A stretch of DNA of 64,000 bases from Acidobacteriota bacterium (GTDB taxonomy: Bacteria; Acidobacteriota; Vicinamibacteria; Vicinamibacterales; UBA2999), in contig JACPCS010000102.1 in the NCBI GenBank assembly GCA_016184455.1, forward strand, positions 11,962-75,961. The letters run 5' to 3'. Below, one piece after another: positions 1-64,000 of this stretch. A model generated the notes under the pieces. The model did not search any database and was not told the origin of the DNA. It saw only the letters and a program-made list of their open reading frames with translations. Position 1 is the stretch's first letter. The number at the start of each line of letters is the position of its first letter. Position numbers and translations under genes: made by a program.

Positions 1-1410
1 GTTGGTCACGCGATCCTCGGCAAGCACCCGACGAATCCCATCTTCGGCGCGTTGCGGATCGGTGAAGTAGTCCTTGAACGGCGTCCCCACCAGCTCGTCC
101 CGGCTGCGCCCCGTGACGGCGCACATCTGGAGATTGACGTCCGTGATCACGCCCAGGGGGTCGGTGGTCATGAGGGCGTCGATGTTCGACTCGATCAGGC
201 CGCGGGTATACGTTTGCTGCTCGCGCAGGGCCTGTTCGACGTCCTTCTGCTGGGTGATCTCCCGAGCCGCGGCCAGGATGCCCGCGACACGGCCCGCCGT
301 GTCCCGGAAGACGGCGGCGTTGAAGGAGACGACAACCTTCCGGCCGGCTTTCGTTCGTACGACCAGCTCGTAGTTGGTGACCACGCTTTCCTCAAAGGTC
401 GTGCGGACGCCCGCCTGCGCGCGGTCCGGTTCCGTGAAGTAGTCGACGAAGGGACTGCCGACGAGCTGCTTGCGGTTGTACCCGGTCAGTTTGGCCGTCT
501 GCTCGTTGACGTCGGTGATCACCCCGTCCGGATCCACCGTCAGCAACGCGTCGACGCTCGATTCGATGAGACTGCGGTTGTAGTTCTGCTGCTCCCGCAG
601 CTCTTCTTCGAGGCGCTTCTGTGCCGTAATGTCGCGGGCGGCCGCCAGGATCCCGGCGATCCGGCCCGACGTATCCTTGAACGTGCCGGCGTTGAAGGAC
701 ACAACCGTCCGCTTGCCGGTCCGTGACTTCAGGACCAGCTCGTAGTTGGTCACCGAGCCCTCGGCCAGCGTCTGCCGTACACCTGCGGCGGCGCGATCAG
801 GTTCGGTGAAGTACTCTTTGAAGAAGCTGCCCACGAGTTCGTCGCGGGGCACCCCCGTGAGCTTGACCATCTGTTCGTTGACGTCCGTGATCGCAAGGTC
901 CGGATCGACGGTCACCAGGGCATCCACGCTCGACTCGATCAGGCCGCGGTTGTAGTTCTGCGATTCGCGCAGTTTTTCCTCAAGCCGCCGCTGTTCGGTG
1001 ACGTCGCGGGCGACGGCGAAGATGCCGCGGACGTTGCCTTCCGTGTCCTTGAAGACCGAGGCGTTGAAGGAGACGAGAATCTCGCGCCGGTGTCGGGAAC
1101 GAAGGAGCAGCTCGTAGTTGGTGACGTAGCCCTCGTTCAGTGTCTGACGGACCCCGGCCTCGGCCCGCTCGGGCTCGGTGAAGTACTCCTGGAACGAACT
1201 TCCGATCAATTGCTCCCGGGTGTAGCCCGTGAGCTTGGCCATCTGCTCGTTCACGTCGGTGATCGTGAGATCCGGGGCGACGGTGAGCATGGCGTCGACC
1301 GACGATTCGATCAGCCCGCGGTTGTAGTTCTGCGCCTGGCGGAGATCGTCTTCGAGGCGCTTCTGATCCGTGATGTCGCGCGCGGCCGCGAACACGCCGC
1401 GGAGCCCGCC
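1..1410 (-). CDS. multi-PAS-domain sensor protein, continuation in a different frame (partial, runs off the left edge)
   Basis: Hand translation of the minus frame whose codons start at coordinates divisible by 3 gives GGLRGVFAAARDITDQKRLEDDLRQAQNYNRGLIESSVDAMLTVAPDLTITDVNEQ... It ends with ...DPQRAEDGIRRVLAEDRVTN at position 1. I saw no stop in the stretches I translated. It is absent from the ORF track because it has no stop in the window. Confidence 0.75.
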
Positions 1411-3090
1411 GGATCCCGTCCTCGGCGCGCCTGGGGTCCGTGAAGTAGTCCTTGAAGGGCGTGCCAATCAGTTCGTCGCGCGTGCGGCCCGTTGCGGCAC
1501 ACATCTGCCGGTTCACGTCGGTGATGACCCCGAGCGTATCGGTGGTCATCAGCGCATCGATGTTCGATTCGATCAGCCCGCGGTTGTACGTTTGTTGCTC
1601 GCGGAGCTCCTGCTCCAGACCCTTCTGGGCTGTGATGTCGCGCGCCGCCGCGAAGATGCCGGCGACCCGCCCGAGGGTGTCTTTGAAGACGGCCGCATTG
1701 AAGGAGACCAGTGCGTCCTTGCCGCTCTTGGAGCGAGCCACCAGTTCGTAGTTCTGGACGACTCCTTCGGCGAACGTCTTGCGGACACCGGCGGTCGCGC
1801 GCTCTGGATCGGTGAAGTAACTGGCGAATGCGCTCCCGACGAGCTTTTGCCGGCCTTCTCCCGTGAGCCGGATCATCTGCTCGTTCACGTCCGTGATCCG
1901 ACCTTCCGGGTCGACGGTCACGAGTGCGTCGACGGACGCCTCAATGAGGCTCCGGCTATAGTTCTGCTGCTCACGCAACTGCTGTTCGAGGCGCCGCTGC
2001 TCGGTGACATCGCGCGCGACGGCGAAAATGCCCCGCACGCGGCCCTCGGTGTCTTTAAAGACCGAGGCGTTGAACGACACCACCGCCTCGCGACGGCTGG
2101 GCGTGCCCAGGGTCAGCTCGTAGTTGGTGACGTAGCCTTCACTCAGCGTCTTGCGGACGCCGGCGGCCGCATGTGCGGGTTCAGTGAAGTAGTCGTTAAA
2201 CCGGCTTCCGATGAGCTGATCCTTCGGGACCTCGGTCAGCTTCACCATCTGTTCGTTGACGTCCGTGATCGCGAGATCCTCGCCGACCGTCACCATCGGA
2301 TCGACGGAGGACTCGATGAGACCGCGAGTGTAGTTCTGCGCCTGCCGCAGCTCTTCCTCGAGCCGCTTCTGTTCAGTGATATCACGCGCGGCCGCGAAGA
2401 TGCCGCGCACGCGCCCCTCGGTATCTTTGAAGACCGAGGCGTTGAAGGACACGAGCGTTTCCTTGCCGCCCTTGGAGCGCAGGAGCAGGACGTAATTGGT
2501 GACGAATCCTTCGGCGAGGGTCTGGTTTACCCCGGCACTCGCGCGCGCCGGATCCGCGAAATAGTCCGGGAAGGGGCTCCCGATCAGCTCTTCTCGCGAG
2601 TAGCCGGTGACGCGGATCGTCTGTTCGTTGACGTCCGTGATCGTGAGCTCTGGGTCCACGGTTAGCAAGGCGTCAACCGAGGCTTCGATCAGCCCCCGGT
2701 TGTAGTTCTGCGTCTGTCGAAGGTCCTCCTCGAGACGCTTCTGCTCGGTGATGTCCCGAGCCGCGGCGAACACGCCACGCAGGCGTCCATCGCCTCCCCG
2801 GAACGTGGTCGCGTTGTACGACACCATCGTCTCTTTGCCGTTCCGGGACCGCATGACGAGCTCGTAGTTCGTCACGCGATCCTCCGAGAGCACTTGGCGG
2901 ATGCCGTCTTCGGCACGCTTGGGGTCCGTGAAATACCGCTTGAAGGGTGTACCGATCAGCTCGTCCCGCGCGTAACCCGTCATCTCGCACATCTGGCGAT
3001 TGACGTCGCTGATGACTCCGAGCGGATCCGTCGTCATGAGCGCGTCGATGTTCGACTCGATCAACCCGCGATTGTATTCTTGCGATTCCT
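1..3090. repeat. tandem PAS-coding repeat: 372-bp unit nested in a 1488-bp (four-PAS) higher-order unit
   Basis: The anchor gatgttcga recurs at 181, 1559 and 3047. The anchor gttgacgtccgtgatcgc recurs at 877 and 2255. Spacings are 1488 (= 4 x 372) and 1378 (1488 minus 110). Confidence 0.85.
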
Positions 3091-3535
3091 TCAGCTCTCC
3101 CACGATGCGTTGCGTCTCGGTGAGATCGCGGGAGATCATCGTGTAGCCGATCGGTGTGCCCGCGGCATCGCGACGGAGCGTGATCACGACGAACGCGGTG
3201 AACCGCGACCCGTCCTTCCGAACGCGACCGAGTTCTCCAGACCACCGACCTACCTGGAGCGCTTCGTCGAGAATCGCCTGCGCCTTGCCCGATTTCACAT
3301 CGTCGGGATCGTGGAGGATGAACGCGCTGGCTTTCCCGACAACGTCCGACAGGTCATAGCCATAGATGCGGTGCGCACCCTCGTTCCAGGCCAGAATGGT
3401 GCCGTCGAGGGCCTTCGCAACGATGGAGTACTCCGTGGAGCTCTCGAGGATGGTGTTGAGGAACGCCACCTGGTCGGTGGGTCCCATCTCGTGCACCGAT
3501 GCGTCCGGGTGGGTGATAAGGGGTTGCTCAGACAT
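980..3535 (-). CDS. multi-PAS-domain sensor protein, N-terminal part (PAS homology is lost in this frame at about 1410)
   Basis: ORF 980..3562 (-). The ATG at 3535 is preceded by GGAGGG. Translation gives one divergent PAS, then ~124-aa PAS modules (NYNRGLIESNIDALMTTDPLGVISDVNRQM...ARDITEQKRLEE...). After ...RRAEDGIR (about 1411) it becomes Arg/Pro-rich sequence up to the stop at 980. Confidence 0.8.
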   Translation of the reverse strand: MSEQPLITHPDASVHEMGPTDQVAFLNTILESSTEYSIVAKALDGTILAWNEGAHRIYGYDLSDVVGKASAFILHDPDDVKSGKAQAILDEALQVGRWSGELGRVRKDGSRFTAFVVITLRRDAAGTPIGYTMISRDLTETQRIVGELKESQEYNRGLIESNIDALMTTDPLGVISDVNRQMCEMTGYARDELIGTPFKRYFTDPKRAEDGIRQVLSEDRVTNYELVMRSRNGKETMVSYNATTFRGGDGRLRGVFAAARDITEQKRLEEDLRQTQNYNRGLIEASVDALLTVDPELTITDVNEQTIRVTGYSREELIGSPFPDYFADPARASAGVNQTLAEGFVTNYVLLLRSKGGKETLVSFNASVFKDTEGRVRGIFAAARDITEQKRLEEELRQAQNYTRGLIESSVDPMVTVGEDLAITDVNEQMVKLTEVPKDQLIGSRFNDYFTEPAHAAAGVRKTLSEGYVTNYELTLGTPSRREAVVSFNASVFKDTEGRVRGIFAVARDVTEQRRLEQQLREQQNYSRSLIEASVDALVTVDPEGRITDVNEQMIRLTGEGRQKLVGSAFASYFTDPERATAGVRKTFAEGVVQNYELVARSKSGKDALVSFNAAVFKDTLGRVAGIFAAARDITAQKGLEQELREQQTYNRGLIESNIDALMTTDTLGVITDVNRQMCAATGRTRDELIGTPFKDYFTDPRRAEDGIRRAPRRVRGRARHHGSEAPRRRSPPGAELQPRADRIVGRRHAHRRPGSHDHRRERADGQAHGLHPGAIDRKFVPGVLHRARAGRGRGPSDTERGLRHQLRAAPSFPTPARDSRLLQRLGLQGHGRQRPRHLRRRPRRHRTAAA

Positions 3536-3611
3536 TGACCCTCCGTGCCACGGGTATTGCAAACGCGTGGTGAACCCGATCGATCAGGCGAAACACGACG
3601 AGCTGCGCTGC

Positions 3612-4310
3612 TCACCGATTTCGGGGTTGGCTGGCGTCGCTACACAGGTTGGTCGGTGGCGCGCCAGGACTGCGATCGGCCGATCCACCCCTCGGTGCCG
3701 CGTCGCCATCCTTCCCCGTCGCCACGATCCCGGTCAGGTCATCGCTCTGCCTGGCGGTCAGCACCTTCGACCGAAACGCCGCGTTCACCACGCCGTCTGG
3801 TCCCGCGGACGCCACGATGGTCACGTAGTCCGTCCCGGTCGCCGCCACACAGCCAACATTGATGCCGTACCGGGCGCCCCACGGATCGGCGCCGAGCCCT
3901 TCCAGGTAGGGTCCCCGCCAGCGGCGATAGCCAACCGTGTTCTCGACCATGTGCGCGTACAGGTCCTGCACGAGCCGGCCATCCATGGGCAGGGTCCAGG
4001 GCCGCGCCTCGTCTCCTCCCGGCTCAGGGATGTCACCGTCACTGACGAGAAGGCTCGGCGGTGGCCCGCCGTTGGCACCCTGCAGCCTCCCGACATCGCT
4101 CAGGAAATAGGTGACCGACGTGACGAGCGCGTGCACATCCCCCCTCGCCTTGATGGTCCGCGCCACGTTGAGATACTCGCCGATATGACTCCCGGCCGTG
4201 CCGGCAACGATGGCCACCGCCGTAATGACCACCGTGGCTTCCAGCAGCGAGAAGCCGGTCTCGCGGCGCACCTGACTACGCCAGAGGACCACGTCGCACC
4301 TGCCTTTCAC
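3612..4310 (-). CDS. prepilin-type N-terminal cleavage/methylation domain protein, GspG-like pseudopilin
   Basis: ORF 3612..4388 (-). It carries the prepilin motif RRETG|FSLLEATVVITAVAIVAG and a GspG-like C-terminus (DPWGARY...ASAGPDG). The GTG at 4310 overlaps the permease stop as GTGA. An alternative GTG lies at 4292. Confidence 0.7.
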   Translation of the reverse strand: MKGRCDVVLWRSQVRRETGFSLLEATVVITAVAIVAGTAGSHIGEYLNVARTIKARGDVHALVTSVTYFLSDVGRLQGANGGPPPSLLVSDGDIPEPGGDEARPWTLPMDGRLVQDLYAHMVENTVGYRRWRGPYLEGLGADPWGARYGINVGCVAATGTDYVTIVASAGPDGVVNAAFRSKVLTARQSDDLTGIVATGKDGDAAPRGGSADRSPGAPPTNLCSDASQPRNR

Positions 4311-5053
4311 ACCTCGCGCCGTCGCCACCCGTAGGTGCCAATGCCATAGGCTGCCAGCGCCCATAGACCCAGATAGCTCAGGCGCCACAGGTTGTCGATC
4401 ACGCCGTCGCCGTGCACGAACGCGCCGTTCAGGCCGTCAACCAGCGGCGCCGCCGGAAGGATCCAGCGCACATCGGCCCACGCGGATGGCATCATCGCCA
4501 CGGGCAGCGAGGCGCCGCTCAACGCCATCATCGGAATCAGGACGAGGTTGACCATCCTGTTGGCCACGTGGACCGCCGGCGCGAACGCGGCGACGAGAAA
4601 TCCGATGGCCCCGAACGCGACGCTCCCCATCATGAGGAGCGTCACCCAGCTCACAGCGCCGCCCCGCCAGCTCACGTCGAACAGGAAATGCGCCGCCAGC
4701 ACCTGGACGATCGCGGCCAGCAGCACGATGAGCGTGCGCGCCAGAACGGACGCGAGCACGATCCCCGCAAACGGCGCGGGCGTCAGCCAGTAGCGGCGGA
4801 AGACCCCCCGCTCGCGCGCGGCGGCCAGGCCAATCCCGACGCTGAAGAGTGCGTTGGCCATCACGCCGATGGTGACGATGGACGCGGTGAGCGCGATGCG
4901 CACGGCGCTTTCGCCGCCGCTCAGGAAACCGAGGAACACCAGCAGCAGCACCAGGAAAAATCCGAAGTTCCAGAAGACGATCTGATGATCGCGGAGGAGC
5001 AGTCGCAGGAACGTGGCGGTCAGACGAACCACCCGCCCGAGGTGGCGCCTCAT
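4307..5053 (-). CDS. ABC-2 type transporter permease
   Basis: ORF 4307..5056 (-) with multiple hydrophobic helices and an ABC-2 permease-like layout. The ATG at 5053 overlaps the ATPase stop (ATGA). Confidence 0.7.
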   Translation of the reverse strand: MRRHLGRVVRLTATFLRLLLRDHQIVFWNFGFFLVLLLVFLGFLSGGESAVRIALTASIVTIGVMANALFSVGIGLAAARERGVFRRYWLTPAPFAGIVLASVLARTLIVLLAAIVQVLAAHFLFDVSWRGGAVSWVTLLMMGSVAFGAIGFLVAAFAPAVHVANRMVNLVLIPMMALSGASLPVAMMPSAWADVRWILPAAPLVDGLNGAFVHGDGVIDNLWRLSYLGLWALAAYGIGTYGWRRREV

Positions 5054-5997
5054 CACGCGCGCCCTCCCGCGATGAGATCGAAAAAGACATCCTCCAGGCC
5101 GGGCCGGTGCATGGCGAGGGAGCGCGGTGTGGCGTGGTGCTGATCGAGCAGGCGGATCAAGGCTCGCATCGTGGCGAACCCGTCGCGCGAGGACACGGCG
5201 TAGGTGTCACCCCGCCGCCCGGCTGCTCCGACCGCCCCGTCCAGCCGCGCCAGCGCGTCCGTGTCGATCTCCGGTTTGGACAGATCGAAGACCACCTGCA
5301 CAGGTGCATGCGCGCGCGCGAGCAGCCCGGCCGGGGTGTCCACGTCGACGAGGCGCCCGGCCTCGAGGATGGCAATCCGGTCGCCAAGACGTTCCGCTTC
5401 ATCCAGATGGTTGGTGGTAATGACGGAGGTACGGCCCTGCTCCCGCCTGAGGCGCAACAGATTCCAGACTCGCCGGGCGCTGTCCGGATCGAGATCGCGA
5501 GTCGGATCATCGGCAAACAGGACGACCGGGTCGTTCACCAGGGCCAGGGCCAGCGAGAACCGTTGTGCGATCGACGGTGGCAGCGTTTGCACCGGACGCC
5601 GGCGGACCGCGACCAGGTCCATCGTCTCCAGGAGTGACGCCGTCGTCACTCGCCGCTCGTAAAACGTCCCGAACAACGTCAGGGCTTCCTCGACGGTCAG
5701 GTGGCGTTCCACACTCGCGCCGGAGGGCGCCACCCCGATCCGCTGCTTGACGGCGGGGGCCAACCGGCGAGGATCGGCCCCGCAGACGCTCAACTGGTCG
5801 GCCGCGACACGCCGAAGACCGACGAGGCTTTCGAGCAACGCGGTCTTGCCCGAACCGGCGCGCCCGACAATGGCAAAAATCTCACCCGGCAGGATGTCGA
5901 GGTCCACCGGCAGCAGGGATGGCCTGGCGTCACCCAGGGTGCGGAGTCCCCGCGCGAAGACCACCGTGTCCAGTGCGAGCGGAAGAGATCCGTCCAT
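5053..5997 (-). CDS. ABC transporter ATP-binding protein with degenerate signature and Walker B motifs
   Basis: Walker A (GRAGSGKT) and the H-loop (TTNH) are present. The signature reads LPPSIAQR instead of LSGGQ, and Walker B reads VLFADDPT instead of ..DEPT. Confidence 0.75.
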   Translation of the reverse strand: MDGSLPLALDTVVFARGLRTLGDARPSLLPVDLDILPGEIFAIVGRAGSGKTALLESLVGLRRVAADQLSVCGADPRRLAPAVKQRIGVAPSGASVERHLTVEEALTLFGTFYERRVTTASLLETMDLVAVRRRPVQTLPPSIAQRFSLALALVNDPVVLFADDPTRDLDPDSARRVWNLLRLRREQGRTSVITTNHLDEAERLGDRIAILEAGRLVDVDTPAGLLARAHAPVQVVFDLSKPEIDTDALARLDGAVGAAGRRGDTYAVSSRDGFATMRALIRLLDQHHATPRSLAMHRPGLEDVFFDLIAGGRA

Positions 5998-6028
5998 CAG
6001 GGCTTTCCCCCGCTGAAAGTGGTTGCTT

Positions 6029-7024
6029 CTACTCCTCGGTTCCGGCCGGCCGCTCGAGCCGGCTGGTCCGGCCCAACGTGATGAAGTCGTCTACCAGGGT
6101 CCGATCTCGCCAGCCTTTCTGTGCCTCGACGGACAGCTCCTCGTATGCCCGCTCCGGCGGCAGCGCCGCTCTGTACGGCCGGTCGGTCGTGAGGGCGTCG
6201 TAGACGTCGACGAGGCCCACGATCTGCGCCAGAAGTGGAATCGCGTCGCCTCGGAGGCCATCGGGATAGCCGGTGCCATCCAGCCGCTCGTGGTGGTGTC
6301 GAACAATCGGACGAACCAGGCGCAGGGAGCGCAACTCCCCGCAGATTGATTCTCCGATCACCGTGTGCCGTTTCATCGCGTCGTACTCGTCGGTGGTCAA
6401 AGGCCCCGGCTTCAGCAGGATGGTATCGGAGACCCCCACCTTCCCCACATCGTGCAGCAGGCCGCCGCGGTGGAGCGCCGCGAGATCGTCGTCACCGAGA
6501 TCCCGGTGCGCGCCCAACGCCACGGCATAGCGCGCCAGCCGCTGGCAGTGACCCTGGGTGTAGGGATCGCGCGCCTCGATCGTCACCGCCAGGCTGAAGA
6601 TCACCGATTCCGCGGAGTCCAACTCGTCCGTGTACCGCTTGAGCCGGACGAGGGATCGAGCACGCGCGCGCAGCTCGTGGGGGTTGACCGGCTTCGTCAG
6701 AAAATCATCCGCCCCCGCACTAATCCCGTGGATCTTGTCTTCGCGCTCCTGCAGGGCGGTGATCAACACGACGGGCGTCAGCCGCGTGGCGGGATCGTGT
6801 TTGAGCCGCCGGCACACCTCGAAGCCGTCGAGTTTCGGCATCATGACGTCGAGCAGTATCAAATCGGGCCGCTCACGTGCGACCGCCGCGAGCGCCGCCT
6901 CGCCGTCGGCGGCGGTGTGCACGGTGTAGCCCTCGCGCCTCAACATCCCCTCCAGCAACTCCACGTTCGCCTGCGCATCGTCGACCACGAGGATCTTGCC
7001 GGCGTTTTGGATCATCTCGCGCAT
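6029..7024 (-). CDS. response regulator with HD-GYP domain (RpfG-family c-di-GMP phosphodiesterase type)
   Basis: The receiver domain reads KILVVDDAQANVELL...DLILLDVMMPKLDGFE. The HD-GYP motifs read LLHDVGKVGV and HHERLDGTGYPDGL. Confidence 0.85.
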   Translation of the reverse strand: MREMIQNAGKILVVDDAQANVELLEGMLRREGYTVHTAADGEAALAAVARERPDLILLDVMMPKLDGFEVCRRLKHDPATRLTPVVLITALQEREDKIHGISAGADDFLTKPVNPHELRARARSLVRLKRYTDELDSAESVIFSLAVTIEARDPYTQGHCQRLARYAVALGAHRDLGDDDLAALHRGGLLHDVGKVGVSDTILLKPGPLTTDEYDAMKRHTVIGESICGELRSLRLVRPIVRHHHERLDGTGYPDGLRGDAIPLLAQIVGLVDVYDALTTDRPYRAALPPERAYEELSVEAQKGWRDRTLVDDFITLGRTSRLERPAGTEE

Positions 7025-7441
7025 CGCTCCGTTCGTGCCCAGCCTTCAGACCGACCTGGGGGACGGTCGGACACTACAGTCCGGCTCGCGGCCGCTCCAG
7101 TTCCATTACGCTCCCCGCGGGGCCAGAATTCGCGAACAGGATACACGAGGAAATGTTTGTGCAAATCGGCGGTTTACAACGATCTGATAGGACTCTTCAG
7201 CGCACTATGGTCAAGTGTGGGTCGCTGTCGGCGACGCACCAAGAAGGGCGCGCGCGGATGCCCTCGCTCCCGTATCGAGTGGTGTCAGCGGATCAGCGCG
7301 GTTGAGCGCCGCTTCCCCGAGTACGACGTGCTCGTCGAGGACCTGCCGAACTACGTGCGCTGCGCCTGCATCAGCCAGGAAGATCTGTTGGTGATTGCTG
7401 ATTGTGGATCGTCACCGTCGGGTGTGCATTCGGGGCTGCGG

Positions 7442-8053
7442 TCAGTCTCGCGCGCAGGTCACGGCCGACCAGATCGGCGGCCAGTTCACCTTCTGGATCC
7501 TGACGGTCCGAAGCCCGGCAGCCTCGAGGAGCGGCGGCAGATCGACGTCCGCCCTGAACCCGATGTGCCGCGTCAGAGGCGACAACGCCCGCTCCACGTC
7601 CGCCATCAGGGGTCTCGCGCTCCGGAAGTGGTTCAGGATCACGATGCGCCCGCCGGGCCGGCAGACGCGGCGCATCTCGCGGAGGGCCTGCAGCGGATCC
7701 GGGACCACGCTGATGACGTACGGCGCCAGGACGCGGTCGAATGAGGCGTCCGCGAAGGTGAGGTGCGTGGCGTCTGAGGCAAGCAGCCGGACGTGGGTCA
7801 GGCCGCGACGCACGACGCGCGCCTTCGCACGCCGCAGCATCGACGCGGACAGATCGACGGCCGTTACCCGGCAGGCGCGCGGATAGAGAGCCGCTGTCAG
7901 CGCCGTGCCGGTGCCCACCTCGAGCACCTGGTCGCCCGGCCCGATGCCGAGCGCGGCCACCGCGGCCACGCGGCCCGGGTGCAGCGGCGCGCCGAAGATC
8001 AGATCGTAAACGGTCGGGTGGTAATAGCCGTGCTCATGAAGAGACAGCGCCAT
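7442..8053 (-). CDS. class I SAM-dependent methyltransferase, PmtA-like (phospholipid N-methyltransferase type)
   Basis: SAM-binding VLEVGTGTA and DLSASMLRRAKARV. From memory, the overall pattern (YDLIFG..LHPGR ... PGGRIVILNHF) resembles Rhodobacter-type PmtA. It is a paralog of the next gene. Confidence 0.6.
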   Translation of the reverse strand: MALSLHEHGYYHPTVYDLIFGAPLHPGRVAAVAALGIGPGDQVLEVGTGTALTAALYPRACRVTAVDLSASMLRRAKARVVRRGLTHVRLLASDATHLTFADASFDRVLAPYVISVVPDPLQALREMRRVCRPGGRIVILNHFRSARPLMADVERALSPLTRHIGFRADVDLPPLLEAAGLRTVRIQKVNWPPIWSAVTCARD

Positions 8054-8072
8054 GCCACACCCTCACGTCGCA

Positions 8073-8118
8073 ACGTACATACCGGTGGGTCCGGCTGAAG
8101 CCGGACACCACGTACTCG
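8073..8118. repeat. REP-like hairpin element, copy A (GTCCGGC-TGAA-GCCGGAC + ACCACGTAC)
   Basis: The 7-bp stem with a TGAA loop lies at 8089..8106, in the 68-bp gap between the two tandem methyltransferases. The core is shared with copies at 33837, 36099, 37922 and 39133. Confidence 0.8.
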
Positions 8119-8121
8119 AGT

Positions 8122-8811
8122 TCAGTTTTTTCTACAGAGGACGAGCGACCACAGCCGCGGGATGCTGACCTTCTCGATCGAAACCGGGTGCAGGTCCGTC
8201 TGCACGAGGAACCCCGGCAGATCGAGATCCGCCTTGAACCCGATGTGCACGGTGAGCGGCGAGAGCGCCCGGTCGAGGCGCGAGAATACGACGTTTGCGC
8301 TGCGGAAGTGATTCAGAAAGACGATCTTCCCGCCCGTCCGGCAGACGCGCCGCATCTCGCTGACGACCTTGACGGGATCGGGCACGCAGTTGATCAAGTA
8401 CGGCGCATAGACGATGTCGAACGACTCGTCCGGGAACCGCAGCGCGGCGGCGTCCATCTGTATCAGCCGGATGTGCGGGAGCTCCTTGCGCCGGATCCGC
8501 GCGCGCGCCTTCTCGAGCATCGAGGCCGAGAAGTCGATGCCGGTCACGCGGCAGTACCGCGGATACAGGGATGCGTTGATCCCCGTGCCCACGCCGACCT
8601 CGAGCACGCGATCGCCAGGACGGATGTCGATCCGCTCGAGCGCACACAGCCGGCCGGGATGCAGAATCGGACCGAAGACCCAGTCGTAGACAGTCGACAG
8701 CTTGTCGTAGACGCCTTCGACGAAATCGTTCTCGATCGCGATGACCGAGAGCGCCTGGCTCCCGACCTCCGGCCGGAACTTGTCGTTTTCACGCTCGAAG
8801 AGCGATATCAC
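8122..8811 (-). CDS. class I SAM-dependent methyltransferase, PmtA-like, second tandem paralog
   Basis: ORF 8122..8961 (-). The likely start is the GTG at 8811, preceded by GGAGAA. Motifs are VLEVGVGTG, IDFSASMLEKARARI and TGGKIVFLNHF. Codon usage is visibly more A/T-rich than in the neighbour. Confidence 0.6.
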   Translation of the reverse strand: MISLFERENDKFRPEVGSQALSVIAIENDFVEGVYDKLSTVYDWVFGPILHPGRLCALERIDIRPGDRVLEVGVGTGINASLYPRYCRVTGIDFSASMLEKARARIRRKELPHIRLIQMDAAALRFPDESFDIVYAPYLINCVPDPVKVVSEMRRVCRTGGKIVFLNHFRSANVVFSRLDRALSPLTVHIGFKADLDLPGFLVQTDLHPVSIEKVSIPRLWSLVLCRKN

Positions 8812-8964
8812 CGATTTCTCCGCCGCAAGGCACCGGCACCCCTCGCGCAGGCGCGATGGGGACCCCGCCCGCGCCCTGAGAATGGAATCTCCTGGAGGTC
8901 TGGCCCTGTGACCGTGCTTGGACCGCCCCGGCACTATACAACGACACGCCGAAAAGCCCAAACA

Positions 8965-10800
8965 CTACCTGAGGCCGGCCAGGACCTCGAGCGCGGCGGC
9001 GATCCGCCCGGACGGAGCCGCCACGTGCACGCCCTGGACGGCCCCGCGCAGCGCGCGACCGACGTCGCGCGCAATGGCAATCCCTTCGGCGGCCGCCGTG
9101 TCGCCGTCGACCCGCCGCATCCGCTCGAGCACCGCCTCGGGCACCCGCACGCCCGGCACCTCGTTGGCCATGAACTCGGCATTCAGCGCACTCTCGAACG
9201 GCCACAGGCCGAGGACGAGCGGAACGTCGGCCGCCGCGATCCGCCGGTAAAACCGCTCGAAGGTGGCCACGTCGAACACGGGTTTCGTGATGGCGAACTC
9301 GGCCCCCGCCTCGACCTTGTACTCGAACCGGCGGACCTCGGCGTCGAGGTCCTCCGCGCCGGGATTGACCTGCACGCCGACGTGAAACGCCGTCGGCCCG
9401 CCGATCGCCTGTCCACCGATGTCGAGGCCGCGATTCAGGCGCGCGACGACGTTGGTCAGACCGATGGAATCGACGTCGAAGACGGCGGTCGCATCCGGAT
9501 AATCGCCCACGGACCGGACGTCGCCGGTGACGATCATCAGGTTTCGCACGCCCATCGCGTGCGCGCCGAGCAGGTCCGACTGCATGCCGAGCAGGTTGCG
9601 GTCGCGGCACGAGTACTGGAGCACCGTTTCGACGCACGCTCGCTGCTGGACGAGCACCGCCAGCGAGAGGGCGCTCATCCGCGCGCCGCGGTGCCCGTCG
9701 GGGATGAGCACCACGTCGACGCCGTGCTGCTTCAGCGCGCGCGCCTGATCGACGATCCCGTCGCTGTCGAATCCCTTGGGCGGCGTCAGCGGGACCATCG
9801 TCGCAAACCGTCCCTCGGCGAGCGCGCGCGCCAGATGCGAGCGCTCCACCTTCGGGATCATCGGCACGCCGGGATCGGCCACCTGGACCTCGAGATCGCG
9901 GCGCGCCGGCGCCGCCGCACGGGCCACCTCCGGCGCGTACTTCTTCACGGCAATCTTGATCTGGCGGATGTGCTCGGGCGTCGTCCCGCAGCAGCCGCCC
10001 ACCAGGCGCACGCCCTGGTTCATGAACCGCCGCGCGTACGACGCCATGTATTCCGGCGACGACAGATAGATGTTGCGCCCCTCGATATCGCGCGGCCGGC
10101 CGGCGTTCGGCTGTGCCGAGAACCGCGCGCGCGTCACCGCCGCCATCCGTTCGATCGTTTCGAGCATCGGCGCCGGCCCGATGCTGCAGTTCACGCCGAC
10201 GAGGTCGGCCTCGGACGCGAGCGCCGGCGCGAACTGCTCGGGCGGCGCGCCGTCGAGCGTGTTGCCGTCCTCCTCGATCGTCATCTGCGCCACGACCGGC
10301 AGCCGGCACACGCTGCGGATCGCGGCGATCGCGGCACGGAGCTCGTTGACGTCCCGGAATGTCTCGAGGACGAAGAGGTCGACGCCGCCGGCGAGGAGCG
10401 CCTCGGCCTGCTCGCGGACGAACGCCTCCGCCTCGTCGGTGCCCGTCTTGCCCCACGGCTCGATGCGGATGCCGAGCGGCCCGATCGCACCCGCGACGTA
10501 CACGTCGCCTCCGGCAACGGCCCGCGCGAGCCGCGCCCCTTCCATGTTGATCTCACGGAGTCGATCGGCGAGGCCGAAGCCGCGCAGCTTCACCCGGTTG
10601 GCTCCGAACGTGTTCGTCTCGATCACGTCCGCGCCCGCGCGGACGTACTCCTGGTGCACCTCGGCCACGCGGCCAGGATCGGTCAGGTTGAGCGCATCGA
10701 AGCACCGGTTGATGAAGACGCCCTTCGCATAGAGCATCGTCCCCATCGCCCCATCGCAGACGAGCACACGTTCGTCGATCGCGTCCAGAAACGGCTTCAT
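8965..10800 (-). CDS. bifunctional homocysteine S-methyltransferase / methylenetetrahydrofolate reductase (YitJ-like fusion)
   Basis: The N-terminal Hcy-binding domain reads VLVCDGAMGTMLY...ETNTFGAN...GGCCGTTPEHI. The C-terminal MTHFR-like half reads LQYSCRDRNLLGMQSDLLGA...MIVTGD...FEYKVEAGAEFAITKPVFD. Confidence 0.8.
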   Translation of the reverse strand: MKPFLDAIDERVLVCDGAMGTMLYAKGVFINRCFDALNLTDPGRVAEVHQEYVRAGADVIETNTFGANRVKLRGFGLADRLREINMEGARLARAVAGGDVYVAGAIGPLGIRIEPWGKTGTDEAEAFVREQAEALLAGGVDLFVLETFRDVNELRAAIAAIRSVCRLPVVAQMTIEEDGNTLDGAPPEQFAPALASEADLVGVNCSIGPAPMLETIERMAAVTRARFSAQPNAGRPRDIEGRNIYLSSPEYMASYARRFMNQGVRLVGGCCGTTPEHIRQIKIAVKKYAPEVARAAAPARRDLEVQVADPGVPMIPKVERSHLARALAEGRFATMVPLTPPKGFDSDGIVDQARALKQHGVDVVLIPDGHRGARMSALSLAVLVQQRACVETVLQYSCRDRNLLGMQSDLLGAHAMGVRNLMIVTGDVRSVGDYPDATAVFDVDSIGLTNVVARLNRGLDIGGQAIGGPTAFHVGVQVNPGAEDLDAEVRRFEYKVEAGAEFAITKPVFDVATFERFYRRIAAADVPLVLGLWPFESALNAEFMANEVPGVRVPEAVLERMRRVDGDTAAAEGIAIARDVGRALRGAVQGVHVAAPSGRIAAALEVLAGLR

Positions 10801-10889
10801 CGGATATCTGATTATCTCATTCGAGCGCGCGCGAGCGCCGCGAAGCGGCCGTGGATGTCGGCGACGGCGCCGATCAGCACATCAGAGGA

Positions 10890-11342
10890 TTACGACGTGG
10901 ACAGCGCGGCGGGCAGCTTCGCCTCGGACGGCGGCGGCACGAGCAGATCGTCCTTGTCCCAGATGAAGTCGTCCTTGCTGTAGACGGCGAGCTCGTAGTC
11001 CTTCCCCATGAAGATCGCCGACACGGGACAGGCCTCTTCGCAGTAGCCGCAGAAGATGCAGCGCATCTTGTGGATCTGGTAGACCTTCGCGTAGCGCGGC
11101 CCCGCGAGCACGGTGCCGTCGTTCTCGGCCGCCTCGAGGTAGATCGCGTCGGCCGGACACGCCACCGAGCAGAGGCCGCACGCGACGCACTTCTCGAGGC
11201 CGTTCTCGTCGCGCATGAGCACCTGCTTGCCGCGGTACTTCGGGAACATCGGCACCTTCTCGTCGGGATAGTTCACCGCGATCTTCTTCTTGAACATGTG
11301 CCGGAAGGTGATGGCCAGCCCGACGAGAAACGGTCGAATCAT
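10890..11342 (-). CDS. nuoI: NADH-quinone oxidoreductase subunit I (2x[4Fe-4S] ferredoxin-type)
   Basis: The last 150 codons of ORF 10890..12158, starting at the ATG at 11342, read MIRPFLVGLAITFRHMFKKK...CVACGLCSVACP...CIFCGYCEEACP. The upstream part of the ORF is Arg-rich antisense of the lytS-like gene. Confidence 0.85.
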   Translation of the reverse strand: MIRPFLVGLAITFRHMFKKKIAVNYPDEKVPMFPKYRGKQVLMRDENGLEKCVACGLCSVACPADAIYLEAAENDGTVLAGPRYAKVYQIHKMRCIFCGYCEEACPVSAIFMGKDYELAVYSKDDFIWDKDDLLVPPPSEAKLPAALSTS

Positions 11343-11356
11343 ACGAGGATCATAAA

Positions 11357-11386
11357 CCACCAACCACCAACCACCATCCACCAACC
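11357..11386. repeat. CCACCAA heptamer tandem array (4 units) in a 51-bp divergent intergenic gap
   Basis: ccaccaa ccaccaa ccaccat ccaccaa cc lies between the nuoI start (11342) and the kinase start (11394). Confidence 0.9.
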
Positions 11387-11393
11387 GGTTACA

Positions 11394-12725
11394 ATGGCTG
11401 CCGTGTTCGAGGAGCCGTACGTTCTCCCGGCCGACCGCTTCCTGCTCACCACGCTCATCGTCAAGCTCGCCGTCATGGCCGTGCTGGCGACGATGCTGGC
11501 GCGGTTCCGGCAGTTCCGGCACATTCTGATCTTCGAGCGCCGCGGGTGGAGTGACCGGCTCACCTTCGCGCTGGCGATCGGCCTGCCGCTGATGGCGGGC
11601 GTCGCCGCGCGGCTGCTCCTCAACTACAACGCCGCCGACCTGACGCTCGAAGGCGCGCTGCTCGCGGGCCTCATCGCGGGGCCGTACGCGGGCGCCATTG
11701 TCGGGCTGCTCGCCGCGCTGCCGGCGCTCGCCGCGGGCGAGATCATTGCGCTCCCCTTCGCCGTCGGCTGCGGGTTCGCCGGCGGCGGCCTCCGCGAGGT
11801 GTGTCCGAAGGAGGCGATCTGGCAGTTCACGCCGTTCATCTTCGTCGACCTGCGGCGCCACGTCTGGCACGCCGTGCGGCGCCTCGAGCCGAACTGGCAG
11901 CTCGTACTGCTGGCCGCGCCGGTGGCGCTGGAGCTGCTCCGCCAGGCGCTCGGCCTCCGGTTCGGGGCGCACCGGCTCTTCTATCTGGATCCGGAGTCGC
12001 CGTGGATGACGGCGCTCGTCGTGCTGGCGACGGTGCTGGCCGTGGCGACGCCCATCAAGATCTGGAACAGCGCCCGGATCGAACACCGCCTCCAGGAGCA
12101 GGAAAAGCTCCTGATGGAAGCGAAGATCGAGGCGTTGAAAAGCCAGATCAATCCGCACTTCCTGTTCAACACGCTGACATCGATCTCGTCACTCATCCGC
12201 TCGCAGCCGGACACGGCACGGACGCTCATCATCAAGCTTTCAGGACTCCTGCGGCGCCTGATTCGCAGCCATCAGCACTTCGTGACCTTGCGCGAGGAGC
12301 TCGACGCCATCGACGAGTACCTCGACATCGAGGTCGTTCGATTCGGCTCGAAGCTGCAGGTCCGCAAGGAAATCAGCCCCGATACGCTGGAGGTGATCGT
12401 CCCCAGCATGATCCTGCAGCCGATCGTGGAAAACTCGATCAAGCACGGCCTGGCGCGGAAGGTCGGCGACGGATCGATCGTCATCCGCAGCTGGCGCGAG
12501 CAGGGACGCGCTGTGATCGAAATCGAAGATGACGGTGTCGGGTTCAGGGCCGACCGGCTCGACGATCGGCCGGCCGAAGGCATCGGACTGGCGAACGTGC
12601 GCGAGCGGCTGCGCGTGATCTACGGCGCCGCCTTCCAGCTCACGCTGCAGAGCGAGCTGGGCGTCGGCACGCGCGCCCGCATCGAGATTCCGGAGCTGCT
12701 CGCGGCGGACCAGATCACGGCATGA
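11394..12725 (+). CDS. LytS/YehU-family sensor histidine kinase
   Basis: The ATG is at 11394. A multi-TM N-terminal domain is followed by QINPHFLFNTL (His_kinase) and an HATPase_c region (ILQPIVENSIKHG...DDGVGF...GIGLANVRERL). Confidence 0.85.
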   Translation: MAAVFEEPYVLPADRFLLTTLIVKLAVMAVLATMLARFRQFRHILIFERRGWSDRLTFALAIGLPLMAGVAARLLLNYNAADLTLEGALLAGLIAGPYAGAIVGLLAALPALAAGEIIALPFAVGCGFAGGGLREVCPKEAIWQFTPFIFVDLRRHVWHAVRRLEPNWQLVLLAAPVALELLRQALGLRFGAHRLFYLDPESPWMTALVVLATVLAVATPIKIWNSARIEHRLQEQEKLLMEAKIEALKSQINPHFLFNTLTSISSLIRSQPDTARTLIIKLSGLLRRLIRSHQHFVTLREELDAIDEYLDIEVVRFGSKLQVRKEISPDTLEVIVPSMILQPIVENSIKHGLARKVGDGSIVIRSWREQGRAVIEIEDDGVGFRADRLDDRPAEGIGLANVRERLRVIYGAAFQLTLQSELGVGTRARIEIPELLAADQITA

Positions 12726-13504
12726 GCGATCCGCTCCGCGTGATGGTCGTCGACGACGAGCAGCTCGCACGCGACGAGCTCTGCTACCAGCTCGAGCGGC
12801 TGGTCGACGTGCAGGTCGTGGCCCAGGCGGGCAATGGCTTCGAGGCGCTGGCGGCCGCCGACCGCGTCGATCCGGACCTCGTGTTTCTCGATATCCAGAT
12901 GCCAGGCCTGAGCGGCTTCGAGGTGGCGCGGCGGCTGCTCGATCGCGAAAGTGATGGTCCGGCGGTCGTGTTCGTCACCGCGTTCGACCAGCACGCCATC
13001 GAGGCGTTCGAGGTGAACGCGGTCGACTACCTCCTCAAACCGGTCGAGGTCGGCCGCCTCGAACAGGCGCTCTCCCGCGTCCGGCGCCGGCTGAGCTCGA
13101 AACGGCCGCGGCCACTCAACGACCAGCTCGAGCGTATCGTCAAAATTATGGCGACCCGCCAGGTTCGGCGCGACCAGGTGGCGCTCAAGGTGGGGGAACG
13201 GTTCCTGCTGGTCCAGGCCGACGACATCATCTATGCCTCTCTGGCCGACGAGTCGATTAACATAGTGACAGCCCAGGTGTCGGGGACGTCGAACTACCGG
13301 ACCCTCGATGAACTGCAGGCGCGCCTCGACCCGGAGGTCTTCTGGCGCGTCCATCGGTCGCACCTGGTCAACATCAATAAAATCAAGGAGATAGTCCCTT
13401 GGTTCAGCAGGAACTACATCCTCCGGATGAAGGACGCGAAGAGCACGGAGATCCCGGTCAGCCGGGCGCAGACCAGGCGACTTCGGGAATACCTGAAGCT
13501 CTGA
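12722..13504 (+). CDS. LytTR-family response regulator
   Basis: The start overlaps the kinase stop as ATGA. The receiver reads VMVVDDEQLARDEL...DLVFLDIQMPGLSGFE, and a LytTR DNA-binding C-terminus follows (...FWRVHRSHLVNINKIKEI). Confidence 0.85.
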   Translation: MSDPLRVMVVDDEQLARDELCYQLERLVDVQVVAQAGNGFEALAAADRVDPDLVFLDIQMPGLSGFEVARRLLDRESDGPAVVFVTAFDQHAIEAFEVNAVDYLLKPVEVGRLEQALSRVRRRLSSKRPRPLNDQLERIVKIMATRQVRRDQVALKVGERFLLVQADDIIYASLADESINIVTAQVSGTSNYRTLDELQARLDPEVFWRVHRSHLVNINKIKEIVPWFSRNYILRMKDAKSTEIPVSRAQTRRLREYLKL

Positions 13505-13554
13505 CGCACCTGCCGGAGGGGGCGAGTGAGGCGGGGCTCGATTCGCCTTATACG

Positions 13555-14166
13555 ATGGAACCCGCGGTGGCCATAGTGGCGGATGGAGCCGCGACGTCCG
13601 ACCTGCGCCTGACGATCGACGATCGCCGGGCCGCCATCATCCGCCGGCTCACCATCTGGCGCGACGAGGGGGTGGCGTGGGTCAAGACGCTCGCTTCGGC
13701 GGCCGTGTACGCGACGCTCATCGTCACGTTCGGCTTCCAGGTAGCGCGCGTCGAGGGCCAGAGCATGGCGCCGACGCTGGCGGATCAGGATCGGCTCATC
13801 GTCAACAAGCTGGCGTACCGGATGGGCGAGCCGCGGCGCGGCGACATCGTCATGCTCTACTACCCGCTCAACCCGGACAAGTCATTCGTCAAGCGCGTGA
13901 TCGCCGAGGAAGGCGACCAGGTGCGCATCGTCGACGGCCGCGTGTTCGTCAACGACGTGCCGATGAACGATGACTTCGTGCCGCCCGAGTACCGCAGCCA
14001 CGACGACTTCGGACCGTCGGTCGTGCCCGAAGGGTACTACTTCGTGATGGGCGACCACCGGAACAACAGCTCCGACAGCCGCCACTGGGGATTCGTGCCG
14101 AAGAAGTACATCATCGGCAAGGTGCAGCTGCGCTGGTGGCCGATCCCGAACGCGCACGTTTTCTGA
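13555..14166 (+). CDS. lepB: signal peptidase I
   Basis: Catalytic boxes GQSMAPTL, FVKRVIA and GDHRNNSSDSR are present. The ATG at 13555 follows the upstream stop; the ORF track start at 13399 overlaps the regulator. Confidence 0.85.
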   Translation: MEPAVAIVADGAATSDLRLTIDDRRAAIIRRLTIWRDEGVAWVKTLASAAVYATLIVTFGFQVARVEGQSMAPTLADQDRLIVNKLAYRMGEPRRGDIVMLYYPLNPDKSFVKRVIAEEGDQVRIVDGRVFVNDVPMNDDFVPPEYRSHDDFGPSVVPEGYYFVMGDHRNNSSDSRHWGFVPKKYIIGKVQLRWWPIPNAHVF

Positions 14167-15371
14167 GCGACAGATACAGCCAAGTCGTTCGGATCCTCTA
14201 CCGCGTCCTCGTCCTCAACCTCGCGGTCGCGCTCGTCAAGATCGGCCTCGGCTACACCACCGGGGCCGTGTCGATTCTCTCCGAAGGCTTCCACTCGCTG
14301 ACCGACTCCGCCTCCAACGTCGTCGCGCTCGTGGGCGTGTCGGTGGCGCGCCGGCCGCCGGACGAGGATCACCCCTACGGCCATCGCAAGTACGAGACGA
14401 TGGCCTCGCTCGGCATCCTCATCTTTCTGGTCGTCGTCCTCGTGCAGGTGCTGACGGCGGCGTACGACCGCCTGGTGAACGGCGGCCTGCCGCGCGTCTT
14501 TCCCGAGGGGATCGGCGTGATGGCGGCGACGCTCGTCGTCAACCTGTTCGTGGTCCGGTACGAGCTGCGTGAAGCCCGGCGCCTGAACAGCGAGGTGCTG
14601 CACGCCGACGCCATGCACACGCGCAGCGACGTGCTCACGTCCGGGACCGTGCTCGCGGCGCTGGTAGGCGTCTGGATCGGATACGGCTGGCTCGACGCGG
14701 TCGCGGCGCTCGTCGTTGCGGTGTTCATCGGACGCGCCGGGTGGCACATCGCGCACGAGGCGTCGCAGATTCTCAGCGACCAGATCGTCATCGCCGAAGA
14801 CGACGTGCGGGCCGTCGTTGGATCCGTGCCGGAGGTCCTCGGCTGCCACCGGATCCGGACGCGCGGCCCGACCGACCATGTCTTCATGGACCTGCACATC
14901 TGGCTCGACGGCCGAACGCCGCTCGAGGCGGCGCATGCGACGTCGCACGCCGTGAAGGACCGGCTGATGAAGCGCTTCCCCCATCTCGCCGACGTCGTCA
15001 TCCATATCGAGCCGCCGCCGGGTCCCGGTACCTCGTTTGCTCACCAGGGTCACATGGCTAGCCCTGACCTCGTCCAGCATGAGTCGATCGGGAGCCTGCT
15101 GCGCGGCGTCTTTGCCGACGCGCGCGGATCTCGAGCGCAAGCTGTCGCGCCTGACCGAGCGCGCCCGCGACATGAGTCCGCGGCGGTACGCACGCCGGCT
15201 GGTGCCGGAGTACTTCTGGGAGCGCGTGATCGGCAGCACGCTCTTCGTCGCCGGCAGCGTGATGGCCTGGCGGCGCCGTCCCCGCCGCATGCGGGCGTAG
15301 AAAACGGGGTCGGAGGTCATTTAAAGAGGACACCGCCGATGGTGTCGTTCGGCGGTGTCCTCTTTAAATGA
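14136..15371 (+). CDS. cation diffusion facilitator family transporter with a long low-complexity C-terminal extension
   Basis: The CDF motifs HSLTDSASN and HADAMHTRSD and a C-terminal domain ending ...VVIHIEPPP are present. The frame stays open about 110 more codons into the hairpin element, so the true C-terminus is uncertain. Confidence 0.75.
   Translation: MADPERARFLSDRYSQVVRILYRVLVLNLAVALVKIGLGYTTGAVSILSEGFHSLTDSASNVVALVGVSVARRPPDEDHPYGHRKYETMASLGILIFLVVVLVQVLTAAYDRLVNGGLPRVFPEGIGVMAATLVVNLFVVRYELREARRLNSEVLHADAMHTRSDVLTSGTVLAALVGVWIGYGWLDAVAALVVAVFIGRAGWHIAHEASQILSDQIVIAEDDVRAVVGSVPEVLGCHRIRTRGPTDHVFMDLHIWLDGRTPLEAAHATSHAVKDRLMKRFPHLADVVIHIEPPPGPGTSFAHQGHMASPDLVQHESIGSLLRGVFADARGSRAQAVAPDRARPRHESAAVRTPAGAGVLLGARDRQHALRRRQRDGLAAPSPPHAGVENGVGGHLKRTPPMVSFGGVLFK
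15079..15300 (+). CDS. possible small membrane protein overlapping the CDF tail in another frame
   Basis: From the ATG at 15079: MSRSGA...ADLERKLSRLTERARDMSPRRYARRLVPEYFWERVIGSTLFVAGSVMAWRRRPRRMRA. It has one TM helix and G/C-rich third positions, and its TAG stop abuts the hairpin element. Confidence 0.25.
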   Translation: MSRSGACCAASLPTRADLERKLSRLTERARDMSPRRYARRLVPEYFWERVIGSTLFVAGSVMAWRRRPRRMRA

Positions 15372-15388
15372 CCTCCGACCCCGTTTTC
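15300..15388. repeat. perfect ~38-40-bp-stem palindromic element, copy 1 (core GGGGTCGGAGGTCATTT)
   Basis: gaaaacggggtcggaggtcatttaaagaggacaccgcc / ggcggtgtcctctttaaatgacctccgaccccgttttc. The arms are exactly complementary and the loop is 9-13 nt. It is related to 34960..35048. Confidence 0.95.
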
Positions 15389-15410
15389 GGCCCATATACT
15401 ACCGCCGGGT

Positions 15411-16640
15411 GTGGTGACTATCCGCCTGATCCTCCCGGTTCTCCTCGCGCTCAACGGAGCCGCACTCCACGCCGAAGACTGGCCTCAGTTCCGCGGCCCC
15501 ACGGGGCAGGGACATTCGGCCGAGCGCGGACTGCCCCTCGAGTGGAGCGAGTCGCGAAGCGTGCGATGGAAGGTGCCCGTCGCCGGCCGCGGCTGGTCGT
15601 CTCCCGTGGTCGCCGGCGGACGCGTCTGGCTGACGACCGCGGTGACAGGACGCGACGGTGCGTCGCTGCGCGTGCTCGCCTACGAGGTCGACACAGGACG
15701 CGAAGCGGTCAACGTCGAGCTGTTCGGCCTGAGGAACGCGGCCCTGCTGAATGCCAAGAACAGCCACGCTTCTCCCACACCGATCGTCGATGGTGATCGG
15801 GTCTACGTCCACTTCGGGGCCGAAGGGACGGCGGCGATCACCACCGCCGGCGAGATCGTCTGGAAGGCGCGCGTGCCCTACACCAACCAGCACGGCACTG
15901 GCGGATCGCCGGTGCTCTACGACGATCTGCTGATCTTCAACTGCGACGGCTGGGACGCGGCGTTTGTCATCGCGCTCGACGCACGCACCGGCACGACCCG
16001 GTGGAAGACGAACCGGCGCTCCCCTGCGGATCAGGCGTACACGACGCCGCTGGTCATTCGCGTCGGCGAGCGCGATCAGTTGATCAGCGTCGGCGCGTAC
16101 CGCGCCGCCGCCTACGAGCCACGGACGGGGCGTGAAATCTGGCGCGTGTCGTACCGCGACGGCTTCTCGAACGTACCTCGTCCCGTGTTCGGCGGCGGCC
16201 TCGTCTACATCGCCACCGGATTTCAGCAGCCGTCGCTCATCGCCGTCCGCGCGGACGGCACGGGCGACGTGACGCGGACGCACCTGGTCTGGACGCAGCA
16301 GCGGGCGGCGCCGTTCACGCCGTCGCCCCTGCTCGTCGGCGATGTGCTCTACACCGTGAGCGACATCGGCATCGCCGCCGCCCTCGACGCCAGGACCGGC
16401 GTGCCGCATTGGCTGCAGCGGCTCGGCGGCAACTATTCCGCGTCGCCGGTCTTGGCCGACGGGCGCGTCCACTTTCAGAGCGAAGAAGGGATCACGACCG
16501 TGATCGCGCCGGGCACAGAGTTCCGAGTGCTCGCGAGAAACCAGCTGGATGGCGCGATGCTCGCCTCGATGGCCGTGTCAGGCGGGTCGATTTTCATCCG
16601 GACCGACACGCACGTGTACCGCCTCAGCGCGTCGCCCTAG
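15411..16640 (+). CDS. secreted PQQ-like (BamB-type) beta-propeller repeat protein
   Basis: A signal peptide is followed by [12 protein letters not shown] and repeated propeller blades (W......SSPVV.GGRV...). Confidence 0.7.
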
Positions 16641-17157
16641 CCTTGCGCCGGTAGACGCCGGAGCGGCCACCTCGCTTTTCCACCAGGAAGATGTCGCCGA
16701 TGACCATCGCCTTGTCGACCGCCTTGACCATGTCGTAGACGGTGAGCGCCGCCACGGCCACGGCGACGAGCGCCTCCATTTCGACGCCGGTCTGCGCGTT
16801 GGTGCGGACGCGCGACTCGATCCGATAGCCCCGACGCGCCGGCGTCAGCTCCACGGAGACGTGCGTGAGCGGGAGCGGGTGACACAACGGGATGATGGCA
16901 GAGGTCTGCTTGGCGGCCATGATTCCGGCGAGCCGTGCCGCCTGCAGCGGATCGCCTTTGGCGACCTCGCCACGGCGGATCAGCCGCAGCGCGTCGGACG
17001 TCATCGTGATCTCGCCGCGCGCGATCGCCTCTCGCGTCGTGACCGGCTTGTCGCCCACGTCGACCATCTTGACGCGCCCGCGGCGGTCGACGTGCGACAG
17101 TGCCCCAGGCACTCTAGGCACTCTGGGCACCTTAGGCACCCTGGGCACCCGAGGCAC
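16624..17157 (-). CDS. moaC: cyclic pyranopterin monophosphate synthase MoaC with a (PRV)n N-terminal extension
   Basis: [25 protein letters not shown]...[13 protein letters not shown]...[21 protein letters not shown]. The GTG at 17157 is preceded by GGAGGAAG. There are six in-frame GTG codons inside the 9-bp array. Confidence 0.85.
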
Positions 17158-17160
17158 CTT
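17107..17160. repeat. 9-bp tandem array RGGCACYYK x6 spanning the rex stop and the moaC start
   Basis: Units start at 17107, 17116, 17125, 17134, 17143 and 17152. The rex TAA is at 17132-17134 and the moaC GTG at 17155-17157. Confidence 0.9.
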
Positions 17161-17836
17161 CCTCCCCCCCCTGCGCGAGATAGAACGAGAGGCTCTCGAG
17201 CGACACGGTGAGGTCGACGCTCTTCAGCTTCACCTCCGGCGGCACCTTGAGGGTCCCTGGTGAGAAGTTGAGGATGGCCTTGATGCCGGCCTCGACGACC
17301 AGGTCGACGACCGGCTGCGCGTGCGGCGCCGGCACCGCGATGACGGCGATGTCGTACCGCTCGCGCCGCGCCAGCCGCTTCAGCTCGCGGACGTCGTGAA
17401 TGGGGACGCCGCAGCGCGACTCATGCCCGATCTTCTCGTTCGCGATGTCGAAGAGCGCCGCGATGTCGAAGCCTTCCTGCCTGAATCCGGGGTAATCGGC
17501 GAGCGCCAGGCCGAGATTGCCGGCCCCCATGATGACGACGCGAAGCCGCCGATCGAGACCGAGGATCTGGCGCAGATGGCGGCGCAGCTCCTTCACGTAG
17601 TAGCCGACGCCGCGAACGCCGAACTCGCCAAAGTACGCGAGATCTTTGCGGATCTGGGCCGCGTTCAGGTGGAACTGCTCGGCAAGCGCCTGCGAGGAAA
17701 TCGTCTGCACCCCGGCGGTATCGAGCTCGTTGAGGCAGCGCAGATACACGGACAGCCGGTTGGTGGTGAGCTCGGAGACCTGATCGGGGAGCGGCCGCCG
17801 CTTGTTCGGCCGATTCACAAGCTCCAATGCTACCAT
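17132..17836 (-). CDS. rex: redox-sensing transcriptional repressor Rex
   Basis: [13 protein letters not shown]...[36 protein letters not shown] is followed by a Rossmann motif ([10 protein letters not shown]). The ATG at 17836 gives a typical length. Confidence 0.85.
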
Positions 17837-17844
17837 CTCGCGCC

Positions 17845-19827
<1,983 letters not shown>

Positions 19828-19831
19828 TCGG

Positions 19832-20935
19832 GTGAACGTGGCCCGGGCGCTGGCGGCGACCGTTCTGGTGCTCGTCGCAATCGGCGACGCCGCGTCCCAG
19901 GGGCCGGTCCGCCGCCTCGCAACAGTCGCGGCGCTGCGCGAATACCCCAGCTACTTCCACCTGCAGAACGTCCTGCTTCACGGCGAGTTCGTCGAGAGCG
20001 GGATCGAAATCGTCCTGCGCGGCGGCGAGCGCGACGTGCCGGTCGTCCTCAAGGACACCACAACGCCGTCCGGTCTCGTCGAAGTGCGAGGCCAGCTCAT
20101 CGACGTCGGCCGCCTCGAGCCGAATGATGCGCGCATCGCGGCCTACGCACAGGAGCGCCGGCTCGATCCGTGGCCGCGGCCGGGCGAAGAGCTGGTCCTC
20201 ATGGTGACAAACGTGACGTCCACGCAGCCGGCGGCGTCACCCTCCGTTCGCGCGCTCGCGCTGCAGCCGTGGCGCTTCGAGGGACAGAAGGTCACCGTCG
20301 TCGGCCAGTTCCGCGGCCGGAATCTGTTTGGCGATCTGCCGAGCGCGCCAGGGAAGAGCCGTTGGGATTTCGTGCTGCGATCCGCGGACGCGGCCGTGTG
20401 GGTCACCGACCTCCAGCCACGCGGACGCGGCTTCGTCCTGTCAGTGGATGCACGCGTCGACACGGGACGCTGGCTCCGCGTGAGCGGCACCGTGGCGCTC
20501 GAGCGCGGACTGGTGACGGTCGCCGGCAACACGCTGGCAGAAGCCGAACCCGACACGGCGCCGGTGGAGGAAGAGGCGCCACCGCCACCGCCTCCCGCCG
20601 AACCGGGCGACGTGGTGTTCAGCTCGCCAACCGAGGGCGAAGCCGATGTGCCCGCGGCGGGCCGTGTCCGCGTTCAGTTTTCCAGGGGCATCGACCCGAC
20701 ATCGCTGACCGATCGTATTCGGGTCGGCTATCTCGGTGCGGCGCCCGACGCGGGTCAGGCTGCTCTGGAATTCACCTCCGCGTACGACGCCGCGACGAGG
20801 GCCGTTGAGATCCGGTTCACGCGTCCGCTCCAGCCCTTCCGGACCGTGCGGATCGAGCTGCTCGAAGGCATACGGACGTTCGACGGCGCGCCCGTGCGGC
20901 CCTGGACGCTTACCTTCTCTGTCGGTAGTAACTGA
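19832..20935 (+). CDS. secreted hypothetical protein with a C-terminal SbsA/Big_5-type Ig-like domain
   Basis: It starts at a GTG, has a signal peptide and a Pro-rich linker (EEEAPPPPPPAEPG). The C-terminus reads VVFSSPTEGEADVPAAGRVRVQFSRGIDPTSL... Confidence 0.55.
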   Translation: MNVARALAATVLVLVAIGDAASQGPVRRLATVAALREYPSYFHLQNVLLHGEFVESGIEIVLRGGERDVPVVLKDTTTPSGLVEVRGQLIDVGRLEPNDARIAAYAQERRLDPWPRPGEELVLMVTNVTSTQPAASPSVRALALQPWRFEGQKVTVVGQFRGRNLFGDLPSAPGKSRWDFVLRSADAAVWVTDLQPRGRGFVLSVDARVDTGRWLRVSGTVALERGLVTVAGNTLAEAEPDTAPVEEEAPPPPPPAEPGDVVFSSPTEGEADVPAAGRVRVQFSRGIDPTSLTDRIRVGYLGAAPDAGQAALEFTSAYDAATRAVEIRFTRPLQPFRTVRIELLEGIRTFDGAPVRPWTLTFSVGSN

Positions 20936-20947
20936 AACGTCCTTATC

Positions 20948-20979
20948 AAATCCCGAATCCCAAAACCCAAATCCCAACC
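20948..20979. repeat. CCCNNNN heptamer array (4 C-tracts), left bracket of the low-GC islet
   Basis: tCCCgaatCCCaaaaCCCaaatCCCaacc, with tracts at 20952, 20959, 20966 and 20973. It is an imperfect inverted repeat of 22244..22266. Confidence 0.85.
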
Positions 20980-21026
20980 GCCACATTCGCGGGCCGCTTC
21001 GATGTCTTACACTGCAGACTCACGAC

Positions 21027-21419
21027 TCAGTCTTCTTCTGTCTTGGAATTGCGCAGAATGGTTGCAACAATCTTAACGAGCTGCCTCGATTCTTCTATGA
21101 GCGGGTGGTCTGAGGGGTCAAGCAACCCTGTTTCCTTCAAGACTCGCAGCCGCAAGCGTGTCTCCTTGATTTCGCGAAGCACGATTCGCTCCTTTGCCAC
21201 AAAATCTCTTTTACTGGACCCGTCGTCCGCCTCTTCGGCATTTGACGCTGCTGATACGGCTGCATTCACAAGTTGTGCAGAAAGTGCAGCGCCGACACCG
21301 CTCCTGGCGTGCAATTTCTGAGCGACTCGAACGACGTCGCACGCAAAAACGAATAGTCTCTCGCGGATTTCGTACGGCTTATCGCTCGGTGCAGTCAAGA
21401 TATCGCCTGCCGTGCACAT
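21027..21419 (-). CDS. four-helix-bundle protein (23S rRNA intervening-sequence protein family)
   Basis: YEIRERLFVFACDVVRVAQKL...LSAQLVNAAVSAASNAEEADDGSSKRDFVAKERIVLREIKETRLRLRVL matches the family pattern from memory. Local GC is low. Confidence 0.65.
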   Translation of the reverse strand: MCTAGDILTAPSDKPYEIRERLFVFACDVVRVAQKLHARSGVGAALSAQLVNAAVSAASNAEEADDGSSKRDFVAKERIVLREIKETRLRLRVLKETGLLDPSDHPLIEESRQLVKIVATILRNSKTEED

Positions 21420-21721
21420 CGTGTTCCATCATGACAGTTCGCACCGGCTGGTGATTCGTTGGCGCCGTGACAAGAAATGCGGCGGCTCAGATTCCGGGGC
21501 ACGTCATCCGGTACAGTTGTGATCCCACCGGGTTCAAGTGAGTTGGATTTGGCTTCGGGACCTCGCGTCTAAGAAGGCCATGCCGCCTCTCAATCACAAC
21601 AAACCCGTGCTGGCGACATCCGTGAACTCCCGATGAATTTGATGCGGTCGGATCCGGCGTGGCGGGTTTACTCAGATCCTGAAGACGTCGGCACGCGTCG
21701 GCACGGCAATCGCTCTCCCTT

Positions 21722-22159
21722 CTATGCGCTGCATCTGTGTCGTGGTGTCGACGTCGTCGTCGCGATGCCTGCAGCCGCTGTCGCCAGTCCAGGTATAGGC
21801 GCTTGAACTGTCGCTGCAGCCTTTTCGAGGAGGATGATTTCAGCGGCCATTGCGACGATGGCGCTTTTGGCAACATCGAACAGGGACAGAGCCTCCTGAA
21901 TGCTCAAACACTCTTGCGGATGCATCGTCGGATTGCGATGCAAGTCTCGGATGTGGCCCAGAATGCCAGTCACTTTCGGGTTACCGCCAGCTGCCTTGAT
22001 CTCGTTGATGCACTGGGCCCATTCGGGCGATTTCGTGCCAGCCGGAAGTCCCTTCGTCAGCGCGTGGTACTTACGAAGAACGCCTTCGGTTGCCCGCATG
22101 ACATGAAATGCGGCCGCGGTGGGAACTTCGAACGCTAGACATCGCTTTATCGCGCGCAT
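21722..22159 (-). CDS. hypothetical protein, HEPN/DUF4145-like (motif-level inference)
   Basis: The 145-aa ORF starts at the ATG at 22159 and is all-helical in appearance. It contains RATEGVLRKY and IRDLHRNPTMH (R-x4-H). Local GC is low. Confidence 0.4.
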   Translation of the reverse strand: MRAIKRCLAFEVPTAAAFHVMRATEGVLRKYHALTKGLPAGTKSPEWAQCINEIKAAGGNPKVTGILGHIRDLHRNPTMHPQECLSIQEALSLFDVAKSAIVAMAAEIILLEKAAATVQAPIPGLATAAAGIATTTSTPRHRCSA

Positions 22160-22243
22160 TGCACCCTCACGGATCCAATGTGTCGATGAGGGTCACACCG
22201 GAGGCGTGACGCCGTCAAGCGGTACTTGCCTTGTGCTTCGGAT

Positions 22244-22266
22244 CGTTGGGCTTTGGGATTTGGGAC
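22244..22266. repeat. GGGNNNN heptamer array (3 G-tracts), right bracket of the low-GC islet
   Basis: gttGGGctttGGGatttGGGacc. Its reverse complement tcccaaatcccaaagcccaac matches the left array tcccaaaacccaaatcccaac at most positions. Confidence 0.8.
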
Positions 22267-22998
22267 CTATTCCCAGAGCGATCCCTGGCGTCGCAGATCC
22301 TCGACCGCCTGGCGGACGCGGTCGATCAGCGCGGCTCGATCGTCGACCGTCAGCCCCGCGGTCGGTATCGGCGCGCCGATCCGCACGCTGACGCGCACCG
22401 GTCTCACGAACGCACTGCCTTTCCGCATCGCCGCGCGTCCTCCCTGGACCGCCACCGGCACGACGGGCACCTGCGCCTTGATTGCCATGATGAAGCCGCC
22501 CTTCTTGAACGGGAGGAGCGCCCCGGTGCGGCTCCGCGTGCCCTCAGGGAAGATCAGGAAGGAGTTGCCCGCGCGGAGCGAGTCCGCTCCCCTGGCAATG
22601 GACGTCATCGCCTTGTCGCGGTCGCTGCGCTCGATCGGCACGAAGCCGCCCACGTCGAACACCGTGCCCATGATGGGAAACCGGTGCAGTTCCGCCTTGT
22701 AGAGGACATGAAGCTGCGGGTGCAGCGCACGGAACAGGACCGGCGGATCGACGTTGCTTTCGTGGTTGGAGCAGAAGACGACAGCCGTGCGCGGCACATG
22801 CGCGCGTCCGGCCACGCGGTAGCGGATGCCGGCAAGGGCGAGCGCGAGGCCGACGCCCGCATGCCCGAGCGCGTAGAGGCCGCGCTTCCAGCGCAGCACG
22901 GCGGCAAAGAAGAGACCGATCGGCCCGGCCACGGCAATGTAGGCAACGGTGACCGCGTAGGTGACGACCGAACGGAGCGCCACGAGAAAGTCGGCCAC
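22267..22998 (-). CDS. plsC: 1-acyl-sn-glycerol-3-phosphate acyltransferase
   Basis: The motifs NHESNVD, FPEGTRS and VPVVPVAV are present. The likely start is the GTG at 22998; the ORF track start at 23202 reads through the carD terminator. Confidence 0.8.
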   Translation of the reverse strand: MADFLVALRSVVTYAVTVAYIAVAGPIGLFFAAVLRWKRGLYALGHAGVGLALALAGIRYRVAGRAHVPRTAVVFCSNHESNVDPPVLFRALHPQLHVLYKAELHRFPIMGTVFDVGGFVPIERSDRDKAMTSIARGADSLRAGNSFLIFPEGTRSRTGALLPFKKGGFIMAIKAQVPVVPVAVQGGRAAMRKGSAFVRPVRVSVRIGAPIPTAGLTVDDRAALIDRVRQAVEDLRRQGSLWE

Positions 22999-23014
22999 AG
23001 ACCGCCTTGACTGT

Positions 23015-23048
23015 ACAAAAAATCGCCCGGGGGACGCGCCCCCGGGCG
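23015..23048 (-). terminator. rho-independent terminator downstream of carD
   Basis: On the minus strand: a 10-bp GC stem cgcccggggg/cccccgggcg (23024..23048), loop cgcgt, then attttttgt. Confidence 0.8.
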
Positions 23049-23084
23049 GCGAAGAAGGCAAAGGGCGACGCTTACGGCACCGCG

Positions 23085-23681
23085 CTACGATGCGCGGGCG
23101 GCGCGCCGGGGAGCGGCGACGATGACAGTCGCCTTCACCGGCTTGGCCATCTTGGCGCGGGCCGAGGCGCGCGCCATGTTGCGCGCCTTGACGATGAAGC
23201 ACTTCTCGAGCGCCCGGTCAACCTTCTCCTCGACCTCCGCGGCCTTCTCGCGCACCACCTCCGACACCTCGGAGACGATGAGCGCACGGGCGCGATCGAG
23301 CATCCGCTTCTCGCGGAACGACAGGCTCTTCGACTTGCTCAGGAAGGTCAGGCTCTTGAGCACGTCGGCCATGTCGTAGATGGAGCCGGTGCGCATCTTG
23401 TCGGAATTGTCCTTGAAGCGACCCTTCCAGTTCTGATGGTTGTCGATCTTGCCGTCGCTCAGGAGCGTGAACAGCCGTTCGACTTCCTCATCGCCGATCG
23501 CCTTGCGCAGGCCGACGCCCTCGACGTTGGAGACCGGCACCAGAACCGTGGTGTCGTTCGAGACGATACGCAGGTGGAAGAATCCGCAGGTGGTACCCAG
23601 GATGGTTTTGTCTTCGATCCGTTCGACGATGCCGAGTCCGTGGTTCGGGTAGATGACCTTGTCGCCGACCTGGAATGTCAC
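23085..23681 (-). CDS. carD: CarD-family transcriptional regulator
   Basis: FQVGDKVIYPNHGLGIVERIEDKTILG...FHLRI...VLVPVSNVEGVGLRK. The GTG at 23681 is preceded by GGGGGAA. Confidence 0.85.
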   Translation of the reverse strand: MTFQVGDKVIYPNHGLGIVERIEDKTILGTTCGFFHLRIVSNDTTVLVPVSNVEGVGLRKAIGDEEVERLFTLLSDGKIDNHQNWKGRFKDNSDKMRTGSIYDMADVLKSLTFLSKSKSLSFREKRMLDRARALIVSEVSEVVREKAAEVEEKVDRALEKCFIVKARNMARASARAKMAKPVKATVIVAAPRRAARAS

Positions 23682-23916
23682 GTTTCCCCCGTTGGAAGGT
23701 TGGTGGAAGGACCGGTTTCTCGCCGGGAACAGCACCCATGAGTATAGCGCAGGGCAGCGCCCCGATCAACGAATCTTGGCCGAAAAACGGCCGTTTCGTG
23801 CAGTTCGCCCCGCCCGCTGGCCCGTTGCCTGCACGCGCGGCACCGCTGGGGCGTGGCGGTAACCCTTGCCGTTCTGCGGAGTTGCCGACAGCTCGTCGGC
23901 AACCTTGAGTCTCTCC

Positions 23917-23945
23917 TTCACGGGGGTCAGACCCCTGTCTAGAAT
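23917..23945 (+). promoter_or_regulatory. candidate sigma70-type promoter giving a leaderless or very short-leader transcript
   Basis: TTCACG, 17 nt, TAGAAT. The -10 ends 5 nt before the ATG at 23951. Confidence 0.3.
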
Positions 23946-23950
23946 CAGGC

Positions 23951-24475
23951 ATGCCCCAGATGGTCGTCGCGGTCGCGCTGGCCGTCGGCCTGGCTGCACA
24001 GGCGGTCCGTGCCCCGTTCGTCGCCACCCCACCAGACGTCGTCGATCGCATGCTCGCGCTCGCGCAGGTCACCGCCCGCGACGCCGTCTACGATCTGGGC
24101 TGCGGCGACGGACGCATCGTCATCGCCGCGGCCCGAACCTACGGCGCGCGAGGAGTAGGCGTCGATATCGACCCCGCACGGATTGCCGAGGCGCGGCAGC
24201 ACGCGCGCGAGGCGGGCGTGGAGCACCTGGTGACGTTTCGCGTGGAAGATGCGCGCACGACCGACGTCTCGGACGCGACGGTGGTCACCCTGTACCTGGT
24301 GGCCGCCCTGAACGCGCAGCTCCGTCCCCGTCTGATGATGCAGCTCCGGCCCGGCACGCGCATCGTGTCCCACAATTTCCCGATCGGCGACTGGGAACCC
24401 GATCGCGTGGAAGTGCTCAGGAGCGCCGACGGGCAGACGCGGACGTTGTATCTATGGAGAATTCCGGAGGCCTGA
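23951..24475 (+). CDS. class I SAM-dependent methyltransferase (small, with a signal-like N-terminus)
   Basis: VYDLGCGDGRIVIAAARTYGARGVGVDIDP...VTLYL. Confidence 0.65.
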   Translation: MPQMVVAVALAVGLAAQAVRAPFVATPPDVVDRMLALAQVTARDAVYDLGCGDGRIVIAAARTYGARGVGVDIDPARIAEARQHAREAGVEHLVTFRVEDARTTDVSDATVVTLYLVAALNAQLRPRLMMQLRPGTRIVSHNFPIGDWEPDRVEVLRSADGQTRTLYLWRIPEA

Positions 24476-24499
24476 AGGCCTCCGGCCGCCAACTGCGAG

Positions 24500-25516
24500 T
24501 TACGCTCGGGCCACCGCCAGCTCGACGATCTCTTCGATCAACTGCGTGTAGGTCCGCCCCGATTTGCGCGCAGCCATTGCGAACTCGGCCCGTGAGGCGA
24601 GCCAGGGGTTCGGATTGGCCTCGATGACGGGCACGCGGCCGTCGGGCTGCAGCCGCATGTCGACGCGACCATAGTCGCGCAGCTCGAGCGCCTGGTAGGC
24701 CGCCACCGCCGTCTGGTGCAGCAGCTGCACGGTCTCCTCCGGCAGATCCGTCGCAATCGCGGACTTGGTGTCGCGATACGCCCGGGTGCCCTTGCCCCAC
24801 TTCACCTCGGCCGCCGCGATCCGCGGCGTCCCTTCCGGCAGCTTCGACAGATCCAGCTCGATCACGGGCAGGGCCTCGGGTTTGTCGTTGCCGAGCACGC
24901 CCACGTACATCTCCCGTCCCTCGATGTACTCCTCGATGAGCACCGGCGAGTCGAAGTGCGTGTGCAGCCAGTCCATCCGCTCCATCAGCTCGCGGATCGA
25001 GCTGACCACGGCGCTGAACTCGATGCCGATCGATCCATCCTCGCGTGCCGGCTTGACGATGACCGGGAACTGCAGGTCGTGTGAGAAGTCGAGGCGGCCG
25101 CGGTAACACTTGGCGAACGTGGGCGTGTGAATGCCGTGGAACGCGAAGATCTTCTTTGCCACGGCCTTGTCCTGCGCCAGCATCAGGCCGTGCGTGCCGG
25201 ATCCGGTGTACTTCTTTCCCACCAGGTCCAGGAACGCCGCAATCTTGAAGTCGGCGGTGTCGTCGGCGGCGAACGACTCGGCAAGGTTGAACACGAGGTC
25301 GCAGTCGACGCGCGCCAGGCCGAGAAGGCTCTTCTGCGTCCCGTCCAGCTCGTACATCACCGGCTCGTGGCCAACCTTCACCAGCGCCTCGGCGACCTCC
25401 TCCTCGACCTCCTTCTTGTCGAGCGTACGGACGACGGGCGCCTTGTCGGCCGCGGCCTCCTCGCTCTCGTCAACGAGGACGCGATCGTAGAGGACTACGA
25501 TCTTGAGCTTGCCCAT
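24500..25516 (-). CDS. ATP-grasp ligase, D-alanine--D-alanine ligase family
   Basis: The ATG is at 25516. KIVVLYD...DLVFNLAE...GLMLAQDKAVAKKIF..GIHTP...FPVIVKPAREDGSIGI...LIEEYIEGREMYVGVLG...GRVDMRL...VIEANPNP. Confidence 0.8.
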   Translation of the reverse strand: MGKLKIVVLYDRVLVDESEEAAADKAPVVRTLDKKEVEEEVAEALVKVGHEPVMYELDGTQKSLLGLARVDCDLVFNLAESFAADDTADFKIAAFLDLVGKKYTGSGTHGLMLAQDKAVAKKIFAFHGIHTPTFAKCYRGRLDFSHDLQFPVIVKPAREDGSIGIEFSAVVSSIRELMERMDWLHTHFDSPVLIEEYIEGREMYVGVLGNDKPEALPVIELDLSKLPEGTPRIAAAEVKWGKGTRAYRDTKSAIATDLPEETVQLLHQTAVAAYQALELRDYGRVDMRLQPDGRVPVIEANPNPWLASRAEFAMAARKSGRTYTQLIEEIVELAVARA

Positions 25517-25526
25517 GTGCCCATAA

Positions 25527-26231
25527 CTATGTCTCAAATCGCCCGCGCGTAAGAAAGTTCATCGCGAGCGTCGTCGCGAGCGCCGTGACCTCCACGAGAT
25601 ACCGCGCTTCTTCGCCCCGCTCGCCCCACAGCTTCATCCGCTCGCACGTGCGGCAGATCGAATCGATCAGCCCGCGGACGATCGCACGCGGCACGTCTGT
25701 CCAGTACGTGATCTTCTCGACGAGTTCCGGCCGATGCCTGTTTACGATATCGGCCGCAGGCTTCACTTCCTTTCGCCTGCGCGTCAGGACGATCTGGGAA
25801 AGGTGCGCGTCGAGGGCAATGTCGATGCGCGCCTGCCGCTCCTGCGCCGCCTGCTCGTAGAACTGTTCCACCGTCACGCCGATGTCCTCCGGGGTGATGT
25901 CTGCCTCGCCGGTCTTGACGATCGGCTCGACGTCGGCCAGCGCCCGGGTCACGCGCTCCACGTAGCGCAGCTTCTGCATGGCCGGCCAACCCTTGTACCT
26001 GCGCCGCCACGCGCTTCGCGGCGTCAGCCACACCGCAAACGTCTCGGCACAGTCCTCGTCGGGGTGCTTCTGCGCGTACCACCCTTCGATGTGGCGGACG
26101 AAGTTGCGGCTGAAGGGAACGGGGCGGTAATCGTCGCGATAGGGGCGGAAGAACGGCCCGAACAGCCGGCGCCACTCGGGCGTGGTGTAGAGGCGGTACG
26201 CATAGTTGAAGACAATAGAAAAGGGTGCGAT
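25527..26231 (-). CDS. zinc-metallopeptidase-like (Peptidase_Mx-type) protein lacking HExxH and lacking a canonical start codon
   Basis: The frame is open from the TGA at 26265-26267. The conserved-looking ...YAYRLYTTPEWRRLFG...WYAQKHPDEDCAETFAVWL lies upstream of the first ATG/GTG/TTG (GTG at 26033). The 3' end overlaps the ATP-grasp start region. Confidence 0.5.
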   Translation of the reverse strand: MAPFSIVFNYAYRLYTTPEWRRLFGPFFRPYRDDYRPVPFSRNFVRHIEGWYAQKHPDEDCAETFAVWLTPRSAWRRRYKGWPAMQKLRYVERVTRALADVEPIVKTGEADITPEDIGVTVEQFYEQAAQERQARIDIALDAHLSQIVLTRRRKEVKPAADIVNRHRPELVEKITYWTDVPRAIVRGLIDSICRTCERMKLWGERGEEARYLVEVTALATTLAMNFLTRGRFET

Positions 26232-26394
26232 TATGCAGCCCGAGCCTGAGCCGAAGCGTGCACCTCAGGAGCGGCCCGACGAGCCGCCACAGCCGGACCG
26301 CGATCAGCCCGACGTGGCGCGCGAGCGCAAACCGCCGGAAGACGCCAGGCGCATCGAGCGGTATCGCGAACGGTAGCGGTAGCGGCGGGCGCCC

Positions 26395-26625
26395 CTACAG
26401 GCCTTCGTCGCCGGGCCGCCGCTCGTCGCGGCTGCGTCCGGCGTCGGTGTGCCGCCGGGAGCGATCCCAGTCGCCTCGCGCCTGATCGCGGTTGGGATTC
26501 CGATAGTTCGTGCCGGCGCGGTCCTGGACGATTTCTGACCCTATCTCGTCCAGAACTTCACGCCGGACCTGCTGATCCTTCTTGAGCTCCCTGCTCTCAC
26601 CGCGGCGCCGGTCTGTGATGCGCAT
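26395..26625 (-). CDS. possible small, highly charged protein (76 aa)
   Basis: It starts at an ATG, has G/C-rich third positions and is Arg/Asp/Glu-rich (MRITDRRRGESRELKKDQQVRREVLDEIG...). I recognise no family. Confidence 0.3.
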   Translation of the reverse strand: MRITDRRRGESRELKKDQQVRREVLDEIGSEIVQDRAGTNYRNPNRDQARGDWDRSRRHTDAGRSRDERRPGDEGL

Positions 26626-26658
26626 GCGACCGGCGGTCCAAGAGCTGTGCCAGAGGCG

Positions 26659-28488
26659 TTACGACGCGCACTCGCCGTCCATCACGACGGTTTCGAAGAC
26701 GTGCGTCTCGCCGAGATCGACGTAATCGTCCGCGGCCGCCTCGTGCTGGCCGAGCTCCGCCAGGTCCTTCAACGCGTCGGTGGCAATCGCCGCCGGAATG
26801 CGCCTGAAGAACGCGCCGAGCGACTCGCCGGGCGTTCGCCGTTCCTGATAGAGCGTCAGCAGCCGATCGATCGCGGCCGTGAGCCGCCGGACGGGCACCT
26901 TCGACACGACGCGCCCGAACGCCGCACCCGACTCGGTGCTCCCGCCGCCGACCAGCACGAAGTACTGGGGCAGCGCGCGATCGCCGAGCTTGCGAACGCT
27001 GCCCTGGAACCCGATCGCGGCAATGTGATGCTGGCCGCAGCCGTTCGGGCACCCGCTGATCTTGATGTCGCCCTCGTGGACGAGCGCCACGAACTCCGGA
27101 TGCTGATCGAGGTACTCCGTGAGGATGCGGCCGAGACCGCGGGACTGCGTCACCGCCAGCCGGCAGCTCTCCGCGCCGGGGCAGCTGACGACGTCGGCCA
27201 CCGTGTTCGCGCCGGCCGCGCTGAGGCCGGCCGCCTGCAGTCGTTGATACAGCTCCTGCAGCGCGCCAACCTTTACCCAGCGGAACAGCACATTCTGCGC
27301 GATCGTGAGGCGCGCGGTCCCATCGCCGTAGGCTTCCGCGAGATCCGCGAGCACCTGCATCTGCCCCGCCGTCGCGTCGCCGAGCAGGAGCCGCACCGTC
27401 ACGTGCACGTAACCGGCCTGCCGCTGGAGGCCGACGTTGGTGTGCATCCAGGTGAGATAGGCGTCAGAGAACGTCTGCAGCCTTACGGTGCCCGGCATGA
27501 TGCCGGGGCCGTGCACGGCGACAGTCCCCGCCGTCCGCTTGACGACATCGACGTCGGGCGCCGGGAGCGGCGTCCAGTCGGGTGCCTCCTCGACCTCAGC
27601 GGCAACGGCGTCGGAGCTGAAGGGCACGCCGCCTTCCGCCCGGATTTCGGTCAGCGCTTCCTCGAACTTCGCGCGCCAGGCCTCCCATCCGAGCTGGCGG
27701 ATCATGAACTTCATGCGGTTCCGCTGCCGGTGCTGGTAATCGCCGTTCCGGTGGTACACGCGCACGATCGCCTCGGCCACCTCGAGCATCTCGTCGGCGG
27801 GCATGAAGTCGTAGACGAGTCCGCCCGACGTCGGCAGGATCGAGGTGCCGCCGCCCACCGTCACACGGAACCCGCGCCGGCCGTCGACGATGCGCGCGTA
27901 CCAGCCGATGTCGTGAATCGACGCCATGGCGTGATCCTGCGGACAGCCCTCGAAGGCGATCTTGAACTTCCGCGGCAGCACGCCTGCAAGTGGATGACGC
28001 AGGAAATACCGCGTCAGCGCCTCGGCATACGGCGTGACGTCGAACACCTCGTCGTGCGCGATGCCGGCATACGGGCACGCGGTGATGTTCCGGACCGAAT
28101 TGCCGCATGCCTCGCGCGTCGTGAGCCCCACGTCTCCCAGCTCCCGCATCGCGCGTTCGGCATCGGCCAGCAGCACGAAGTGAAACTGCATGTTCTGCCG
28201 AGTGGTGATATGGCCGAAGCCGCGCGAGTACTTCGCAGCGACCTCTCCCAGCGCGCGCAGCTGCTCGCCCGTGACGATGCCCTGCGGGATCTTGATTCGG
28301 AGCATCTGGACGCCGTCCTGCCGCTGGCCATAGGTGCCGCGGAGCAGCCGGAACCGACGCCAGTCGTCTGCGGACACCTCGCCGCGCTCGTAGCGCCCCA
28401 GCATGTCGACGAACTCGTCGATGTCCCGCTCGTCGGCGAACGACAGCCGTCCTCGTCCGAACGTCCGCACGTCATCGATTGCGGCCAT
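26659..28488 (-). CDS. ferredoxin-type sulfite/nitrite reductase (siroheme, [4Fe-4S])
   Basis: Two NIR_SIR repeats are present: TTRQNMQFHF...TREACGNSVRNITACP and VVSCPGAESCRLA...ISGCPNGCGQHH. Confidence 0.85.
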   Translation of the reverse strand: MAAIDDVRTFGRGRLSFADERDIDEFVDMLGRYERGEVSADDWRRFRLLRGTYGQRQDGVQMLRIKIPQGIVTGEQLRALGEVAAKYSRGFGHITTRQNMQFHFVLLADAERAMRELGDVGLTTREACGNSVRNITACPYAGIAHDEVFDVTPYAEALTRYFLRHPLAGVLPRKFKIAFEGCPQDHAMASIHDIGWYARIVDGRRGFRVTVGGGTSILPTSGGLVYDFMPADEMLEVAEAIVRVYHRNGDYQHRQRNRMKFMIRQLGWEAWRAKFEEALTEIRAEGGVPFSSDAVAAEVEEAPDWTPLPAPDVDVVKRTAGTVAVHGPGIMPGTVRLQTFSDAYLTWMHTNVGLQRQAGYVHVTVRLLLGDATAGQMQVLADLAEAYGDGTARLTIAQNVLFRWVKVGALQELYQRLQAAGLSAAGANTVADVVSCPGAESCRLAVTQSRGLGRILTEYLDQHPEFVALVHEGDIKISGCPNGCGQHHIAAIGFQGSVRKLGDRALPQYFVLVGGGSTESGAAFGRVVSKVPVRRLTAAIDRLLTLYQERRTPGESLGAFFRRIPAAIATDALKDLAELGQHEAAADDYVDLGETHVFETVVMDGECAS

Positions 28489-29305
28489 AGCTCACCTCAT
28501 CGCCGGCTTCCACCGGCGTGGACCCGCCTTCGCCAGGTCGGGTCGCGCGCGACCCGACAGCCAGTGCTGGCTGGACGGTCTGCTCCGCAGACCGTCCCTG
28601 GCGGGCAAGCGCATGACTGATCCGGACCACTTCACCGATTACCAGCACGCCCGCCAGTCCGGCCGGCGGTTGCGCCGTTCCGAGCTGCGCGACCGTACCC
28701 GTCCAGGTCCATTCTTCGTGGGTCGACGCCGCGCAGACGATCGCCGCGGGCGTGTCCGGCTTCCAGCCCTGCGCGAGGAGACGCTCGGCGATCGCGGCGC
28801 GATCCGCGAGTCCCATCAGCACGACCAGCGACACGCGGTTCGCCTGCACCCCCCGGATGCCCGCCTCGAACGCCTCCGTCGCGTGACCGGAGACCACCAG
28901 AAATGCAGAGGCGATCCCGCGATAGGTCACCGGAATGCCTGCCAGCGCCGGCGCCGCCGTCGCCGACGTGACGCCGGGCACGACTTCGAAGGGAATCCCC
29001 GCCATCGCGAGCGCCAGCGCCTCCTCGGCGCCGCGGCCGAAGACGAACGGATCGCCACCCTTCAGACGGACGACTCGCTTGCCCTCGCGCGCCGCGTGGA
29101 TCATCACACGGTTGATCGTCTCCTGCCTCACGCTGCGGCGCCCCGCGCGCTTGCCCACGCAGAAACACGGCGCACGCGTCACGGCACGGAGGGCCTGTGC
29201 GTCGACGAGCGCATCGTACAAGACCAGGTCCGCCTCCTCGAGACGACGCACGGCGCGCACCGTCCAGAGCTCGGGATCGCCCGGCCCCGCGCCGACGAGC
29301 GACAC
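28472..29305 (-). CDS. cobA: uroporphyrinogen-III C-methyltransferase
   Basis: From the GTG at 29305: [18 protein letters not shown]...[18 protein letters not shown]...VPGVTSA. The ORF track extension to 29422 translates the palindromic array. Confidence 0.85.
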
Positions 29306-29309
29306 TCGT

Positions 29310-29405
29310 CCGGGATGCGGGATCCGGGACCCGGGATTCGGAAGGTTCTCGGCTCGTCGACTGTGATTTCCGCGGGATCCCGGACCCCGGATCCCGGATC
29401 CCGGC
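29310..29405. repeat. inverted heptamer arrays (GGGAYYC x4 / complement x4) around a 33-nt spacer; G-quadruplex-type motifs on both strands
   Basis: The left array has GGG at 29312, 29319, 29326 and 29333. The right array has CCC at 29379, 29386, 29393 and 29400. The element fills the gap between the upstream stop (29406) and the cobA start (29305). Confidence 0.9.
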
Positions 29406-29960
29406 TTATTTCCGCTTCGCATACAGTTCGTTCAGGGTCTCCAGAAGCTGCGGCCGCCGCTCGTGCATCGGCACCCGCTCCGCCTTCCACCGCCGCCGCG
29501 CTTCATCCGCCGCCGACAGCCACTCGTCGAGCCGCGCGGGCAGCCACGCATCGAGCGCCTCGCGCAGCAGCGCTGCCAGGGCCGGCGCCCGGCCATCGGT
29601 GGAGATTGCCACCGTCACCCCGTCGCGCCGGACCACGCCGCCAAGGTACGCCGTGGCATGCGCGGGATCGTCCACGGCGTTGACGAACACGCGGCGCGCG
29701 TCAGCCGCCGCCCGCACGCGCCTGTTCACCTCTTTCGGCGCCGCGGCCACCACCCACCAGGCGCCGTCGAGATCCGATTCCGCGAACGGCCGCCGCAGCA
29801 CGACGACCCCGCGCCGCTCGATTTCCGGCACGACCTCCGGAGCGACGACGGTCACGTCGGCTCCCACCTCGAGGAGCGCATCGAGCTTGGCGGCGGCGAC
29901 CGGCCCACCGCCAACCACGACGACGCGGCGCGACCGGAGATCGAGAAACGCTGGAAACAT
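29406..29960 (-). CDS. precorrin-2 dehydrogenase / sirohydrochlorin ferrochelatase (CysG N-terminal domain type)
   Basis: FLDLRSRRVVVVGGGPVAAAKLDALLEVGADVTVVAP...FVNAVDDP. The ATG is at 29960 (the ORF track TTG is at 29966). Confidence 0.8.
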   Translation of the reverse strand: MFPAFLDLRSRRVVVVGGGPVAAAKLDALLEVGADVTVVAPEVVPEIERRGVVVLRRPFAESDLDGAWWVVAAAPKEVNRRVRAAADARRVFVNAVDDPAHATAYLGGVVRRDGVTVAISTDGRAPALAALLREALDAWLPARLDEWLSAADEARRRWKAERVPMHERRPQLLETLNELYAKRK

Positions 29961-29995
29961 AAACAAAAAGCCCGGGACTCTTCGTCCCGGGCTTT
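29961..29995 (-). terminator. rho-independent terminator directly abutting the next start codon
   Basis: On the minus strand: a 12-bp stem aaagcccgggac/gtcccgggcttt (29967..29995), loop gaaga, then tttttgttt immediately followed by the ATG at 29960. Confidence 0.75.
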
Positions 29996-30123
29996 CGATC
30001 TCGCTCGTGTTGCCGGCTGGTTACGCGTCAACCGCACGGTGGATCGAGAGCGCCGGGACCTCGCTGGTCCCCATACAACAACAGGCGCACGCGCACCCAC
30101 ACAGGCTGAACACGATGGGCGCG

Positions 30124-30152
30124 ATTGTACAGCGCACGGAGTTTTCGGTCAA
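30124..30152 (-). promoter_or_regulatory. near-consensus sigma70 promoter TTGACC-17-TACAAT
   Basis: On the minus strand the -35 is at 30152..30147, the spacer is exactly 17 nt, and the -10 is at 30129..30124. It lies downstream of the thrC stop and about 160 nt upstream of the terminator and ATG at 29960. Confidence 0.6.
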
Positions 30153-30164
30153 ATTTCGCCCGCA

Positions 30165-30267
30165 CTAGCCGGTAGGTGGTAGCTGGTAGCTGGTAGCACG
30201 TCTCGTGGTTCGCGGTGAGTGGTTCTTGGTTCCTGCTACCAGCTACCGCCTATCGGCTACCGGCTAG
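30165..30267. repeat. inverted heptamer arrays (GGTAGCT x4 / complement x4) around a GGTTC-periodic 35-nt spacer
   Basis: GGTAG occurs at 30171, 30178, 30185 and 30192. CTACC/CTATC occurs at 30236, 30243, 30250 and 30257. The right array overlaps the last codons and stop of thrC. Confidence 0.9.
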
Positions 30268-31503
30268 CGAAGCCGCCGCCTGCGGGCCGAGCGCCCGCTC
30301 GAAATCCGCGAGGCTGCGGCCGATCCGCGTCGGCGCGGCCACGCGATCGAACATGACGTCGGCCGTTTTGTACCCGTTGCCGGTAATGCACACGACCACG
30401 GAGTCGTCCGGCTTGATGATCCCGCGCTGGACCAGCTTGCGCGTGACGGCCAGCGTCGTCCCGCCCGCCGGCTCGGTGAAGATGCCTTCGGTACGCGCCA
30501 GCAACTGCACGGCCTCGAGGATCTCCTCGTCGGTAGCGCTGGCGCCGGTCGCTCCGGTCTCATGGACGACGCGCACGACCTGGAACCCATCCGCGGGGTT
30601 GCCGATGGCGAGCGACTTGGCAATCGTGTCCGGCTTGACCGGCTCCGGGAACTCGAGCCCGGCCTCGAGCGCGTTGATGACCGGCGCCGACCCTTCCGGC
30701 TGCGCCGCGTGAATTTTCGGGAGTGGGCCGCTCACCAGTCCCACCTCGCGGAGCTCGCGGAACCCCTTGAAGATGCGCGGCAGGAGCGTCCCCCCCGCCA
30801 CCGGCGAGACCACATGGTCGGGGAACCGCCATCCGAGCTGCTCCGCGATCTCGAACCCCATCGTCTTGGCGCCCTCGGCGTAGTACGCGCGGAGGTTGAT
30901 GTTCGCGAATCCCCACCCGTACCGATCCGCGATCTGCGTGCACAGCCGATTCACGTCGTCGTAGTTGCCTTCGACGGCAACCACCTGCGGCTGATAAATC
31001 GCGGCGCCGAGAATCTTCGCCGGCTCCAGATCGTGCGGGATGAAGACATAGCACGGCAGCCCGAGGCGCGCCCCATGCGCGGCGACGCTGCCGGCGAGGT
31101 TGCCCGTCGAGGCGCAGCCGAACACCTGGAAGCCGAGCTCGACGGCCCGCGTGGCAGCGACCGACACCACACGGTCCTTGTACGAGAACGTCGGATGATT
31201 GACCGAATCGTCTTTGAGATAGAGCTCCGACAGCCCCAGCTCACGCGCGAGGCGCCCGGCCCGCACGAGCGGCGTAAAGCCGGAATGGAAGCCGGTGCGC
31301 GGTTCCTCGACGGGCAGCAGTTCCAGGTAGCGCCAGAGCGAGCGGGGCCGCGATTCGATCAACGCGCGGCTGATCGCGCCGCGCACGGCCGCGTAGTCGT
31401 ACGAGACTTCCAGCGGTCCGAGGCATTCGGCACAGACCCACGACGCCTCGGCCGGGTACGTCGCGCCGCAGAGATGGCACGTCAAGCCCGCGACGAACTT
31501 CAT
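30250..31503 (-). CDS. thrC: threonine synthase
   Basis: The PLP site reads NHPTFSYKDR, with GCASTGNLAGS and ITGNGYK. An N-terminal Cys-rich segment is present. The start overlaps the thrB stop (ATGA). Confidence 0.9.
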   Translation of the reverse strand: MKFVAGLTCHLCGATYPAEASWVCAECLGPLEVSYDYAAVRGAISRALIESRPRSLWRYLELLPVEEPRTGFHSGFTPLVRAGRLARELGLSELYLKDDSVNHPTFSYKDRVVSVAATRAVELGFQVFGCASTGNLAGSVAAHGARLGLPCYVFIPHDLEPAKILGAAIYQPQVVAVEGNYDDVNRLCTQIADRYGWGFANINLRAYYAEGAKTMGFEIAEQLGWRFPDHVVSPVAGGTLLPRIFKGFRELREVGLVSGPLPKIHAAQPEGSAPVINALEAGLEFPEPVKPDTIAKSLAIGNPADGFQVVRVVHETGATGASATDEEILEAVQLLARTEGIFTEPAGGTTLAVTRKLVQRGIIKPDDSVVVCITGNGYKTADVMFDRVAAPTRIGRSLADFERALGPQAAASLAGSR

Positions 31504-32492
31504 AGTGTTTTCCCTACCATCCGTCGAGTCGACTCGGGATACGCGAGCGCCTCGTCCGCACGGGCCGCATGCTGATGCACGCCGAGCGTGCGGACTAACG
31601 CCGCGGAGCCCGCGCGCTCGTACACCGATGCCAGCAGACGCTCCAGTCGCGCAAAGTCGCGCCGCGCGAGGAGCGCCACCGACGGGCCCGCACCCGAGAG
31701 GAACGCCGCCAGAATATCCGGATCCTCGAGCGCCAGCACCGAGGCCAACTGCGGCACCAGTGCGCAGCGCGCCGGCTGGTGCAGACGATCATCGGTCGCC
31801 TCGCGGAGACGCCCGTACTCACCGTGCTGCAGCGCGTGGACCAGCGACAGCACCCGCTGCAGGTTGAACACGGCATCCTTCCGGGGCACCGCCTCTGGAA
31901 GCGCCGCGCGCGCCTTTGACGTCGAGAGGCCGGCCGGCGGCGTCGCCACGACGAGGCGCAGTTCATCCGGCCACTGCCAGGGCAGCGCAGCCGGTTCCCC
32001 GCCGTCATGCTCGATGACCGACACGAGTCCGCCGTACAGGGCGGCGGCCGCGTTGTCGGCGTGTCCCTCGAGTGACGCCGCGACCCCGAGCAGCGTTCCG
32101 ATGCGCACGTCCGTGCCCGTCACATGCTGAAAGACGCGCAGCCCGGCGACTGTTGCTGCGGCACTGCTGCCAAGACCAGCCGCCATCGGGATGTCGCTCT
32201 CCACTTCGACCGAGACCGACGGCGCCGCGACGGCCGTTCGCCGCGCGATCGCCTCGTACGCCCGCTCCACGGCGTTGCGGCCGCTGACAGGAGGGGTACT
32301 GCGCGCGACCGTCAGCCGCGCCTCGCCGTCCGCCCGCACGTCGAGGATGCGGACGCGCAGATAGAGCTGCACCGCAACGGCCAGCGTATCGAAGCCGCCA
32401 CCCAGATTGGCGACCGACGCAGGCACGACGACGTCGTACGTAGGGCGGGTCCCGCCGTGGGCGGACCCGCCGTGAGTGCCTTTAAGTGACAC
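31500..32492 (-). CDS. thrB: homoserine kinase
   Basis: VPASVANLGGGFD, IPMAAGLGSSAAATVAG and HADNAAAALYGG. It starts at the GTG at 32492. Confidence 0.85.
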   Translation of the reverse strand: MSLKGTHGGSAHGGTRPTYDVVVPASVANLGGGFDTLAVAVQLYLRVRILDVRADGEARLTVARSTPPVSGRNAVERAYEAIARRTAVAAPSVSVEVESDIPMAAGLGSSAAATVAGLRVFQHVTGTDVRIGTLLGVAASLEGHADNAAAALYGGLVSVIEHDGGEPAALPWQWPDELRLVVATPPAGLSTSKARAALPEAVPRKDAVFNLQRVLSLVHALQHGEYGRLREATDDRLHQPARCALVPQLASVLALEDPDILAAFLSGAGPSVALLARRDFARLERLLASVYERAGSAALVRTLGVHQHAARADEALAYPESTRRMVGKTL

Positions 32493-32507
32493 GAATTCCA
32501 GAAGATA

Positions 32508-33821
32508 TCACGGCCGCGGGTCATCGCCCAACGCCGGGGCCCCCGTCGCGCTTTCCTGCGCGACAGGGTGGAGCAACATCGGGAGCGCCAGCGGCCGCTC
32601 GGCGTGGAAATCCAACGCGGAGATCTCCTCGAGCGCCCCTCGAAGCGGCGCCTCCTCGCACGCCTCGGCCGTGATCACGAACGGCAGCGCATCCTTCGGA
32701 TAGCCGGGCTCCTGCAGCACCGCATCGAGGTTGATCCGCTGCCGTGCGAGCGCGGCCGCAATTGCCGCCAGGATGCCCGGCCGATCGCGGACGACGAACC
32801 GCAGATAGTACGGGCGCGCCGGCGGATGAGCGACGCGCGCTGCGGGCCACTCCTCGCCGCGCTCGTGCGTCCGCTGCGTGAGCGACAGCAGATCCGACAC
32901 GACTGCGACCGCCGTCGCGAGCCCGCCCGCGCCCGCACCACTGAAGCTGTTTTCGCCGCCGTAGTGACCGGCAATCGTGACGACGTTGTTCGCGCCCATG
33001 TTGAGCCCGAACTGTGAGCCGCGCAGGACGAGTGCCGGCCCGACGAACGCGTGAAACGCCTCGTCGGCCGATTCGACCATGGCGATCTGCCGGATCGTGC
33101 ATCCGAGACGCCGTGCATAGCGGAAGTCGGCGCCCGAGATCGTCCGGATCGACTGCCGCGGAATATCCGAGAGCCGCAGGTGCCGGCGAAACGCGATCCC
33201 GGCGAGCACGACGAGCTTGGCTGCCGCGTCGTGGCCGTCGACATCGGCGCTCGGGTCGGCCTCGGCGTAGCCGAGGCGCTGCGCATCGGCAAGGACGACG
33301 CTCATCGGTTCGTCGCACCCGGCCATGCGGCTGAGGATGTAATTCGACGTGCCGTTGAGAATCCCGGAGACCCGCATCAGGCGATCGCCTGCGAGCCCCT
33401 CGCGCACACCGTGAATGAGCGGCACGCCGCCGGCGACCGCCGCCTCGAACCGCAGCTGCGCGCCGTTGGTGGCCGCCAGGTGCAGCAGCTCCGGCGCGTG
33501 CGCGGCCAGCAGCATCTTATTGGCAGTGACGACCGATGTCCGCTGCGTGAGCGCGCGGCGCACCCACTCCCCCGCCGGCTCGACGCCGCCGACGACCTCG
33601 ACGACCGCATCGGGTTTGGCCGCAAACAGCTCGTCGATGTTCTCCGTCCAGACGACCGACGAGGGCATCCAGTTCGCACGCTTGCGCGCCACGTCGCGAT
33701 TGAAGATGTGCGTGAGCTGGACGTGATGGCCCAGCTCCGGCCGCTCGACGAGGATCTTCGCGACCGAGCTGCCGACCGTCCCGAACCCAAGGAGGGCCAC
33801 ACGCAGCGGTTTTCTGTGCAT
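32508..33821 (-). CDS. hom: homoserine dehydrogenase
   Basis: LRVALLGFGTVGSSV is followed by the catalytic domain (GILNGTSNYILS...ADPSADVDGHDAA) and a C-terminal ACT-like region. Confidence 0.9.
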   Translation of the reverse strand: MHRKPLRVALLGFGTVGSSVAKILVERPELGHHVQLTHIFNRDVARKRANWMPSSVVWTENIDELFAAKPDAVVEVVGGVEPAGEWVRRALTQRTSVVTANKMLLAAHAPELLHLAATNGAQLRFEAAVAGGVPLIHGVREGLAGDRLMRVSGILNGTSNYILSRMAGCDEPMSVVLADAQRLGYAEADPSADVDGHDAAAKLVVLAGIAFRRHLRLSDIPRQSIRTISGADFRYARRLGCTIRQIAMVESADEAFHAFVGPALVLRGSQFGLNMGANNVVTIAGHYGGENSFSGAGAGGLATAVAVVSDLLSLTQRTHERGEEWPAARVAHPPARPYYLRFVVRDRPGILAAIAAALARQRINLDAVLQEPGYPKDALPFVITAEACEEAPLRGALEEISALDFHAERPLALPMLLHPVAQESATGAPALGDDPRP

Positions 33822-33836
33822 CAGGGTAATCGTCGC

Positions 33837-33896
33837 GGCCGGCTTCAGCCGGCCCTGGTCCGCCTGAAGGCGGACGCTACGTTACGCTAGCATAGC
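33837..33896. repeat. REP-like element, copy B (two adjacent 7-bp-stem hairpins plus an ACGTTACG tail)
   Basis: ggccggc-ttca-gccggcc lies at 33837..33854 and gtccgcc-tgaa-ggcggac at 33858..33875. The element is 16 nt upstream of the hom ATG. Confidence 0.85.
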
Positions 33897-34052
33897 GATC
33901 CGAGCATGTCGCGTCGAAACATCTCTCGGGCCGCTCCGCTCGCACCCCACCGCGCAAGCTTGCGCGGCGGGGGCCCCGCGTTGTCGCGGCCCGCACTCCT
34001 CGCACGTGGGCTCGTTGTGATTCATACTCACTCAGTTCGAGCTCGCCAGTAG

Positions 34053-34964
34053 ATGTTTACCATCGGCATCGTTCAGGACCACGCCGGCGCCGACGTCGCC
34101 GGCAATCTCGCGCGCGCCGAGCGGCTCGTAGGCGACGCAGTGCGCCGCGGCGCGCAGATCGTCTGCCTGAAGGAGCTGTTCAACACGCCGTACTTCTGCA
34201 AGTCGGAGCAGTGCGACCGGTTCGATCTCGCCGAGCCGATTCCGGGGCCGACAACCGAGGCGATGCAGCGGCTCGCCCGTGAGCTGGCGGTGGTCCTGAT
34301 TGTTCCGATCTTCGAACGGCAGGCTGCCGGCATCTACCGCAACTCGGCGGCCGTGATCGATGCCGACGGGACGCTGCTCGGCGTCTACCGCAAGATGCAC
34401 ATCCCGGACGACCCGCTCTTCTACGAGAAGTACTACTTCACACCGGGCGACGGGCACTTCGATTTCCACGGCGAGCAGCCGGGCGACGCTGCGGGCTTCA
34501 GGGTATGGAAGACGCGGTACGCGACGATCGGCGTGCTGATCTGCTGGGACCAGTGGTATCCGGAAGCGGCGCGGATCACGAGCCTGATGGGCGCGCAGGT
34601 GCTCTTCTATCCGACCGCCATCGGCTGGCATCCGGCCGAGCGGGACGAGTGGGGACGCGCGCAGGTCGATGCGTGGCGGACGATTCAGTGCGCGCACGCC
34701 ATTGCCAACGGCGTCTACGTCGCGTCGCCGAACCGCGTCGGCCACGAGGACGAGCCCGGCACCAACGGCATCACGTTCTTCGGCCACTCGTTCGTCGCCG
34801 ATCCGTTCGGCCGCTACGTCGCCGAAGCGGGGGACGGCGAGGAGGTGCTCATCGCCGAGTGCGATCCGGCGCTCATCGAGAGCGTGCGGCGCAACTGGCC
34901 CTTCCTGCGTGACCGCCGCGTGGATGCGTACGGACCGATCCTCAAGCGGTACATCGGCGGATAA
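34053..34964 (+). CDS. aguB: N-carbamoylputrescine amidase (nitrilase superfamily)
   Basis: IVCLKELFNTPYFC, YRKMHIPDDP, VLICWDQWYPEAAR and FYPTAIGW. It is adjacent to agmatine deiminase. Confidence 0.85.
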   Translation: MFTIGIVQDHAGADVAGNLARAERLVGDAVRRGAQIVCLKELFNTPYFCKSEQCDRFDLAEPIPGPTTEAMQRLARELAVVLIVPIFERQAAGIYRNSAAVIDADGTLLGVYRKMHIPDDPLFYEKYYFTPGDGHFDFHGEQPGDAAGFRVWKTRYATIGVLICWDQWYPEAARITSLMGAQVLFYPTAIGWHPAERDEWGRAQVDAWRTIQCAHAIANGVYVASPNRVGHEDEPGTNGITFFGHSFVADPFGRYVAEAGDGEEVLIAECDPALIESVRRNWPFLRDRRVDAYGPILKRYIGG

Positions 34965-35048
34965 ATGGGGTCGGAGGTCATTTTTCGAGGACACGCCCCT
35001 GCACCCGCTGCTCGTGTCCTCGAAAAATGACCTCCGACCCCATTTATC
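34960..35048. repeat. perfect 36-bp-stem palindromic element, copy 2 (core GGGGTCGGAGGTCATTT)
   Basis: gataaatggggtcggaggtcatttttcgaggacacg / cgtgtcctcgaaaaatgacctccgaccccatttatc, with a 17-nt loop. The aguB TAA (34962-34964) lies in the left arm, and the aguA ATG (35051) is 2 nt after the right arm. Confidence 0.95.
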
Positions 35049-35050
35049 GG

Positions 35051-36097
35051 ATGCCGGCCGAGTGGGAGCCGCATCGCGCGACCTGGATTGCCTGGCCGCA
35101 TCATGAGCCCGACTGGCCCGGCAAGCTGGCCGCGATTCCGTGGGTCTACGCGGAGATCACGCGCGTGCTCGCCGAGCACGAGCCGGTCGAGATCCTCTGT
35201 CAGGACGGCGCGGTCGTCGAGGGCGCGCGTGTCGCGCTCGAGGCGCACGGCATCGGCCGCGACCGGATCACGCTGCACCGTGTCCCGACCGACCGCGTCT
35301 GGCTGCGTGACTCGGCGCCGACCTGCGTCATCGATTCGGCAGGCGACGTGGTGCTCGTCAACTGGGCATTCAACGGCTGGGCGAAGTACCCCAACTGGGA
35401 ACAGGACGCGCGCGTCGGCACTGCGATGGCGCGGCTCACCGCACTGGGCCGCCTGGAGCCGACCCGTTCCGACACGGGTGAGCCCGTCGTGCTCGAGGGA
35501 GGCGGCATCGACGTCAACGGCGCCGGCCTGCTGCTCGTGACGGACGAGTGGTTGTTGAGCGACGTCCAGGTGCGCAATCCGGGGCTCCGGCGTGACGACT
35601 ACGAGCGGATCTTCGCAGAGTGGCTGGGCGTGCGCCGCACGATCTGGCTGGGAGAAGGGTGCGTTGGCGACGATACACACGGCCACGTCGATGACGTGGC
35701 GCGCTTCGTGTCGAGGGACACGGTCGTCGTCGGCGTGGAAGACGATCCGGCCGACGAGAACCACGCGCGATCGCTCGACAACGTCCGCCGGCTGGAGGCC
35801 GCGTCGGCACAGCCGGACATCGGCCCGCTGCGCATCGTCCGGATCCCGTACCCGCGGCCGGTCATCATGGACGGTATGCGGCTCCCGGCGAGCTACCTGA
35901 ACTTCTACATCGCGAACGGCGTCGTGCTGGTGCCGACGTTCAACGATCCGAACGACCGCACGGCGCTCAACATACTGGCCGAGCTGATGGGGGACCGTCA
36001 GGTCGTCGGCATTCACGCGGTGGATCTGGTATGGGGCCTCGGTACGATTCACTGCCTGACGCAGCAGGAACCCGCGCCGCAGCGCGAGAGTACGTAG
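35051..36097 (+). CDS. aguA: agmatine deiminase
   Basis: MPAEWEPHRATWIAWPH..., VWLRDSAP, GGGIDVNG, DDTHGHVDD and the C-terminal GTIHCLTQQ. The ORF track start at 35027 lies inside the hairpin element. Confidence 0.9.
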   Translation: MPAEWEPHRATWIAWPHHEPDWPGKLAAIPWVYAEITRVLAEHEPVEILCQDGAVVEGARVALEAHGIGRDRITLHRVPTDRVWLRDSAPTCVIDSAGDVVLVNWAFNGWAKYPNWEQDARVGTAMARLTALGRLEPTRSDTGEPVVLEGGGIDVNGAGLLLVTDEWLLSDVQVRNPGLRRDDYERIFAEWLGVRRTIWLGEGCVGDDTHGHVDDVARFVSRDTVVVGVEDDPADENHARSLDNVRRLEAASAQPDIGPLRIVRIPYPRPVIMDGMRLPASYLNFYIANGVVLVPTFNDPNDRTALNILAELMGDRQVVGIHAVDLVWGLGTIHCLTQQEPAPQREST

Positions 36098-36122
36098 CGT
36101 CCGGCTTTACGCTGGCCGGACG
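36091..36122. repeat. REP-like element, copy C (TACGTAG + GTCCGGC...GCCGGAC) between convergent genes
   Basis: The 7-bp stem is at 36099..36121 with a 9-nt loop. The aguA TAG sits inside the TACGTAG motif. The TonB-dependent receptor stop is at 36126. Confidence 0.8.
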
Positions 36123-36125
36123 AGG

Positions 36126-37913
36126 TCAGCGACCGATAGCCAGTGAGAGGCGGACCGCCCGCCCGGGCATCGCGACGCCGAGCACCTCCTGGTAGTCCGC
36201 ATCGCCGAGATTCGTGCCGTCCACCCGCAGCTCGTACGTCCCGAACCGGCGGCTGACCCGCAGGTCGAGGACCGCGTAATCGTCGGGGCCCGTCGAGCGC
36301 GTGCGTCGCCGGTATTCGAGGCGCGGTGCCAGCTGCACGGCCGCCGGCAGCGTGACCGACGTAGCGACCCCAAGGCTGTGTGGTGCGTAGTCGAGCACGT
36401 ACTTCGAGAGCTGGGTCACGGCCGCCGCCTCGACGTCCAGATGCGTGTAGCCGGCCTGCACGAACCAGCCGTCCGCCAGCGCCTTGCGCGCGCTCAGCTC
36501 GAGACCCACCGTGTCGACGTCGCGGATGTTGTACGTCCGCCACCGATCGGCGGTCGTCGGCCGCAGCCAGTCGATGACGTCCTCATCGAGCCGGCCGAAG
36601 ACGGTCCCCGTCAGCATCCAGCCGTGCGGCAAGAGGAGATCTGCGCCCCCTTCCGCAGCCCAGGCCCTCTCGGGACCGATTTCGGCCCGCGCCAGGTGCG
36701 CCGGGTCGCTGTAGTAGCGCTCCGTAGAGGTCGGCACGCGGAACGCGCGGCCGGTGGAGGCGCGAAGCCGCAGCGTGGACACCGGCCACCAGCCGATGCC
36801 CAGCGCGGGGCTCCATGAGGTGCCGAACTCCGTATAGCGATCGACGCGCAGGCTGGCGTCGACCTGCGCGCCGGCCGTGAGCGCGTGGCGCCACTCGCCG
36901 AACGCGCTCACGCGCTCGGTCTCGTGGTCGCCGAGATTGGTCGAGCGTATCCAGTCGGCGCCGCCCTCGACACCGGTCGTCAGCGAGCCGCGGACGCCAA
37001 GACCGCGGGACGCACGAAGGGCGCCGAGGACGGCGTGTGTGCGATGACGGTTCTCGGCGACGCCCGGACGGCGGACATCGAAGAGGAAATGATCGCCGTG
37101 CGTGCGGTACGACTCGACGCCCGCCATGCGCCACCCGCCCCACGTGCCCAACTGCTGGTCGGCAGAGACGAGCGTCTGATTCGTCCATTCATGCGACGGC
37201 GCGTTGCCGTAGAAGCCATTGGCGCCGAAGTCTTTCCACAGGTACGAGACGAAGAGCCCGCCGCGCGCCCCGAAAGAGGTCTTGGAGCTGACGTCGGTCA
37301 TGGCGTACCCGCGCTCCACCATGAAGCCGCCTGACCGATCGACGGAGCCGGCAAACAGCTGCTCGACACCGCCACGCGCCACCCCGACCTTGCCGCGAGC
37401 GGCCGCGAGCCCGAAGCTGCCCGTCTCGACGACTGCCGATGGGGGCGTGGCGCCGGGACGCGTGATGACGTTGATCGTCCCGCCGAACGCATCGGCGCCG
37501 AAGAGCGACGAACCCGGCCCGTGCAGCACCTCGATCCGCTCCACGGCATCGAGCGGCACCGGGATGTCGCCATTGTGGTGACCGGATTGCGCGTCGTTCA
37601 GCCGGACGCCGTCGACGAGCACGAGCATTTGGCCGAAATGGGCGCCGCGGATCGCGAAGTCGGTTTGCACGCCGCGCTCGCCGCGCGCGCGCACGTCGAC
37701 CAGGCCGGTGAGCCGGAGCACGTCCGCGAGGCTCTGGACGGGCAGGCGCGAGATCTCCTCGCGCGTGATGACAGTGAGAGTCCGCGTGACCGTGCCGAGC
37801 GCGACTGGCGTGGCAGCCGCCGTCACCACCACGTCCTGCCGATAGGGCCCCTGCGCGGCCGCAGGAACGGCAGTCGAGATGGCCAAGGCGATCGTGAATA
37901 GGCGCTTGCGCAT
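36126..37913 (-). CDS. TonB-dependent receptor
   Basis: After a signal peptide, the plug reads LADVLRLTGLVDVRARG...DFAIRGA...VLVDGVRLND...IERIEVLHGPGSSLFGADAFGGTINVITR. The C-terminal barrel ends ...RLSLAIGR. Confidence 0.85.
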   Translation of the reverse strand: MRKRLFTIALAISTAVPAAAQGPYRQDVVVTAAATPVALGTVTRTLTVITREEISRLPVQSLADVLRLTGLVDVRARGERGVQTDFAIRGAHFGQMLVLVDGVRLNDAQSGHHNGDIPVPLDAVERIEVLHGPGSSLFGADAFGGTINVITRPGATPPSAVVETGSFGLAAARGKVGVARGGVEQLFAGSVDRSGGFMVERGYAMTDVSSKTSFGARGGLFVSYLWKDFGANGFYGNAPSHEWTNQTLVSADQQLGTWGGWRMAGVESYRTHGDHFLFDVRRPGVAENRHRTHAVLGALRASRGLGVRGSLTTGVEGGADWIRSTNLGDHETERVSAFGEWRHALTAGAQVDASLRVDRYTEFGTSWSPALGIGWWPVSTLRLRASTGRAFRVPTSTERYYSDPAHLARAEIGPERAWAAEGGADLLLPHGWMLTGTVFGRLDEDVIDWLRPTTADRWRTYNIRDVDTVGLELSARKALADGWFVQAGYTHLDVEAAAVTQLSKYVLDYAPHSLGVATSVTLPAAVQLAPRLEYRRRTRSTGPDDYAVLDLRVSRRFGTYELRVDGTNLGDADYQEVLGVAMPGRAVRLSLAIGR

Positions 37914-37921
37914 AAACCTTG

Positions 37922-37971
37922 GTCCGCCTGAAGGTGGACGCTCCGTACGTAGTGTCCGGCTTCAGCCGGAC
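37922..37971. repeat. REP-like element, copy D (two hairpins flanking CGTACGTAG)
   Basis: gtccgcc-tgaa-ggtggac lies at 37922..37939 and gtccggc-ttca-gccggac at 37954..37971. The element is 9 nt upstream of the receptor ATG. Confidence 0.85.
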
Positions 37972-38036
37972 CAGCATTCTATCGCCAGCGGATCAGGTCC
38001 AGTCCCGGTGGCCCGATGATCGCATGAGCGCGATGT

Positions 38037-38909
38037 ATGGGTAGCTGGGTTGCTCGGTGGCTGGGTGGCTGGGGTGCGGCGCTGATGGGAGCGTGGGCGT
38101 TTTCCCCAGCTCCCCAGCCACCCAGCTACCCGGCTGCCTCGTCATGCACAACCGCCACGAAGCTGGTCCCGATGAGCGGCGTCGCCGAGGCGAGCGGCTT
38201 GACCCTCAGCCGGCGCACGCCGGGACTGCTCTGGACGCACAACGATTCGGGCGAGCCGGTGCTGTTCGCCGTCGATGCTGCCGGAACGGTCAAAGGACGC
38301 GTACAGGTGACCGGTGCGCGCGTCGTCGACTGGGAAGACATTGCCGTCGCGCCGTGCACCCAGGGCTCCTGCCTGTACATCGCCGATATCGGCGACAACC
38401 ACCGCAGCCGGCGCGCGATCACCATCTATCGGGTCCCTGAGCCGAGCGCCGATCAGGGCGCGAGCGAAGCGCCGGACGTCTGGAACGCAGCGTATCCCGA
38501 CGGTGCGCACGACGCCGAAGGGATCTTCGTCTCCGGCAGCGCCCTGTACATCGTCACGAAGGACGAGTCATCGGCGACGGCGCTCTATCGGTTGCCGCTG
38601 CTGCCAAAGGGCGGGCGCGAGGCCCGACTGGAGCTCGTGTCGCGGCTCCCGCTCGAGCACGTCACGGGCGCAGCGATGTCGCCCGACGGCGCGTGGGTGG
38701 CGCTGCGAACCAACGACGCGCTGCTCTTCTATCGCACACGCGATCTCATCGGCGGCCAGCCAGCGGCGCCGCAGGGCGTCGATCTCACGGCTGTCGGCGA
38801 ACCCCAGGGCGAGGGCGTTGCGCTCGGTGCCGACGGCCAGGTCTATCTCGCCGGAGAAGGCGGCGGCCGCGGTGGTACGCTGGCCGCGCTCCGGTGTACG
38901 CTCCGCTGA
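38037..38909 (+). CDS. hypothetical secreted protein, beta-propeller-like (start uncertain)
   Basis: The ORF track start at 38037 translates the palindromic array. An internal ATG lies at 38172. The body (LWTHNDSGEPVLFAVD...CLYIADIGDN...ALYIVTKDE...) looks like a blade-repeat fold. Confidence 0.45.
   Translation: MGSWVARWLGGWGAALMGAWAFSPAPQPPSYPAASSCTTATKLVPMSGVAEASGLTLSRRTPGLLWTHNDSGEPVLFAVDAAGTVKGRVQVTGARVVDWEDIAVAPCTQGSCLYIADIGDNHRSRRAITIYRVPEPSADQGASEAPDVWNAAYPDGAHDAEGIFVSGSALYIVTKDESSATALYRLPLLPKGGREARLELVSRLPLEHVTGAAMSPDGAWVALRTNDALLFYRTRDLIGGQPAAPQGVDLTAVGEPQGEGVALGADGQVYLAGEGGGRGGTLAALRCTLR
38039..38131. repeat. inverted G-rich/C-rich 7-8-mer arrays (GGGTAGCTGGG... / ...CCCAGCTACCC) around a 29-nt spacer
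   Basis: The terminal 11 nt gggtagctggg (38039-38049) are exactly complementary to cccagctaccc (38121-38131). The internal GGCTGGG units are imperfectly mirrored. Confidence 0.85.
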
Positions 38910-39691
38910 CCTTCGAGGCGCTCGCCATCGCGTTCTTCGCCGCGCTGGCGGCCGCGGCGCCGTGGACGGCTGCGCCGCGCGACCGTTGCCGTCGTGCGAT
39001 GTGGCTCTCGGCCGGAGCCGCCGTGGCTGTCGCCACGGCGGCCGCTGCGCTTCCGCTCGATGCGCGCGTCTGGTTGGGCCACGCGTACCTCGTGGCCGGG
39101 TATCGCTTGCCGGCGCTGCTCGTTCCGGCGGGTCCGGCTGAAGCCGGAGGCCCCATACGGACGGGATCGTTCGAATCGTGGCTCATTCGCACTGACCAGC
39201 GCCTGTTCCCATTCCGTCCCACGCTCGCCCGCGGGCTCGGCGCGCTGCTCGAGCTGTCGTATCTCTTCTGCTACCTGCTCGTCCCGGCGGCATTCGTCTT
39301 CATCTGGATGACGGCGTCTCCCGCTGTGGTCGATCGCTTCTGGAGGGCTGTGCTGCTGTCCGGCTTCGTGTGCTACGGGCTGCTGCCGTGGCTCGTGAGC
39401 CTGCCCCCGCGCGCGAGGCAGCCCGAACCAGATGTGCCACCACCGTTCCGACGGCTCAACCTGCACGTCCTCGACCGCGCGAGCCACGGCTTCAACACCG
39501 TCCCAAGCGGACACGTGGCCGTCTCGGTCGCGGCCGCCCTCGGCGTGCTGGGAGAATCGCCGTCCGCGGGCGCCGCGGCGCTCGTGGTCGCGCTCGCGAT
39601 TGCGGCAGGCGCCGTGGCCGGTCGCTACCACTACGTCACCGATGTGATGGCGGGCGCCGCCGTGGGAACCGCGGCATGGTGGCTGACCTGA
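38894..39691 (+). CDS. PAP2-superfamily membrane phosphatase/transferase-like protein
   Basis: PSGHVAVSVAAAL and GRYHYVTDVMAG, with several TM segments. The start (GTG at 38894 or ATG at 38999) is uncertain. Confidence 0.5.
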   Translation: MYAPLTFEALAIAFFAALAAAAPWTAAPRDRCRRAMWLSAGAAVAVATAAAALPLDARVWLGHAYLVAGYRLPALLVPAGPAEAGGPIRTGSFESWLIRTDQRLFPFRPTLARGLGALLELSYLFCYLLVPAAFVFIWMTASPAVVDRFWRAVLLSGFVCYGLLPWLVSLPPRARQPEPDVPPPFRRLNLHVLDRASHGFNTVPSGHVAVSVAAALGVLGESPSAGAAALVVALAIAAGAVAGRYHYVTDVMAGAAVGTAAWWLT

Positions 39692-40742
39692 GCGAGGCAG
39701 CCACAAACGCCGCGATCGACGCCGAGAAGCTCAGAAGCGCGCCCATCTTGGTTTGATCCAGCAGGTCGCCGGGTGGAAACGCGGCCGTCGCGAAGAACAG
39801 CGCCACGGTGAAGCCGATCCCCGCGATGATGCCCACGATCGTCAGGTCGGCCCACGTCACGCCGGCGGGCTTGTGCAGCCCGGCCCAGACGCAGAGCGCC
39901 GTCGACAGGACGATGCCGATCGGCTTCCCGAGCAGGATCGCGGCGAGCACGACCCACGTTCCAGGCCCGACGCTCGTCACCGCGACGCCGGCGTTGACGA
40001 GCCCGAAGAAGAAGAGGATGACCTGCACCGGCAGCTTCCACCAGTGCTCGAACTCGTTGAGCGGATCGTGGAGACCCGGCGCCTCGACGAAGAGACCCGG
40101 ATCGCGTTTGGCGTGCGGCAGAAACGGCACGATCGGCACGAGCGCCAGCGCCGGGTGCAGGCCGCCGCGGTAGAACGCAAACCACGAGACCAGGCCGGCA
40201 CCCGCCACGTACGGCCAGAAGTTCCTCGTCCGCCCTCGCTTGAACCAGTACGCCAGACCCATGGCGACGGTGAGCAAGACGGCGAACTCGAGCGGTCGAA
40301 TGGCGCCTGTCGGATAGAACGCCGCGAGGATGAGCAGCCCGAGCGCGTCGTCGGCGATCGCCAGCAGCAGCAGGAACGGGATGGCGGGGTGCGAGGCGCC
40401 GAGAATCACGCGTGCGACCAGATAGCTGAAGGCGATATCGGTGGCGCACGGGATCGCCCAGCCGCGGAGCAGCTCTGGACGCCCCGCCGCGAGCGCGAGC
40501 GCGACATAGATAACGGCCGGGCCGGCCATGCCGCCGACCGCCGCGAGCATCGGCACCGACGCGCGGCGGGGGGAGTGCAGCGCGCCGCCGGGTGCGGTCG
40601 CCTCGACGACTTCCTTGGTGGCAAGGGCGAAGAAGAAGACCATCGCCACGTCGTTGACCAGGAAGTGAAGTGCGTGCGCGAACCGCTCGTAGCTCGCGTG
40701 GGCGACGTTGGCCCACACGAGCGCGACGGCGGCGCCCGTCAA
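39636..40742 (-). CDS. nhaA: Na+/H+ antiporter NhaA (conserved N-terminus extends upstream of the first canonical start)
   Basis: GWAIPCATDIAFSYLV, LLLLAIADDALGLLILAAFY and GFTVALFFA. The in-frame upstream codons read TLTLRRFIDNSGLL before the TTG at 40742. Confidence 0.85.
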   Translation of the reverse strand: MTGAAVALVWANVAHASYERFAHALHFLVNDVAMVFFFALATKEVVEATAPGGALHSPRRASVPMLAAVGGMAGPAVIYVALALAAGRPELLRGWAIPCATDIAFSYLVARVILGASHPAIPFLLLLAIADDALGLLILAAFYPTGAIRPLEFAVLLTVAMGLAYWFKRGRTRNFWPYVAGAGLVSWFAFYRGGLHPALALVPIVPFLPHAKRDPGLFVEAPGLHDPLNEFEHWWKLPVQVILFFFGLVNAGVAVTSVGPGTWVVLAAILLGKPIGIVLSTALCVWAGLHKPAGVTWADLTIVGIIAGIGFTVALFFATAAFPPGDLLDQTKMGALLSFSASIAAFVAASLRSATMPRFPRRRPPSHR

Positions 40743-40777
40743 GAGCAGTCCGGAATTGTCGATGAATCGCCGCAGGG

Positions 40778-41896
40778 TCAGCGTGTCTTGTACGTCCTGC
40801 TGAAGTTGTTGCGCCCGTTCAGCATCGTGAACTGGCCGTCAGCCTGCACCGACGCCTTGATCCAGTGTCCCTGACACGCGGCCGTCTCTTCGAGATTCGC
40901 GATCAGGTCGGGCGAGGTGTTGTGCTTCGGGTCCGTGTCGACCAGCGACAGGTGCCCCTGCCAGATGCCTTCGATACCCGGAATCGACGCCGCCCGGAGA
41001 TAGTGGTTCTGTTCGTACGGCGCTACCTTCACACCCGGCGGCGTGGTGACCTTTGCCTCCTGGACCTGCCCCAGGCCCTTCCGCGGCCCATTGTTGAACA
41101 CGAGCACCTGCGGCCGGATCGCGTTCAGAAATGCCGGCGCGCCCGCGCCGTTCCAGGCGCCGTGGCGGTTCGACTGGAAGAGCGTCACCGCCCCAACCTT
41201 GTTCACAGGACAGACGAGCTCCAGCTCCGTCGCCCAGTCCATGTCGATCAGATCGAGGAACGTGAAGCGGTTGTACGTCAGCAGCAGCCCGACGCCCGCC
41301 TGGTTCTCGAACCCGGCCGGTGCCTTCTGCTCGGCATTCGCGCACAGCGCGTTCGAACCGCCGCCGTTGACCGGCTTCGCGAGCATCTGGTGATCGGAGG
41401 AAACGACCAGCACGTCGACGCCCTTGAGCGGAATCTTGTCGCCGGGCTCGACGATCGTGCGCTTCCCCGCCGAGACCGCCCGCATGCTGTCGTACCACTT
41501 CTGATCCGCGGGAACCGAGATCATGTCGCCGCGGGAATAGACGCGGCCGATCGGAATCATCTTCGAGAGCGCCATCAGGCCGCCCACGTGATCGCCGTGG
41601 TAGTGGCTGATCACGACGTGATCGAGGCGCGTGAGGCCGGCCTTCTCGGCCGCGGTGGCGATGCGCTTTGCATCGCGGCCGTCGGTTTCGTAGCCGGTAT
41701 CGACGAGCATCGACTCGCCCGACGGGGCGACGACCAGCGTGGCCGCGCCCCCTTCGACGTCGATCCAGTAGATGTCGAGCCCCCGCGACTCCACCCCACC
41801 GCGCTGTGAAACGCGCGGCGGGGACCCCGGCTGCGCGCTGAACGCCGCCGTGGACGCCACGACGAGGGCCGAGGCGAGCAGAAACACACGCCGCAT
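40778..41896 (-). CDS. secreted MBL-fold metallo-hydrolase
   Basis: The ATG at 41896 begins MRRVFLLASALVVAS (signal peptide). HVVISHYHGDHVGG is present. The ORF track N-terminal extension is antisense-like junk. Confidence 0.75.
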   Translation of the reverse strand: MRRVFLLASALVVASTAAFSAQPGSPPRVSQRGGVESRGLDIYWIDVEGGAATLVVAPSGESMLVDTGYETDGRDAKRIATAAEKAGLTRLDHVVISHYHGDHVGGLMALSKMIPIGRVYSRGDMISVPADQKWYDSMRAVSAGKRTIVEPGDKIPLKGVDVLVVSSDHQMLAKPVNGGGSNALCANAEQKAPAGFENQAGVGLLLTYNRFTFLDLIDMDWATELELVCPVNKVGAVTLFQSNRHGAWNGAGAPAFLNAIRPQVLVFNNGPRKGLGQVQEAKVTTPPGVKVAPYEQNHYLRAASIPGIEGIWQGHLSLVDTDPKHNTSPDLIANLEETAACQGHWIKASVQADGQFTMLNGRNNFSRTYKTR

Positions 41897-41907
41897 CGCT
41901 GCCTCGC

Positions 41908-43122
41908 TTACCGCGTCTCGGGCCACACCGGGCCCTGGTGCGGCGTTCTCACGCGACCGACGCCCTTGAAGACGAACTTCTGCAGGCGCTTCCCTTCCCA
42001 CGTCTCGGTCGTGTAGATGTTCCCCTTCGAGTCGGTGGCGATGCTGTGCACGCCGAAGAACTGGCCGGGCTGCCGGCCGCCGGTCCCGAAGCTGGTGAGC
42101 TCCTCGAGCGTATCGCGGCGCAGCACGTGAATCCGATTGTTCATCCCGTCGGTGACGTAGAGGTACCGCTGCTGCGGGTCGCGCGAGAACGCCACGTCCC
42201 ACACCGACCCGGACGCTTTCGTGCCGCGCGCGATGAACACCTCGCGGATGAACGTCCCATCGGGCTTGAACACCTGGAGGCGATCGCTGTTGCGGTCGCA
42301 CACGTAGAGGATGCCGTCGTTCGACAGCATCGCGCAGTGCACCGGATTGCGGAACTGCTTGGCCGGTGGCGCCGCCGGATCGTACGGCGGAACCGGCGTG
42401 TCGTCCGGCTTGTTCCCGTACGCGCCCCAGTACCGTTTCATCGTGCCGCTGGCGGCATCGAGGACGGCGACGCGCTTATTGAGATAGCCGTCGGCGAGGT
42501 ACGCTTCGTTGGCTTTGGGGTCGACGAAGATCTTGGCCACGCGGCCGAAGTTGGCCGGATCGTTGCTCCCGCCGACGTAGGTCGGCTGGCCCTGCGCGTT
42601 TGGCGGCCCCCGCCGCGCGTTCGGCTTGCCGTACTGCGCGATGAATGTGCCGTCCTTGGTGAACTTCAGGATGTGCGAGTCGCCTGGGCCGTTGCCGCCG
42701 ATCCAGACGTTGCCGAGATGGTCGATGAACATGCCGTGGTTCCCGGCGGGCCAGTCATACCCCTGTCCCGGTCCGCCCCACGACCGCACGAGATTGCCGT
42801 TGGCGTCGAACGCGAGGACCGGCGGCGCGCCCGCGCAGCACTCGCCGTTCTTCAGCTCGAGCGCCTTCTCGTTATCGGCGAGTGTCGAGGACCCGCGATG
42901 GATGATCCAGACGACATCCTGGGCATCGACCCAGACGCCGATCGCCTGGCCGAGCACCCAGTTGTTCGGCAGCGGCCTGGGCCAGAACGGATCGACCTCG
43001 AATCGGGGCGCCTCGACGCCCTGCTGCGCGGTGGCGCGCGCGAGCACGGCCTGGGCAATCCCGAGGACGATCAACAGGGCAACAAAGAAAACGCCAATGA
43101 GGAGCGTGCGGTTCCGATTCAT
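41908..43122 (-). CDS. membrane-anchored NHL-repeat beta-propeller protein (PAL-like)
   Basis: An N-terminal TM segment is followed by repeated blades (...GNVWIGGNG.., ..ILYVCDRNSDRLQVF.., ..YLYVTDGMNNRIHVL.., ..GNIYTTETWEGKRLQKF). Confidence 0.65.
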   Translation of the reverse strand: MNRNRTLLIGVFFVALLIVLGIAQAVLARATAQQGVEAPRFEVDPFWPRPLPNNWVLGQAIGVWVDAQDVVWIIHRGSSTLADNEKALELKNGECCAGAPPVLAFDANGNLVRSWGGPGQGYDWPAGNHGMFIDHLGNVWIGGNGPGDSHILKFTKDGTFIAQYGKPNARRGPPNAQGQPTYVGGSNDPANFGRVAKIFVDPKANEAYLADGYLNKRVAVLDAASGTMKRYWGAYGNKPDDTPVPPYDPAAPPAKQFRNPVHCAMLSNDGILYVCDRNSDRLQVFKPDGTFIREVFIARGTKASGSVWDVAFSRDPQQRYLYVTDGMNNRIHVLRRDTLEELTSFGTGGRQPGQFFGVHSIATDSKGNIYTTETWEGKRLQKFVFKGVGRVRTPHQGPVWPETR

Positions 43123-43185
43123 ACCGGCCTCCTGATGAACACACCGGCCGACCGTGGAAGGAGCAATGGTGCTGCGGATTATACG

Positions 43186-43221
43186 ACCGTTCGGGTCGTT
43201 CGGGCCGTTCGGATCGTTCGC
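43186..43221. repeat. 9-bp tandem array NNCGTTCGG x4
   Basis: CGTTCG(G) occurs at 43188, 43197, 43206 and 43215, in the 128-nt gap between the ankyrin stop and the NHL start. The core is the same as in 55362..55404. Confidence 0.9.
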
Positions 43222-43250
43222 CGCATGGTACGGCGGAGTGCCGGGGCGAC

Positions 43251-44828
43251 TTATTCTGTCGCCCCCAGGCTGCGCAGCAGCTCGATCGTCGACTTCTTGG
43301 GCCCGGGCAGGATGGGCAGGAAGCGGCTGGGCGGACTCGCCATCGCCAGCGTGCCGGTGGTCGCCGCCGCCAGCGGGGTCTGCCCCTTCTTGTTCTTGAC
43401 GTCGAGCTTCGCGCCCTTGCCGACCAGATACGTGACGACGGAGTCGTACCCCCGGACCGCCGCCGCATGCAGCGCCGTGGTGCCGTCGGCGTTGGCGACA
43501 GTGACGTCGACGCCGCGCTCAGCGGCGATCCTGATCGCCTCGAGCGTGATCGCTTCCATCTCGGCAGCGGGGATCGGATCGCGGCGCTGAGAGTCAACGG
43601 GGGCGCCTTCCGCGATCCGCTGGTACCGTTCGACCGAGAAGATCGGACTTTCGCCGCCCAGCCCCGCCCCCGCCATGACCACGGTCGTCGGCCCTTCGTG
43701 CAGCAGCGTGCGCGAATCGCCGTAGTTGCGGCCGACGAAGTACGTCGGGTGGTGCACGAACTGCGGATCCGCACCGCGCTCCAGAAGCATCGCCATGATC
43801 TCCGGCGAGCGGAACCGCGCCGCCAGCCAGAGCGGCGATGCCCCGACCATCCCCGGGCTGAAATAGAAGTCGACGCTCTCTCGCCGGGTTGGCGTCGATT
43901 TCAGGAGCGGTGTGTTGGGATTGGCGCCCTTGGCCAGCAGCGCCGCCACGAGCTTCTCGTCCTTGTGCAGCAGCGCCGCGTGGAGGGCGTTGTAGCCGGC
44001 CAAAATCGAGTTCGGGTCGGCGCCCTTCTCCAGCAGGAACTGCGCGACCTCGCCGTGTCCGCTGTGTGCGGCCACGACGAGGGCGCTCGTGCCATAGGGT
44101 GCGATGTCGTTCACGTCGGCGCCAGAGGCGACGAGCAGCTTCGCCGAGGCGAGGTCGCCGACGCGCGCCGCGAACAGCAGCGGCGTGTAGCCCCCCTGCT
44201 GGACGTCGGTCACGTACGCCGGATTCATCACTTCCAGCGTCGTCTTGACCACTTCGGTCCACACGTTGGTGCGCGCCTGAACGTCGGCGCCCGCGGCGAG
44301 CAGCGCCTCGACGACCGCGGGATGACGCTGCGCCACCGCCCACATCAGCGCGGTCTGGCCGTGCGCGCGTTCCTTCGCGTTCACGTTCGCGCCCTTGGAG
44401 GCGAGCAGCTGGACGATCTCCGCATTGCCGCTTCGCGCCGCCGTCATCAGCAGCGTCTCGCCCGACATGAGCGTGGCGTGTGCGTCCGCCCCGGCCTGCA
44501 GCAGCTCCTGCGTCATGGCGGCGCTGCCGTTCTCGCACGCCGTCCAGAGCGCCGTCACGCCCAGGTCGTTCGCCGCGTTGACCTTCGCGCCGGCCCGAAT
44601 CAGCACATCGGCCAGCTCGAGATCGTCACGGTAGCTGGCCCAATGCAGGGCGGTCGTCCCGTCGGCCTCCGCCGCGTTGACGTTGGCGCCCTGCTTGAGC
44701 AGCGCGCGCACGGCGGCCGGATCGGCGTTCTTGGCGGCATCGATGAGCTGAAGGTCGACGGGACCGGCCCCCAGGCCCACGACCGCCGCCAGGACGAACA
44801 GGCATCCGCGCAAGGCTGTGGCGCGCAT
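43251..44828 (-). CDS. secreted ankyrin-repeat protein
   Basis: A signal peptide is followed by many ANK units (GTTALHWASYRDDLELADVLIRAGAKVNA, GQTALMWAVAQRHPAVVEALLAAGADV...). Confidence 0.85.
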   Translation of the reverse strand: MRATALRGCLFVLAAVVGLGAGPVDLQLIDAAKNADPAAVRALLKQGANVNAAEADGTTALHWASYRDDLELADVLIRAGAKVNAANDLGVTALWTACENGSAAMTQELLQAGADAHATLMSGETLLMTAARSGNAEIVQLLASKGANVNAKERAHGQTALMWAVAQRHPAVVEALLAAGADVQARTNVWTEVVKTTLEVMNPAYVTDVQQGGYTPLLFAARVGDLASAKLLVASGADVNDIAPYGTSALVVAAHSGHGEVAQFLLEKGADPNSILAGYNALHAALLHKDEKLVAALLAKGANPNTPLLKSTPTRRESVDFYFSPGMVGASPLWLAARFRSPEIMAMLLERGADPQFVHHPTYFVGRNYGDSRTLLHEGPTTVVMAGAGLGGESPIFSVERYQRIAEGAPVDSQRRDPIPAAEMEAITLEAIRIAAERGVDVTVANADGTTALHAAAVRGYDSVVTYLVGKGAKLDVKNKKGQTPLAAATTGTLAMASPPSRFLPILPGPKKSTIELLRSLGATE

Positions 44829-44830
44829 GT

Positions 44831-46168
44831 TTACACCCCCGAGAGCGTGTCGAACTCGAGCTTGCCGGTGCTGTTGCCGATTGTCTCCACCGGCATCTCG
44901 AATTTGTCGAGGATCGACACGAGCAGGTTCGCGTGCGACGTATCGGCTGCGTATTTCAGGTGCGTGCCGCCCTTGAGCCGGCCCGCTCCGCCGCCGACGA
45001 GCACCAGCGGCAGGTTATCGCTCGCATGCCGCGTGCTGTTCGACAGACCCGCGCCGTACAGAATCGTCATGTGATCCAGGAGCGAGCCGTCGCCGTCGGG
45101 CGTGGCGCGCAGCTTGCCCAGGTACTCGGCAAACATCTGCATGTGGTGCCGGTTGATCTTCGACATCAGCGCGATGCGATCGAGCTGGTTGTTGTGGTGC
45201 GAGAGCGGGTGATGCGCTTCCGGCACGCCCGCCTGCGGATAGGTGCGCGTGCTCTGCTCCTTGCCGAGCATGAAGGTGATGACCCGCGTCAGGTCCGACT
45301 GCAGCGCGAGAAGCTGCAGGTCGAACATCAGCCGGATGTGCTCGTCGAAGCCGAGCGGCACACCCGACGGCTCATCGATGGATCCCACCTCCGTGTCTCG
45401 CTGTTCCTCGGCCAGCTGGATGCGCCGTTCGACGTCGCGAATCGCCTCGGTGTACTCCTGGAGCCGGCGGCGATCCTGCGGCCCGACGTCGCGTCCGAGC
45501 TCGCCCAGCTTGTCCATCACGGAGTCGAGGATGCTCTTGCTCTGGCGCATCCGGGCCAGCCGCGCGGCCGGCGCCGCTGAACCACTGTCGCCAAACAGCC
45601 GCTCGAACACCGCCCTGGGATTGCTCTCCATCGGGAGCGGCTGCGTCGGCGTCCGCCAGGAGATCGTCTGCGTGTACGCGCAGCTCAGGCCCGCGCTGCA
45701 CTGGCCGGCGGTGCCTTCGCGCTCCATCGCCACTTCGAGCGAGGCGAGCTGCGTCTCCCGCTCGAACTGCCTCGCGAGCATCTGGTCGATGGACGTGCTC
45801 GCCAGCAGCTCCATTTCGCTGCGCCCGCCGCGCACCGTGCCGGTCAGAAACGACCCGGACGCGCCGGCGTGCACCTGGCTCCAGGAGGCCTTCAGCCCCG
45901 ACAGCACGAGGAACTGCTCGCGGAAGGGCGCCAGTGGCTCCAGAATCGGCGTGAGCTCGAAGGTCTTCCCCTCCGCCTTCGGGGTCCAGAACTCCATCGC
46001 CATTCCGTTCGGCACGTAGAGCGCCTGGAAGCGATGGACGGGCCTCGCGACCGCCTTCGCCACGGCCGAGAAGACCGGGAACATGGCATCGAGCAGAGGC
46101 AGCCCCAGCGTGACCCCAAGACCGCGCAGGACGGTCCGCCGCGGCAACGCTTTCATCACGATATTCAT
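44831..46168 (-). CDS. DUF1552 domain protein (Tat-signal type)
   Basis: RRTVLRGLGVTLGLPLLDAM, YVPNGM and HHPLSHH, with the typical DUF1552 layout. Its stop is 2 nt from the ankyrin ATG. Confidence 0.75.
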   Translation of the reverse strand: MNIVMKALPRRTVLRGLGVTLGLPLLDAMFPVFSAVAKAVARPVHRFQALYVPNGMAMEFWTPKAEGKTFELTPILEPLAPFREQFLVLSGLKASWSQVHAGASGSFLTGTVRGGRSEMELLASTSIDQMLARQFERETQLASLEVAMEREGTAGQCSAGLSCAYTQTISWRTPTQPLPMESNPRAVFERLFGDSGSAAPAARLARMRQSKSILDSVMDKLGELGRDVGPQDRRRLQEYTEAIRDVERRIQLAEEQRDTEVGSIDEPSGVPLGFDEHIRLMFDLQLLALQSDLTRVITFMLGKEQSTRTYPQAGVPEAHHPLSHHNNQLDRIALMSKINRHHMQMFAEYLGKLRATPDGDGSLLDHMTILYGAGLSNSTRHASDNLPLVLVGGGAGRLKGGTHLKYAADTSHANLLVSILDKFEMPVETIGNSTGKLEFDTLSGV

Positions 46169-46186
46169 GACGCTCGCCTCCTTACG

Positions 46187-48661
46187 CTAACTGGCGTCCT
46201 GGGATCGCCGCATCACAAACGCCGGACTCTTCACAATGCCGAGAATCAGCGACGACCAGCGGTACTGGCTCGCCGCGGCGTCGCGGATGATCGCGCGCAC
46301 GGTCGGCCGATCGTAGTACTCGATCGTCCGTCCGAGCGCATAGGCCATCATCTTTTCCGTCACCGTACCGACGAACGACTCGCGCTGCCCGAGCAGCATT
46401 GCGCGCAGTCCCGGCAGCCCGTGCACTGTGACGCCGTTCGGCATGGTGGCGGAGGGATCGATCGGCTTGCCCCCCTCGTCCACCGTGCGCCACGCGCCGA
46501 GGCCGTCGAAGTTCTCCAGTGCGAACCCGGCGGGATCGATGGTCGCGTGACACGTGGCACACACCGGGTTCGTGCGATGCTGCTGCAGCCGCTCACGCAC
46601 CGAGGCCGGTCGTCCGCCTTCGCCGGTCTCGGGCAGATCGGGCACATTGGGCGGCGGCGCCGGAGGCGGCGCGCCCAGGATCGTGTCGAGCAGCCATTTG
46701 CCGCGCAGCACCGGCGACGTCCGCGTCGGATACGACGTCAGTGACAGCAGCGACCCCTGCGCGAGCAGGCCGCCCCGCTGATCCGTGCTCGGAAAGGTCA
46801 CGCGGCGGAAGCGGTTGCCGTACACCCCCGGAATCCCGTAGTGCTTGGCCAGCCGCTCGTTCACGAACGTGTAGTTCGCCGTCAGCAGGTCGAGGATGCT
46901 GCGGTCGTCTTTGATCGTGCTGCCGATGAACAGCTCCGTCTCCCGGCGGAACGACTCGACGAGATTCGTGTCGTAATCGGGGTACGCGATCGAGTCGCCC
47001 ACGACATCCGACAGCCGCCGCAGCTGCAGCCACTGCGTCACGAAGTTGTCCGTCAGCGCCGACGCGCGCGGGTCGGCCAGCATGCGCCGCACCTGCTGCT
47101 CGAGGACCTTCGCGTCGGTCAGCGTTCCGCTTTCCGCGACCGTGAGCAGCACGTCATCCGGGATGCTGCTCCACAGGAAGAACGACAGGCGCGAGGCGAC
47201 CTCCACGTCGCTCAGGCGGTACGCTCGTCCCGGCGCGGCGCCGGCCGGATCGCGCTCGATGCGCAGCAGGAAGTCCGGATCGACCAGCATCCGCTCGAGC
47301 GCCAGTTGAATGCCGGCGTCAAAGCTGCCGCCGGCCTCCCGGCCGGTTTTGAAGAACCCGAGCAGCGCCTGCGTGTCTTTGGCCGTCGTGGGGCGCCGGT
47401 AGGCGCGGCGCGCCATCTTCGCCAGAATCTTCGCGGCGCATGCCTCCTCCTCTGCCGCGCGCGCCGGCCGGCAGATGAAGATCTCGCGACGGCTCGGCGT
47501 GTCGCCTGGTCCGGTCACTGTGTACGGGCCGCCGATCGAAATCGACCCGACGTTCGCATAGCCGTCGTAATACACCTCGTTCGCATGTACTTCCCCCGCC
47601 TGCCGCGGCTGGAGGATGCCTTCCGGCTCGAACATCTTGCGGACGAACGAGACGCCGACGAGGTGCGGCCCGGCCTTCACGGGCAGGCGTGCTTCCAGCC
47701 GTTCGTCGGCCGTTCGCACGTACTCCTCCCACTTCGGGTCGCCCGCTTCACCGGTCGACGTGAAGCTGCTGGGAACCGCTCTGCCGGGGGCTTCGCCGCC
47801 GACCGTCAGTCGTTTCACGAGCTGGCCGTCGATCCGGATGTCGAGCTGATGCGGCGACCCCATCCCCTGAATGAAATCCTGATAGTTCGTCCGGAGGCGG
47901 ACTTTGATGAGATAGTCGCCGTCGACCGGGAAGTAATGTCGCACGGCGGCGCCGCCGCGCGATCCGAGCGGCAGCTCTTCGCTCTGGCGATCCTCCTGCA
48001 GGAGGAGCGCCGGCACGTCAAACGTCTCGAACCCCGGACCCGTCGGCGGGATCCCTGTTGCCAGGCGCGTGATCCGGCGCGCAGCCGACATGTACCGCTC
48101 CAGCTGCGCCGTCGAAATCGAGAGCACCTCCGCGTTGTTGTCGAAGCCCGTATCGGAGGTCGCGTCGCCGGGGAGCAGCGATGCGACATCGATGTCGAGC
48201 GCGAGCAGATCGCGGATCGCGTTCCGGTATTCGGCGCGATTCAGACGGTGTACCGTGGCCGGCCGGCCCGGATTCGGCCCGGCCGCAGCCACCGCGCGAT
48301 CGATCTCGGTCTCGAGCCAGCGCGCCGACGCGTCATAGGCGGCGGTATCGGGGCGCGGTCTTCCCACCGGCGGCATCGTCCCCATGCGCAGCTTCGTGAT
48401 GACCTTCTCCCACACGTCCGCGTTGGCGGCGGGTCTGGTCACGTCGACGGTGTCGAGCGCCAGCCCCGCGGTGCGCACCTTCTGGCTGTGGCACGCGACG
48501 CAGTAGCTCTCGAGGACGGCGCGAAGCGCCGGCGCCGACGGCGACGACACCTGCTGCGGCGCCGTCTGGACGCTCGACAACGCAGTCGCCATCCAGCCGG
48601 CGACGAGCAGCACGAACACGGACACGCGTGCCGCCCGCGAAACCCCGGAGCGGTGCTGCAT
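46187..48661 (-). CDS. DUF1592/DUF1595/DUF1587/DUF1588/DUF1585-type protein with an N-terminal CxxCH heme motif
   Basis: It contains CVACHSQKVRTAGLALD and is the usual large partner of DUF1552. The ATG at 48661 gives a signal-anchor; the ORF track start is 48730. Confidence 0.75.
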   Translation of the reverse strand: MQHRSGVSRAARVSVFVLLVAGWMATALSSVQTAPQQVSSPSAPALRAVLESYCVACHSQKVRTAGLALDTVDVTRPAANADVWEKVITKLRMGTMPPVGRPRPDTAAYDASARWLETEIDRAVAAAGPNPGRPATVHRLNRAEYRNAIRDLLALDIDVASLLPGDATSDTGFDNNAEVLSISTAQLERYMSAARRITRLATGIPPTGPGFETFDVPALLLQEDRQSEELPLGSRGGAAVRHYFPVDGDYLIKVRLRTNYQDFIQGMGSPHQLDIRIDGQLVKRLTVGGEAPGRAVPSSFTSTGEAGDPKWEEYVRTADERLEARLPVKAGPHLVGVSFVRKMFEPEGILQPRQAGEVHANEVYYDGYANVGSISIGGPYTVTGPGDTPSRREIFICRPARAAEEEACAAKILAKMARRAYRRPTTAKDTQALLGFFKTGREAGGSFDAGIQLALERMLVDPDFLLRIERDPAGAAPGRAYRLSDVEVASRLSFFLWSSIPDDVLLTVAESGTLTDAKVLEQQVRRMLADPRASALTDNFVTQWLQLRRLSDVVGDSIAYPDYDTNLVESFRRETELFIGSTIKDDRSILDLLTANYTFVNERLAKHYGIPGVYGNRFRRVTFPSTDQRGGLLAQGSLLSLTSYPTRTSPVLRGKWLLDTILGAPPPAPPPNVPDLPETGEGGRPASVRERLQQHRTNPVCATCHATIDPAGFALENFDGLGAWRTVDEGGKPIDPSATMPNGVTVHGLPGLRAMLLGQRESFVGTVTEKMMAYALGRTIEYYDRPTVRAIIRDAAASQYRWSSLILGIVKSPAFVMRRSQDAS

Positions 48662-48857
48662 GACACACCTCGGATGGGAGGAAGGGATGCCCACGAGCGC
48701 CGCCATCAGAGACCGATGACGCATGGACACCTCGCAGGAGGGTAGGCCAATCCTGCGCTCGGCGCCCGGAGGAAGTCAACAGCGAATTACGGCCGAATCC
48801 AGGCGTTTTTGCGCGGAAAACAGGATTGGGAGATGGGAGCAGGGCGCGAGCGAGCGA

Positions 48858-48946
48858 TGGTGCCGGAGGTGGGACTCGAACCCACACGGGGGGTGAACCC
48901 CACCGGATTTTGAGTCCGGCGCGTCTGCCAGTTCCGCCACTCCGGC
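48858..48946 (-). tRNA. tRNA-Leu (anticodon CAA), CCA encoded
   Basis: The minus strand reads GCCGGAG-TG-GCGGAACTGGCAGACGC...CCGGA-CTCAAAA-TCCGG-long variable arm-GTGGG-TTCGAGT-CCCAC-CTCCGGC-A-CCA. It has a 7-bp acceptor, a 5-bp anticodon stem and a class II variable arm. Confidence 0.9.
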
Positions 48947-49123
48947 CGCAGGTGCGAAGCGTCTTCAGTATACGGCGCCCCCGGAAACCGTTACACACCT
49001 CAGGAGGCCGCGGTATGGCCGCGCCTCCGACCGTCAACCGTCGAGCTCCGGAGGCACACAAGATGCACCCCTCAATCGCAGACGCGGCCATTCTGCGCCA
49101 GCGCCAGTGAGGAGGAAGAGGGC

Positions 49124-49909
49124 ATGACACGCATCAGCGCGATCGTGGGCGTCGCGGCACTGACGCTCGTGCTCGGCCTGCCGGCCGGGACAGCGGCTCA
49201 GGTGCCCGACACGCGCGATCGGACCATCATGACGTTCAGTGCGCCGGTCGAGCTGCCAGGGATGCGGCTCGAGGCGGGCACGTACGTCTTCAAGCTGGCC
49301 GACACTGCGTCGCGGAACGTAGTTCAGGTCTTCACGAAAGACGAGATGGAGATCCTCGGCCAGTGGCTGTTCATTCCAACCGAGCGGCGTGACGTGACGG
49401 GCGAGACGATCGTCACCTTCCGCGAGACGAGCGCGGGCTCCACGCCGGCCATCCAGTACTGGTTCTATCCAGGCGAGTCGATCGGGAAGGAGTTCATCTA
49501 TCCGAAGGACCAGGCGTTGCGCATCGCGCAGCGCACCGGCGCAACCGTCCAGACGGAGGATGGACCCGTGACGGCGGACGCTCGCGCGTCCGCCGACGCG
49601 GAACTCGCACCGGCTGAGGAAGAGGGCGCCGTGGCCGTGAGCGGCACCGGGATCGGCGTCGTCGAGGGCAGCGGCCTGCCGCCCAAGGAGTCTGAGCCGG
49701 TCGGCACTGCAGGACGTACTGACGACCTGTCCGCCGACTCCCAGAGCCAGTCGGGGGCGCAGACCACGGACGTTCAGCAGGAATCGACGGACGCGCGCGG
49801 CTTCGCGGGGGCTGAGCTTCCGCAGACCGCCAGCCCGCTCGCCCTCACGAGCCTCCTTGCCCTGTTGTCACTCGGTGGCGTCGCCGTCGTCCGCCGCATG
49901 TGGCGGTAG
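49124..49909 (+). CDS. secreted protein with a C-terminal sortase sorting signal (LPQTA + TM + RRMWR)
   Basis: The ATG is preceded by GAGGAGG. It has a signal peptide, a conserved-looking N-domain (TFSAPVELPGMRLEAGTYVFKL...QYWFYPGESIGKEFIYP), an acidic linker, and ends AELPQTASPLALTSLLALLSLGGVAVVRRMWR. Confidence 0.7.
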   Translation: MTRISAIVGVAALTLVLGLPAGTAAQVPDTRDRTIMTFSAPVELPGMRLEAGTYVFKLADTASRNVVQVFTKDEMEILGQWLFIPTERRDVTGETIVTFRETSAGSTPAIQYWFYPGESIGKEFIYPKDQALRIAQRTGATVQTEDGPVTADARASADAELAPAEEEGAVAVSGTGIGVVEGSGLPPKESEPVGTAGRTDDLSADSQSQSGAQTTDVQQESTDARGFAGAELPQTASPLALTSLLALLSLGGVAVVRRMWR

Positions 49910-49918
49910 TACGCTTGG

Positions 49919-50896
49919 GTGGTGGATGGTCGGTGGCGGACGGTGAGGTTACGGTGCCGCGTCGGCGCCGCGCTGCTCGGCGTACTCGCCGCAGCGGCCG
50001 GCACCGTGCACCCCAACGCGCACACTCCGCGCGTTGGGGGCCCCGCCGGCGCGCGGCCGCAGACCGCCTTCAAGTCCGACACCGACCTCGTCGTCCTGCA
50101 CGTCACCGTGTTCAACGAGCGATCGGACGCCGTGCCCGATCTTCCGCAGTCGGCATTCCAGATCTTTGAGGACGGCGAGCCGCAGGAGATTGCCTTTTTC
50201 AGCGGCGGCGACGTGCCGGTCGCAGTCGGCCTCGTGCTCGACGGCAGCGCGTCGATGATCACGCGCCGGCGCATGGTCATGGCGGGCGCCGACGCGTTCA
50301 TCCGCACGCGCCACCCGGAAGACGAGCTGTTCACTATCCATTTCAACGAGCACGTGCAGTTCGGGCTTCCCGCGACCGTGCCGTTCACCAGCCGCTGGAG
50401 CCTCTTGCAGGCGGCGGTGTCGCACTACCAGGCAGCCGGCCGGACGGCGCTTCACGATGCGGTGATTGCAGGTCTCGATCACCTGGAGCAGGCGACGCAC
50501 CAGAAGCGGGTGCTGGTCGTGCTCTCCGACGGGAAGGACAACGCGAGCCGGCAGACGCGCGACGACATGCTGAATCGCGCACGACGCAGCGACGCGATCG
50601 TCTACACGGTGTCGAGCGCCAACCGGCGGAACGGGCTCGAGTCCGATCCGCGCGTGCTGCGCCGGCTCGCGCGCGTCTCGGGCGGCGTCGCGTACTTCCC
50701 CGACTCGGACGACGAGGTGGTCGAGAGCTTTGATGAGATTGGCGGCAACGTGCGCCGCGGCTACCTGATCGGGTACCTGCCGCCGAACGGCGCACACGAC
50801 GGCGGCTTCCGCCGCGTGCGCGTGGCCGTGCGCGCGCCGGGCCGGGCGAAGCTGACGGCGCGCAGCCGTGAGGGGTATGACGCGCACGCGCACTAA
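49919..50896 (+). CDS. VWFA-related acidobacterial-type domain protein (von Willebrand factor A)
   Basis: FKSDTDLVVLHVTVFNERSDAVPDLPQSAFQIFEDGEPQEIAFF is followed by the MIDAS-like VGLVLDGSASM...TALHDAV...VLVVLSDGKDNAS. Confidence 0.75.
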   Translation: MVDGRWRTVRLRCRVGAALLGVLAAAAGTVHPNAHTPRVGGPAGARPQTAFKSDTDLVVLHVTVFNERSDAVPDLPQSAFQIFEDGEPQEIAFFSGGDVPVAVGLVLDGSASMITRRRMVMAGADAFIRTRHPEDELFTIHFNEHVQFGLPATVPFTSRWSLLQAAVSHYQAAGRTALHDAVIAGLDHLEQATHQKRVLVVLSDGKDNASRQTRDDMLNRARRSDAIVYTVSSANRRNGLESDPRVLRRLARVSGGVAYFPDSDDEVVESFDEIGGNVRRGYLIGYLPPNGAHDGGFRRVRVAVRAPGRAKLTARSREGYDAHAH

Positions 50897-51461
50897 CGCG
50901 CTGCGATGGCTCGAACGCGCCCTCCTCGTCATCGGGCTCGCGTTCCTCGGCTACTACGTCTACGTGTGGACCGAAGCCTATCTCTACCAGAAGATGGAGA
51001 ACCGTGAGCTCGAGGCGATCCTCAAGAGCGCGCCGCCGGCGGCGGCCGCACGTCGCGCGCCGCCCGCGCCGGGATCGATGCTCGGACGGATCGACATCCC
51101 GCGGCTTGGCGTGTCGGCCGTCGTTCGCGCGGGCACCGACGCGCGGACCCTTCGGCTGGCGGTCGGACACATCCCGGGCACCGCGGTTCCGGGTGAGACG
51201 GGCAACATCGGCCTGGCCGCTCACCGCGATACCTTCTTCCGCCGGCTCCGCGACATCCGTGCCGGCGACGAGATCCGGCTCGTGACGCCGGAGGGTACCT
51301 ACCGGTTCCGCGTCGATCACACGCGCATCGTGTCGCCAACGGACGTGTGGGTGCTCAACCCGACGCGCACCGCCGCCCTCACGCTCGTCACGTGCTACCC
51401 GTTCACGTACATCGGCTCGGCGCCCGAGCGCTTCATCGTGCGCGCGGTTCCCGCTACCTGA
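50877..51461 (+). CDS. sortase-family transpeptidase
   Basis: It has an N-terminal TM anchor, GNIGLAAHRDTFF (His), LTLVTCYPF (Cys) and ERFIVRAV (Arg). The start overlaps the end of the VWA gene. Confidence 0.8.
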   Translation: MTRTRTNALRWLERALLVIGLAFLGYYVYVWTEAYLYQKMENRELEAILKSAPPAAAARRAPPAPGSMLGRIDIPRLGVSAVVRAGTDARTLRLAVGHIPGTAVPGETGNIGLAAHRDTFFRRLRDIRAGDEIRLVTPEGTYRFRVDHTRIVSPTDVWVLNPTRTAALTLVTCYPFTYIGSAPERFIVRAVPAT

Positions 51462-51510
51462 TCCACACGCGCCTCATCCGTCGGCACGCGGCTCAGCCGC
51501 GAGAGCCTTC

Positions 51511-51516
51511 TATAAT
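51511..51516 (+). promoter_or_regulatory. perfect TATAAT -10 hexamer upstream of the ParA-like gene
   Basis: ccttcTATAATggga lies 45 nt before the ATG at 51561. I found no convincing -35. Confidence 0.3.
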
Positions 51517-51560
51517 GGGACGGAATTCAGTCCGCAAGCCGGACGGCCACGCGTGTGTCG

Positions 51561-52328
51561 ATGATCATCGCGGCCTACAACCCCAAGGACGGCGTTGGCA
51601 AGACGACGACCGCGGTCAACGTCGCAGCCGTCCTCGCGGGCATGGGGCATTCGGTACTGCTCGTCGATCTCGAGCCCGACATGAACGCCTCGATCTCGCT
51701 CGGCGTGCGGCCGTCGCAGGCACGCCCCTCGGCCGCCGATCTCCTGCTGGGCAGCCGGCGGCCGGCCGATCTCGTCCGCGCCGTGGCGGGCGTCGCCAAT
51801 CTGCATCTCATCACCGGATCGCCTGCCCTGGGGAGCATCGACCAGATGCTGCGGCACGTGCGGCAGCCAGACCGCCGCCTCGCCGACTCGCTGCGACCGT
51901 TCGTCTCGGAATTCGAAATGATCCTGGTCGACTGTCCCGCCGGCTATTCGCTCCTGCCCGCCAGCGTTCCCGAAGCGGCCGATCACCTGCTCGTCCCGAT
52001 TCGCGCTGACTACCTGTCGCTCGAGTCGCTTGCACATTTTCTTCGCTGGTATCGTGATCTCCGCCGTGCGCGCAGGGCGCGCGCGAACATCGTCGGTATC
52101 CTGCTCACGATGGTCGACTACCGGCGGCGGGCCACCAGCGAAATCGTCGAGATCATCCGCGTGCACAACCGGCGCGGCGTGTTCCGCACCGAAATCCCCG
52201 AAGACCCGCGCGCCGTGGAAGCGCCGTCCCACGGGGTGCCGCTCGTGGCCTACGCACGCACGCGCGCGGCCATTGCATACGAGCACCTCACGCGCGAACT
52301 GCTGTCGCGCGTCCGTCGCCGCCGCTGA
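51561..52328 (+). CDS. ParA/Soj-family ATPase with a deviant Walker A KDGVGKTT
   Basis: IIAAYNPKDGVGKTTTAVNVAAVLA..VLLVDLEP...ILVDCPAG...LLVPIRADYLSLESL. The ATG is at 51561 (a GTG lies at 51555). Confidence 0.8.
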   Translation: MIIAAYNPKDGVGKTTTAVNVAAVLAGMGHSVLLVDLEPDMNASISLGVRPSQARPSAADLLLGSRRPADLVRAVAGVANLHLITGSPALGSIDQMLRHVRQPDRRLADSLRPFVSEFEMILVDCPAGYSLLPASVPEAADHLLVPIRADYLSLESLAHFLRWYRDLRRARRARANIVGILLTMVDYRRRATSEIVEIIRVHNRRGVFRTEIPEDPRAVEAPSHGVPLVAYARTRAAIAYEHLTRELLSRVRRRR

Positions 52329-52449
52329 ACGTGCTCGCACCGTACGTATTGCGAGACGACGGTCACCTGCCGTAGGATCGTGGTCTCGTCGGGCATCCGA
52401 GATTAATTACGTAACAACTTAAACACATCTGAATGGCTCTTTTTCCTCC

Positions 52450-52470
52450 GGGTAGGGGTAGGGGTCAGGG
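52450..52470 (+). other. canonical G-quadruplex motif GGGTAGGGGTAGGGGTCAGGG overlapping the expected RBS
   Basis: Four G3-4 tracts have loops of 2, 2 and 3 nt and end 6 nt before the ATG at 52477. An unusually A/T-rich stretch (52399..52446) precedes them. Confidence 0.7.
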
Positions 52471-52476
52471 TCTGCA

Positions 52477-52830
52477 ATGACGACGCGACGAACGCCGGGC
52501 AAGCCGCGACGCATCGGCAAGAGCGGCGAGGAGATCTTCCTGCCGCAAGTCGAGAGCAGCGATACGAGCAAGAACCGCCGCGGGCGGCGCCCGACGCATA
52601 CCGAGCACTGGACCAAGGTGACGGTCGTGCTGTTCGACCGTCAGATCGTGTTCCTCGACCGGCTCGGCGCCGACATCCGCGCGGCGAGCGGCGTCGCGAT
52701 CAGCCGCGCGAACGTGATTCGCGCCTTGATCGACGCGCTGAGCGAATCGGACCTCGACCTCACGGGCACGCGGTCGGAAGCCGACCTCAAGGCGATTCTT
52801 ACCGCCCGCCTCGGACGATATCGCACATAA
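52477..52830 (+). CDS. ribbon-helix-helix (ParG/CopG-like) small protein with a basic disordered N-tail
   Basis: TKVTVVLFDRQIVFLDRLGADIRAASGVAISRANVIRALIDAL fits a strand-helix-helix pattern. The N-terminal 45 aa are Arg/Lys-rich. It lies downstream of the ParA-like gene. Confidence 0.55.
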   Translation: MTTRRTPGKPRRIGKSGEEIFLPQVESSDTSKNRRGRRPTHTEHWTKVTVVLFDRQIVFLDRLGADIRAASGVAISRANVIRALIDALSESDLDLTGTRSEADLKAILTARLGRYRT

Positions 52831-52895
52831 CCACGAAGGCCACGAAGATCACGAATACTTTTTTCGGTTCGTGTTCTTCGTGTGCTTCGTGGTTG
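52829..52895. repeat. inverted 9-bp arrays (CACGAAGNN x3 / complement x3) forming a near-perfect hairpin
   Basis: CACGAA occurs at 52832, 52841 and 52850. TTCGTG occurs at 52869, 52878 and 52887. The central loop is cttttttcg. The element begins at the RHH stop codon and overlaps the 3' end of the convergent gene. Confidence 0.9.
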
Positions 52896-54060
52896 TGCGT
52901 CCCGCGACCCAATTGCCTTGGGCGATCGGCCCGGGGTTGTCGTGCCGGAACGAGCTGAATACCAGCCCCGATACACCGGGAATCGCGCACAGTTCGCGCT
53001 CCATGTCCACGCTCCTCGCGTGCCACTGTCGCGCGACGTGCAGCCGCGTCGACGTGCCTGCCACGCACGGGGCATACGCGTCGCGCACGTGCTCCAGGAG
53101 CGGCGGCAGTCCCGTGCCGTCGAAATAGTTCTGCACGTACCCGGTCCCGCGGTGCATCGGCCAGAGCTGGTGCCACATCGACGGGCACTGTGACGAATTC
53201 TGATCGACGACGAGCACGTCGACGAGTCCCCGGCGGACCCACTCGCGCCAGTGGAGGGTGGTGTTCCCGAGCGGCGGTCCCAACACGTCGCCCCGCGCCA
53301 CACCGACTCCGAGACGGCGCCCGTGCGCCGCGAGCGCGTCGCGGAGTTCCACGAGCAGCGTCGTGAGGTACCCGCCGAGCATGTCACGCCACGGCCGAGG
53401 GTCGACGTCCGCGCCGAGCGGATCGACGCCGTGCCGCTGCCTGAACGCGGCGCGAGCCGGATCGTTATAGCCGAACTGGTCGGCGTGGTCGGCCGGCCGC
53501 GATTGCGACCGGAGGCAGACGAAGAGTCCATCGAAGCGGGTCGGGGCAAGCCATGCGAGCCAGCGATCGATGAACGCGCGCCGCGCCTCGGGGTACGCGC
53601 ACGACACGACGCCCCACTGCCGTCGACGCCCGGATCGATCGACGACGACCCACTCGGGATGCACCCGCGTCAGCTCGCTCTGCCAGGCGACGTGCTGCCA
53701 GTGCATCGCATTGTGATAGCTGACCGCGCGCACGTGCGGCGGCGGCAGCGGCCACCCCTCGTCGAACAGCGAGACATAGAGCCATGCCTCGAGCCCGGCT
53801 TCGTGGGCCAGGCGGGGCACGATGGCGAAGTCGTCCCAGCCGATGACGCGCGCAGCCCTGAGCGAAGGATGCCGGTAGCCGCGCGCGGCGGAGAACCGCC
53901 CCGGAATCCGCGCCCGCAGCAGGCGCCAGTGCACCGCGCCCGCGCCGAGCTCGTCACGCCACGCGCGCATCCGTCGCGCGACCTTCGCGGGGGTGTCGAG
54001 CCGGCCATCGCCTTCGCCGAAGGTGAGGTGGTCACCCCACGACACACTGACGATGTTCAT
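52849..54060 (-). CDS. hypothetical protein, possibly a glycoside-hydrolase-like TIM barrel
   Basis: The ATG is at 54060. [10 protein letters not shown] and [24 protein letters not shown] are reminiscent of GH-like families (weak). The C-terminal [15 protein letters not shown] is encoded by the repeat array. Confidence 0.4.
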
Positions 54061-54134
54061 GGTGCCACTCGGCGTACGCAGGGCGGGTCCGCGCATCGAC
54101 GCGAGCAGCGGACGGCGCCGAATCGACGTGTATC

Positions 54135-55354
<1,220 letters not shown>

Positions 55355-55382
<28 letters not shown>

Positions 55383-56644
55383 CGTTCGGGGCGTTCGACG
55401 TTCGTGATCAACCTCACACTCCGCTGAAACGTCACGTACGCGACGGCCCACTGCACGAGCACCATCAGGCGATTGCGGAAGCCGATGAGCTCGAAGATGT
55501 GCAGGAACAGCCAGAAGATCCAGGCGAGCACGCCAGAGAATCGCAGCCAGCCGAGATCCGCGATCGCGGCGCCGCGGCCGACAATGGCCAGGTTCCCCTT
55601 ATCCCGATACGCGAACGGCGCGGTCGAAGCTCCACGCAGCCGCCTCAGAATCCCGCGCGCCACGTGCTGCGCCTGCTGAATGGCCACCGGTGCCACGCCT
55701 GGAAGCTGGCGTCCGTCGCGGTCGACGGCCGCCGCGGCGTCGCCAATCACGAATACTTCCGGATGCCCAGGCACGGAGAGGTCGGGCGCGACCATCACCC
55801 GGCCAGCGCGGTCGAGCGGCGCACCAAGCGTACGGAGGAGGGGCGACGCTGTCACTCCCGCGGTCCACAGCACGGTGCCTGCGGCGAGACGGTCGTCGAT
55901 GCCGTCGCGGCGCAACAGCACGCCATGCGCATCCACCCCTGTCACGGTGGTCGCCTCGCGTACCTCGATCCCGAGACGACGGAGCGAAGAGCGCGCGGCC
56001 TCGCGCAGCCTCGGAGGAAACGATGGCAGGATCGTCGGCCCCGCCTCCACGAGGACAACGCGGGCACGGCCCGGATCGATCGATTGGAACTCGTGGCGCA
56101 GTGTCTGGCGCGCAATCTCGGCGAGCGTGCCCGCGAGCTCCACGCCGGTCGGACCGCCGCCGACGAGGACGAACGTGATCAGCTCCTGCCGCCGCGCGGC
56201 GTCGGTCTCGCGCTCAGCGCGCTCGAACGCGAGCAGGATGCGCCGGCGCATCTCGAGCGCGTCCTCGAGCGTCTTCAGCCCGGGCGCATGGGGCGCCCAC
56301 TCGTCGTGGCCAAAGTACGTATGGCTCGAGCCGGCGGCAACGATCAGATAGTCATACGCGATCTCGGTGCCGTCCTCGAGCCGCACCTGCCGGCGCTGCA
56401 CGTCGATGACGACGACCTCGCCGAGCAGCACCCGCACGTTCGGCGCGCGCCGCAGAATCCAGCGGATCGGCGATGCCACGTCGCCCGGCGAGAGCGTCGC
56501 CGTGGCGACCTGATAGAGCAGCGGCTGGAAGAGGTGATAGTTGTGCCGGTCGAGCAGCGTGACCCGCACGGGCGCGCCGCGGAGCGCCTTGGCCGCGTTG
56601 AGCCCCCCGAATCCGCCTCCGATGATGACGACGTGGGGTTGCAC
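55355..56644 (-). CDS. ndh: type II NADH dehydrogenase (NDH-2)
   Basis: [27 protein letters not shown] and VFVIGDAA. It starts at the GTG at 56644. Confidence 0.8.
55362..55404. repeat. 9-bp tandem array NNNCGTTCG x5 within a convergent gene overlap
   Basis: CGTTCG occurs at 55365, 55374, 55383, 55392 and 55399. It encodes the ispG tail PERSDRS and, on the other strand, the ndh tail [13 protein letters not shown]. Confidence 0.9.
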
Positions 56645-56667
56645 CTGCAGTACACTGGCGCAGGGTC

Positions 56668-58689
56668 ATGAAAACCGCAACCACGTTTGCCCCCGAGCAC
56701 ACGGTCGCCACGGTCTGTCCGCTCGATTGTCCCGACTCGTGCAGTCTCGACGTCACAGTGCAGGACGGCCGCATCACATCCATCGACGGCTCGGAGGCCA
56801 ACCCGGTCACAGGCGGCTACATCTGCGCGAAAGTGCGGCGGTTTCCGGAGCGCCTCTACGGAGCCGATCGCCTGCTCTATCCCGCCGTTCGCAAAGGCCC
56901 GAAGGGCGCCAGCAGTTTCTCGCGCGTCTCCTGGGAAGAAGCGCTCGAGCTCATCGCGGAGCAAATGCTCCAGGCCCGCGAGCGGTGGGGCGGCGAATCG
57001 ATCCTTCCGTACTCGTACGGCGGCTCGAATGGCCTGCTCACGCAGGACACGAGCGATGCAACGCTCTTCCGCCGGCTCGGCGCGTCGCGCCTGGCGCGCA
57101 CCGTCTGCGCCGCCCCCACCGGCGCCGCCAACCAGGCGCTCTACGGCAAGATGCCGTCGGTCAGCTACGAGGATTTTCCGGACGCGCGACTGATCGTGTT
57201 GTGGGGTGCCAACCCGTCAGCCTCGGGCATCCATCTCGTGCCGTACATCCGCGAGGCGCAGCGCCAGGGCGCGCGTCTGATCGTCATCGATCCCCGGACC
57301 ACGCCGCTGGCGCGGCAGGCTGACATTCACCTGCGGGTGCGGCCCGGCACGGATCTGCCGGTCGCGCTGGCCATCCACTGGTATCTGTTCGAAGAGGGGC
57401 TCGCGGACACGGCATTCCTCGCCGCGCACACGCGCGGCGCCGAGCGGCTGCGCGAGCGGGCGCGGCCGTGGACGTTCGAGCGCGCTGCCGTTGAAGCCGG
57501 CATCGAGGCAGATGCGCTGCGCGCGGCGGCCGAGGCCTACGCCACGACGAGCCCAGCCCTCATCCGCTGCGGGTGGGGGCAGGAGCGCAACCGCAATGGC
57601 GGCAGCGCTTCGATGGCGATCCTCGCGCTCCCCGCGGTCGCCGGCAAGTTTGGCGTGCGGGGCGGCGGATACACCATGAGCAATTCGGCGTCGTGGGGCC
57701 TCAGCCGCACCTGGATCGGCAGCGACGAACCGGCGACGCGCCTCGTCAACATGAACCACCTCGGGCGCGCGCTCGAGGACGGCGTGCCGCCGATCAAAGT
57801 GCTGTTCGTCTACAACAGCAACGCCGCCGCCACCACGCCGCACCAGGCGCTCGTCCTCAAGGGCCTCGCCCGCGAGGACCTCTTCACCGTCGTGTTCGAG
57901 CAGGTGATGACCGACACGGCGCGCTATGCCGATGTCGTGCTGCCGGCGACGACGTTCCTCGAGGGGTACGAGATCGCCCGCAGCTACGGGACGATCGGCC
58001 TTCGGCTCGGCAAGCCCGTCGTGGAGCCGGCCGGCGAAGCGCGATCGAACGCGGAAGTCTTCGGCGAGCTCCTGCAGCGCGTGGGCCTCTGGCGCGAGGG
58101 CGATTCGACCGGCGAGTTGGAGGAGATGCTCGACGTCCTGGCGCGGCTGCCCGAGCCGATCGGCACCGATCTGCGCGAGCGCGGCGCGGCGACGCCGCCG
58201 AACGGCGGGCGTCCGATTCAGTTTCACGATGTCTGGCCGCTGACGCCCGATCGCAAGGTCGATCTCTTTCCCGAGGCGTTCGAGGCGGAGGCACCTGCGG
58301 GGCTGTACGGCTATCAGCCCGATCCCGCCACCGCCGAATTCCCGCTTGCGCTCATCACGCCCGCCAGCGAGCGGACGGTCAGCTCGACGCTGTCCGAGCT
58401 GCCGCGTCCCGAGGTGCGGCTGCTGATGCATCCCACCGACGCCGAGGCGCGCGGGCTCGCCGAGGGCGACGCCGTCCGCGTCTTCAACAGGCTCGGTGAC
58501 GTGCGCTGCCACCTGGCCGTCGGCGCCTGGATCCGGCCGGGGACGGTGTCGCTGCCGAAAGGACTGTGGCGGAAGCACACGGCCAACGGCTACACCGCCA
58601 ATGTGCTTTGCCCGGATACGCTGACGGATCTCGGCGGCGGCGCCTGCTTCAACGACGCGCGCGTGCAGGTCGAGAAGATCAGTAGCTGA
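56668..58689 (+). CDS. molybdopterin-dependent oxidoreductase (MopB superfamily, [4Fe-4S] N-terminal motif)
   Basis: CPLDCPDSCSLDV, LIVLWGANPSAS, VIDPRTTP and a C-terminal molydop_binding-like region (GDAVRVFNRLGDV...VSLPKGLW). Confidence 0.8.
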   Translation: MKTATTFAPEHTVATVCPLDCPDSCSLDVTVQDGRITSIDGSEANPVTGGYICAKVRRFPERLYGADRLLYPAVRKGPKGASSFSRVSWEEALELIAEQMLQARERWGGESILPYSYGGSNGLLTQDTSDATLFRRLGASRLARTVCAAPTGAANQALYGKMPSVSYEDFPDARLIVLWGANPSASGIHLVPYIREAQRQGARLIVIDPRTTPLARQADIHLRVRPGTDLPVALAIHWYLFEEGLADTAFLAAHTRGAERLRERARPWTFERAAVEAGIEADALRAAAEAYATTSPALIRCGWGQERNRNGGSASMAILALPAVAGKFGVRGGGYTMSNSASWGLSRTWIGSDEPATRLVNMNHLGRALEDGVPPIKVLFVYNSNAAATTPHQALVLKGLAREDLFTVVFEQVMTDTARYADVVLPATTFLEGYEIARSYGTIGLRLGKPVVEPAGEARSNAEVFGELLQRVGLWREGDSTGELEEMLDVLARLPEPIGTDLRERGAATPPNGGRPIQFHDVWPLTPDRKVDLFPEAFEAEAPAGLYGYQPDPATAEFPLALITPASERTVSSTLSELPRPEVRLLMHPTDAEARGLAEGDAVRVFNRLGDVRCHLAVGAWIRPGTVSLPKGLWRKHTANGYTANVLCPDTLTDLGGGACFNDARVQVEKISS

Positions 58690-61600
58690 AGAAGAAGATC
58701 AGATCCAGCCCGCCGCGCTCGATGCGGCGGAACGTCACACGCTGCGTGCCGCCGGCCGTTTCGGCCACCGAGCCCTGCAGACGGAGGAACTCCGCGATCT
58801 GATACTCGAGGATGAACTCGGTCGCTTCCTCCGCACCGAACCCCTGCCGGATCCGGAAGAAGAGCCGCTCCCCGACCTGCTCGCCGATGCTCAGCGTCGG
58901 CGTCAGCCCGCGCTCGCTTTCTTCCGCCTGGATCTCGAACTCGTCGAGCTCCAGCGCTTCGGCGATCGAACGCGTCAGGCCCGACACGAGGTAGCCGCCC
59001 GCGAGCGCGCCGGCATACTCCGCCAGGGAGACCTGCTGTCCTTCCCCGAGCTGGTTGATCGGCACGTTGAACACGATGAGCGAGAGGATGTCGGCCTGAT
59101 CGAGCGGCGGTCGGCTGCTGAACGAGAGCTCCGGCTGCCGCAGCGTCCCCTGGACGCGGACGAACGTCTCGACGCCCGAGATGACGCGGCGCGCGCGCAG
59201 ATCGACGAGCGGATCGATCTCCTCGGTGCCGGCGAACCGGATCCGGCCGTCCCGCATGATCTCGAAGCGGCGGCCCTGGAACGTGTAGCTGCCGCGAATC
59301 GTGTTCACTTCGCCGACGAGGCGCGGCCGTTCACCCGGTCCCTTGCGGATCTGCATCGCGCCGCCGACCGTGACGGTCATGTCACCGATGTCGATCGGCG
59401 CGTTGGCCGGCCGCAGGTCGTTGCCGCGCAGCACGAGATTGCCGGGGACCGCGACCCCGAGTGTCAGGTCGAGGGCGTCGAGCAGACGCGGGTGCGGCAT
59501 CGTGGGCGCAGGCGTCTCGGTGGCGGCGAGCGCCGCGCCGGCGGCTGCGGCGGCTTCCTCGAGCATCACCGCTTCGGTGGCATACGCGTCGCTCGTCGCC
59601 TGCTCCATCAGGTGCGCCACATCGACCGCCCCGGACTCGACCTCGACGAATCCCTCGACGCGGGGCGCGCGCAGCTCGCCTGTCACGCGAACGTCGGTAT
59701 CGAGCTTGAGAGTGGCCACGTCGTTGTCGATCACCTCGAAGTTCTCGGACTTGATCTCGACATCGACGGCCCCAACGGCCAGTTCGTGCACCGCGAGCGT
59801 GCCGCCGATCGTCATCACCTGCCGGTGCTCGTCGAGGAGCCGCATCTCGCCAATCGTCACCGCGTCCGGCTTCAGGTCGACCCGTGTATCGAGGCCGGTA
59901 TAGGCCGTGCCGAGCTCCGGAATCGCGAAAGCACCGCCGCGCACGTCGACGACGCCTTCGAAGTGCGGGTCGCGGCCTGTGCCGGTCACGTGTACGTCGG
60001 CCTGCAGCGCGCCGGTCACATCGCGGACGTAGCTCGTGAACCCCTGCACGACCCCGAGGTCGATCCGGGTGCTCGTCATCTGAAGGTCGATACCTTCGCC
60101 GGCTTCGGGCGTCTCGTGCCCTTCGATGCCCGGCGGATTGCGCTTGAAGAGCGAGAGCGGCGCGTAGCCCTTGGCGGTCAGCGAGGCCTGCGGCGACCGA
60201 TCGAGGCGCACGTCGACGTTCACGCCCCGGCCCACGTAGTCGACCCGGCCCGCCAGCGAGTCGAACGTGAACTGCCGGAACGCTCCCTGGCGGAGCGCGA
60301 ACGACCCTTCCGCGCGCGGCGCCTCGAGCGGCCCCGAGACCGCCGCCTCCGCGTCGAGGCGGCCCGCGAATCGCTGCTCGCCGAGCAGCAGCGTGTCGAG
60401 CTGCGCCATGTCGACGTTCCCGGCGCGCACGAGCAGCACATCTCCTGGCGACCCGAGCCCACCATCGAGCTGGATGCGCTGATCCCCGCTGACGAGGCGC
60501 AGATCCTCGACGGCGAGACGGTCCTCGCCGTAGCGGATCGCCGCCTCGGCGCCTGGAGCCGAGCGCCACTCGACCTGCTCGGCCCGGAGCGCGAAATCCC
60601 CGAGATGGATCTCGTGATGGTCGGGGTGCAGCACGGCGACGCCGCTCGCCGCCACCTCGCGCATCCCGTGCTGAGCGACCGCACTGAAATCGAGCGTCCC
60701 CTGCGAGTAGGTCGTGTCGGCGGTCAACTCGTTGACGCTCTGGCCGGCGATCTCGACGAACGTCGCCGCGCTCGTAGCGCGCACCGTGGCGGCGTCGGGC
60801 GTCAGCTCGGGCACCGACACTGCAAACGTGCTGCTCAGCGTGAGCGCGGTGGTCTCTCCGTAGCCGATGTTGCTCCCCTGCAACGCACCTTCGGCCGTGA
60901 GCTCGCGCGCGTTTCCGGTGACGGTGGCATCGACCACGGCCGCGCCGCGCAGCGGCCGCTTCAGCATCGTGCCGACTGACTCGAGCGCCGGGGTCTCGAT
61001 GTGCGCCTTCAGGTTCGAGGCACCCGCGTCGGTGAGGGCGATCGTCCCCTGCGCACGTGCCGTGAGGTCCGGACCGGTGATCTCGAACGTCGTGAGCTGC
61101 CCCTCGCGATCGCGGTAGCTGCCGTCGATCGCGGCGAAGTCGATGTCGAGCCCGCCAACGGTCGAGTCAGCCAGGTTGACCCGTCCTCGTGCTTCGATCG
61201 AATCGATCGTCACGCCGGCCACGTAGTCACGCATGGTCGCCTCGAGGTCCATCGCGCCCGTGACGGTGCCGGCGATCCGCTCGTTGCCGGTGATCACCGC
61301 CGGGTCGAGTTGCGCAAACTCGCCGGCCGCGCTCACGCGCGCGTCGCCGCCGCCAAAATGCGCGTCCATCTCGAGGCGCGGGAACATCGCGCCGAAGAGC
61401 TCCGAGTCGACCAGAGTGCCGGTCGCGTCGAGCGTGAACGGATACCGGCCACCCCCGCTGCCCGTCACGTCGAACGTGGCGTTCACGCGGCTGCGGTACC
61501 GGTCGCCGGCGATCGCGCGGATGCCGAAGCCGTGGCCAACCTGCTGGACGTCGAGATTCGCCACCTGTCCGCGCGCCGCGTACTCTGGCGCGCGCCCGGC

Positions 61601-63184
61601 GCCGAAGCGAACCTGCGCGGTCGTGCCCGGCGCGATTGAGGCCGCCGCGAGCGCCGATGCGTCGAACTGCAGGTCGGCGGAATACACGTGGCCTCGGCCG
61701 TTCAACGTGTAGGCGAACTGGAGCTCGCTCGGGACTCCCGGCGCCCGAAACACGGGTGGCAGATTACGGAGATCGATCGCCGCGGCGCGGCCGGTGAGCG
61801 AGAGCGTCACAGGGCGTCCGAAGGCGATGGTGCCGGTAGCGGTCCCACGGCCGCCATAGGCGCTGGCGGCACCATCGACTCGGAGCACCGTGCCATCAAT
61901 GCGTCCCCGTGCCACGACATCGCGCGCCTGATACCCGGCGAACGCCGCCTGTCCGGCATTGAGGGTATAGGTTCCGTGGAACGGGCGTCCCGCCGCGGGC
62001 AGGACCAGATCGAACCGGGCCTCGCCGGTCACGTCGCTCCCCAGATCCGCAGCCGTCCGCACGCGGGCTCGAATGAGCGGCTCGACGTTGACGTGCACGA
62101 GCGAGGTCGTCCCCGTCATGCGACGCTCGGGGCCTTCGAGATCGGCGGTCAACGCGCCGCTGACCTCGCCCAGGTGTGCCTCGCGTGCATTGAACTCCAC
62201 CGACAGCGCGTCGATCGGGCCGCGTGCGTCGACCTCGAACGCCGGCTGCAGCACGTAGCCGCGCAGCGCGGGCACCACACGCGCAAACTCGTCGACGACG
62301 AACTTGTCGGATGACACATGGAGATCGAGCCGGCCTGTTCCCTCCTTCGGCATCGTGACGACGCCGTCGACGCTGAGGGAGCTCTCCTCCGTCCGTAGCG
62401 CCACCTTGTCGAGCGTCAGACCCTCCCCGGTTCGCCTGATCACGCCCGAGAGGGCATTGATCCCGAGATACGGCTCGTCGGCGCGCAGCGACACGTGCGC
62501 CAGGTCGATCGTCAGCGCATCTTCGTTGCTCGTCACGCCGACCGAGGCATCGAGACGGCCGATTCGGGCCGGCACCATGACGCCGGCCGTGCCGACCGCG
62601 CGCTCTTCAGCCGGCTCCTGCACGTACACGGTCGCGTCGCTCACGCCGAGCTCGCCGATCTCGATCGGCAGGCGCCGCCGGGGCGAGTCCGGTGTCCGCG
62701 CCCGAAACAACCGCGTGATGTTCCATCCCTCGGCCGTGCGCTGGACGCGAATCACCGGCTGGTTCACGCGGATGTCGTCGAGGACGACGTGGCCGGCGAG
62801 AAACGTGAGGATGTTGTAGTCGAGGCCGACGTCATGGATCTCGACGACGGTCTGGTCGTCCATCGTGATGCGGATGTCCTCGAGCTCGACGCCGAACAGC
62901 AGGTTCCCGTCGAGGCGTCCGATCGACAGCCGCCCATTCACGTAGTCAGCCGCCTGGCGGACGATGAAGGCGCGGAGCCACTCCTTGAACCAGGTGGTCT
63001 GCGCGACGATGGCCGCCATGGCCGCCGCGCCGACGATCAGCGCGGTGAGGAGCGCGATGACCTGGAGCGATCGGCGGACGACCCGGCGCATCTCCTGGTA
63101 CGTCCTTCCCGCAATAGGACCGGCCGCTCCGCTGTCGCGGCCGGCGAAACCACCGTCGAAGGGCTGCCGTGGATTGCAGGACAT
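58679..63184 (-). CDS. tamB: translocation and assembly module protein TamB (AsmA/DUF490 family)
   Basis: The N-terminal anchor is MRRVVRRSLQVIALLTALIVGAAAMAAIV (ATG at 63091; an alternative ATG lies at 63184). A long beta-rich body follows. The C-terminus is DUF490-like (...LGEGQQVSLAEYAGALAGGYL...RLFFRIRQGFG...). The ORF track start at 63814 overlaps tamA. Confidence 0.8.
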   Translation of the reverse strand: MSCNPRQPFDGGFAGRDSGAAGPIAGRTYQEMRRVVRRSLQVIALLTALIVGAAAMAAIVAQTTWFKEWLRAFIVRQAADYVNGRLSIGRLDGNLLFGVELEDIRITMDDQTVVEIHDVGLDYNILTFLAGHVVLDDIRVNQPVIRVQRTAEGWNITRLFRARTPDSPRRRLPIEIGELGVSDATVYVQEPAEERAVGTAGVMVPARIGRLDASVGVTSNEDALTIDLAHVSLRADEPYLGINALSGVIRRTGEGLTLDKVALRTEESSLSVDGVVTMPKEGTGRLDLHVSSDKFVVDEFARVVPALRGYVLQPAFEVDARGPIDALSVEFNAREAHLGEVSGALTADLEGPERRMTGTTSLVHVNVEPLIRARVRTAADLGSDVTGEARFDLVLPAAGRPFHGTYTLNAGQAAFAGYQARDVVARGRIDGTVLRVDGAASAYGGRGTATGTIAFGRPVTLSLTGRAAAIDLRNLPPVFRAPGVPSELQFAYTLNGRGHVYSADLQFDASALAAASIAPGTTAQVRFGAGRAPEYAARGQVANLDVQQVGHGFGIRAIAGDRYRSRVNATFDVTGSGGGRYPFTLDATGTLVDSELFGAMFPRLEMDAHFGGGDARVSAAGEFAQLDPAVITGNERIAGTVTGAMDLEATMRDYVAGVTIDSIEARGRVNLADSTVGGLDIDFAAIDGSYRDREGQLTTFEITGPDLTARAQGTIALTDAGASNLKAHIETPALESVGTMLKRPLRGAAVVDATVTGNARELTAEGALQGSNIGYGETTALTLSSTFAVSVPELTPDAATVRATSAATFVEIAGQSVNELTADTTYSQGTLDFSAVAQHGMREVAASGVAVLHPDHHEIHLGDFALRAEQVEWRSAPGAEAAIRYGEDRLAVEDLRLVSGDQRIQLDGGLGSPGDVLLVRAGNVDMAQLDTLLLGEQRFAGRLDAEAAVSGPLEAPRAEGSFALRQGAFRQFTFDSLAGRVDYVGRGVNVDVRLDRSPQASLTAKGYAPLSLFKRNPPGIEGHETPEAGEGIDLQMTSTRIDLGVVQGFTSYVRDVTGALQADVHVTGTGRDPHFEGVVDVRGGAFAIPELGTAYTGLDTRVDLKPDAVTIGEMRLLDEHRQVMTIGGTLAVHELAVGAVDVEIKSENFEVIDNDVATLKLDTDVRVTGELRAPRVEGFVEVESGAVDVAHLMEQATSDAYATEAVMLEEAAAAAGAALAATETPAPTMPHPRLLDALDLTLGVAVPGNLVLRGNDLRPANAPIDIGDMTVTVGGAMQIRKGPGERPRLVGEVNTIRGSYTFQGRRFEIMRDGRIRFAGTEEIDPLVDLRARRVISGVETFVRVQGTLRQPELSFSSRPPLDQADILSLIVFNVPINQLGEGQQVSLAEYAGALAGGYLVSGLTRSIAEALELDEFEIQAEESERGLTPTLSIGEQVGERLFFRIRQGFGAEEATEFILEYQIAEFLRLQGSVAETAGGTQRVTFRRIERGGLDLIFFFSY

Positions 63185-63200
63185 CAGTTGATACCCACCA

Positions 63201-64000
63201 CTAGAACGCCTGCCCCACGCTGAAGTGGAGGCGCCAGTGGCGGCGCTCGGGCTCGCCGTCGACGCGCAGGTTCGGAATCGGATTGAGCTGATAGCCGAAA
63301 TCGACGCGGATGGGCCCGATGGGCGTGAGATACCGGAGGCCCGGTCCGACGGCATACCGCAGATCGTCCACGTGGAAGTCCCACGACCGCGACCAGACGT
63401 TGCCGTAGTCGAGGAACGCGACGCCGCCGAAGCTTCCCCAGAGCGGCAGGCGGACTTCGGACGATCCCTCGAGCATCGTGTGCCCGCCGATCGGCAGGCC
63501 GAAGCCGCTGGTCGGCCCCACCTCGAACCGCCCCCAGCCGCGAATGCTCGACGACCCGCCAAGAAAGTACCGCTTGTAGAAGGGGACGTTCGGTTCCAGA
63601 TCGCCAATCGCGGCGATCGTGCCGAGCCGCAGGCGATTGGCGAGCACGAGCGCGCGGCCCACCGAGACATAGTGGCGCCCCTCGGTCGTGGCAGCCCGGT
63701 AATTGAACGAGCCGGGCAGCCACCGGCCCGCCTGCTCCACGTGGGCGCTGATGGCATAGCCGGCGCGCGCGTCGAGCACGCTGCTGGTCGTGTTCCGTCC
63801 GACGTCGAAGGCAACGGCCGAGAGCGTGCCGCTCGACTGCCCGGTACGCGGGTCGAGGCCGAGTGCGATCAACTCGTCGCGGATGGTCAGGTCCTCGAGC
63901 GCTGCCGGCGTGACGCTGCTGCGCTGGTACTCGTTGCTGAGCGAGACGCTCCAGAACGCCTGCGTGTTCGCCTGGTGCCGCAGCGTCACGCGGCCGCCAA
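63201..64000 (-). CDS. tamA: Omp85-family outer membrane protein (TamA/BamA type), C-terminal part; 5' end beyond the window
   Basis: The barrel end reads YKRYFLGGSSSIRGWG...FLDYGNVW...RVDFGYQL...HFSVGQAF. It lies immediately upstream of tamB. Confidence 0.75.
   Translation of the reverse strand, partial: GGRVTLRHQANTQAFWSVSLSNEYQRSSVTPAALEDLTIRDELIALGLDPRTGQSSGTLSAVAFDVGRNTTSSVLDARAGYAISAHVEQAGRWLPGSFNYRAATTEGRHYVSVGRALVLANRLRLGTIAAIGDLEPNVPFYKRYFLGGSSSIRGWGRFEVGPTSGFGLPIGGHTMLEGSSEVRLPLWGSFGGVAFLDYGNVWSRSWDFHVDDLRYAVGPGLRYLTPIGPIRVDFGYQLNPIPNLRVDGEPERRHWRLHFSVGQAF

Follow-up and report, generated by a model that had tools for sequence, protein, structure and literature searches.

What is a gene of the 23S rRNA intervening sequence (IVS) protein family doing between two protein-coding genes, and why is it bounded by inverted arrays of a heptamer? 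What this "23S rRNA IVS protein" family does, and how rRNA intervening sequences arose, has been puzzling since the early 1990s, and the meaning of the heptamer tandem repeats found in cyanobacteria, Xanthomonas and sulfur bacteria is a further puzzle. The locus described herein, together with its relatives, links the protein family, the origin of rRNA IVSs and the heptamer repeats. It lies within a 64,000-nucleotide stretch of an Acidobacteriota genome assembly (GCA_016184455.1, contig JACPCS010000102.1), hereafter referred to as the window. An earlier note, made from the sequence alone, had read the segment as a two-gene, IVS-like cassette outside rRNA.

The islet is flanked by converging genes, one encoding a Big_5-domain protein and the other the acyltransferase PlsC (Table 1). 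In a windowed scan, GC content was 0.52-0.59 over positions 20900-22250 and 0.66-0.72 in the flanks, and GC3 was 0.557 in ORF1 and 0.610 in ORF2 compared with 0.82-0.89 in four neighbouring genes, in agreement with the low-GC segment between two convergent genes that the earlier note had described. Its other elements were likewise all located where it had placed them, and, as it had remarked, no recombinase is visible: we found no recombinase, transposase or other mobility function in the islet. The islet sequence is 100% identical in nine population contigs of the same study, with no array copy-number polymorphism in the source population. An Rfam scan of the 64-kb window identified a single tRNA and no rRNA gene at the islet.

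ORF1 is a member of the four-helix-bundle family to which the earlier note had assigned it, scoring above the curated cut-offs of both PF05635 (E 1.7e-9, 38.2 bits, cut-off 33.8) and TIGR02436 (E 7.4e-15, 55.1 bits, cut-off 24). This is the only family that it matches in Pfam and NCBIfam, and no Y1 transposase was found. The ORF1 subfamily profile also matches PDB entry 2RLD (E 1e-10), a homologue deposited with five chains. We identified 190 homologues of ORF1, the best 120 of which are 61-81% identical to it. Among intact orthologues dN/dS ranges from 0.07 to 0.18, and the ORF1 protein is under purifying selection (dN/dS about 0.1). An alternative in-frame TTG start is present at 21398.

The ends of the islet form an inverted repeat of 21 nt with 90% complementarity (20958-20978 and 22245-22265), the best in the region, and each arm is a period-7 array according to TRF (4.4 copies at 20947-20977 and 2.9 copies at 22246-22265), so that the imperfect inverted heptamer arrays reported at the islet ends are borne out. 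On the sense strand of the cassette, the unit reads CCCAAnn upstream and nnTTGGG downstream. The motif GGGN4GGGN4GGG occurs eight times in the window compared with 1.19 expected, a count reached in none of 100 shuffles. At loci L090, L091, L093, L096 and L113, the orthologous genes are followed by GGGNTTT arrays that match the left arm in position and unit type.

A third array copy, located between the two ORFs, had been overlooked in the earlier note. This inner array is a direct repeat (D6) of the outer array, with 81% identity over 16 nt, and is inverted relative to the left arm (repeat I15). In other loci, its position is taken by the CCCAAnn array that precedes the gene, and it is the 5' arm that the canonical unit originally had.

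Table 1. Features of the islet and of related repeats in the window (positions are those of the 64-kb window)
Feature	Position	Strand	Remarks
Solo GGCAC-type array	17103-17158		Resembles arrays around subfamily-2 genes in relatives
Big_5-domain gene	19832-20935	+	Left flank; stop codon 20933-20935
Whole low-GC islet	20936-22266	-	Bounded by the Big_5-domain and plsC stop codons
Canonical unit	20947-21563	-	ORF1 and its arrays
Downstream (3') arm	20947-20978	-	Sense GGTTGGGATTTGGGTTTTGGGATTCGGGATTTG; plus strand CCCNAAN x4.4; from TRF and inverted repeats I1/I2
ORF1	21027-21419	-	130 aa; 23S rRNA IVS protein family, four-helix bundle
Sigma-54-like -24/-12 motif	21412-21428	-	TGGAACACGATGTGCAC (GG-N10-GC); overlaps the annotated ORF1 ATG
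Inner degenerate copy of upstream (5') array	21541-21563	-	Sense AGGTCCCGAAGCCAAATCCAAC
ORF2	21722-22159	-	145 aa; 5'-truncated HEPN/DUF4145-like gene fragment
Outer upstream array	22245-22265	-	Sense TCCCAAATCCCAAAGCCCAAC; 90% complementary to the 3' arm
plsC (PlsC acyltransferase gene)	22267-22998	-	Right flank; stop codon 22267-22269
Repeat-armed hairpin	29309-29404		Loop 33 nt
Repeat-armed hairpin	30166-30266		Loop 37 nt
Repeat-armed hairpin	38038-38135		Loop 31 nt
Repeat-armed hairpin	52830-52891		Loop 12 nt

Whether the gene family and inverted arrays go together was a test that the earlier note had proposed, and we found that they do. Metagenomic loci were picked by protein similarity alone; 66 contained both flanks, 59 of them non-redundant, and a locus was scored as framed when the inverted repeat between its upstream and downstream flanks reached at least 14, the top score among 400 random windows of related genomes being 13. 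Inverted short-period arrays, with arms almost all of period 7, surround the gene in 53 of the 59 non-redundant loci and in none of the 400 control windows; a clear inverted repeat is missing in six of the 66. Of 62 loci, 36 have the same dominant unit on the two sides of the gene, compared with 17.8 expected (permutation p<1e-4). Plasmid-borne members of the family have arrays on both sides in every case (13/13, five phyla). The repeat unit varies with protein subfamily and agrees between the two arms: the gene is framed by GGGTGCCnn arrays in L018, L025 and L026, by AATTAGn in Daejeonella, by a CACTGAC-type unit in a Cyclobacteriaceae MAG and by TTCAAAA in Nostoc and Aulosira, and the frame was seen at eleven further plasmid loci, which belong to Cyanobacteriota, Spirochaetota, Bacteroidota, Bacillota and Chloroflexota. 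On this comparison, at least six bacterial phyla have the same frame around members of the family, and the classical rRNA "IVS" therefore looks like one case of a wider kind of gene-plus-array cassette, which is apparently new to the literature.

The proposed IVS-like cassette outside rRNA is thus largely supported: its architecture, its intergenic site and the association between family and arrays all stood, while the unity of its two genes did not. The earlier note had also pointed to inverted arrays with differing units at four more sites, which we located as repeat-armed hairpins with loops of 12-37 nt, and its guess that these are cargo-less relatives is strengthened by locus L150, where the same plsC-proximal site has a cargo-less hairpin whose left arm is orthologous and nearly identical to that of the islet. 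Framed cassettes are often found inside operons, for example between cas2 and cas1 or between hsdS and hsdR, and such interruptions of defence operons may account for the reported "CRISPR association" of the family. The cassette arrays may also mislead repeat and CRISPR finders.

The islet is the free-standing counterpart of an ORF-bearing 23S rRNA IVS, and its cassette comprises one PF05635 four-helix-bundle gene inside two inverted tandem arrays with a unit of ~7 nt. As in the ORF-bearing IVSs of Leptospira, Coxiella burnetii and Brucella, a PF05635 ORF lies within inverted repeats that could pair into a long stem, the element is sporadic among relatives, and it lacks a recombinase of its own. 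The Coxiella rRNA IVS contains an S23p ORF and a stem that is cut by RNase III, with two to three tandem GACAGAT heptamers of variable copy number upstream of the ORF (PMC4990558), and tandem heptamers are found 5' of the ORF in the islet as well. The islet differs in lying between protein-coding genes (in other taxa, inside operons) and not in an rRNA gene, in having arms built wholly of tandem short units, and in the purifying selection on its ORF, whereas the Coxiella ORF has been reported as decaying. As the gene family brings its own inverted heptamer frame wherever it is located, the rRNA IVS looks like a general cassette at one special landing site.

The explanation that we favour as a whole, and consider probable though by no means secure, joins this free-standing IVS counterpart to pairing of its arms and to a protein that recognizes the heptamers. 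Both arrays would pair to form a long transcript stem or a DNA cruciform, and a stem enclosing the gene would allow the insertion to be tolerated between genes and inside operons. By analogy with rRNA IVSs, the stem may be an RNase III processing site, or it may serve as a termination or insulation element. When the RNA of the entire islet is folded in silico, the minimum-free-energy structure is closed by the outer array and the 3' arm, and the homologous unit from L096 has a fold z-score of -7.3. Mismatches between the arms, read on the sense strand, comprise 46 G.U and 52 A.C, and given this lack of a G.U excess selection for an RNA stem is unsupported; concerted evolution or a function at the DNA level fits equally well. 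ORF1 encodes a member of a pentamer-forming family that also contains Avd, the basic, pentameric, nucleic-acid-binding four-helix bundle of diversity-generating retroelements (DGRs), and we infer that the ORF1 protein probably recognizes the tandem heptamers framing its own gene. Such recognition would account for a unit that differs from subfamily to subfamily and a 7-nt period that is constant across phyla.

Heptamer tandem repeats of unknown function include the STRR of cyanobacteria. Further examples, also of unknown function, were described by Rehm et al. (2015, PMC4692102): GGGAATC in Xanthomonas, which is arranged as inverted repeats in 70-75 convergent pairs, and GGGGAYT in Nostoc. TAACTGA repeats have been described in Beggiatoaceae, Cyanobacteria and Bacteroidetes (MacGregor 2015, PMC4679880). 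These known repeats resemble the islet arrays in being mostly intergenic tandem arrays of 7-nt units, typically in three to five copies, and in including G3-containing units able to form G-quadruplexes. In contrast, the arrays described here frame one specific gene and vary in unit with its subfamily, a link to a four-helix-bundle gene that is absent from PMC4692102 and PMC4679880, and many of their units, such as TTCAAAA, have no G-quadruplex potential. We rejected the G-quadruplex as a general mechanism: it fits the GGGNTTT arrays found here, but units such as TTCAAAA, AATTAGN and CAGTTAC lack G-tracts.

A broader joint reading, which we offer tentatively and hold to be possible at best, would make PF05635 proteins sequence-specific heptamer binders, with one pentamer per array and ~7 nt per subunit. 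STRR, the Xanthomonas GGGAATC pairs, the TAACTGA repeats and the hairpins of the window would then be their cis-elements. A single persistent genetic symbiont, comparable to REPINs and able to settle between genes, inside operons and inside rRNA, would exist in three states, as a gene-plus-array cassette, as a cargo-less hairpin or as an rRNA IVS.

RAYT genes are flanked by REP/REPIN sequences and encode an IS200/IS605-type Y1 transposase. In a first alternative to the favoured explanation, which we judge rather unlikely, the four-helix protein would act in trans as RAYTs do, maintaining or spreading dispersed heptamer-array hairpins throughout the genome; the arrays at its own gene would be cognate sites beside the "master" gene, and the four other hairpins in the window would be non-autonomous partners of other paralogues. 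Several features are shared with RAYT genes: a single gene is framed by inverted copies of a cognate, subfamily-specific short repeat, it is inherited vertically at a fixed site over long periods, and cargo-less, repeat-armed hairpins are frequent in these genomes. On Euhalothece pEu1 and a Gloeocapsa plasmid, the cognate unit is also found in solo arrays away from the gene, L012 contains two complete copies and one partial copy of a ~230-nt element that ends in arrays, and a solo GGCAC-type array in the window is similar to the arrays of subfamily-2 genes in relatives. However, ORF1 encodes a four-helix bundle with neither a nuclease nor a transposase fold, the arms are tandem arrays and not a single palindrome, and the window's four hairpins each have a different unit. 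Nor was a dispersed population of the cognate unit seen: across 1.48 Mb of loci from related genomes, no (CCYAAnn)x3 array turned up apart from the cassette.

The solo array was also considered as a remnant at the site that cassettes occupy in L018, L025 and L026, and this was rejected: it stands at a Rex|MoaC site, to which their ligase|Rex site is not orthologous.

The state of the plsC 3' site in relatives bears on a second alternative, that a pre-existing host hairpin, acting as a bidirectional terminator between convergent genes, received foreign genes into its loop, so that the arrays would mark the target and not the element. An orthologous gene is found at the same site in L090, L091 and L113, with ~78% amino-acid identity, similar to that of the flanking genes. 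L090 and L113 have the order array-gene(+)-array and L091 the order array-IS3-array-gene-array, and ORF1 in the window is inverted relative to all three. Short-loop, repeat-armed hairpins at other intergenic sites of the window, the cargo-less hairpin in L150, and the ORF2 segment and the L091 IS3 as insertions received by arrays would all suit a host hairpin. We nonetheless consider it improbable, as the array unit changes with protein subfamily, and the array type accompanies the gene subfamily to unrelated sites, namely DUF1156/M49 peptidase (L093, L096), methyltransferase/ATP-grasp (L150) and many other metagenomic contexts. In addition, L022, the closest empty site, has neither arrays nor a hairpin, and its stop codons overlap.

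The orthologous-site comparison that the earlier note had suggested therefore yielded occupied (L090, L091, L113), hairpin-only (L150) and empty (L022) sites, and did not bear out a recent arrival. The low GC content of the islet is no sign of one, given the orthologous gene at the same site in relatives. Within one Vicinamibacterales lineage, the cassette is an old and lasting occupant of the intergenic site 3' of plsC, and its state varies among relatives, from presence in either orientation to a cargo-less hairpin or complete absence. Similar cassettes in our sample are mostly orthologous and not transposed: an all-against-all comparison of 90 loci (L090-L178 plus the window) identified no transposed near-identical copies. 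No target-site duplication was seen, there being no direct repeat that flanks the arms, and copy comparison did not delimit the ends of the element, as the three Nostoc flagelliforme copies lie within segmental duplications.

A third possibility is that ORF1 and the HEPN-like ORF2 form a horizontally acquired toxin-antitoxin or defence module beside which the repeats are incidental. The low GC and GC3 are in line with this, PF05635 genes are often contained in defence loci, and ORF2 carries an R-x4-H motif (RNPTMH). Its family gave weak matches to DUF4145 in five of 15 members (best E 1.8e-4) and to HEPN in four of 15. The AF2 model of ORF2 (pLDDT 81) has four helices, consistent with the second small helical ORF reported previously, and HEPN domains rank top in a fold search at non-significant E values of 0.5-1.8; a sequence search of the PDB found no match. 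ORF2 is probably HEPN/DUF4145-like. As a partner of ORF1 it fares poorly, and we regard the module as very improbable. The pair is confined to the source population: no ORF2 homologue stands beside a PF05635 gene in any other locus retrieved, nor a PF05635 gene at the ORF2 homologue loci examined. Homologues P0002-P0015 extend up to ~100 aa further at the N-terminus, so that ORF2 is 5'-truncated, and a degenerate array separates the two genes. The earlier view of both genes as one cassette is thus abandoned, and ORF2 is a passenger outside the canonical cassette. Its position between the outer array and the inner degenerate copy indicates a secondary insertion: the ORF2 fragment was inserted later beside or within the upstream array, leaving the outer copy and the decayed inner copy on either side, comparable to the IS3 in L091.

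That ORF1 is an Avd-like accessory gene left behind by a DGR after loss of the reverse transcriptase and the template and variable repeats (TR/VR) is scarcely credible, for although the Pfam family of ORF1 also contains Avd (PMC10053308), ORF1 stands alone with short tandem heptamers in place of a TR/VR pair, no reverse transcriptase gene was called beside the gene in the window, in L090-L096 or in other annotated contexts, and the islet is too small to hold one. We also rejected an integron cassette with attC, as the right-end GTTGGGC fits GTTRRRY, yet there are no compact single-orientation attC hairpins and no integrase nearby, and an insertion sequence or MITE, there being no transposase, no target-site duplication and no near-identical copies at different sites.

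The sigma-54-like motif at the start of ORF1 is conserved (yGGCAyGC-N4-TGCWT), and its spacing is unexplained by the cassette model, as the canonical start site would fall ~5 nt inside the ORF. Apparent co-variation seen by eye had suggested a leader hairpin at the start codon, which was rejected after RNAalifold identified no conserved pair in 37 aligned leaders, and the conservation of the leader appears to be that of a sequence motif, sigma-54-like in character, and not that of a hairpin.

The source of the stretch is an uncultured Acidobacterium (order Vicinamibacterales), and the best-matching genome loci are those of Vicinamibacterales MAGs. The islet described in an earlier note was confirmed: it is bounded by convergent stop codons, its GC content drops to 0.52-0.59 compared to ~0.68 in the flanks, and GC3 is 0.557 in ORF1 and 0.610 in ORF2, whereas four genes nearby have 0.82-0.89. 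No inverted repeat in the region scores better than the one formed by its ends, two inverted arrays of period 7 (21 nt with 90% complementarity, arms 1266 nt apart). The window contains 8 copies of the motif GGGN4GGGN4GGG where 1.2 would be expected, and 0/100 shuffles gave as many. A third, degenerate array copy between the two ORFs had been overlooked.

Features of the islet and other repeats in the window
Feature	Position	Strand	Remark
Islet	20936-22266		between convergent stop codons
CCC-type array	22265-22245		first in minus-strand order, then ORF2
ORF2	21722-22159	-	probable HEPN/DUF4145-like fragment
Degenerate CCC-type array	21563-21541		minus-strand order: after ORF2, before ORF1
Sigma-54-like motif	21428-21412	-	predicted from leader alignment
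ORF1	21027-21419	-	PF05635 four-helix-bundle gene
GGG-type array	20978-20948		last in minus-strand order, after ORF1
Canonical cassette	20947-21563	-	ORF1 and its two arrays
Hairpin	29309-29404
Hairpin	30166-30266
Hairpin	38038-38135
Hairpin	52830-52891
GC-rich hairpin	24466-24490		methyltransferase/ATP-grasp site
Solo array	11355-11386		intergenic
Solo array	17103-17158		GGCAC-type nonamer, between rex and moaC
Solo array	43188-43220		intergenic
Solo array	52450-52470		intergenic
Solo array	55360-55409		intergenic
Tandem repeat	473-1408		372-nt unit x2.5, 73% matches

ORF1 was correctly assigned to the 23S rRNA intervening sequence (IVS) protein family, as it scores above the curated cut-offs of both PF05635 and TIGR02436. 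The profile of its subfamily matches PDB entry 2RLD (E 1e-10), its homologues are numerous at 60-81% identity, and dN/dS values of 0.07-0.18 among intact orthologues denote purifying selection on the protein.

The association between this family and the arrays was examined in 80 loci, chosen by protein similarity only, that were obtained by scanning JGI metagenome contigs with a subfamily alignment. Both flanks were available in 66 of the 80, 59 of these being non-redundant, and the 300 nt preceding the gene were compared with the 260 nt following it for inverted repeats, with a score threshold of at least 14. This score was attained in 53 of the 59 non-redundant loci, compared to a maximum of 13 in 400 random windows of related genome loci. 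The arms nearly always have period 7; the unit is a CCCAA core followed by two variable bases in the upstream arm, and the complement of this in the downstream one. The variable bases set unit classes (CCCAAAT, CCCAACT, CCCAACG and others), and both arms carry the same class in 36/62 loci, where 17.8 would be expected. No (CCYAAnn)x3 arrays were found elsewhere in 1.48 Mb of genome loci, and identically framed cassettes occur at other genomic sites, such as between DUF1761 and M49 peptidase genes in two fetched loci (L093 and L096). These data indicate that the arrays belong to the gene. In one locus (L107, 2050-2740) the inverted repeat around the cassette spans 133 nt, well past the arrays into flanking coding sequence, and represents a true inverted duplication or else a foldback artefact of the assembly.

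The gene string around the islet (OPT transporter, Big_5-domain protein, the site itself, PlsC and CarD) is conserved in ~25 Vicinamibacterales MAGs, which differ in what the site contains. Four relatives, including L090, L091 and L113, lie at roughly the same distance from the window (OPT ~83% identical). These three carry an ORF1 orthologue at exactly the same site (~78% amino-acid identity) which, with the flanks as reference, points the other way from ORF1 of the window; an orientation detail of the first reading is also corrected. The upstream array of L091 is present in two copies separated by an IS3 element, which parallels the ORF2 segment of the window. L150 has a cargo-less hairpin adjoining the plsC stop codon, whose left arm, AAATCCCGAATGCCAAAGCCCAAAGCCCAAATCCCAACC, is nearly that of the window. 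L150 also has a cassette of its own, in which the gene is frameshifted, 2.4 kb away between methyltransferase and ATP-grasp genes. In L022, there is no intergenic DNA and the flanking stop codons overlap. As judged from these site states, the cassette is old at the plsC site, and lineages differ in whether it was inverted, disrupted by an insertion, pared down to a hairpin or lost altogether. Low GC cannot be taken as a sign of recent arrival, as these genes are low in GC3 as a rule, with values of 0.60-0.72 in relatives. The methyltransferase/ATP-grasp site is likewise variable, containing a PIN/PhdYeFM toxin-antitoxin pair in L090 (6790-7424), the four-helix cassette in L150 (2633-3217) and a plain hairpin in the window.

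The earlier view of ORF1 and ORF2 as a two-gene unit required correction. The ORF2 product matches NCBI protein HYU37_08605 of an 'Acidobacteria bacterium' MAG exactly. Just 15 homologues could be detected, and in most of them the N-terminus is longer by ~100 residues; the start of ORF2 falls midway in a conserved 'AGRCLAFEVPTAAGFH' block. ORF2 has an R-x4-H motif, members of its family weakly match DUF4145 and HEPN, and the best fold matches of its predicted four-helix model are HEPN domains, at a non-significant level. Homologues occur in unrelated contexts (adjoining IS1595, in a phage-like block, near a histidine kinase), and no PF05635 neighbour was found at the homologue loci examined.

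The central idea of the earlier note, an IVS-like cassette outside rRNA whose protein family is tied to inverted arrays, was right and applies far beyond this single locus. Genes of a second Acidobacterial subfamily (L018, L025, L026) are framed by inverted arrays that are long and have a 9-nt unit, GGGTGCCnn, and two Bacteroidota genes, chance finds in fetched loci, by AATTAGn and CACTGAC-type heptamers. On RefSeq/GenBank plasmids, each of 13 genes with the annotation 'four helix bundle protein' has inverted short-period arrays on both sides, and 10 of the 13 beat their shuffles; hosts are Cyanobacteriota (Nostoc, Aulosira, Anabaena, Euhalothece, Planktothrix, Gloeocapsa, Pseudanabaena), Spirochaetota (Treponema saccharophilum), Bacteroidota (Bernardetia, Chondrinema), Bacillota (Monoglobus) and Chloroflexota (Chlorohelix). 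Judged from sequence, these are cassettes of the IVS type that lie outside rRNA, each within inverted heptamer arrays specific to its subfamily.

Several plasmid cassettes lie in operons (cas2/cas1, hsdS/hsdR, helicase/N6-methylase, DUF1156/Swt1-HEPN, RND adaptor/permease). Those within or beside defence operons (L189, Anabaena cylindrica NC_019772.1 155222-156376; L192, L194, L197 and L198) are found beside cas1 and between cas2 and cas1, hsdS and hsdR, helicase and methylase, and DUF1156 and Swt1-HEPN genes, a placement that may lie behind the listing of a 'CRISPR-associated 23S rRNA IVP' (PMC10910872). Cassette arrays may be miscalled by repeat finders. On a Gloeocapsa plasmid (L199, NC_019759.1), AATCAAA, ATTTTAG and AATCAAA arrays lie inside an annotated DUF1156 coding sequence (9870-10088), 2.1 kb upstream of a four-helix gene that is itself framed by ATTTTAG arrays.

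In the Coxiella IVS, the S23p ORF sits in the loop above a stem that RNase III cleaves, and two or three tandem GACAGAT heptamers precede the ORF, with the 5' cleavage site at the first repeat (Warrier et al. 2016, PMC4990558). Xanthomonas has GGGAATC heptamer arrays that include 70-75 convergent pairs (Rehm et al. 2015, PMC4692102), and TAACTGA repeats have been described (MacGregor 2015, PMC4679880); unlike the present arrays, neither is linked to the PF05635 family in those papers. Full-text searches of the searchable literature found no paper on an array frame around free-standing family members, which is not proof of novelty.

In silico, the arrays close a fold of the whole transcript. 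By analogy with RNase III excision of rRNA IVSs, pairing of the arms might render the insertion harmless through processing or insulation. The pentamer-forming protein may recognise tandem heptamers, which would explain the fixed 7-nt period and the subfamily-specific unit sequences. The main rival, a RAYT/REPIN-like partnership, overlaps with this explanation. No mobility mechanism is visible, and arm mismatches lack G.U bias, giving no sign of sense-strand RNA selection. G-quadruplexes cannot be the general mechanism, and a host terminator as insertion target, a HEPN toxin-antitoxin pair and a DGR remnant each fail specific tests. The islet has no sigma-70-like promoter. A sigma-54-like motif (yGGCAyGC-N4-TGCWT) lies 5-7 nt before the start codon in 31/37 cassettes in an alignment of leaders (A3); the canonical start site, ~12 nt after the GC, would land ~5 nt inside the ORF. 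A leaderless mRNA would be compatible with the 13-14 nt spacing in the second subfamily (L025, L026).

The four further sites previously flagged as similar arrays are indeed hairpins with arms of tandem 7-9-nt repeats. All are intergenic, with loops of 12-37 nt and a different unit in each (GGGATCC, GGTAGCT, GGTGGCTG, ACCACGAAG); comparable hairpins occur in most Vicinamibacterales relatives. Solo, non-inverted short-period arrays also occupy intergenic spacers of the window, and the one between rex and moaC resembles the frames of subfamily-2 genes (L018, L025, L026). Foldback elements of ~230-370 nt (L012 7396-7622 and 12056-12287, L031 6471-6841, L024 5446-5725) end in inverted tandem arrays, such as CGCGGATGSA x3, around further palindromes without an ORF. 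Within 22 kb, L012 has two complete copies and part of a third (from 13920), pointing to a repeated non-coding element that may be mobile. The long tandem repeat identified near the start of the window by Tandem Repeats Finder is probably a repeated domain in a coding region.
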